From an uncultured bacterium (GTDB lineage Bacteria > AUK180), in NCBI GenBank assembly GCA_937863565.1, contig CALMGJ010000009.1, forward strand, positions 124,001 through 156,656: DNA of 32,656 nt, written 5' to 3'. The translations under genes were made by a program, and so were the position numbers. The notes under the pieces were generated by a model. The model did no database searches. It was given only the letters and a program-made list of their open reading frames with translations, and had not been told where the DNA came from. This document shows, piece after piece, positions 1-32,656 of the stretch (the first letter of the stretch is position 1; each line of letters begins with the position of its first letter).

Positions 1-244
1 CCATCGGAAGATCGGGATTGAAGAATAAAGCCGTCTCTGACGGGGTCACCGCGCAAACGGGGACTCCGCCAGACCTTCTGTGCTCGAAAGTGTCGCTGCC
101 CGGGCGGTCAAGGGTAAAACCTTCCCTGTGTATGGCTTTGACGGAAGCGGCCGAATAACCGTCAGCGGAAAATGCGCGCAGAAGGCCGCATACTACCGTG
201 GTCTTACCGCTTTTCGTATGTCCTATTACACTGATTATCTTCAT
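1..244 (-). CDS. mobB: Molybdopterin-guanine dinucleotide biosynthesis protein B, 5' part (runs off the window edge; not in the ORF track)
   Basis: Manual translation from ATG at 244: MKIISVIGHTKSGKTTVVCGLLRAFSADGYSAASVKAIHREGFTLDRPGSDTFEHRRSGG... This has a Walker A (GxxxSGKTT) and the MobB-type VKxxH..F.LD.PG.DT..H motif. Its start forms an ATGA overlap with the stop of 241..909. Confidence 0.88.
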   Translation of the reverse strand, partial: MKIISVIGHTKSGKTTVVCGLLRAFSADGYSAASVKAIHREGFTLDRPGSDTFEHRRSGGVPVCAVTPSETALFFNPDLPM

Positions 245-909
245 CGGCGGAAAACGATCCGCTTCTTTCCGTCATCCAGGGATGCAAGTTTCCGCATCCA
301 GTTCCCGAGTTTGAGATCTGTTCCGATGAGCCTTCTGTCCCCGTCCTCGACGAATGCGCTCCCAAGATAAGTTCTTCTTTTTATTATCAGCACATAACCG
401 TCCTCAGAGGAGGCTTTGATATATTCGCCGGAAAGGCCGTTCTCCGCCATGAGCTTCACAAGATCGCATCCCTTGTATTCGCGATGTCCGATCATAAAGG
501 GTGCCGAGCCTATTCCCGCAAGATCAATGGAGATCTCTTCGCCGGCAGGGAAGTTCTCAACTTCCGCGATGCTCTCTACGTCGACAACCCGGAGTTTCCC
601 GTCGGCATTATCCTTGACAATGAATGTCGGCTTCATTTCTTTACCGTCCTTCTGCGTTACTATATAGTATTCTCCGGGAATATTTTCCTTCACCACGGTC
701 ATGAAATATCCGTCAGCTGCCGTAATGTTGAAGCAGGAGAACGGGGTTATCTTCGCTTTATTGAAAATGTCGCCGAGGGACCATCCGGAATAGGAGGCGG
801 AGGTTATCTTGCCGTGCGCATCCCTGTATTCCGTATTAAAAACGGCAGGTCCGTTCAGAACTCCGGGATCGATCGCGGCCGGAGGGCCCGAAAGAGGGAT
901 AAGCTTCAT
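241..909 (-). CDS. Protein with two tandem molybdopterin-oxidoreductase-like (sulfite-oxidase-family-like) small domains
   Basis: Two similar segments, SYSGWSLGDIFNKAKI..FNITAADGYFMTV and EYKGCDLVKLMAENGL..IKASSEDGYVLII, resemble the Y.G..L..LL..AG....(A/S).DGY signature of Oxidored_molyb-like domains. ATGA overlaps with both neighbours; directly upstream of mobB. Confidence 0.6.
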   Translation of the reverse strand: MKLIPLSGPPAAIDPGVLNGPAVFNTEYRDAHGKITSASYSGWSLGDIFNKAKITPFSCFNITAADGYFMTVVKENIPGEYYIVTQKDGKEMKPTFIVKDNADGKLRVVDVESIAEVENFPAGEEISIDLAGIGSAPFMIGHREYKGCDLVKLMAENGLSGEYIKASSEDGYVLIIKRRTYLGSAFVEDGDRRLIGTDLKLGNWMRKLASLDDGKKRIVFRR

Positions 910-3563
910 TTGGCCTCTGCCGGAACAACCTTGAGGAAGATATGATCTGCAAGGAAATATTTTCTGAAGATCTCCTTCAATTTTTCATTGTCCGCATCAT
1001 AGTATTTGTCTAATTTATTCAGGTAATCGGCAACCTCAAGGCCCTGATAATCGAGATTGTCCAGAAATCCCACTATAGAGGCATTATCTTCGAAGCCGGT
1101 AATAAGGTTCCCTATTATGTAATTTCTCGTTTTCTCGATATTATCCTCGGTGAATCCTGCTTCTCCGACCTCCTTGAAGGTCTTCACAATCTCATCCCTG
1201 AATTCGTCGGCCTTGTCCGGGGAAACGCCCGAGACCACTTTGATGTATCCTCCGGAACTTCTCGGATGCTGATAACATCCCACATAATATGCCAGGCCTT
1301 TTTCCAGCCTGATCTTCTGTCCGAGAATAGAAGTAAGCGAGCCGCCGCCGAGCATGCTTGTTATCATGGTAAGATAGGCGCCGTCTTCGCTTTTATAGTC
1401 GATCCCCTTGAACCCCATCTGGACAACTGCCTGTTCTATGTTCGGCATAGGCACTTTCTTTTCATCTTTTTTCACCGTAAAGGCGGGGAAAGAGCATATC
1501 TCGTTCTTAATACCCTTCTTCTCCCAATCACCGAAATATTTTTCAATGAGACCTTTAAGATCATCTTCAGGCATATCGCCGAGTATCGCTATCGTGATAT
1601 TTTCCGGGATGATGTATTTTTCATGATATTCCCTGAGCATCTCGGGGGTCACATTGGCGACATTTTCAAAATTCCCCGGTTCGAATATAGCATAAGGATG
1701 TTTTTCGCCGTAGAGGAATTTGTCGAAATAGTATTCGGACATGTCGTCCGGGTTCATCTGTTTATATTTGATAGAGGTCATCACTTGCCTTTTCACTTTT
1801 TCAACGCCTTCTGCGGGGAAGGTCGGGTTCCTTATCATTTCGGCGATAACATCAAGACCCTGCTCTTTGAATTTGGAAAGGAATTCCCCGCGGAGCGTCA
1901 GTGTTTCATACCCGGAGTTCGTGTCATACCCGATCGCGTAAAAATCGGTTATCTCGTTAAGTTTGGCAAGATCATATTTGGCGGTGCCCTCATTGATGCA
2001 GTAGATCATCATCTGGGGAATGCCGTTCCGGTCGGGAACGAATGAAGGGCCTGCTTTCATCGAGATCCTGAGAAAGATGCCGGGAACGGTATTGTCATTA
2101 TAAGCGATCACCTTAAGGCCGTTGGACAGAATATACTTTTTGTTCTTCTCGAAAATGGAGAAGGATTTTTTCAATACGTCTTTTTCTACCGTCACGATCT
2201 CCGGAATGTCAGTCGAGTAATGCGGGTCCTCCTCTTCTTCGGGAGGCGTTAATGCGCTTTCTTCCTTTTCCGAGGGAATGAATTCCGTTACCGACATATT
2301 TTTTTCAGTGAGGTATTTTTTCACTGCGGCCGCGATCTGAGAAGGAGTTACCTTTTTGATCTTGTTCAGGAACTCATTGATGTATTCTACTTTATAGTAT
2401 GTTTCAAGCATACCAAGTTCCTTTCCGATGTCGGCGGCTTTCTGGACCTTGAATATTTCTTCGGTCTCTATGAAATTAATTATGCGTTGAATATCCTTTT
2501 CGGATATCTCGCCTTTTTTAAGTTTCTCGACCTCATCAAGCAGAATGGTCCTGCCCTGCTCCATCGCTTCGGGCGTCGCAAAGGAGCCGCCTACGTTGAA
2601 CGGTTTCATATGCCTTCCCACGCGGCATGAAGCCCAGGCCGCATGCGCAATGCCGGTATCCACAAGCCGCTGCCTGAGCCGTGCCTGTGCGCCGGAACTT
2701 AATATCTGCGCCGCAAGATACAGTTTTTCGAAATCCTTGTGTCCGTATCCGGGAGCGTCGAAGGAGTAGAAAACATTGTATGTGGCGACCATCGGGTCCG
2801 GGATCGTTTTCAGGGTCTTTCCTCTTTTCAGGCGCAGTTTAGGTTTAGGTATCCTTTTACCGAGCGTTGAGGGTTTGATCTCGCCGAAATATTCCCGGGT
2901 TAATTTTTCCGCATCTTCCTTTTTTATATCCCCGGCGAGAACCAGGATCGCATTGTTCGGCTTGTAGAATCTGTTGTAAAACTTTCTTGTTTTCTCTATC
3001 GTCATATTATCGAGATCCCCGTCATATCCGATCGTAGGATGCTGATAGCAGTATTTGTCATAGAAGAACTCATCAAACTGCATCCAGAAGCGGCCCCAGG
3101 CATTATTGCCGTACCTCATGAGCTTCTCTTGTTTAATGACCTTCATCTCATTATCAAATACCTCCGCGGCCATTGAGGCATTCGCCATGCGGTCGGATTC
3201 GATCCTCATCGCCATCTCAATATTGTACGAGGGTACGATGATGTAGTAACAGGTATGATCATCGGAAGTGTATGCATTCGAATAACCGCCCGAACCCCGG
3301 ATGAGTTCATCGATCTGGGTCTTGTCCAGGGAAGCGGTACCGTTGAACATCATATGCTCGACAACATGCGCAATGCCGCTCTCGCCCTTATCCTCATCAT
3401 TGGAACCGACATTGTAATATATGTACATTGCCACCTGAGGTATCCTGTGATCCTCATAGACGATCGTCTTGAGGCCGTTTTTAAGCGTGAATTTATGATA
3501 ATCCACGGCAAATACCCCGCAAACAAGTAAAAGGGACGTCAGCATAAAGATCAATTTTTTCAT
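906..3563 (-). CDS. Secreted M16B-family zinc metallopeptidase (PqqL/pitrilysin-like, fused two-half form)
   Basis: N-terminal signal peptide (MKKLIFMLTSLLLVCGVFA). Inverted zinc motif HVVEH, NAYTS and LKNGLK, with a second LSNGLK half that lacks HxxEH and ends in IRLEKGLAYYV. SD-like GGAGG upstream. Confidence 0.93.
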   Translation of the reverse strand: MKKLIFMLTSLLLVCGVFAVDYHKFTLKNGLKTIVYEDHRIPQVAMYIYYNVGSNDEDKGESGIAHVVEHMMFNGTASLDKTQIDELIRGSGGYSNAYTSDDHTCYYIIVPSYNIEMAMRIESDRMANASMAAEVFDNEMKVIKQEKLMRYGNNAWGRFWMQFDEFFYDKYCYQHPTIGYDGDLDNMTIEKTRKFYNRFYKPNNAILVLAGDIKKEDAEKLTREYFGEIKPSTLGKRIPKPKLRLKRGKTLKTIPDPMVATYNVFYSFDAPGYGHKDFEKLYLAAQILSSGAQARLRQRLVDTGIAHAAWASCRVGRHMKPFNVGGSFATPEAMEQGRTILLDEVEKLKKGEISEKDIQRIINFIETEEIFKVQKAADIGKELGMLETYYKVEYINEFLNKIKKVTPSQIAAAVKKYLTEKNMSVTEFIPSEKEESALTPPEEEEDPHYSTDIPEIVTVEKDVLKKSFSIFEKNKKYILSNGLKVIAYNDNTVPGIFLRISMKAGPSFVPDRNGIPQMMIYCINEGTAKYDLAKLNEITDFYAIGYDTNSGYETLTLRGEFLSKFKEQGLDVIAEMIRNPTFPAEGVEKVKRQVMTSIKYKQMNPDDMSEYYFDKFLYGEKHPYAIFEPGNFENVANVTPEMLREYHEKYIIPENITIAILGDMPEDDLKGLIEKYFGDWEKKGIKNEICSFPAFTVKKDEKKVPMPNIEQAVVQMGFKGIDYKSEDGAYLTMITSMLGGGSLTSILGQKIRLEKGLAYYVGCYQHPRSSGGYIKVVSGVSPDKADEFRDEIVKTFKEVGEAGFTEDNIEKTRNYIIGNLITGFEDNASIVGFLDNLDYQGLEVADYLNKLDKYYDADNEKLKEIFRKYFLADHIFLKVVPAEAK

Positions 3564-3579
3564 ATCGATCCTCCATTTA

Positions 3580-4686
3580 TTATATTTTTTTCAAGATGCT
3601 CTTAAGGGAGGACGCAACGCGTGCGACCTCGCCCACGGTCATTTCCGGGAAGATCGGCAGGCTTAAAGCCGTTTCCGCAAAACGCTCGGCACGGGGCAGG
3701 TCTATTTTTTTCTTCCCGTATTTTCTGTTTTTGTATACCGGCTGCATGTGAAGCGGCACCGGATAATGTATTCCGGCCGGTATGCCCATCTCTTTGAGCC
3801 CCTGGATGACAGCATCCCTGTTCCCGGGAACATTTACCACATAAAGATGGAATACGTGCCTGCGCTCATTGATCGCGGGAAGCGAAAGCCCTTCTATGCC
3901 GGACAGAAGATCATTATACATTTTGGCGATCTCTATCCTTCTTGCCGTCCATTTATCAAGATGCTGAAGCTTCACGTTCAGCACCGCCGCCTGGATACCG
4001 TCCATCCTTTCGCCCAGCCCGTCCGATGAATGTTCGTATTTTGTCAATCTTCCGTGATTTCGCATTTTGTATATCATTTCGTGAAAGATACCGTCGTTGG
4101 TGGCAACGGCGCCGGCATCACCGTAAGCACCGAGATTTTTACCGGGATAGAATGAGAATACCGATATATCCCCGGTTGCACCCGCAGGACATCTGTCAAA
4201 TTCGGCAAGGTGGGCCTGGGCGCAATCTTCCACAAAGAATATGCGGTGTTTGTCCGCGATCCTTCTCAGTTTCTTGACATTCAGCATATTGCCGTATATA
4301 TGAACGCCGATGATACCTTTCACGCGGCCGTCAATTTTCTCTTCCACAAGGCTTTCGTCCATATTCCCGTCATCTTTGATATCAATAAATACCGGTTCTG
4401 CCCCGAGAAAGATAAGCGGTTCCACTGTAGCTATGAAGGTATTCGGGGTCGTGATTATCTTATCGCCTTTTTTAACTCCTAAAGCCATCATGGCAAGAAG
4501 AAGGGCCGAAGTTCCGGAACTAACGCCCAGTATATGCCTGATCCTCTGTGCGGCGGCAAAACCGGATTCGAATTTTTTCACCTCTTCTCCCAGTATGAAA
4601 TCGGAGGCAAGTATAACTTTTTTCATTGCTCGGTCTATCTCGGGTTTTATCGTCCGGTACTGTCTTACCAGATCGACGAATTCCAT
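3580..4686 (-). CDS. DegT/DnrJ/EryC1/StrS-family PLP-dependent NDP-sugar aminotransferase
   Basis: Motifs SSGTSAL, EDCAQAH, FSFYPGKNLGAYGDAG (PLP lysine), HVFHLYV and LSLPIFPEM. Start moved from 4722 to the ATG at 4686 (MEFVDL), 1 nt after the upstream stop. Confidence 0.95.
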   Translation of the reverse strand: MEFVDLVRQYRTIKPEIDRAMKKVILASDFILGEEVKKFESGFAAAQRIRHILGVSSGTSALLLAMMALGVKKGDKIITTPNTFIATVEPLIFLGAEPVFIDIKDDGNMDESLVEEKIDGRVKGIIGVHIYGNMLNVKKLRRIADKHRIFFVEDCAQAHLAEFDRCPAGATGDISVFSFYPGKNLGAYGDAGAVATNDGIFHEMIYKMRNHGRLTKYEHSSDGLGERMDGIQAAVLNVKLQHLDKWTARRIEIAKMYNDLLSGIEGLSLPAINERRHVFHLYVVNVPGNRDAVIQGLKEMGIPAGIHYPVPLHMQPVYKNRKYGKKKIDLPRAERFAETALSLPIFPEMTVGEVARVASSLKSILKKI

Positions 4687-4687
4687 G

Positions 4688-5338
4688 CTATTTTTCTTCT
4701 TCTGTTTCATATGGCCTTTCAATAAGATCGTATTTGCATTTAAGGTCCTTCACCGCCATGATCTTGACCGCGGGAATGCCGGAATACACGCTTTCCGGAT
4801 CGCAATCTTTCGTGACCACGCTTCCGGCGCCGATCAGCGCTCCCTTGCCAATGGTGAGGTCCGGAAGAACGGTGGCATTAGCCCCGATCTTCGCCCCTTC
4901 CATGACCGTGGCTCCTTTCAGGCATTTCTTCACTATGGGACAGAGCGGGTGGAACGCATTGGTGAAGACCGCGTGGGGGCCGATCCAGCATCCCTTTTTC
5001 AGAACCGTTGTCTCCGGGATGAAAACATTCGTATGCATCCGCACGCCGTCCTCGATGACCGTGTGATGCTCAATGACCGAATGCGTGCCTACGCTTACAT
5101 CATTTCCGATCATGTTCTCCTCCCTTACCAGAACGCCGTGACCTGTGTGAAAACCATCCCCTATTACATTTCCCGCATAGATCACCGTATGTGAGCGTAT
5201 CACAGCGTTCTTACCGATAATTGTTTTGAGTTCTCCGTCCGACGCGCCGGATGGCGGGAGGCCGATGACGCAGTGTTCTCCGATATCGGCATTTTCACCG
5301 ATCTTGACATTTTTGTATATTTTATAATGCTTAGTCAT
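4688..5338 (-). CDS. Hexapeptide-repeat (left-handed beta-helix) NDP-sugar N-acetyltransferase, WbpD-like
   Basis: Repeated xIGxxA hexapeptides, IGPHAVFTN, GAKIGANATVLP..IGAGSVVTKD and YSGIPA. Adjacent to the DegT aminotransferase. Confidence 0.9.
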   Translation of the reverse strand: MTKHYKIYKNVKIGENADIGEHCVIGLPPSGASDGELKTIIGKNAVIRSHTVIYAGNVIGDGFHTGHGVLVREENMIGNDVSVGTHSVIEHHTVIEDGVRMHTNVFIPETTVLKKGCWIGPHAVFTNAFHPLCPIVKKCLKGATVMEGAKIGANATVLPDLTIGKGALIGAGSVVTKDCDPESVYSGIPAVKIMAVKDLKCKYDLIERPYETEEEK

Positions 5339-5346
5339 ATGTGTTT

Positions 5347-5375
5347 ATTTTATCAAAAAAAGAAAAATCTGCCAA
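5347..5375 (-). promoter_or_regulatory. Putative sigma70 promoter (extended -10), probably leaderless, for the acetyltransferase operon
   Basis: Minus strand TTGGCA-17 nt-TAAAAT with a TG extension. The ATG at 5338 is 8 nt after the -10 and there is no SD. Confidence 0.55.
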
Positions 5376-5418
5376 ATAAAAGATGTAATAAGAGGAAAAC
5401 ATGAAAAGATGATGTTCG

Positions 5419-5477
5419 GCCGCTTCACGGCAGGTGTTTTTTCAGCCGCCTCACGGCAGGTGTTTCTCAGCCGCTTC
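5419..5477. repeat. Imperfect tandem duplication, ~25-26 bp x 2.3, spanning the HD-GYP stop codon
   Basis: gccgcttcacggcaggtgttttttca (5419-5444), gccgcctcacggcaggtgtttctca (5445-5469), gccgcttc (5470-5477). Each full unit has a small GCCG/CGGC hairpin. Confidence 0.85.
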
Positions 5478-6759
5478 TCTGTATGTCCTCGATCTCTTCA
5501 TCGGTCAAATCCAGAACCAGCTTGCACAGTTCCGGATCGAATTGCGTACCGGAATATTTTTTGAGTTCGCGCCGCGCGGATGATATGGTCTTCGCTTTTT
5601 TATACGGTCTGTTATTGATCATAACGTCGAAAGCGTCTATTACATTTAGCACCCTTGCAAAGAAAGGGATATTCTTCCCCTTTTTCATCTCCGGATAACC
5701 CTGGCCGTCCCATCTTTCATGATGGTATTTAACGGCATCGATCACATTTTTATTATCTTCGAACAGCATCATCATTTCGGCGCCTTTTGCGGCATGCACT
5801 TTGATCTTTTCGTATTCGTCCCTGGTCAGCTTGCCCGGTTTATTCAGAAGATGGTCGGATATGGCGATCTTGCCTATATCGTGAAGCGAGGCTGCAAGTT
5901 CCAGCTCCCGCAATTCGGCGTCGCGGAGCCCCAGTTTTCTTCCTACAAGGCCTGCGAACCTGATCAGTCTTCCGCAGTGGCCGGCCGTGCATTTATCCCG
6001 CTCTTCAATGATGGTCGAGAAGGTACTGGAAAGGTCTTTGTAGAATTTCTCCACCTTCATATTAAGAATGGAATTTTCCAGAGCAGAGCCGATCTGGTGC
6101 GCAATGAATTCGAGGATGATTATCTCCCTGTCCGACATGAAATACCCGTTATCCGGCTGGACGGCTACGGTGACGACGCCGTAAGTTTTCAATTTCCCGT
6201 ATACCGGAACGACCGCATACTGAGTAGAATACACTTTATGGTTTCCCGTCATCCTGATATTGAACTCTTTTTCCTTGAACCGGTCCGTGATGAAAAAGGA
6301 TTTCCTCTCGGAAAAGCAGCGGGCAACATGATTGCGCATCTTCTCTCCGTCCGTTTCAGCCGGGTCTATGTGCAGGTTCTCGATATAACTTTCGGGAAGG
6401 CCGAGCGATCTTACGCATTCGATCTTTCCCGTATTCTCGTCGTAAAGCATCAGGCCCACCCGGTCATAGCCGAAAACGGATCTCAGACCGTCCGCGATCT
6501 TGTCGCAGAGCTTTTCGGTATTCTTCTCGTTGACAAGTTCCGAAAGAAGGGAAACGAACCGCTCTGCGGTCTCCCGTTCCATCATGGCCGGCGTTTTCTT
6601 TGCGGTTACACCGTGTTCTAAAAGCGACTTTTTATATTCTTCATTCCTTGCTTCGGCGTAGTACAGCCTGTCCAGAAGGTATTGATACGGATCACAGTGC
6701 TTCGAAGCTTCCTTTCTAGTATCTTCGAGCCACTGAAAATTATTGCCGTTCGTTGTCAT
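5467..6759 (-). CDS. GAF + HD-GYP cyclic-dinucleotide phosphodiesterase
   Basis: HDIGK, HHERWDGQGYP, DAFDVM and RPYK motifs, preceded by a GAF-like segment (DRVGLMLYDE...YAVVPV...IAHQIGSALEN). Confidence 0.93.
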   Translation of the reverse strand: MTTNGNNFQWLEDTRKEASKHCDPYQYLLDRLYYAEARNEEYKKSLLEHGVTAKKTPAMMERETAERFVSLLSELVNEKNTEKLCDKIADGLRSVFGYDRVGLMLYDENTGKIECVRSLGLPESYIENLHIDPAETDGEKMRNHVARCFSERKSFFITDRFKEKEFNIRMTGNHKVYSTQYAVVPVYGKLKTYGVVTVAVQPDNGYFMSDREIIILEFIAHQIGSALENSILNMKVEKFYKDLSSTFSTIIEERDKCTAGHCGRLIRFAGLVGRKLGLRDAELRELELAASLHDIGKIAISDHLLNKPGKLTRDEYEKIKVHAAKGAEMMMLFEDNKNVIDAVKYHHERWDGQGYPEMKKGKNIPFFARVLNVIDAFDVMINNRPYKKAKTISSARRELKKYSGTQFDPELCKLVLDLTDEEIEDIQRSG

Positions 6760-6766
6760 TGAGGGG

Positions 6767-6795
6767 ATTATATCACGAGATCGGTATTATTTCAA
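6767..6795 (-). promoter_or_regulatory. Sigma70 promoter, leaderless, for the HD-GYP gene
   Basis: Minus strand TTGAAA-17 nt-TATAAT with a TG extension. The ATG at 6759 is 7 nt after the -10 and there is no SD (cccctca). Confidence 0.7.
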
Positions 6796-6885
6796 CCCGT
6801 GCGCTAATTGCCGAGGCGGTAACCTGAATATGCTCTTTCAAGAGAATATGAACCGAATATAATTCAATCTCTTTTGAGCTTTGCA

Positions 6886-7287
6886 TCATTTTTTTATACG
6901 GTGAAGGAAGTGGCTGAAGATAAAAAGACCGCCGCTTGCGATGAAAGGAAGATTGATCGCCGCAACAATGCCGAGCGCGTGCAGGAGTTCTCCGGGATTT
7001 TTATAATTCCCTTTAAAAACAACAACAGCGGTGAACACTCCGATGAGAAGCAGTAATATGCCTCCCGGGAGTTCATTTTTCCATGCAAGCACAAGCACCG
7101 CCGCTATGATGAAGGACGGGATCATATGTATGAGAAATCCCCCGATGCAAAGCCAGATGCTTGTCCCGGAAGAAAATGCATCAAGAGCGAAAAGGCTCAT
7201 GAACAGGATCGACAGAATGCAGAGTATTCTCGCCGACCATCTGATAATCCCGGGCAATAATGGAGGTTTATTTTCTGTTTCGGTCAT
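6886..7287 (-). CDS. Four-TM integral membrane protein, conserved hypothetical
   Basis: Hydrophobic helices (WSARILCILSILFMSLFALDAF, FLIHMIPSFII, LAWKNELPGGIL). Start moved to ATG 7287, which has SD AAAGGAG. Confidence 0.75.
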   Translation of the reverse strand: MTETENKPPLLPGIIRWSARILCILSILFMSLFALDAFSSGTSIWLCIGGFLIHMIPSFIIAAVLVLAWKNELPGGILLLLIGVFTAVVVFKGNYKNPGELLHALGIVAAINLPFIASGGLFIFSHFLHRIKK

Positions 7288-7756
7288 TTTCCACTCCTTT
7301 TTCACGGATTTTTTTCAGGCCCTTATCCTTTGTTCTTCCGGGATCCGTTTTCCGGCCGGCGACAGGGCCGCACTCAAGGCAATACCCTCTGTGGACGCAT
7401 ACCGTTCCTCCGCATTTTTCGCATGCCCATCTCTTTTTTTCAGAATCTGTGAATTTTTTTATTCCGTTATTTTTTATACTTTCGAGATTCTCAAGCATGC
7501 TCATGCCGTATCTTGTTCTGTATCTTCTATCGAGATCCTTGAGCCGGCGGCAGGGAAAATCCGGGCACCCGGTGCAGAATCCGGCACGGCGCGTTCTGAG
7601 GTGCTCACAATTTCTGATCCTGCATCTCACATGGGCTTTGCGGGGATCGTCCCCGAGCGATCTGCAGCCGGAACATCTGTTCTCTTCCCTCAGATATCCA
7701 AGACAGATCCCGCAATTCATCCCGCACGGGGCGATAAGTCCTTTCTTATTTCTCAT
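7268..7756 (-). CDS. DUF3795-family Cys-rich protein
   Basis: IAPCGMNCGIC..CSGCR..CRIRNC..FCTGCPDFPC..YGMSMLENL..WACEKCGG..CVH..C..C pattern. Start moved to ATG 7756, which has SD GGAGGG. Confidence 0.85.
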   Translation of the reverse strand: MRNKKGLIAPCGMNCGICLGYLREENRCSGCRSLGDDPRKAHVRCRIRNCEHLRTRRAGFCTGCPDFPCRRLKDLDRRYRTRYGMSMLENLESIKNNGIKKFTDSEKKRWACEKCGGTVCVHRGYCLECGPVAGRKTDPGRTKDKGLKKIREKGVENDRNRK

Positions 7757-7936
7757 ATTCCCTCCACATGCCGGGTATTGACCGGGACCTTTTTCCTTAT
7801 GCATACCCGGTATAACCGCAGGGCCCCGGTATCCGGATTATTTTAACACGAAAGCGTTCTTAAACAAATACCGTTTCTCTCTTTTCTTTTTGCATTTTTA
7901 GCCGTTTTTTCGGATAATATGATATAGGGGGATTCT

Positions 7937-8602
7937 ATGGACGAGAATTTTGATGTGTATTCTGCACTTGAAGGGATCAAGGAGCCCGGGGAGCGGGTAA
8001 TCTGGTACGGAAAATCGAAAGCGTTCAAATTGTTCGGTCCCGAGGACTTCATGCTCATACCGTTCTCAATTTTTTGGTTCGGTTTTTCTCTTTTCTGGGA
8101 ATTCATGGCTTTGAAGAATGTAGTAACACAGGAAGGCCCTCTCGCGCTGAAGATCATCTTCCCCTTATTTGGGCTTCCCTTCGTGCTCATCGGTTTTTTT
8201 CTCATGTTCGGAAGGTATATCATCAAACTTAAGAACTTTTACAATATGGTCTATGTCCTTACATCGAAGCGCGTTATGACGGTCACGGTCAAGGGCGAGA
8301 AGAAAACGATCGCCGCGCTCGATCTGGACGGGCTTTTCGTTCCGAAAATGACGGTGGGAAAAGACGGGATGACCGGCACGATAACTTTCATGGGACGATC
8401 TTCTTTCAATCCGCAAACCCGGGCCGAGATGATCGAGAACTTTAAAAATTTAAAATTCGCTCAGCATATCGAATTTTCGAATATCGAGAACCCTCAGAAC
8501 GTATATTCACAAGTCGAGGCCTTGATGCAGAAAGCGAAGGGCCCGGAGACCGGTGACCTGAGAACGCTGTTGAATAAAAGAGATAAGGATGAGGAGGAAT
8601 GA
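7937..8602 (+). CDS. Membrane protein (2 TM + bacterial PH-like domain), conserved hypothetical
   Basis: PGERVIWYG, LIPFSIFWFGF..FWE, FGLPFVLIG and YVLTSKR pattern. GGGGG SD-like sequence upstream. Confidence 0.7.
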   Translation: MDENFDVYSALEGIKEPGERVIWYGKSKAFKLFGPEDFMLIPFSIFWFGFSLFWEFMALKNVVTQEGPLALKIIFPLFGLPFVLIGFFLMFGRYIIKLKNFYNMVYVLTSKRVMTVTVKGEKKTIAALDLDGLFVPKMTVGKDGMTGTITFMGRSSFNPQTRAEMIENFKNLKFAQHIEFSNIENPQNVYSQVEALMQKAKGPETGDLRTLLNKRDKDEEE

Positions 8603-9180
8603 GCGGCGGCGGCTTCGGGAATTTCAATATTGAAGAACATACTGATTTTATTAAAAAACTGTTTGAGGACCATGCGCTTTCGGTAAACGGCTCCCTTTAC
8701 CGTTTTCTTGAGACAGAATTGTATTATCACGGGAATGGCCATCGCGATACAAGCGTGCTCATACGCGACAGGAACGCCGGGGATTTTTTCTTTCATCAGT
8801 TCGGTTTCGATATCTGTTTCCGGACGGAAAAGGATAAAAGCGGTTCCCCTGCGGTTTACGGAGGTGTTCTTGTCCGTTCGCTTAAGAAAGAATGCGGGGA
8901 GATCATTTGCGGCCCGATGAACTGCTCTCTTCATATATTGAACTCGGGAAAAAGCAAAAATACAGGGTTCATTCTCGAGATGAACGTGGTAAGTGCTCCG
9001 CATCTTGATCTTTCCATAAAGAGGTCTGTAAGGATAAAAGGGAAAAGGGATGACGGTTTTCACGATGCGCTTTACCGGTTCATAACGGCGGAATTTTTGG
9101 AAGAGATAATGAAAAGACCGCTCGGCGATCATTACAGAAAAAAAACGGCGGGCTTCCAAATAAACGGGGCTGTATCTTGA
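8599..9180 (+). CDS. Divergent methylpurine-DNA-glycosylase (MPG/Aag)-like protein
   Basis: YRFLETELY (cf. RIVETEAY), GGVLVRSL (cf. AVLIRA) and ICGP occur in MPG order. ATGA overlap with the upstream gene and SD GAGGAGG. Confidence 0.55.
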   Translation: MSGGGFGNFNIEEHTDFIKKLFEDHALSVNGSLYRFLETELYYHGNGHRDTSVLIRDRNAGDFFFHQFGFDICFRTEKDKSGSPAVYGGVLVRSLKKECGEIICGPMNCSLHILNSGKSKNTGFILEMNVVSAPHLDLSIKRSVRIKGKRDDGFHDALYRFITAEFLEEIMKRPLGDHYRKKTAGFQINGAVS

Positions 9181-9336
9181 TATTTGTTTTTACGGGAATA
9201 ATGGGTGTCATATGCACACCGCGTTCATCTTTCCGGTTTCATTACCTTATCATACTACACATGATCATCTTCCATTTCATTCACCCTTTCTAGCGGTTTT
9301 CCGCCGTAAATAGACGACGTCCTCATTTTTTCATTT

Positions 9337-9365
9337 TTGACTTAAAAGGTAATTTTTGTTATAAT
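9337..9365 (+). promoter_or_regulatory. Sigma70 promoter of the ferredoxin-AOR operon
   Basis: TTGACT-17 nt-TATAAT with a TG extension. SD GAGGAG precedes the ATG at 9402. Confidence 0.75.
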
Positions 9366-9401
9366 CCACATGTCAACAATTCATGTACAGAGGAGTTTGC
9401 A

Positions 9402-9848
9402 ATGGCAGGACAAACGGCGAAGATCCTTAAATTCTACCCTGAGAAATGCAAAGGATGCCTCGAATGCGAGAAGGCCTGTTCTATGGTCCATTTCCGGACG
9501 GACGAAGGCGGAGAAAAATCCGCTATAAAAATTCTGAAAAAGAACGATTCCTATGTGATGCACGTCTGCAATCAGAACGGGCTCTGCATCGATATGTGCC
9601 CGGTCGGCGCGCTGACACGCATGCCGAACGGCACGGTGATCCTCAATAAAGCGGTCTGCATCGGTTGTCAGGCCTGTGTGGGATTCTGCCCGATTGGCGC
9701 AATGAGAAGAGCTTCCGTTTCGATCACCCCGTTCAAGTGCATTGCCTGCGGGAAATGCGTTGAGGCATGCCCGGAGAAAGCTCTCGAGCTTGTCGAGGCA
9801 AAGCTCGAAGGCATAAAGCAGATCGTATTCCACGATTATCACGAGTGA
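9402..9848 (+). CDS. Polyferredoxin / 4Fe-4S electron-transfer subunit of AOR
   Basis: CKGCLECEKAC, CIGCQACVGFCP and CIACGKCVEACP motifs. Directly upstream of the AOR gene. Confidence 0.93.
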   Translation: MAGQTAKILKFYPEKCKGCLECEKACSMVHFRTDEGGEKSAIKILKKNDSYVMHVCNQNGLCIDMCPVGALTRMPNGTVILNKAVCIGCQACVGFCPIGAMRRASVSITPFKCIACGKCVEACPEKALELVEAKLEGIKQIVFHDYHE

Positions 9849-9860
9849 TAGGAGAATCTA

Positions 9861-12197
9861 ATGACAAATGCCAATACGGGACAGTTCGACTGGAAAACAT
9901 ATAAAACGGAAAACACGAAACATGAGTGGGACCTTGGCGCTCTGAAGAAGGCGCACAGGGAGATCGCAAAATATAAATACGAATTAAAACCCCTTCACCG
10001 CGGATTCGCCGGCAGGACATTATATGTGAATCTCACAACGAAAGAGATCAAAGAAAAACCCGTTACGGACGAAATGAAAAAGAAATTCACGGGGGGCCGG
10101 GGTTTCGGCCTTAAGCTCATCTGGGATTCGATAAAACCCGATACGAAGTGGGACAGTCCCGAGAACGATCTCGTGATAACCACGGGCGTGATGTGCGGAG
10201 CTACTCAGTATCCCGGTTCCGGCAAATCGCTGTGCCTGACCGTTTCACCGTCGACCGGGATCCTTTGCGATTCCAATGTCGGCGGTTATTACGGACCATA
10301 CCTGAAATTCTCAGGTTTCGATGCGCTCGAGATACAGGGGAAATCCCGGGACGACGTGATCATCATCATAGACGGCCAGACAGGGGAGGTACGGATAGAA
10401 TCGGCTCCGAAAGAAGAGACCGACACTCATCTTCTTTCCGAGCAATTGATACATATGTACGCAAAATCGGACGACGACCGCGCAAGACAGCTGGTTTCTT
10501 CCGTTACGGCGGGAAAAGGGGCAGAACACAGCTATTGGGGATGCCTCAATTTCTCCTTCTGGGATATCAGAAGGAAGGTGGCAAGGGTCAAACAGGCAGG
10601 GAGAGGCGGGCTCGGCACGGTGCTCCGCGATAAGAAAGTAAAGGGTCTTGTGGTAATATCCCCTAAATTCACGGGCGTGCAGAACGATCCGGCAGATCCG
10701 GAACTTGCTGCAAAACTCGGCGAGAAGATGCACAAGGAGATCCGCGACGGCGACCGCAACGACTGCAATATGAGGCAGGTAGGCACCGCGCATCTTGTCG
10801 AGATCATGGACGCTTACGACCTTCTTCCGTGCGAAAATTACCGATTCGGCAAATTCCCAAAAGCGAGCAAGATATATTCGGGAGAATTCTATAAACTTTT
10901 CACGCAGATAATCCCCGACGGGTGCTGGCACGGATGCACGATGGCATGCGCCAAAGCGGTCGACGGGTTCAAGGTGAAAACCGGTCCCTACAAAGGCCAG
11001 AAGGTATCGGTTGACGGGCCCGAGTACGAAACCTGCGGATGCGCCGCCAATATGAGCATGTGGGATCCCCTGTGGGTTGTTGAATTCAATTTCTACTGCG
11101 ATACATACGGTCTTGACACCATATCCGCCGGAACCGGCATCGCCTTCTATATGGAGATGTTCGAATACGGCATACTCAACCGCGAAAGATGCGGCGGGCT
11201 GGAACTTGCGTTCGGTAATAATGATGCCGCGCTGGAACTTCTCCACAGGATAGCGCGCGGCGAGAACGACGAATTCACAAAGGTAGCGGGGAAGGGCATA
11301 CGCAGAGTCAAGGACTGGATCATAGAAAAAGGCTGGGGCGAGCCCAAGCTCGTCAATGATTGCGGCATGGAAAGCAAGGGGCTCGAATATTCGGAATATG
11401 TAACGAAGGAATCCCTCGCCATGCAGGGCGGATACGGTCTTACGCTTAAAGGACCTCAGCACGACGAGGCGTGGCTCATATTCATGGACATGGTCAACAA
11501 TCAGATCCCCACGTTCAAGGATAAAGCGGAAGCGCTCCACTATTTTCCGATGTGGCGTACCTGGTTCGGACTTAACGGACTTTGCAAACTTCCCTGGAAC
11601 GATATTACACCCGCGGATAATTCCAAAACACCGGAACCCGCCAAGGTGCCGGAACATGTTGAGAACTATGTACATTACCAGAATGCCATCACCGGTTGGG
11701 GCGTGAAGAAAGAAGAGCTGATACTCCAGAGCGAAAGATGCTACAACTGGCAGAGGGCGATGAACGTGTGGCTCGGCAGGGGAAGAAGAAAGGATGACTG
11801 GATACCGTTCCGTTCAATGGGTCCCGTTACCCGAATGGAGTATATCTCCAGGCAGGACAGGTATGACAAACAGCTTGAAGGGATACTCGGGAAAACACCC
11901 GAAGAAATAAAGGCGATGCCGGTTCAGGAAAAGCTCGACATCGTATACGAATACCGGAGGAACGCCTACGAAAAATTGGCGGATGCCGTTTATTTCAGAC
12001 GGGGATGGACACCCAACGGAATACCCGCTCCGCAGAAGATGAGATCCCTCGGGTTCGGTGACGAGAAGGATATGCTCGATATGCTTCAGAAGGTCATCGA
12101 CGAGGACGGGAAGAAAGGCCTTAATAATTGGGGCGGAAAATACGGTGCCGGGGAGAGCGCTCCTTCAAGCGATCCGAAATACTGGGAGAAGTGGTAA
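9861..12197 (+). CDS. aor: Tungsten-dependent aldehyde:ferredoxin oxidoreductase family (AOR/WOR) catalytic subunit
   Basis: GGRGFG, SNVGGYYG..LKFSGFDA, AGRGGLG..L..KKVKG, CWHGCTMAC, GPEYET, CDTYGLDTIS, GLCK and YFRRGW..NG.P motifs. SD GGAG. Confidence 0.93.
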   Translation: MTNANTGQFDWKTYKTENTKHEWDLGALKKAHREIAKYKYELKPLHRGFAGRTLYVNLTTKEIKEKPVTDEMKKKFTGGRGFGLKLIWDSIKPDTKWDSPENDLVITTGVMCGATQYPGSGKSLCLTVSPSTGILCDSNVGGYYGPYLKFSGFDALEIQGKSRDDVIIIIDGQTGEVRIESAPKEETDTHLLSEQLIHMYAKSDDDRARQLVSSVTAGKGAEHSYWGCLNFSFWDIRRKVARVKQAGRGGLGTVLRDKKVKGLVVISPKFTGVQNDPADPELAAKLGEKMHKEIRDGDRNDCNMRQVGTAHLVEIMDAYDLLPCENYRFGKFPKASKIYSGEFYKLFTQIIPDGCWHGCTMACAKAVDGFKVKTGPYKGQKVSVDGPEYETCGCAANMSMWDPLWVVEFNFYCDTYGLDTISAGTGIAFYMEMFEYGILNRERCGGLELAFGNNDAALELLHRIARGENDEFTKVAGKGIRRVKDWIIEKGWGEPKLVNDCGMESKGLEYSEYVTKESLAMQGGYGLTLKGPQHDEAWLIFMDMVNNQIPTFKDKAEALHYFPMWRTWFGLNGLCKLPWNDITPADNSKTPEPAKVPEHVENYVHYQNAITGWGVKKEELILQSERCYNWQRAMNVWLGRGRRKDDWIPFRSMGPVTRMEYISRQDRYDKQLEGILGKTPEEIKAMPVQEKLDIVYEYRRNAYEKLADAVYFRRGWTPNGIPAPQKMRSLGFGDEKDMLDMLQKVIDEDGKKGLNNWGGKYGAGESAPSSDPKYWEKW

Positions 12198-12204
12198 GGT
12201 CATT

Positions 12205-12810
12205 TTGAGCGGCGAAGACAGGATCCGTAATATCTTAAAAAAATACCGCGTCGGCATTGCGGGACTCGGCGGATTGGGTTCCAATGCCGCAACGGCGCTT
12301 GTCAGGGCCGGAGTGAAGAAATTCGTTTTAGTAGATTTCGACCGCGTCGAGGCGAGTAATCTCAACAGGCAGTATTTTTTTGCAGACCAGATAGGAAAAT
12401 TGAAAACAGCCGCTCTTCGGGAGAACCTCTTCCGGATCTATGAAGATCTTGAGATCGAAATTATCAATGACCGTCTCGAAAAAGGCAGAATGACGAAGCA
12501 CTTCAAAAAGTGCGATATCGTGATCGAGGCGCTGGATGCGGCGGATAAAAAGGAAGCGCTGATAATCGAAATGCAGGAACACCTTGCCGGAATCCCGCTT
12601 GTTGCGGCAAGCGGCGTAGGGGGGATGGGCCCATCCGACGGGATAAGGACGGTTAAAACGGGAAATCTGTATTTATGCTATAATGATGCCGGACGCGAGA
12701 ACGATGTTCTGATATCCTCGAGGGTATGCATCATGGCCAATTGGGAGGCAAACCTTGCGCTGGAGATAATGCTGGAGATGGAAAATGGAAAAGATAACGG
12801 TCAACGGTAA
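12205..12810 (+). CDS. thiF: ThiF/MoeB-family sulfur-carrier adenylyltransferase (short form without CxxC zinc motifs)
   Basis: GIAGLGGLGS, DFDRVEASNLNRQ and IEALD motifs. The likely start is TTG 12205 after TAAGGT, rather than 12058, which lies inside aor. Confidence 0.88.
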   Translation: MSGEDRIRNILKKYRVGIAGLGGLGSNAATALVRAGVKKFVLVDFDRVEASNLNRQYFFADQIGKLKTAALRENLFRIYEDLEIEIINDRLEKGRMTKHFKKCDIVIEALDAADKKEALIIEMQEHLAGIPLVAASGVGGMGPSDGIRTVKTGNLYLCYNDAGRENDVLISSRVCIMANWEANLALEIMLEMENGKDNGQR

Positions 12811-12988
12811 TCAGGTAGACTGGGTCGAAGGCGAAACGCTCTCGCGTCTTCTTGAGCGCATGAATTTCGTCTTCAGACTGCTTGCCATAAAGATAAACGG
12901 AGAGATCGTCCCGAAGGAAGATTATGCCAAAGCATTAATCCCAAAGGGCGCAAAGGTCGAAGTGATACATCTCATAAGCGGGGGATAA
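12785..12988 (+). CDS. thiS: ThiS/MoaD-family sulfur carrier protein
   Basis: 67 aa, ITVNG..AIKINGEIV..VEVIHLISGG with C-terminal Gly-Gly. Overlaps the end of thiF. Confidence 0.92.
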   Translation: MEKITVNGNQVDWVEGETLSRLLERMNFVFRLLAIKINGEIVPKEDYAKALIPKGAKVEVIHLISGG

Positions 12989-12991
12989 AGG

Positions 12992-13543
12992 ATGAAGGTA
13001 AGGGGCTTTGCCCTTAAAAGCACTTGCCAGTATATCCGCAAGCATTACGGCGAACTTATGATGATCCAGATCATAAACCGCATCCCAGCGGACCTGAGAC
13101 ATTATTTTCTGGACGAGGAGTTCAATGCCCTGAAATGGTATCCCTATGATCTGTACGAAACGTTGAACAGGCAGATCGTCGAACGTATCGGAGGGGGGGA
13201 TTATACGATCCTCTACGATTGCGCAAGGACCGGGGCGAAGGAATACTTCGATTCCACGCTCGGCTTTTTCATCAAGGACAGAACGCCGATGAATGTGGTA
13301 AGGAACGTCAATAATGTTTTTTCCAATTATTTCGAGATCGGCAAGATTGAAAAGGTCGGAGAAAAAGACGGGCATCATTATTTTGAACTCAAGAACATAG
13401 ACAATAAACAGGACCTTTTCGAGCGTGTCAGAGGCTTTCTCAAAGGCATGTTCGAGATCACAAAAGCAAAATTCTCCCATGTGAGCTATCTTTACGATTT
13501 CTTTCATAGAAAAGTGACTTTCGATCTTTACTGGGAAGGCTGA
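12992..13543 (+). CDS. Hypothetical protein resembling DUF2378/TIGR02265 (H-NOX/V4R-like ligand-binding fold)
   Basis: MKVRG..LKS..QYI..HYG..I..IP..WYPYDLY..A pattern. Starts 3 nt after the thiS stop, with SD AAGGA. Confidence 0.55.
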
Positions 13544-14157
13544 CCCCTCAGATAACTTTTCAGATAGGTGCTCATAAGATCCACCGCCTTTTCATTGTAT
13601 CCGCCTTCAGGAACGATTATATCTGCAAATTTTTTTGTCGGTTCGACGAATTCGATATGCATCGGCCGCACCGTGCCGAGATACTGGTCTATTACCGAAT
13701 CAAGCGTTCTTCCCCTTTCGTTCATATCCCGCAATATCCTCCTTGTAAGCCGGACATCGGACGGGGTATCTACGAATATCTTGAAATCCATGAGCTCCCT
13801 CAGTTTTTTAAAGTAGAAGATCAGTATCCCTTCGAGAATTATTATGTGGGTGCCTTCGATCCTTTTTGTTTCAGCGTGCCTTTTATGGGTCGCGAAATCG
13901 TATACGGGGCATTCGATGGGCCTTTTCGCCTTAAGATCCTTGAGTTGATCCGCAAGAAGTTCCGTGTCGAAGGCGTCGGGATGATCGTAATTGCGCTCCT
14001 CCACCGGAACGCGGTCCATATCCCTGTAATAGGAATCCTGCGAGATCACGGTGATCGATTCTTTCAGTATCTCCCTGATCTTGCTCGCGACCGTGGTCTT
14101 GCCCGAGCCCGTACCGCCCGCTATGCCGATAAGATATACGCTGTTTTCCTTTTTCAT
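13528..14157 (-). CDS. udk: Uridine kinase
   Basis: [45 protein letters not shown] and VRPMH..FVEPTK motifs. Confidence 0.97.
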
Positions 14158-14519
14158 TTCCCCTTCCTCCCGGAGATATCCAGAGAATAAATAAGTGCGG
14201 CGGCCGCGGCGGTGCCGAGCACATCGAAAACAAGGTCCTTATAGGAGAACCTGTTCGTTTTGAACTTCATCCCGGACGCCATATCCTTCAGTTCCTTCCC
14301 GATGCTGAAAGTCAATGTGACCGCGCAGGAGATCCGGAGCGAATCCCGCATATCCCCGCCCCGCTGATACCGGAAATAAGAATAACTCCATAGGGTTGCG
14401 GAGAATGCCGTTATGAAATGGAAGGCCTTATCCCTCGAAAGCCATTCATCCTCCGGGACGGCAGGCCGGCACACAAATAAAAGCAGAAGGACAAGAACGG
14501 CGGCTTCAGTTCTTTTCAT
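14154..14519 (-). CDS. YfiM/DUF2279-like small membrane or exported protein
   Basis: Hydrophobic N-terminus followed by [19 protein letters not shown] and [12 protein letters not shown]. Confidence 0.75.
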
Positions 14520-15357
14520 TTCTTATGAACCTGTATATGTATTCCTGCAATAAACCGGCGTATTTCCCGAAACGCCGGGAAAATTTTCCGGGATCCTCGG
14601 ATGAAAGGTATCTTGCGTAGAATCTTTTTATCCACACATCCGCAGGGAAGGCCTCTCCGTGAGAAAGTGAAAAGAGACACACGCACTCCGCGATCTTGTC
14701 CCCGATGCCCGAAAAGGATTTCAGCATCTCCCCCGCCCCGGCCCGGCCGGCCGACCTTATCTTATCGAGCATTGCGTCATCCGCATTCCGTATGAGGTCC
14801 ATGAAATACCTTTCCCTGAACCCGAGGTTCAGGCCTTTGATCTGTTTACCGGAAAGCGATTTTAGGTCTTCCGGTTTCGGGAAAAGGTACTGTTTTTCCC
14901 CTTTATGCATGATCCCGTTCTCCGGGAAAAGGGCGCACAGGCGCGCGATGCGCTTCGAAATAAGCGGAATGGCCGATTGCTGGGAGAAGAGGAACGCTGT
15001 CATCGTCTCTAAAAGTTCCTGCCGGAGAAGGACGAGGCCTGAAGACCGGTCTATGATGCGTCTGAAAAGACCCCTGTATTTTCCGCTTTTGCCGATGATC
15101 GCGGAGAATGCCTCGTCAAGATCGACAGCCGTATTGAAATATTTCTTCAAGTATGCCTTCGCGGCGTTTTCCGTGAAGCCGGGGGCAGGGGTTACTTCGA
15201 AAAAGAGCCTTGCTCCTTTCTGCCTTACATCGCATACGCCGGCATCCGTCACGCCTCTCCAGAAGCCCTCTTTTTTTATCCAGCGGAAGGTCTGACCGCA
15301 GTCCAGCGTTGCGTCAAGATCGTATTTTCCGTGAACGTGAAGAACGATCTCAGTCAT
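14506..15357 (-). CDS. ogg: 8-oxoguanine DNA glycosylase (OGG N-terminal + HhH-GPD)
   Basis: LDATLDCGQTFRW, LLRQ, LGFR..Y, HhH motif SGIGDKIAECVCLFSL, FPADVWI and YAGLLQEY. Start moved to ATG 15357. Confidence 0.9.
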   Translation of the reverse strand: MTEIVLHVHGKYDLDATLDCGQTFRWIKKEGFWRGVTDAGVCDVRQKGARLFFEVTPAPGFTENAAKAYLKKYFNTAVDLDEAFSAIIGKSGKYRGLFRRIIDRSSGLVLLRQELLETMTAFLFSQQSAIPLISKRIARLCALFPENGIMHKGEKQYLFPKPEDLKSLSGKQIKGLNLGFRERYFMDLIRNADDAMLDKIRSAGRAGAGEMLKSFSGIGDKIAECVCLFSLSHGEAFPADVWIKRFYARYLSSEDPGKFSRRFGKYAGLLQEYIYRFIRNEKN

Positions 15358-16336
15358 TCCTGAAATATCCGGCCAATGCGGAGGGTTGAACCCCATTGCT
15401 CAGAAGAACGGCAAGTTTGATCCTTGCCTTGGGGCCGGAAAGCGAACCCCCGAAGATGCATCCCATTTCCTTGAGATTCCTGCCGCCGCCCTTGTATCCG
15501 TACACATCGAGCACCCGGCCCTGAAATGCGCGGGAAACGATCAGAACGGGCATGCCCTTTTTAAGCGCCTTTTCAATACCGGGCAGACAGGCAGGCGGGA
15601 CATTGCCGCGGCCCAGCGCTTCTATGACGATACCGGAGGCGCCTTTTTTAACGCAGGCATCTATGAAAACGGAATCGGCGCCCATATAGAGTTTGACGAG
15701 ATAGATATCCTCTATGATCTTTCTGATATCGTAGAATTCGTAGAAATGCCGCTGTCTGTAGAAGATGATGCGGTCCTCGTCCACGACGCCGAGTATGCCC
15801 ATATCGAGCGAGGAGAACGAGGAGATATTTGAAGTATCCGTTTTCTTAACCGTTTTCGCGTCGAAGATCTCGTCGTTCACGACGACCATTACCTTGTATT
15901 TATACGCCTCGTTGTTCGCGGCCACCTTTATTGCGGAATAGAGATTGCGGGGCCCGTCGAGACCGAGTTCGTTGGAAGAGCGCATCGCGGCCGTCATTAC
16001 GACGGGCCGTTTTTTCTTTATCGTAAGATCTAAAAAATAGGCCGTCTCCTCCAGCGTATCCGTTCCGTGTGTGATCACGAAACCGTCGTATATGTCCTGT
16101 TTCGAGAGTATTAGCTCCCTGATCTTCATCGCATGCTCGAGCGTGATGTGCGGAGATGGGAAGTTCCCGAATTCGTGGATGTCCACGCTTATCTTTTTTT
16201 TGAACGGGGGCAGCATCTTCATAAGTTCTTTTCCGTCAAGGACCGGTTTCGCTCCGGCCCTGTCCCTGAACGAACCGGCCATGCCGATCGTTCCGCCCGT
16301 GCTGATAAGCAGGATCTTTTTGGTTTTCATATTCAC
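15350..16336 (-). CDS. ansA: L-asparaginase (type I/II family)
   Basis: STGGTIG, THGTDTLEETAYFL, AMRS, DGPRNL and GRGNVP motifs. Confidence 0.93.
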   Translation of the reverse strand: MNMKTKKILLISTGGTIGMAGSFRDRAGAKPVLDGKELMKMLPPFKKKISVDIHEFGNFPSPHITLEHAMKIRELILSKQDIYDGFVITHGTDTLEETAYFLDLTIKKKRPVVMTAAMRSSNELGLDGPRNLYSAIKVAANNEAYKYKVMVVVNDEIFDAKTVKKTDTSNISSFSSLDMGILGVVDEDRIIFYRQRHFYEFYDIRKIIEDIYLVKLYMGADSVFIDACVKKGASGIVIEALGRGNVPPACLPGIEKALKKGMPVLIVSRAFQGRVLDVYGYKGGGRNLKEMGCIFGGSLSGPKARIKLAVLLSNGVQPSALAGYFRND

Positions 16337-16819
16337 TTATTCCTTATAACCTATTTTGCGGAGGAATTCTTTCCTTTTTTTAATATCCTCTTCTTTCTCC
16401 ACGCCCTTCGGCATCAGTCCGTCGAAAACGCCGAGAAGCGCCCGACTCCCGTTCTCTTCGGCAACGAGGACGGAAACGGGGTTCGCCGTGGCGCAGAATA
16501 TCCCTACGATCTCATCGACCGCCTGAAGGCGCTTGAGCACATTGACCGGAAAGGCATTGCCGAGAACTAGGATGAAACTGTGGCCGCATCCGACCTTTTC
16601 CGCGTTCATGACTGCGATGCGTTCGAGTTCGGGATCGGTCCCCGTCCTTCTCACAAGGCAGGGGCCGGAGGCTTCGCAGAAGGCAAGGCCGAATTTTATC
16701 CCGGGCACGGCGCCGACCATCGCTTCGCGCACATCCTCAACTGTCTTGATGAAATGCGATTGACCGATTATTATGTTCATATCCTCGGGTTTGTCGATTT
16801 TGACCGTTTTGAATTCCAT
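16337..16819 (-). CDS. Adenosine-specific kinase (DUF355 family)
   Basis: NIIIGQSHFIKTVED, FGLAFCEASG, GHSF, FCATANP, GVFDG and LRKIGYK motifs. SD AGGAGG. Confidence 0.92.
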   Translation of the reverse strand: MEFKTVKIDKPEDMNIIIGQSHFIKTVEDVREAMVGAVPGIKFGLAFCEASGPCLVRRTGTDPELERIAVMNAEKVGCGHSFILVLGNAFPVNVLKRLQAVDEIVGIFCATANPVSVLVAEENGSRALLGVFDGLMPKGVEKEEDIKKRKEFLRKIGYKE

Positions 16820-16879
16820 ATGTTCCTCCTGCCTTGCCGGCCGCGTTCCCGCGCGAACGCATACGCATCCGGTTTCAGA

Positions 16880-16908
16880 ATTTTATTATAATCGGGGGAA
16901 AAAGTCAA
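16880..16908 (-). promoter_or_regulatory. Sigma70 promoter for the adenosine kinase-asparaginase-ogg-yfiM-udk operon
   Basis: Minus strand TTGACT-17 nt-TAAAAT. Confidence 0.65.
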
Positions 16909-16975
16909 TACATAGGAATATTTAGCGGTTTATAGGGGGTTTTAATATGAGGTTTCATCCCGATGCAATTTAGTA

Positions 16976-16991
16976 TGCCCGTAAAATATAA
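16976..16991 (+). repeat. 16-bp direct repeat, copy 1 (tgcccgtaaaatataa)
   Basis: Identical to 18327-18342. Confidence 0.85.
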
Positions 16992-17012
16992 AGACCAGGT
17001 ACCTTTTGAAAG

Positions 17013-17420
17013 TTATTTTTCTGCTACTTGTTTTATTTTGTTAGCAATCAGAAAATACTCTCTTGTCAGGAAAAGGAATAAATAGAAACTCAGGCTTACC
17101 GAAAGGTGGCAAGAAAAATATATTGTCTTCTCGAAAGCGGGGATGCATATAAAAAGGAAAAGGATTATAAGCGCGAGCCCGGAAAGTATCAGGCCGATTA
17201 CTTCTCGTTTTATTAGTATGAAAAAGTGAAAATATACATACGATACCGCCGTTGACGCAAAAACAGAAAGAAGCGGAGATCCGCTGATTACCGGACTTTC
17301 GGTATTTCCGATAAGGATCATTCTGTTTAGGAAAAGGTATAGGAACCCCGCGGCTCCGAGCCAGATTATAAAATTTGTGATTTTCAAGTCCCTGATGTTG
17401 TTTATCCGCTTTTCAAGCAT
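17013..17420 (-). CDS. Four-TM membrane protein (possible immunity partner of the upstream lipoprotein)
   Basis: Four hydrophobic Phe/Leu/Ile-rich segments. Likely start ATG 17420, 11 nt after the lipoprotein stop. The immunity role is inference. Confidence 0.65.
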   Translation of the reverse strand: MLEKRINNIRDLKITNFIIWLGAAGFLYLFLNRMILIGNTESPVISGSPLLSVFASTAVSYVYFHFFILIKREVIGLILSGLALIILFLFICIPAFEKTIYFSCHLSVSLSFYLFLFLTREYFLIANKIKQVAEK

Positions 17421-17431
17421 ATCTATTCTCT

Positions 17432-18181
17432 TTAAAAACAATCTACACAGGCAGACGAATCAAAGCAATTCTGTATTTCTTCTTCTAATGTAGTTCCTGA
17501 TTCTAATGCCTTTTTTTCCACTCCCTTAAAGCATTCATTGCATAAAATACAATCTATCGCCCACCAAGCAGCACGTAATACCAATATTGTACCGATTACG
17601 GCTGCTGCTATAAGAATAATAGGTAAGGCAGCATCGGGTGTTCTGAAAAATGATGTAGCAGAATTCCAATCTGTAAAAATACCTTCAAAATATACATCTC
17701 CATCATGATCTAGCATTTTAAGGGTTAGTATTTTCAGCATTAATATTACTGCGTGATCCATTTGAGACAGGGTTTTGGGAATATCTATCCTCGCCAATCT
17801 TTTCTTTACTGCCTCGCAATTATTCTGATTTGAGACTGTAAATGATAATATAATTGATTCGATTTGCTCTTGAAATTTATTGGCTCTTTCTATGTTTACA
17901 AATTCTATCTCGTTATTCTTAATGCATGCTAAGAGAAAGTTAATAAAATATAACTTAGAAGGAAGTTTATAATAATTTTCATAGTATATGTCTTTATATT
18001 TGTCAAGTTTAATAATAATGGGAATTATTTCACTATCTTCAATTATTTTGGGGGATTTTGCTCCCGAAAGCAGTGCATTCTGAATAGGGTCTGTTGGTAA
18101 GTTAGAAATCTTTGAACACCCGGTAAACGTAACAAGTGCAATACATAGAAGTAACCTGAAAAAATTAAAAGATTTTTTCAT
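17432..18181 (-). CDS. Lipoprotein with hydrophobic and six-cysteine C-terminal domain, unknown function
   Basis: Signal peptide with lipobox (VTFTG-C). C-terminal AALPIILIAAAVIGTILVLRAAWW followed by CILCNEC...CFDSSACVDCF. SD GGAGGGG. Confidence 0.75.
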   Translation of the reverse strand: MKKSFNFFRLLLCIALVTFTGCSKISNLPTDPIQNALLSGAKSPKIIEDSEIIPIIIKLDKYKDIYYENYYKLPSKLYFINFLLACIKNNEIEFVNIERANKFQEQIESIILSFTVSNQNNCEAVKKRLARIDIPKTLSQMDHAVILMLKILTLKMLDHDGDVYFEGIFTDWNSATSFFRTPDAALPIILIAAAVIGTILVLRAAWWAIDCILCNECFKGVEKKALESGTTLEEEIQNCFDSSACVDCF

Positions 18182-18217
18182 AATCCCCTCCTATAATTAT
18201 TTAAAATAGTATATTAT

Positions 18218-18246
18218 ATTTTACTACTTTTATTTTTATTTTGCAA
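18218..18246 (-). promoter_or_regulatory. Sigma70 promoter of the lipoprotein module
   Basis: Minus strand TTGCAA-17 nt-TAAAAT. AT-rich context lowers certainty. Confidence 0.55.
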
Positions 18247-18326
18247 GCTTGATAAGGGATGTATATAATATGGAGCAGTATTTGATAACATTCGCTCGCC
18301 TACCGTCTCCCGGCATTAATTAAGCT

Positions 18327-18342
18327 TGCCCGTAAAATATAA
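18327..18342 (+). repeat. 16-bp direct repeat, copy 2 (tgcccgtaaaatataa)
   Basis: Identical to 16976-16991; lies 7 nt past the UPF0489 stop. Confidence 0.85.
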
Positions 18343-18349
18343 CACTATC

Positions 18350-19444
18350 TTAAGTATTATTTACAATAAACTTGAACAATTTCTTTAGTGCTTCTTCGCA
18401 TGATAAATCATTTGTAGTTTTTTTTAGATTATCATAACAACTACACTCTTTTGTGATTGTTATTGCTACCGCATCTGATATTAAATTTTGCAATATTTTA
18501 CTTTTCTTAGGTTGCAATGTTTCTTTAAAATGGAACACATCAAGATCAAAGTCCAAGATGTACGGGGTTGTCACCCTATTATTTACATATAAGCCCTTAT
18601 TAAAAATGTTTAATCTCTTCAATCTTTCATCCAACATTAATTCCTCAAATTCGTTCTTAAAATTATCTCTCGCATCATCACTCTGGATATAATCTATGTA
18701 ACCAATGTTAAATACATTACAAAGATCCGAAACATTCTCATTCTTATGGTTAAGATGATTAAAACTATAGACCTCTTTAACTATACCCTTTAATGTAGCT
18801 GTATCGAGTTGTTCATCATTAATTAACAGATTTACGATATCCTCAAGACAAGTATTACTAATTTCATTTTTTGCCCATTTACGATCATATGTTTGAAGCT
18901 GTTTTTTATTAGTCCACTCATTAAGCTTACAGGGATGGGTATCGCTATGATGATCGAATGTTATCAGTATTAATTCTCTTTGTTCTTTTCTCTTTATTAT
19001 ATCCCATGGGATAAGTGAATGATGATGATGCTCTGTGATGAATATCTTTTTTTTATGGGGATATATTCCATATAAATTGTTTTTTACTTCGTATCTTATA
19101 TTTTTAAATATAGTTTGGGCTAATTTACTCTGTTTTGATGATATCCCGGGACTATGATAGTGTTTAAAATATATTCTGCCAATATTGTTTTCTAAATAGC
19201 ACAGAATATCTGAACTAAGTAATTCCTTGAGTGTATTATTATCTAATTCTACTATTTCCTTTTGCAATTTATCCGAAGGCACATATACCCAGTTCCCATC
19301 ATATCCGTATATTTTACAACCTTGAATATTATCTATGTGGTTGTGTTTGTAATACTCAATAAAACTGGTTCTCTCAATCTGCTGCGTGTTCACACTAAAA
19401 ATAAGCTTCATAAATAATCCTTTACTGTTCCTGCAACAATCCAT
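18350..19444 (-). CDS. UPF0489-family protein (arginase/deacetylase-like metallohydrolase) with an N-terminal extension
   Basis: IFITEHHHHSLIPW, LITFDHHSDTH, LINDEQL, YILDFDLDVF and AITITKE..C motifs. Alternative start at ATG 19411 (SD AAAGGA). Confidence 0.8.
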   Translation of the reverse strand: MDCCRNSKGLFMKLIFSVNTQQIERTSFIEYYKHNHIDNIQGCKIYGYDGNWVYVPSDKLQKEIVELDNNTLKELLSSDILCYLENNIGRIYFKHYHSPGISSKQSKLAQTIFKNIRYEVKNNLYGIYPHKKKIFITEHHHHSLIPWDIIKRKEQRELILITFDHHSDTHPCKLNEWTNKKQLQTYDRKWAKNEISNTCLEDIVNLLINDEQLDTATLKGIVKEVYSFNHLNHKNENVSDLCNVFNIGYIDYIQSDDARDNFKNEFEELMLDERLKRLNIFNKGLYVNNRVTTPYILDFDLDVFHFKETLQPKKSKILQNLISDAVAITITKECSCYDNLKKTTNDLSCEEALKKLFKFIVNNT

Positions 19445-19492
19445 TTAATAACATCCTTGTTTATTGTTAAAGATGGGGCAATACATTTTTTA

Positions 19493-22400
19493 TCATTTAG
19501 GATTATATTTTTCATAAATACCTCTTAATAATTCTTCATATCCACGTTTGCCATAAGTTTGACATATTTCATTTGCATTTTTCCAAGCGTCTAAATCTTT
19601 ATTGTTGGAATACTGAATGTAGATGAATTCAACTAATTCTTTAATATGCTCTTCTTTGTAAGTGGGTGTGAATTCTGAAAGCATTTCCAGGAATATCTCA
19701 CTTATATACTTAGCCGTTATTTGATCTTGATTCCTTTTATAAATATCATACAGACTATTAATAATATTTGAAAAACTATATTTGTAGTGACTATATTTAG
19801 CAGATAGTTTTATCCAATCTATATTGTTTTCATCTAACCTCTCTACAAAAGCGATCATATTACCCAGCACAGAAAGAATTTCTTTATTCCCCTTATCTAA
19901 TTTTCCTTTCTCTATTAATTCTTTACATTTTTCATATAGCAGTTCCCATATCTTATATATTTTGTGCACTTCGTATTTCTTATATTTCTCATCTTTTAAA
20001 TAGAAATATTGTTTTAGACTCAATAAATAGTACAAAGTATCCATAATTAAATTCGAGTTGTTTCCTAATAATAATTTTCCATAGAGACCATCTTTTAAAT
20101 CTTCATATTCCCATATGTAAAAATGTAACAATTGTTTGCCTATTATTGTTTGGACATCTTTTTCAAGAACATCTATCTTATTAATAGCATTATTATAATG
20201 GTTCTTCATTATCTCGAATGATTCTTTCGTTATTGCCATACGAACGGCAAAACCCTCCATAAAAAATTTCCATCCCGGTTCATCTTTGAATTGTTCGATC
20301 ACAGGTTTCCCTTTTGTGATATATCCTTTATCGTAAAACAATATATTTGTGAGATTATAGCCTAAAAGAATATATCCTCTAATATCCTTCTTTTCAAGTA
20401 ATCTGTTCAATCGTTCATATATTTTCTCTTTATATTGTGTAAGATCTTCGTTTGGCGATAATGGCTCCTTGCTCTCCTTCATTAAATGGAATAGTAATGT
20501 TATACCTACATTCATTGTTGATATTACAATATCTCCCCATAGCAACGTTAATATTCCCATCCTCGCATTCCCATCTTCTGTGTTAAGGCTTTTCCTTTCT
20601 TCAAATACTTTATTAAGTGAACAAGTTACTAATTGTATTAATTGATTTGAATAGTTTTGATAAATTCGTGGGTAGTAATTTATGGCTTTAAGTAAAAAAT
20701 CATTAATAGAGATATTAACTTCGGTATGCTTCATGCTTCCCCATTCATTTACAGAGCTATATTCATCACTCCAAAATTTTGGATCTACGAATAATTCATT
20801 AAGATATTCTATAATTGTTTTAAAATCTAACTGCTCCTTGTTATTGGAACCTAATATTTCGTGTAATGCAGTATAAATAGTGTTAATATGATAATAGGGA
20901 ATCATTTTAAATGTTTTAAGATTAGACGAATATTTATATGGATCCGCTTGAATCGCTTTAATAAACTCTCGTTCAAAATCAGAATTCCTTAATTCGCTCT
21001 CATTGATTAATTTATCTTTTAAAGTAGATAACGACATTTTATTTATCTGTTCTTCAGTATATTTAGGACTATCTCCAATCATAGGATTGCCAATAATTCT
21101 TACTGCCGGAGCCAATTCCGTTTCCTTTGTTATTTTTTCTTCGAATTTATCAGACCAGCGGAGCGCATTATAATATCTTTGCCTTATTTCTTCAGCATAA
21201 CCGTCCGGGTTATCATAGGCATGATGATGTATTGGAATATTGGAAATAATATCATCTAATTTCTTTAATATTTCTTGGGTTTCAGGGGTATCTTTGTAAT
21301 TTCCCATTTTATCTAATATATTGCGTATTTCATCGTGGAGTTCTATCGAGTCAAATATATTGTAATATCTACTTTCCAGAATATTCATGAATTCCTTATA
21401 AAACACCTCATATTTCTCCCCTATGATGTAAAGGGCTATTTTAGGATAAAACAAGTAGGCATTACGCATATTAATTTTAATATAATTCTTTAAATCTTCT
21501 TCGTATTGATCTTTAGAAATCATTTCCTTAATTAGTATTAAGATAATATCGGTTATTATAGTTTCCGGAATGGTGGTATATCTATGCTCTTCTCTGAAAC
21601 TATATCTGGTGCCCCGATTGAATAAACTCTTAATATTATAAAACAACTTGGACTTGTCCTTGTCTGTTGTAAAATATTTGTTAATGTTTCCATCTGAAAA
21701 TAGTGTGTTGTATATAATCTTATCATTGCCTAATAGAAATGATATTATTACTCCATCTATTGATATTTGAATTTCATTATTCACTTTAGATATGTTTACT
21801 ATTTTATCTTTAATCTCCAGTAATAGTGCTTCTTCATTCTTTTCAATGACCAATTTGATATTATCCAACAATATTTTTAATGCATTCATTCCACATTTTT
21901 CTATTATTAAACACGCATGTTTTTTAAATCCTTCCATTAACCAATATTCATCTAATATTAAATATTGCGATATTTGAAAGCTCCACTCATCCGGATTTTT
22001 TGGAGGGGTATAATTGGGATTATCCTTGATTTCTGTAATATTCTTGATTAGAATCAACGCTTTCTTTGGATCCTCCTTTAACAATCTGGGAAGCAAGTGC
22101 TCCATGATCTCAGATGACAGTAAATGCTTATCCCATTTTTCATTAAACCATGTAGGAATCAGATTAATGAAGTTTTCATTGACATATTCGATCGGAATAT
22201 TAACCATGATTTTAATGAAATACCAGAATATTTGATTATTATATTTATTGGGGTTTTTCCCTATATGACTTGTCGCTTTAAACATTATGCCACATAAATC
22301 ATTTATTGTATCTTCATCTTTTGTATTTGCTGATATAAACTCTAAAAATATTAAGGGTTCCCAAAAGGGAACGACTGTTCGTTTCTCATCCGTATCTGAT

Positions 22401-23050
22401 ACTTCCTGAAGTTCCGGTATTGTGTTAACGTCAAAATAACTTATATTCTTTAAGAGAGGATACCAATCTATATTTATTAATTTTAATTTCTTGATAAAAT
22501 ATGATCTAAAGTAATCTCGGGATATTAATTGTAGTATTTGATTGACATCTTGTATTGCAGGCTCTTTTTTATTTAGTACATCATCGATATACTGTACCCC
22601 CATGAAAAAATCATCTTGCATCATTTTAATATTTCGATCCCTGTCTTTATCTCTAAATGGTTCAATTATTTTTTTCATTGCTTTATCTGAAATCTGTTCA
22701 TCAATTTCTACTCCCCATATATCTTGTAAAAATAGGGGCGCCTCACTTGGTTTTATCCCTAAATATATCGGTAATATTTTAATAGATTTTTTATTTAATT
22801 GCAGCATTAGTGTTGCGTTTAATTCCCTTTTTACCCATTCACTGGCTAGGGAATTCCTTGATAAAATGATCATAAAGTACTGACTGGAATTAATACCGTC
22901 TGTTATTTTATCTATTATACTATCTCCAAGCTTCATTTCCGATTTGTCTATCCATATTTTAATCTTATTCTCTTTCAACCTTTTTTCTAATTCTTCAACA
23001 GTACTGCTGTCTATGTGAGAATAAGAAATGAATACTTTGTTATTTATCAT
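19493..23050 (-). CDS. TIR-domain protein with a ~1000-aa, probably all-helical C-terminal region
   Basis: VFISYSHID, IWID..EM..GDSI, ILSRNSLASEWVKREL (catalytic-position Glu retained) and ILPI. No Walker A motif seen downstream. Likely start ATG 23050 (SD GAAGG), overlapping the SIR2 stop by 11 nt. Confidence 0.88.
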   Translation of the reverse strand: MINNKVFISYSHIDSSTVEELEKRLKENKIKIWIDKSEMKLGDSIIDKITDGINSSQYFMIILSRNSLASEWVKRELNATLMLQLNKKSIKILPIYLGIKPSEAPLFLQDIWGVEIDEQISDKAMKKIIEPFRDKDRDRNIKMMQDDFFMGVQYIDDVLNKKEPAIQDVNQILQLISRDYFRSYFIKKLKLINIDWYPLLKNISYFDVNTIPELQEVSDTDEKRTVVPFWEPLIFLEFISANTKDEDTINDLCGIMFKATSHIGKNPNKYNNQIFWYFIKIMVNIPIEYVNENFINLIPTWFNEKWDKHLLSSEIMEHLLPRLLKEDPKKALILIKNITEIKDNPNYTPPKNPDEWSFQISQYLILDEYWLMEGFKKHACLIIEKCGMNALKILLDNIKLVIEKNEEALLLEIKDKIVNISKVNNEIQISIDGVIISFLLGNDKIIYNTLFSDGNINKYFTTDKDKSKLFYNIKSLFNRGTRYSFREEHRYTTIPETIITDIILILIKEMISKDQYEEDLKNYIKINMRNAYLFYPKIALYIIGEKYEVFYKEFMNILESRYYNIFDSIELHDEIRNILDKMGNYKDTPETQEILKKLDDIISNIPIHHHAYDNPDGYAEEIRQRYYNALRWSDKFEEKITKETELAPAVRIIGNPMIGDSPKYTEEQINKMSLSTLKDKLINESELRNSDFEREFIKAIQADPYKYSSNLKTFKMIPYYHINTIYTALHEILGSNNKEQLDFKTIIEYLNELFVDPKFWSDEYSSVNEWGSMKHTEVNISINDFLLKAINYYPRIYQNYSNQLIQLVTCSLNKVFEERKSLNTEDGNARMGILTLLWGDIVISTMNVGITLLFHLMKESKEPLSPNEDLTQYKEKIYERLNRLLEKKDIRGYILLGYNLTNILFYDKGYITKGKPVIEQFKDEPGWKFFMEGFAVRMAITKESFEIMKNHYNNAINKIDVLEKDVQTIIGKQLLHFYIWEYEDLKDGLYGKLLLGNNSNLIMDTLYYLLSLKQYFYLKDEKYKKYEVHKIYKIWELLYEKCKELIEKGKLDKGNKEILSVLGNMIAFVERLDENNIDWIKLSAKYSHYKYSFSNIINSLYDIYKRNQDQITAKYISEIFLEMLSEFTPTYKEEHIKELVEFIYIQYSNNKDLDAWKNANEICQTYGKRGYEELLRGIYEKYNPK

Positions 23051-23978
23051 TTGAACCTTCTTCAATAGGTGGCATTTGTGTGCATTGATCTACTAATGAT
23101 TTAAAATTATCAATCAATACATTCCATCCTTTTTCCTCAATTTTATATTTTAGAAAACGAATATTATAATAATCACTTAGAATCTTCTCCTCGTATTCTA
23201 TTATATGAATGTTTCCTTCATAAACAGGTTTAAACGCATAATGAATTTTTGAAGATTTTCCCAATCTTGCTATAGAATCTAATATTTGATATTCTTCTAG
23301 ACCGTAACCAACAAATACAACAGTTTTACTCTGAAATATTTCTCTTAAAAATATATTTATAGGGCTTTCCGGATCCAAATATTTTTCTAAGTAATCTCTT
23401 TGCCTTACTATCCAGTATTTTGATTCCTTTTCAATATTACCATGCAGGTAATACAATCTTGTAGCGGGATTGACTTTAAAATATTCGGGTTTATATTCGA
23501 TTTTACTAGATTCTAATTTACATATGTCCTCAATGGAAGTATCGAGATTCGTTGTTAACAATTTGAATTTAGGAATGTTTCCAATAGTATGGCTGTGTAA
23601 TTTTGTTATAAATCCTATTCTTTTTTTATATTCAGGTTCTGTATTAATAGATAAGTGAACTTTTATGGCTTCTTCAAATAATTCTGTATTAATTGATGAT
23701 AAGTAATCCAATATATACGCATATTTGGAACTGTTTTTAAAATTTTCGATACTACTTAGTGTTAATTTATTTTGATCTTCTTCTTTTATTTGATCTTTAT
23801 GGTTCCAAAAATAATCTACTATTTTATCAACTAATACTCTCCATGAAGGATATCCATATAGCCGACTAAATCCGGCTCCAATAAAAAAGTATGCCCCTTC
23901 TTCTTTTAGTTTATTTAGTAAATTATTATATTTATCATTAAAAACTATGACCTCAGGAATATCTGTTAATTTTTCCAT
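23040..23978 (-). CDS. Stand-alone SIR2-like (SIR2_2) NADase-family protein
   Basis: FFIGAGFS..GYPSW, LLTTNLD, YLHG (catalytic-position His), IV...DY...Y and VVFVGYG motifs. Ends right after the SIR2 domain. SD GGAG. Confidence 0.92.
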   Translation of the reverse strand: MEKLTDIPEVIVFNDKYNNLLNKLKEEGAYFFIGAGFSRLYGYPSWRVLVDKIVDYFWNHKDQIKEEDQNKLTLSSIENFKNSSKYAYILDYLSSINTELFEEAIKVHLSINTEPEYKKRIGFITKLHSHTIGNIPKFKLLTTNLDTSIEDICKLESSKIEYKPEYFKVNPATRLYYLHGNIEKESKYWIVRQRDYLEKYLDPESPINIFLREIFQSKTVVFVGYGLEEYQILDSIARLGKSSKIHYAFKPVYEGNIHIIEYEEKILSDYYNIRFLKYKIEEKGWNVLIDNFKSLVDQCTQMPPIEEGSNDK

Positions 23979-24076
23979 CCGTAATTCTCCACAATCTTAA
24001 TTTCTTCTTCTGTCAGATCATAGAGCTTATAGATCAGATTATCAATCTCCGGGTTAATGTATTTAAATTGCTTCAT
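23966..24076 (-). pseudogene. C-terminal relic of a type IIG (Eco57I/TaqI-like) restriction-modification gene
   Basis: Manual translation gives MKQFKYINPEIDNLIYKLYDLTEEEIKIVENYGWKN*. EIDxLxYxLYxLTxEEIxIVE is the characteristic C-terminus of these enzymes. Overlaps the SIR2 start. Confidence 0.78.
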
Positions 24077-24165
24077 TTTTTTTATATGGGTCTATCTTGA
24101 TTTCAAAGGATTCATTGAGTTTCCGGAGTTCCCCCGCTCCTTTCTGACCTTGCTCCATTAATTGT

Positions 24166-24193
24166 ATTTTACCACTTTCCAAATATTTTTCAA
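24166..24193 (-). promoter_or_regulatory. Candidate sigma70 promoter driving the SIR2-TIR-UPF0489 genes
   Basis: Minus strand TTGAAA-16 nt-TAAAAT with a TG extension. Confidence 0.4.
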
Positions 24194-24256
24194 TATCAGG
24201 GGGAAGACCGGGGGGCACGGTAGACCGGATTTTTGCATTTGCGGAAGGGCCCGCTC

Positions 24257-24284
24257 TTGACAAATTCCGTATAAAAAGTAAAAT
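24257..24284 (+). promoter_or_regulatory. Sigma70 promoter, probably leaderless, for pgi/pmi
   Basis: TTGACA-16 nt-TAAAAT. The ATG at 24290 is 5 nt after the -10. Confidence 0.65.
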
Positions 24285-24289
24285 GTGGT

Positions 24290-25255
24290 ATGAATATCAA
24301 CTTCGTCGATAAAAAGAACCTTTTCCGATTCCTTGATGCGGCTCCGTCCCATATCGCAGAGATACTGAAAAAGCCGGCGCCGAAGTTCAGGGGCCCGAAG
24401 GCGGATTCCGTCTGCGTCTTCGGGATGGGCGGCTCGGCGATATCAGGGCTTATCCTTCAGGACATTCTCGGTTATTATTCCCAAACGGGCATATCGGTAA
24501 ATAACAGAGAGCGTATTCACTTAAGAAAGGATACCCTTTACATACCGGTTTCTTACTCCGGCACTACAAGAGAAACGCTCAACACGCTGAATTCCGTCAG
24601 GAAGGGCATTGTTGCGGGAATATCCTCAAAGAAGGATTTCACGCCGGAAACATTCACGGTGCCCGGAGGACTTCCGCCGAGATTCGCTTTCTTCTATATC
24701 TTTTCCGCGCTTATCCGCGTCGTTTCCGAACACTTCGACATCAAGGGCATGAGCGGCGATCTCGAGGAGGCCGTACCCCGGCTGAAAACCTTCAAGGAGA
24801 ATCTCAAAAAAAACGATTCCCAGGCGCATCTCATCGCCGATTCTCTCGGCGGAAAACCGGTTCTCATCTACGCGCCTTCCTGTCTCCGGCACACGGCTTA
24901 CAGGTGGAAAACCCAGTTCAACGAGAATTCGAAAACGCACGCCTTCTCCAATTTTTTCCCCGAACTGACGCATAATGAGATCGTTCCCTATATAAACGGG
25001 GAGGACTTGTTCTCGGTGATCGTTTTAAGAAGCAAATTCGAGACGGACGCGGAAAAATTGCAGATGGACTTCTTCTCCGAACGGGCCGATTTCAATATCG
25101 ATATAACGGCGGGGAACATTCTTCAGGAAGTGCTTAAATATGTTCTTCTGGGAGACTTCATTTCTTATTATCTTGCCGTACGCAAAGGCATCGACCCCTA
25201 TCCCATCGAAATGATCGACTCTCTGAAAAGGCGTCTATCCGAAAATGGACATTAG
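24290..25255 (+). CDS. Bifunctional phosphoglucose/phosphomannose isomerase
   Basis: GMGGSAISG, SYSGTTRET, PPRFA, RWKTQFNENSK, PELTHNEI and GDFISYYLA..G.DP motifs. Confidence 0.93.
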   Translation: MNINFVDKKNLFRFLDAAPSHIAEILKKPAPKFRGPKADSVCVFGMGGSAISGLILQDILGYYSQTGISVNNRERIHLRKDTLYIPVSYSGTTRETLNTLNSVRKGIVAGISSKKDFTPETFTVPGGLPPRFAFFYIFSALIRVVSEHFDIKGMSGDLEEAVPRLKTFKENLKKNDSQAHLIADSLGGKPVLIYAPSCLRHTAYRWKTQFNENSKTHAFSNFFPELTHNEIVPYINGEDLFSVIVLRSKFETDAEKLQMDFFSERADFNIDITAGNILQEVLKYVLLGDFISYYLAVRKGIDPYPIEMIDSLKRRLSENGH

Positions 25256-25871
25256 CCTTTTTTCAAAGGCCTTCACATCTACTTATATATTTCTATCAAA
25301 AGAGGGCGGAACGATACTTCTCGACTGCGGCGACGGCGCGCTGCGTGAAATGCTCCGTAAGGATATCGCCCCTCCCTCCGCCGTGATCATCTCCCACGAC
25401 CATCCCGATCATACGGGCGGCCTGCTTTCGCTTCTTGCCTATCTCAAGATCGGGCACATATATCCCGCTGTCTATGCCCCGGAGGGATCCGCTTCCGTAA
25501 AAATGACGGAGCGGTTTTTTCTGAGGCGTTACGGCAAGCCGTTTTTCAGGTTTTCGTATCTCAAAGCAGAACGGACAATGCGCATAAAGGGCGGCTGCAT
25601 ACGCACGCATAGGGCGGACCATGCCGGTTTCGAATACGGAATGAATGCGCTTTGCTACGAGATCCGGTTTCAAAAGAAGAGTATTTTTTATTCAGGGGAT
25701 ACGGCCTATTTCAACGGTCTTTGCGGATATGCCAGGAACAAGGATATTGCAATAATTGAGGCCACTTTCAAGGATCCCGGCGCCGAAATGCCCGTACATA
25801 TGACCGAGAAGCAGGCGCGTGCCGTGGGAAAGAACGCAAAGAAATGCATTCTGATACACAAAGGGAGGTAG
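25245..25871 (+). CDS. MBL-fold metallohydrolase (RNase Z-like)
   Basis: LLDCGDG, SHDHPDHTGG (HxHxDH), YSGDT, EAT, HMT and LIH motifs. Confidence 0.88.
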   Translation: MDISLFSKAFTSTYIFLSKEGGTILLDCGDGALREMLRKDIAPPSAVIISHDHPDHTGGLLSLLAYLKIGHIYPAVYAPEGSASVKMTERFFLRRYGKPFFRFSYLKAERTMRIKGGCIRTHRADHAGFEYGMNALCYEIRFQKKSIFYSGDTAYFNGLCGYARNKDIAIIEATFKDPGAEMPVHMTEKQARAVGKNAKKCILIHKGR

Positions 25872-25873
25872 AT

Positions 25874-26257
25874 ATGCCTAAAGCAAGCGGGAAAAGTTTT
25901 AAATTCGAAAGCGAAAAGAGCATCCGTAACGATTTTCTCGAGACGATAAAATACGAAGGAGGCCGGCAGAAGGTTACGCTCGGATATCCGGAATTCAATG
26001 CGGTCTGCCCTTTTTCCGGATTGCCCGACATAGGAACGCTCACGATCGAATACATCCCAAAAAGAACGGTCGTGGAACTCAAATCCCTTAAATATTATCT
26101 CGTTTCCTTCCGCAATGTGGGTATTTACCAGGAGAAGGCAACGGACAGGATACACAGCGACCTTAAAAAGCTTCTCAAACCGGAGGCGATCAAGATCACC
26201 CTTCTTTACAATACCCGCGGCGGGATAGAGGCAATGTGCGAGGCGGGGGAAATCTGA
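25874..26257 (+). CDS. queF: NADPH-dependent 7-cyano-7-deazaguanine reductase (preQ1 synthase), unimodular
   Basis: PEFNAVCPFSGLPD (catalytic Cys), VELKSLKYYL (QueF motif) and RGGI. Start ATG 25874 with SD GGAGG. Confidence 0.95.
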   Translation: MPKASGKSFKFESEKSIRNDFLETIKYEGGRQKVTLGYPEFNAVCPFSGLPDIGTLTIEYIPKRTVVELKSLKYYLVSFRNVGIYQEKATDRIHSDLKKLLKPEAIKITLLYNTRGGIEAMCEAGEI

Positions 26258-26260
26258 AGA

Positions 26261-26471
26261 TAGTGAATAACGAATAGTGAAAAGTGAATAATTATATGGA
26301 ATATATTCCTTATCTCACGCCACACTTCACACTTCGGCACAGCCGATAAGTTGAGAGTTGAGAGTTGAGAGTTAAGCGAAACGAAGTGAAAAATGAATAA
26401 TAAAAATGCGCATTATTTTATTATACGGTTAACGTGTTAACGTGTTAACGAGTTAAGAAGAACAAAGAACA
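26261..26471. repeat. Intergenic mosaic of 7- and 8-bp tandem repeats
   Basis: (tagtgaa/taacgaa/aagtgaa)x4 at 26261-26288; cacact-type units at ~26313-26336; (agttgag)x3 + agttaag at 26349-26376; (gttaacgN)x3 at 26428-26451; (aagaaca)x2 at 26458-26471. Confidence 0.9.
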
Positions 26472-26661
26472 AATAGTGGAAAGTTGACAATTCAAAATTA
26501 AAAATAATACAAGATCAATTTGTTAAATCTCCGGTTTTCGTCAACTTAATGATCAAGGAAATACAATTAGGTATTTTCTTTAAAGTTCATTTGTAACTTT
26601 TATTTTTACAAAATCGTTTTATTATAAGTAGAGGAAGGTTTTCGGATCGAACGGTTTGTTT

Positions 26662-26678
26662 TTGGCCTTGAAATTGCA
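26662..26678 (+). promoter_or_regulatory. Putative sigma54 (-24/-12) promoter
   Basis: TTGGCcttgaaaTTGCA with exact GG-N10-GC spacing, placed just upstream of SD GGAGG (26693-26697) and ATG 26703. Confidence 0.6.
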
Positions 26679-26702
26679 TATACTATAATAACGGAGGCAT
26701 TT

Positions 26703-27578
26703 ATGAAAAGGATGTTCGTCTTATTTCTCATTTTATTCGCGATAACGGCTTTTGGGGCCGAAAATAAAGAGAACGCCGTTTATACGAAAACGGACAACGG
26801 CGGAGTGATGCTCTTTGCCGCCAGGGGCAATGACGGCAATAATGAAGGAAAGGACGATAAAAATAACGGCTCGGGAAAAGAGAATTCGGAAGAAAAGGGC
26901 AAGGGCTCCGGAAAGGATAACGATAAAGGCGGCGGAAATGACGGCAATAAAGGCGGAAAGGGTAAAGGCGGAAGCGGTCAGGGCAATAATAACGGAGGCA
27001 ACCGCGGGAAATCGGACGAAGATCACGGTAAAGCTGATGAAGACCACGGCAAGGATGATGAGGATCACGGAAAAGACGACGAGAAACACGGAAAATCTGA
27101 TGAGGATCACGGAAATGACGGTAAGGACCGCGGCGGGATTTTCCATATAAATATCCATAGCGGCGGATGGCTTCGCTTCTTTTTTCACGGTGGATCGGAC
27201 ACTTATATTGCGAGAAGAACCCGGGCGGGCGCGATCTTCAGGTCATTTTTACTTCCCGGATGGGGACAGGCATACAAGGGGCGGTATTTTAAAGGTTGGA
27301 CCTTCATCTGCACCACGGTCGCATTCGACTGGATGAACCTTCACAATTACGCCATCTACCTTGATAAGAAGGAGGCCTATGACAATGATCCGGGTTCGGA
27401 TGTGCTGAAACTCTCCTATGAGAATGCCGAAAAGGACTATACGTATATACTTGCGGCGCATCTTGCATTCTGGACGCTCAATATGATCGATGTGATCTTC
27501 TTCGACTGGGACAAGGTGGATTTCTCCCTGAAAAGCAGCGGAAAGACCTGTCTTCTCGCTTTGGAATTTAAGTTCTGA
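26703..27578 (+). CDS. Exported protein: low-complexity G/K/N/D region, His/Asp heptapeptide repeats, DUF5683-like C-terminal domain
   Basis: Signal peptide, RSFLLPGWGQAYKG..KG and FWTLNMID motifs, and C-terminal LEFKF. Confidence 0.75.
   Translation: MKRMFVLFLILFAITAFGAENKENAVYTKTDNGGVMLFAARGNDGNNEGKDDKNNGSGKENSEEKGKGSGKDNDKGGGNDGNKGGKGKGGSGQGNNNGGNRGKSDEDHGKADEDHGKDDEDHGKDDEKHGKSDEDHGNDGKDRGGIFHINIHSGGWLRFFFHGGSDTYIARRTRAGAIFRSFLLPGWGQAYKGRYFKGWTFICTTVAFDWMNLHNYAIYLDKKEAYDNDPGSDVLKLSYENAEKDYTYILAAHLAFWTLNMIDVIFFDWDKVDFSLKSSGKTCLLALEFKF
27006..27110 (+). repeat. Coding tandem repeat, 21 bp x 5 (GKxDEDH)
   Basis: Translates to GKSDEDH GKADEDH GKDDEDH GKDDEKH GKSDEDH. Units differ at synonymous positions. 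Confidence 0.9.
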
Positions 27579-27619
27579 GTTTTATTTTCATATTATTTCC
27601 GCTCTCAACAACATTTATT

Positions 27620-27648
27620 TTGAATTCAAATAAATAATATGGTACAAT
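27620..27648 (+). promoter_or_regulatory. Sigma70 promoter of the clostripain-like gene
   Basis: TTGAAT-17 nt-TACAAT with a TG extension. Confidence 0.55.
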
Positions 27649-27669
27649 TATTTTTAGCCGGGGAAATAA

Positions 27670-30600
27670 ATGAAACTAAAATTCTTTGCGGTAATTTTAC
27701 TTTTTTTTATCGCTTTTACGTCTTTTTGTATTCCGAATTGGACCGTTGCGGTATATCTCGACGCGGATAATAATCTCGAATCGGCGGGTTTGGACGATTT
27801 TCTTGAGATGTCCTCGATCGGCTCCGACGCGAATATCAATATTGTAGTTCAGCTCGACCTTTACTCCACTTCCAATTCATACGGATGGGCAACATGCAAG
27901 AGATTCTATGTTACTCAGGGAATGACCCCTACTGCGGCAAATGCCCTTTCGGACCTCGGGGAAGTGAACATGGGCGATCCGGACACGCTTATAGCCTTCG
28001 GGAGCTGGGTAAAAACGAATTATCCCGCCGAACATTATCTACTCGTTCTGTGGGATCACGGGGACGGTTGGCGCGCTTTGCCCTCGGATACGCTTACAAA
28101 AGGCGCCTGCACGGACGATCACGGAACGGCAGATCCCGATGACAGCATAGATCCATTTTATCTTAATTTCTCTCATGGCGGGCCGAGCGGCGAAGGGGAA
28201 CTGCAGTATGCATTTTCGCAGATCACCGCAGGAAGCAATTGGGATATAATCGGCTTTGATGTCTGCTTAGACCAGATGTGGGAGAACAATGTGGCCTGCG
28301 CGCCCTATTTCGATTATTTCGTCGGGTCGGAAATGAGCGAGTGGGGCGAGGGCTGGACATACGATCATTTTCTCAATGCTTTGAAATCAGCAGGCGGAAC
28401 GCTCACTCCGGTGGCGCTTGCCAATGCAGTTGTTGCGGCTTATGCATACGGTGAAGGCGGATCAACGGGTGATACTCAATCTTCGATAGATCTCGCTCTC
28501 ATACCCGCGCTGAACACTGCGGTGAATACGCTGGCAAAAGAGCTCATGTGCGCTTATTCTTCGTATTCAACCGTTATCAATGCAGCAAGAACGGCAGCGT
28601 ACGAGCTTGATGGTTCTTACTACTACGATCAGATAGACCTCTACGATCTTTGTCTTGAGCTTGAATCGCAGGCGCTTCCCGGGTCCGTGATCTCGGCGGC
28701 GGCGGGGGTCAGAGCGGCCGTATCGGACGCGGTTAAAAGTAATTTCGCCAAATCGGGCATTGACTGTTACGGGGTGGGGATATACTATCCCAGACCTTCA
28801 TCTTCATACGATACCGATTACAACGGCACTTCCATATGCGGCATTTCATTCTGGGATAATCACCTCAAGCACGAGGGCTGTCCTGTGCCTGTTCTTCTTT
28901 CATATACGGGAAACACCGTTGACGATTCCTCCGGCGGGAACGGAAATGGGAGAGCGGAGGCCGGCGAAAGCGTGAATCTGAATATTTCCGTTTCCAATAC
29001 GGGCACGGATAAGGCAACAGGCATTTCAGCTACGCTTTCCTCCTCCGATCCCTATATAACGGTCACATCGGGTTATTCCGCCTATCCCGATATCGGGTCG
29101 CAGCTGGCCGAAGAGAATACCGAACCTTTTTCCTTCAGCGTGGCAAGCTCATGCCCTCAGGGTCATCAGGCGGTCTTCTCTTTCTCATGTACGGGCAATG
29201 AGGATTCTTTTACCGATACGTTCAGCATAACGATCGGAGTTCCCGTTGTGCTTCTCGTTGATGACGATGCGGGTAAGGCCTGGCATACTTATCTTGAAAG
29301 CGCGATAGCGGCCGCGGGATACTCCTGCGAGATCTGGGATGTAAGCGTAAGCGGCGACCCGTCGCTTTCCGATCTGCAGCTGCACCGTTGCGTGGTGTGG
29401 ACCAATGGAATGGATTCCTCTACTACGCTCACGACTGCGGAGGAGGCTCTTCTTGCATCCTATCTTGACGGAGGCGGAAGACTGTACCTCTCTTCTCAGG
29501 ACTACCTGTACGATCAGGGGGCGTCATCCACGTTCGATTCCCAGTATCTTCATGTGGCATCTTATACAAGCGACAGATCGCCTACCGGAGAAACGGGGAT
29601 TGCGGACGATCTCATAACGGATGGTATGGACATCACTCTCTCGTTTCCCTCGGGATTCACAAATTACGGTGACGATATCTCTCCGGACGCCGTTGCCGTT
29701 GCCATCTTTAAAAACCGCAATACCGGTAATCCTTCATCTTTGAGATATGAGGGCGACTACCGCCTCGTTTTCACGTCTTTTGCTTTTGAGGCGATCCCCG
29801 GTTCCGGCACCGCTCCCAATAATGCGGCGAGCGTGATGGGAAATATCATCGCTTTCCTTTTGGGCGGCTCCGGGCCCGCGCCGCGCTATTTTTCAAAGAC
29901 GATCGGCGACAGCGCTTACGGGAACGCAAGCGGAACCGCGGATGCGGGCGAGACGGTTGACCTTTATATTACGCTTAAGAACATCGGCTCCGAGTCCGTG
30001 ACAAATCCCATAGCGTACTTTACCACGGCATCAACATACACGAATATCATATCTTCATCTTCCTCCTATCCCGACCTGCTGCCTTCCGGAACTGAACAGA
30101 ATCAAACGCCTTTTGTATTGGATTTCTATGCGGGGTTGCCTCTGGATTATAAGATAGATTATACACTCACCCTCGTTTCCGATCAGGATACATGGGTATT
30201 CCCCGTCTCGGTAACCGTGAACTCCGGAACCGGAATGGATACTTTCTGCGCGGGCTTTCCCTCAACAGATGTTCCGGTGGCGATACCGGACAGCACGCCT
30301 TCGGGTGTGACAAGCACGCTGACCATAAGCGACCATGCCGAAATAGCGGACCTCAATTGTTTCGTTGATATCACCCATACTTATATCGGAGATCTCATCG
30401 TGGAACTGAAATCCCCCTCCGGAACAAAGGTGCGCCTTCACAATAGGACGCTCGGGGGCCTTGACAATATCTATACCGTTTACGGTTCTTCAACTACTCC
30501 CGACGGGCCGGGTTCGATGGCTGATTTCATAGGAGAGGACGCGTACGGCACATGGAAACTTTTCATGAGCGACAATGCGGGAAGCGATGCAGGCATATTG

Positions 30601-32394
30601 AACGCCTGGACCGTGGAAGTATGTTCCAATGTGACAGAAATAGAGCTTGATAATACCGGGAACGGCGAATGTATTTTCTATCCTGACTGGTCGTGGACGA
30701 ATACTCCGAGGAGGATCGCCTACATATATACGGGAACGGACAAGGTCTCCAATATCCTTGTGACCGATGCCGAGGGTGAGAGCGTGCCATATGCCGTCAC
30801 GAACGTTTTCGACGGAGTGTCCCATATCTCCCAGATATCCTGGTCCCCGGACGATGAATACATCATCTTCGGTTCAAATGCCGGAGGCAAACTCCATATC
30901 CGCCGCGTGAAAGCGGACGGGACGCAGAAAGGGGCAAGCGAAGTTTTTCAGCCGACGGGAACGCTCCCCGATCCGTATCTTAAATGGGTCGATCCCCATT
31001 GGGCTTCCGCATACGGACAGGAAGGAGAACTGGAAAGGATCGCCGTCAGCATCTCTGGCGATATCTGGGTATATGCCCCAGATGACGGTGTGAACCCGAA
31101 CAGCGGGCTTATCAGGATAACTGATCTCTCTTCCCAGGATCTCGATCAGACTGCCGCGGATAAGCTCTATCAGCCGAGATGGAACAGGGACGGAACGCGT
31201 ATCGTTTTCGTGAGACGCCCCGCTTGCGCAGACAATGCCTCCGCAGATACCGATATATGGGAGGGGCTGGATGTCCAGGACATAATAGCCGGAACGGCAT
31301 ACCCGCTCGGAGACCCTGACGGCGACGGCACGGGCGGCAACTGGAGCGATCCGCGATTGAGCAGGATCGGCAATTCAACATATCCGGAATATTCGCCGTC
31401 CTATTCAATAAACGGGTTGAAAATAGGGTATGTGAACGACAAATCGGGTTCATTCAACAATGTCGCGTTCTGGACCGATCCGGCGGCCGCGCTTTCCGGA
31501 TCGGATTTCGACGCTTTCTGCCAGGGCGCAGCGATAGCCGGATATAATGAATCCTCAAATGAAGGCTTCATGAAGTGGTCGACTGGAGGGGGAGACAGAT
31601 TCACATATGTGAACGCTTCTGGTTCGGCTTATTCGCTTAATGTTGTTTATGACGAAGCGATAGGCGGGTTCATGAAGGGGGGATGCGAGATATCCGGAGA
31701 ATACCTGGTCATCCGCGATAATGCCCTTTCAGTGCTCGAGGTACCTCTTTCAACAGCTTGCGTGTACCCCTATTTCACGCTTAGATCCGCAGGGCATATC
31801 GGCTATGATCGGACGAAGTATATATCTTTGGGAGAAATAAGAAGGATCGGGGCGGGAGATCTGTCCGGAGAAGAGGATTTCTTTGAACCGGCAAGACTGT
31901 CGATTTACTATAATCAGCAGGAACTGATGGGAATGTCTGAAGTATCGCTCATTATGATGCGGTATTCAGGGGGGATATGGACCGCCCTTTCCTCCATTCA
32001 CGAGCCGGACGGGGACGGCATCGGAGGGAACGACCATCTTGACGGAGGTTTTGTGAGCGCCGAAATACCGGGACCGGGCACATACGGGATCTTCCGTGTT
32101 CGGGAGATCGACGACAGTCCTTGCGGTGCAGGCGATTTCATAATGGGGCCGAATCCCTCGCACGGCGATATAACGATCTTTGCCGAAGAAGCTGACATGA
32201 TAGAGATATACACGATATCCGGAGATCTTGCCGCAACACTTTCATCTTCCGCGATCAAGCGGGTCGGCGGGGCAAGATATGTGTGGCGGATCGTGAACGA
32301 CAGCGGCCGCAAGGTCGGGGCCGGCATTTATATCGTTAGCGTGAGATTCACGGACGGAACAAGGAAAAATAAAAAGATCGCTATCGTTAAATAG
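27670..32394 (+). CDS. Secreted multidomain clostripain-family (C11) cysteine peptidase with Ig-like repeats, proprotein-convertase P domain, PD40/TolB-like propeller and FlgD/T9SS-like C-terminal domain
   Basis: WTVAVYLDADNNLE, EVNMGDP, LWDHGDGW (His) and IIGFDVCL (Cys). Two GN..G.A.AGE.V.L...N.G repeats. IPD..ITHTYIGDL..SPSGT..GTWKL..D..D.G.LN.W (P domain). ISWSPD/PRWNRDG/PSYS. GPNP..IYTISG..W..NDSGRKV..GIYIV. Confidence 0.88.
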   Translation: MKLKFFAVILLFFIAFTSFCIPNWTVAVYLDADNNLESAGLDDFLEMSSIGSDANINIVVQLDLYSTSNSYGWATCKRFYVTQGMTPTAANALSDLGEVNMGDPDTLIAFGSWVKTNYPAEHYLLVLWDHGDGWRALPSDTLTKGACTDDHGTADPDDSIDPFYLNFSHGGPSGEGELQYAFSQITAGSNWDIIGFDVCLDQMWENNVACAPYFDYFVGSEMSEWGEGWTYDHFLNALKSAGGTLTPVALANAVVAAYAYGEGGSTGDTQSSIDLALIPALNTAVNTLAKELMCAYSSYSTVINAARTAAYELDGSYYYDQIDLYDLCLELESQALPGSVISAAAGVRAAVSDAVKSNFAKSGIDCYGVGIYYPRPSSSYDTDYNGTSICGISFWDNHLKHEGCPVPVLLSYTGNTVDDSSGGNGNGRAEAGESVNLNISVSNTGTDKATGISATLSSSDPYITVTSGYSAYPDIGSQLAEENTEPFSFSVASSCPQGHQAVFSFSCTGNEDSFTDTFSITIGVPVVLLVDDDAGKAWHTYLESAIAAAGYSCEIWDVSVSGDPSLSDLQLHRCVVWTNGMDSSTTLTTAEEALLASYLDGGGRLYLSSQDYLYDQGASSTFDSQYLHVASYTSDRSPTGETGIADDLITDGMDITLSFPSGFTNYGDDISPDAVAVAIFKNRNTGNPSSLRYEGDYRLVFTSFAFEAIPGSGTAPNNAASVMGNIIAFLLGGSGPAPRYFSKTIGDSAYGNASGTADAGETVDLYITLKNIGSESVTNPIAYFTTASTYTNIISSSSSYPDLLPSGTEQNQTPFVLDFYAGLPLDYKIDYTLTLVSDQDTWVFPVSVTVNSGTGMDTFCAGFPSTDVPVAIPDSTPSGVTSTLTISDHAEIADLNCFVDITHTYIGDLIVELKSPSGTKVRLHNRTLGGLDNIYTVYGSSTTPDGPGSMADFIGEDAYGTWKLFMSDNAGSDAGILNAWTVEVCSNVTEIELDNTGNGECIFYPDWSWTNTPRRIAYIYTGTDKVSNILVTDAEGESVPYAVTNVFDGVSHISQISWSPDDEYIIFGSNAGGKLHIRRVKADGTQKGASEVFQPTGTLPDPYLKWVDPHWASAYGQEGELERIAVSISGDIWVYAPDDGVNPNSGLIRITDLSSQDLDQTAADKLYQPRWNRDGTRIVFVRRPACADNASADTDIWEGLDVQDIIAGTAYPLGDPDGDGTGGNWSDPRLSRIGNSTYPEYSPSYSINGLKIGYVNDKSGSFNNVAFWTDPAAALSGSDFDAFCQGAAIAGYNESSNEGFMKWSTGGGDRFTYVNASGSAYSLNVVYDEAIGGFMKGGCEISGEYLVIRDNALSVLEVPLSTACVYPYFTLRSAGHIGYDRTKYISLGEIRRIGAGDLSGEEDFFEPARLSIYYNQQELMGMSEVSLIMMRYSGGIWTALSSIHEPDGDGIGGNDHLDGGFVSAEIPGPGTYGIFRVREIDDSPCGAGDFIMGPNPSHGDITIFAEEADMIEIYTISGDLAATLSSSAIKRVGGARYVWRIVNDSGRKVGAGIYIVSVRFTDGTRKNKKIAIVK

Positions 32395-32412
32395 AACAGC
32401 GGCAGGGCCGCG

Positions 32413-32656
32413 GTGAATAATAAAAAATACAATTATACGGTTGAACGGTTAACGGGTTAACGAGTTAACGGGTTGACAACATTGAACAGTGAATAGGAAT
32501 AATGAGAGGTTAGAGGATAGAGGCTAGAGGATGGGGGCGAAAAAACAAGTGAATAACGAATAGTGAATAGTGAGAAATAGAAATACAATTACTCGGTTAT
32601 CCGGTTAACGGGTTAACGAGTTAACGGGTTGACAACATTGAACAGTGAATAGGAAT
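32413..32656. repeat. Terminal mosaic of 7/8-bp tandem repeats including an exact 55-bp direct repeat (32446-32500 = 32602-32656)
   Basis: cggttaacgggttaacgagttaacgggttgacaacattgaacagtgaataggaat occurs twice, with a 156-bp period. Also (tagaggN)n and (gtgaata)n units, shared in part with 26261-26471. Confidence 0.92.

Follow-up and report, generated by a model that had tools for sequence, protein, structure and literature searches.

The window analysed here, a 32,656-nucleotide stretch of DNA from an uncultured bacterium, contains an AT-rich island in which the ORF list places three co-oriented genes on the minus strand, together with two smaller genes on the same strand. The genes, and the domains recognised in the largest of them, are as follows, with P0002 residues numbered from the TTG at 23065.

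23040-23978, minus strand: P0001, a predicted stand-alone SIR2 NADase subunit of 312 aa (Pfam SIR2_2, PADLOC Dsr1)
19493-23065, minus strand: P0002, the TIR-sensor protein, 1190 aa from the TTG or 1185 aa from an ATG at 23050
22661-23050, minus strand: TIR domain at the N-terminus of the sensor, residues ~6-135
21770-22609, minus strand: middle (MID) region of a DSR1-type sensor, residues ~152-432, located by six-frame hmmsearch
19493-21577, minus strand: C-terminal alpha-solenoid sensor domain, residues ~496-1190, the range closing at the stop codon
18350-19444, minus strand: P0003, a putative UPF0489/arginase-fold metal hydrolase of 364 aa (Pfam PF12640) with an extra N-terminal region of ~130 aa
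17432-18181, minus strand: lipoprotein-like protein of 249 aa with a Cys-rich C-terminus, from its translation
17013-17441, minus strand: membrane protein of 142 aa, from its translation

The GC content is 0.275-0.305 across 18001-24000 and 0.349 across 17001-18000, against 0.41-0.53 in the 7 kb on each side of the island. The ORFs and this profile agree with the original prediction, which had described three co-oriented genes in an AT-rich island, and so does the 11-nt overlap of the SIR2 stop with the TIR-sensor start when the ATG at 23050 is used, the start of the 1185-aa form found as database protein P0006. The third gene, expected within 50-80 nt, follows the TIR-sensor gene after 48 nt, or after 81 nt if M12 is the first residue, which is how the 353-aa database entry P0016 begins. 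Neither Pfam nor NCBIfam places the 249-aa and 142-aa proteins (17013-18181) in a family; the sole PADLOC match of the former is weak (PD-Lambda-2_C, E 0.0035), and the PADLOC search with the latter gave no match. Short ORF fragments are present at the right edge of the island, two of them at 23966-24296, in which Pfam finds nothing. In the family relatives used for an empty-site comparison, the left and right flanks of the island sit on different contigs.

The whole of P0001 is a SIR2 domain (Pfam SIR2_2, 3.9e-17), and neither Pfam nor PADLOC detects a SLOG, a Macro, or any other domain for ligand binding in its 312 residues. It matches the PADLOC Dsr1 model PDLC04166 at 1.8e-27 over profile positions 20-275 of 1227 (18-275 in the six-frame search), and by its sequence P0001 corresponds to the N-terminal domain of a DSR1-type protein, here encoded separately. 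The motifs GAG (34-36), TTN (142-144), and HG (179-180) are present, and residues G34, A35, G36, N144, H179, and G180 are invariant in an alignment of 30 SIR2 partners. The TIR domain of P0002 is recognised by Pfam TIR_2 at residues 11-124 (3.1e-24) and adopts a beta-alpha fold at residues 10-121 of the AF2 model; the closest solved relatives in a PDB sequence search are the bacterial TIR NADases 7uxr, Cat1, and AbTIR. Within its WVKRE motif (residues 77-81), neither W77 nor E81 (E76 when counted from the ATG) varies among 23 sequences, and the Glu is retained in both TIR clades, and judged by these residues the domain is catalytically intact. The motifs of both enzymes, which had been read as intact from the letters alone, could be located and are conserved among relatives. 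The TIR domain occupies exactly the point at which the Dsr1 model is split between SIR2 and sensor.

The rest of P0002 falls on the same model. In the six-frame hmmsearch the MID region matches PADLOC Dsr1 positions 290-563 (E 5.1e-25) and the C-terminal sensor positions 561-1225 (E 5.5e-31), and residues 496-1188 match PDLC04166 at 1.1e-54 (profile 560-1225). Together, the SIR2 gene and P0002 residues ~152-1188 span the model collinearly, covering 18-275, 290-563, and 561-1225 of its 1227 positions. By tblastn, the TIR-less part of P0002 aligns with three Bacillus plasmid genes annotated as "SIR2 family protein" at 99% coverage and 23% identity. The AF2 model of P0002 (pLDDT 88.6) is all-helical from approximately residue 500. 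Among its 50 listed matches, a Foldseek search of the PDB with this model gave generic alpha-solenoids alone and no specific assignment: Avs4 ranked first (8dgf, E 3.2e-6, TMq 0.35), with importins, CAND1, and FANCI next. No solved protein related to the MID or to the C-terminal part of the sensor came up in a PDB sequence search. Pfam, PADLOC, and NCBIfam detect no NTPase family in P0002, which lacks the central STAND NTPase of Avs/STAND proteins, and the absence of an NTPase, Argonaute, HerA, or cyclase that had been noted from the sequence holds for all three proteins in Pfam and PADLOC.

The sensor of the window is the most divergent branch of the sensor tree. Its PADLOC Dsr1 score of 1e-54 is far below the 1e-130 to 1e-252 of its relatives, which include the TIR-sensor of L001 (2.8e-150), the fused protein of L085 (2.1e-252), the split sensor of L089 (4.4e-130; its SIR2 scores 2.6e-74), and the "SIR2 family protein" of a Bacillus mycoides plasmid (6.5e-159). 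With the NCBIfam Dsr1 equivalog NF041818, whose cut-off is 1400 bits, P0001 reaches 27.2 bits and P0002 has no match; among four relatives the equivalog yields a weak sensor match in L089 only (E 6.8e-8), far below the cut-off.

Two of the features that define DSR1 are found at the locus, namely a SIR2 domain with the catalytic Asn and His (PADLOC Dsr1, N144 and H179) and homology to the MID and C-terminal helical sensor (PADLOC Dsr1 and the Bacillus tblastn matches). The third, a single polypeptide carrying SIR2 and sensor, is not, and the same split occurs in 49 plus 7 of 81 related loci. We consider it likely that the locus is a DSR1-family system of two genes, in which SIR2 is separate, TIR is carried on the sensor, and both effectors are triggered by a phage protein. 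Very probably it is an anti-phage, NAD+-targeting system in which the long helical region is the sensor. The NAD+-targeting defence, the helical sensor, and the SIR2-TIR pairing of the original prediction are retained, but its claim that the system is undescribed and matches no known layout has to be given up in view of the collinear coverage of the Dsr1 model by the SIR2 and the giant protein.

The PDLC04166 subtype of DSR1 is represented by the single-chain "SIR2 family protein" of Bacillus plasmids, with which the window shares a collinear SIR2, MID, and solenoid. It differs from Bacillus DSR1 in having SIR2 on a gene of its own and TIR joined to the sensor at the point where SIR2 was formerly linked, and in being very divergent at that 23% identity, with a model E-value of 1e-54 versus 1e-159. 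DSR1 of B. subtilis is described as depleting NAD+ upon infection (bioRxiv 10.1101/2021.12.14.472415), and by analogy NAD+ depletion would be the expected output here. Phage-triggered NAD+ depletion and protection are also described for E. coli Dsr1, and the Dsr1/Avs7 sensor is described as recognising the phage major capsid protein and carrying varied effectors (PMC13581612, PMC12803255). The window resembles Dsr1/Avs7 in its large helical sensor with interchangeable N-terminal effectors, the NTPase being reported as dispensable for Dsr1 (PMC13581612), but the sequence link is a distant one, NF041818 having no match on P0002. A capsid-protein trigger would be carried over a long homology distance, because this equivalog misses P0002 and is weak on L089. 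"Split proteins" among Dsr1/Avs7 are noted in the methods of that paper, the available text of which mentions no SIR2 plus TIR double effector (PMC13581612), and literature searches, as judged by titles and abstracts, found no work on a SIR2 gene with a TIR-sensor. In DSR2, too, a SIR2 NADase is controlled by an extended helical sensor through its binding of a phage structural protein, reported to be the tail tube protein; however, the PADLOC Dsr2 model matches neither P0001 nor P0002, and DSR2 chains are absent among the best 50 Foldseek matches of the P0002 model.

Related loci (n = 81) were assigned to architectures from the search and then corrected by Pfam. TIR-derived patterns had earlier retrieved 79 loci related through the TIR only and a single full-length relative (L001), and the search was redone with a TIR-less alignment. 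The commonest form, in 49 of the 81 loci, is a stand-alone SIR2 directly upstream of an effector-less sensor, whereas the fused SIR2-sensor of classical DSR1 is found in 6. A SIR2 gene with a TIR-sensor, as in the window, occurs in 7 loci (8 counting the window), and a TIR-sensor without SIR2 in another 8. The others are sensors with an unknown N-terminus of ~180 aa (5 of 81), 5'-truncated sensors (4 of 81), and naked sensors with less than 410 nt of upstream sequence (2 of 81). These counts overstate the number of independent events because several of the loci nearly repeat one another: five sensors have an identical counterpart in the set, and L114, L119, and L133 are close kin. The median gap between SIR2 and sensor is -1 nt (55 pairs).

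In the SIR2 tree, the seven SIR2 partners of TIR-sensors form one clade together with L145 (support 0.885), whereas in the sensor tree the sensors of SIR2+TIR loci are scattered and paired with other architectures at support 1.0. Both are FastTree trees, midpoint-rooted without an outgroup, in which support is low (0.49 and 0.53) for two of the sister pairs. The sensors of L121 and L122 are 98% identical over 899 aa and have unrelated N-termini. Because the SIR2 partners group together and their sensors do not, the phylogenies point to SIR2+TIR as a mobile effector cassette that would move as a unit between sensors.

The original prediction counted the UPF0489 gene as part of a new three-gene system, acting as a signal modifier or third effector with the SIR2 and TIR proteins, and this now appears improbable. 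P0003 covers the full PF12640 profile (1-167, 6e-6), but the family call is marginal, because 27.2 bits barely exceeds the cut-off of 27. Its structural match to a UPF0489 cluster in the ESM-Atlas has a TM of 0.85 by target and 0.54 by query; the single-sequence AF2 model (mean pLDDT 36.1) was not used, and a PDB sequence search found no solved relative. The metal-binding-type motifs H140-H141, D164-H-H-x-D168, and D298-x-D-L-D302 are intact, are invariant in comparison with two relatives, and agree with the HH, DHHxD, and DxDLD motif types quoted for BipC. Because the gene lies 48 nt downstream on the same strand at the same low GC as both DSR genes, it may be cotranscribed with them and have a local functional link; a consensus scan, which is weak evidence, gave no terminator-like site between the genes. 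Conserved synteny nevertheless speaks against the three-gene unit. UPF0489 is absent from all 81 related loci and from the 8 genomes compared in the same phylum, which holds only 9 genomes, and no PADLOC model matches P0003. A downstream ORF is present in five of the seven SIR2+TIR loci, and in four of these five it is an unrelated gene (PCMT, a queuosine synthesis gene, GmrSD, and an unknown 153-aa ORF); the downstream ORF of L119 encodes 135 aa on the opposite strand, and L122 and L160 have no downstream ORF inside the contig. One characterised UPF0489 member is described as a peptide arginase in antibiotic biosynthesis (PMC12707348). By this comparison of loci, the conserved system does not include the UPF0489 gene, which is cargo of the island or, at the most, an accessory specific to this locus.

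The pairing of TIR and SIR2 proteins side by side, both NAD+-targeting, recalls Thoeris, and a relay of that kind can be envisaged in which a phage-triggered TIR makes a cyclic-ADPR-type messenger that diffuses and activates the separate SIR2. Such a relay would suit the location of the two enzymes on separate polypeptides, the coinheritance of a specific SIR2 clade with TIR-bearing sensors, and the invariant TIR Glu. We nevertheless give it little credence. ThsA is a SIR2-SLOG protein and ThsB a small TIR protein, whereas the window SIR2 lacks SLOG and Macro domains and the window TIR forms the N-terminal ~130 residues of a protein of 1,190 aa, fused to a sensor of ~1,050 aa; the PADLOC ThsA and ThsB matches are confined to the catalytic domains that the systems share, which for ThsA means the SIR2 part. 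Direct protein-to-protein control is more plausible, because homologous SIR2 genes are found beside TIR-less sensors (49 loci) or fused to the sensor (6 loci). Activation of SIR2 in trans would fit a split enzyme, and a diffusible TIR signal is not required for it.

TIR domains often work through self-association, and the TIR might be a non-catalytic scaffold that oligomerises the sensor, leaving SIR2 as the sole NADase, as SIR2 alone is enough in the split and fused relatives. This is quite improbable given the retention of the catalytic Glu in every TIR sequence compared and the existence of TIR-sensors without SIR2. In six of those eight loci (L095, L100, L115, L127, L130, and L162), at least roughly 0.9 kb of upstream sequence is available, and because it contains no SIR2 ORF, the TIR must be the effector there. 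That the island is horizontally acquired cargo without current function, as its strongly deviant GC, long-branch sensor, and ORF fragments at the right edge might suggest, is extremely unlikely, since the ORFs are intact over 312, 1190, and 364 codons, the catalytic motifs are preserved, and the sensor is modelled with confidence.

In the two-gene DSR1 reading that we prefer, the MID and alpha-solenoid sensor of ~1,050 aa would have gained a TIR domain at the position where single-chain DSR1 carries SIR2. SIR2 and the TIR-sensor would assemble, possibly aided by translational coupling through the 11-nt overlap; a complex prediction of P0002 residues 1-520 with SIR2, made without controls, scored 0.00 in both runs and speaks neither for nor against such binding. 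The solenoid would bind a conserved phage protein late in infection, and the resulting change in the sensor would switch on both SIR2 and TIR, which would then degrade NAD+ and stop phage replication. A more elaborate and rather unlikely possibility is that the SIR2 and TIR clades are a coevolving, non-duplicating pair of NAD+ effectors that hops between sensors, with SIR2 gated by TIR assembly or by a TIR product, or with end products that phage NAD+-rebuilding pathways could not recycle; the UPF0489 protein may then be an add-on.

What appeared to be a new three-gene system is thus re-filed as a DSR1-family system. A split SIR2 gene and sensor gene is the commonest form of this DSR1 subtype in the metagenome sample (49 of 81 loci), and tools that look for a single long protein may under-call it. 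The placement of one sensor over two NAD+-cleaving enzymes, SIR2 in trans and TIR in cis, appears from sequence comparison to be a recurrent form. The SIR2+TIR loci offer a compact natural system in which to ask why two NADases share one sensor, and one possible reason is resistance to phage counter-measures against NAD+ depletion.

The original prediction held that the SIR2 and giant TIR genes of the window fit no known defence layout. Instead, the two proteins cover, in order, the PADLOC model of the defence-associated sirtuin Dsr1 (PDLC04166). The genes lie in a low-GC island of about 7 kb (GC 0.275-0.305 across 18001-24000 and 0.349 across 17001-18000, with 0.41-0.53 across 7 kb to each side) containing five minus-strand ORFs:

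23040-23978, minus strand: SIR2, 312 aa
19493-23065, minus strand: giant protein, 1,190 aa (database entry P0006 starts at the ATG at 23050 and has 1,185 aa)
18350-19444, minus strand: third gene (UPF0489), 364 aa
17013-18181, minus strand: two small, overlapping membrane/lipoprotein-like ORFs

The 11-nt overlap of the SIR2 and TIR genes and the 48-81 nt to the third gene are as originally described. Neither of the two small proteins matched a family; the larger (249 aa) has a signal resembling those of lipoproteins and a C-terminus rich in Cys, and the smaller (142 aa) is a multi-pass membrane protein. The island is flanked by housekeeping genes, with adenosine kinase, asparaginase, OGG and uridine kinase to one side and, to the other, phosphoglucose isomerase and a metallo-beta-lactamase-fold protein; there are no tRNA genes in the window and no integrase among the flanking ORFs scanned. 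Between the SIR2 and phosphoglucose isomerase genes (23966-24296, minus strand) are two short stop-bounded ORF fragments of 41 and 77 aa, without a Pfam match, which may be the leftover of an older defence gene at the site; a fragment tail, ...LYDLTEEEIKIVE..., may resemble restriction-modification methyltransferase C-termini. A 25-38-nt sequence at the island's left border (16977-17014) has copies, 87-100% identical, in one relative and on at least five further contigs of this genome; a short intergenic repeat is its probable nature. The protein of 1,574 aa with clostripain (Peptidase_C11) and proprotein-convertase P domains (27670-32394, plus strand) is unrelated to the SIR2/TIR finding.

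Pfam identifies SIR2_2 in the window SIR2 (3.9e-17) and TIR_2 in residues 11-124 of the giant (3.1e-24). The SIR2 corresponds to positions 20-275 of PDLC04166 (E 1.8e-27) and residues 496-1188 of the giant to positions 560-1225 (E 1.1e-54); a six-frame genome search with the same model added residues ~152-432, corresponding to positions 290-563 (E 5.1e-25). From these separate matches, the two genes span positions 18-1225 in order, and the TIR domain sits exactly at the break between the SIR2 part and the sensor part. Single-chain "SIR2 family protein" genes of three Bacillus plasmids align to 99% of the TIR-less part of the giant, and one of them matches PDLC04166 at 6.5e-159. The NCBIfam Dsr1 equivalog, which scores 27 bits against the window SIR2, does not match the giant and gives a weak collinear match (E 6.8e-8) to the sensor of the related locus L089, is a different, distant subtype. 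The AF2 model of the giant (88-sequence alignment, pLDDT 88.6, pTM 0.77) begins with a TIR fold and continues as an alpha-solenoid with a few small beta elements; Foldseek returned only generic solenoids for it, with Avs4 at the top.

The SIR2 plus TIR-sensor arrangement recurs. We compared 81 related loci, comprising L001 from a Nitrospirota MAG (the one full-length genome locus) and 80 metagenome loci retrieved with a TIR-less sensor alignment; layouts came from ORF calling and local HMMs, two assignments being corrected by Pfam (SIR2_2 in the ORF upstream of L104, TIR_2 at the N-terminus of L162), and the counts include five sensors that exactly duplicate another locus. A separate SIR2 immediately 5' of a sensor without N-terminal effector was found in 49, and such a sensor with <410 nt of upstream sequence in two; SIR2 was fused to the sensor in six. 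The window layout occurs in seven (L001, L086, L114, L119, L122, L133 and L160), and eight have a TIR-sensor without a SIR2 ORF, an absence that is meaningful only for L095, L100, L115, L127, L130 and L162, since L087 and L158 have <500 nt of upstream sequence. The remainder have another N-terminus of ~180 aa (five) or are 5'-truncated (four). The gap between SIR2 and sensor genes has a median of -1 nt (interquartile -4 to +2, range -140 to +13; 55 pairs). The ~180-aa conserved domain (L096:1285-1884, L099:2452-3051, L101:2144-2743, L121:113-700, L152:207-806), with CxxCG and "FHKYAHRHG.W"-like motifs and only a sub-threshold Pfam match in L099 (HEPN_RES_NTD1, E 0.0088), may be a new effector domain.

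An exhaustive phmmer search with the giant gave 88 representatives at E <= 1e-30. Among the best 150 relatives, a ranking biased by the TIR in the query, local HMMs made from sequences of this analysis sorted 78 as sensors without N-terminal effector, 23 as TIR-fused, 10 as SIR2-fused, seven as PIN-fused and seven with another N-terminus; 15 are fragments and 10 match the TIR only. Pfam places a PIN_12 nuclease domain in place of SIR2/TIR on both PIN-fused proteins scanned (P0072 and P0131), the other five being assigned by local HMM.

In a FastTree of 54 SIR2 sequences, the seven partners of TIR-sensors and L145 form one clade (support 0.885). In the FastTree of 66 sensors, those with TIR and SIR2 are dispersed among other architectures: L122 groups with L121 and L096, L160 with L152, and L114, L119 and L133 with the split locus L135, each with support 1.0. 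These relationships, and the pair L121 and L122 below, fit exchange of a SIR2 plus TIR effector cassette between sensors; both trees are midpoint-rooted without outgroup, and we claim no direction of change. The sensors L121:113-3415 and L122:1087-4386 are 98% identical over 899 residues with unrelated N-terminal domains, a ~170-aa domain in L121 and TIR with an upstream SIR2 in L122, as if the effector had been exchanged very recently.

The predicted synteny recurs for SIR2 and TIR-sensor and is not supported for UPF0489, whose HMM matched the window only and none of the 81 loci; the family is also absent from the eight other genomes of this small phylum, and no PADLOC model matched the protein. 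Downstream of the pair lie PCMT on the opposite strand (L001), a queuosine synthesis gene (L086), a 153-aa ORF (L133), a 135-aa ORF on the opposite strand (L119) and, in L122 and L160, no ORF within the contig; in L114 an immediately adjoining GmrSD-type restriction gene (L114:4660-5403, Pfam) indicates a defence-island setting of that metagenome contig. The Pfam match of the third protein is marginal, at 27.2 bits where the cut-off is 27, and its only two relatives from a word-based search share 24-25% identity with it. It is a credible arginase-fold enzyme, given the motifs invariant in all three (H140-H141, D164-H-H-x-D168, D298-x-D-L-D302), which are of the types that PMC12707348 gives for BipC, a UPF0489 peptide arginase, and the match in the ESM Atlas between its stored model and a UPF0489 cluster (by target, TM 0.85). 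We conclude that the UPF0489 gene is not a conserved component of the system, possibly a local accessory at this locus, and a three-gene mechanism is the less likely reading.

The catalytic-type motifs originally described as intact are conserved in relatives: the GAG, TTN and HG positions are near-universal among 63 SIR2 sequences, G34, A35, G36, N144, H179 and G180 are invariant in a 30-sequence alignment, and all of 23 TIR-sensor proteins share TIR W77 and E81. An inactive relic is less likely. Two TIR clades, both retaining the Glu, can be distinguished; one goes with SIR2 and the other stands alone, so that in the latter the TIR must be the effector. That the TIR serves as a scaffold only is likewise less likely.

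DSR1 depletes NAD+ in infection (bioRxiv 10.1101/2021.12.14.472415). PMC12803255 and PMC13581612 describe a sensor common to E. coli Dsr1 and Avs7, whose trigger is the phage major capsid protein, in a family bearing NADases, nucleases and kinases, and treat "split proteins" in the methods. By analogy, the window sensor would bind a conserved phage protein and switch on the SIR2 subunit bound to it as well as the TIR domain it carries, both of which would degrade NAD+; the identity of the trigger is a long-range extrapolation. A diffusible signal of the Thoeris kind is less likely than activation of a bound SIR2.

The Dsr1 sensor family and its effector modularity are already known, and there is at least some acknowledgement of the split form in print. 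Phrase searches, and a three-term literature search judged by title and abstract, found no account of Dsr1-type sensors with a TIR that recur together with a separately encoded SIR2. In PMC13581612, "TIR" occurs twice in the main text, at least once in the reference list, and the supplementary tables or figures may already list the layout. Within this known family, that combination is what would be new.
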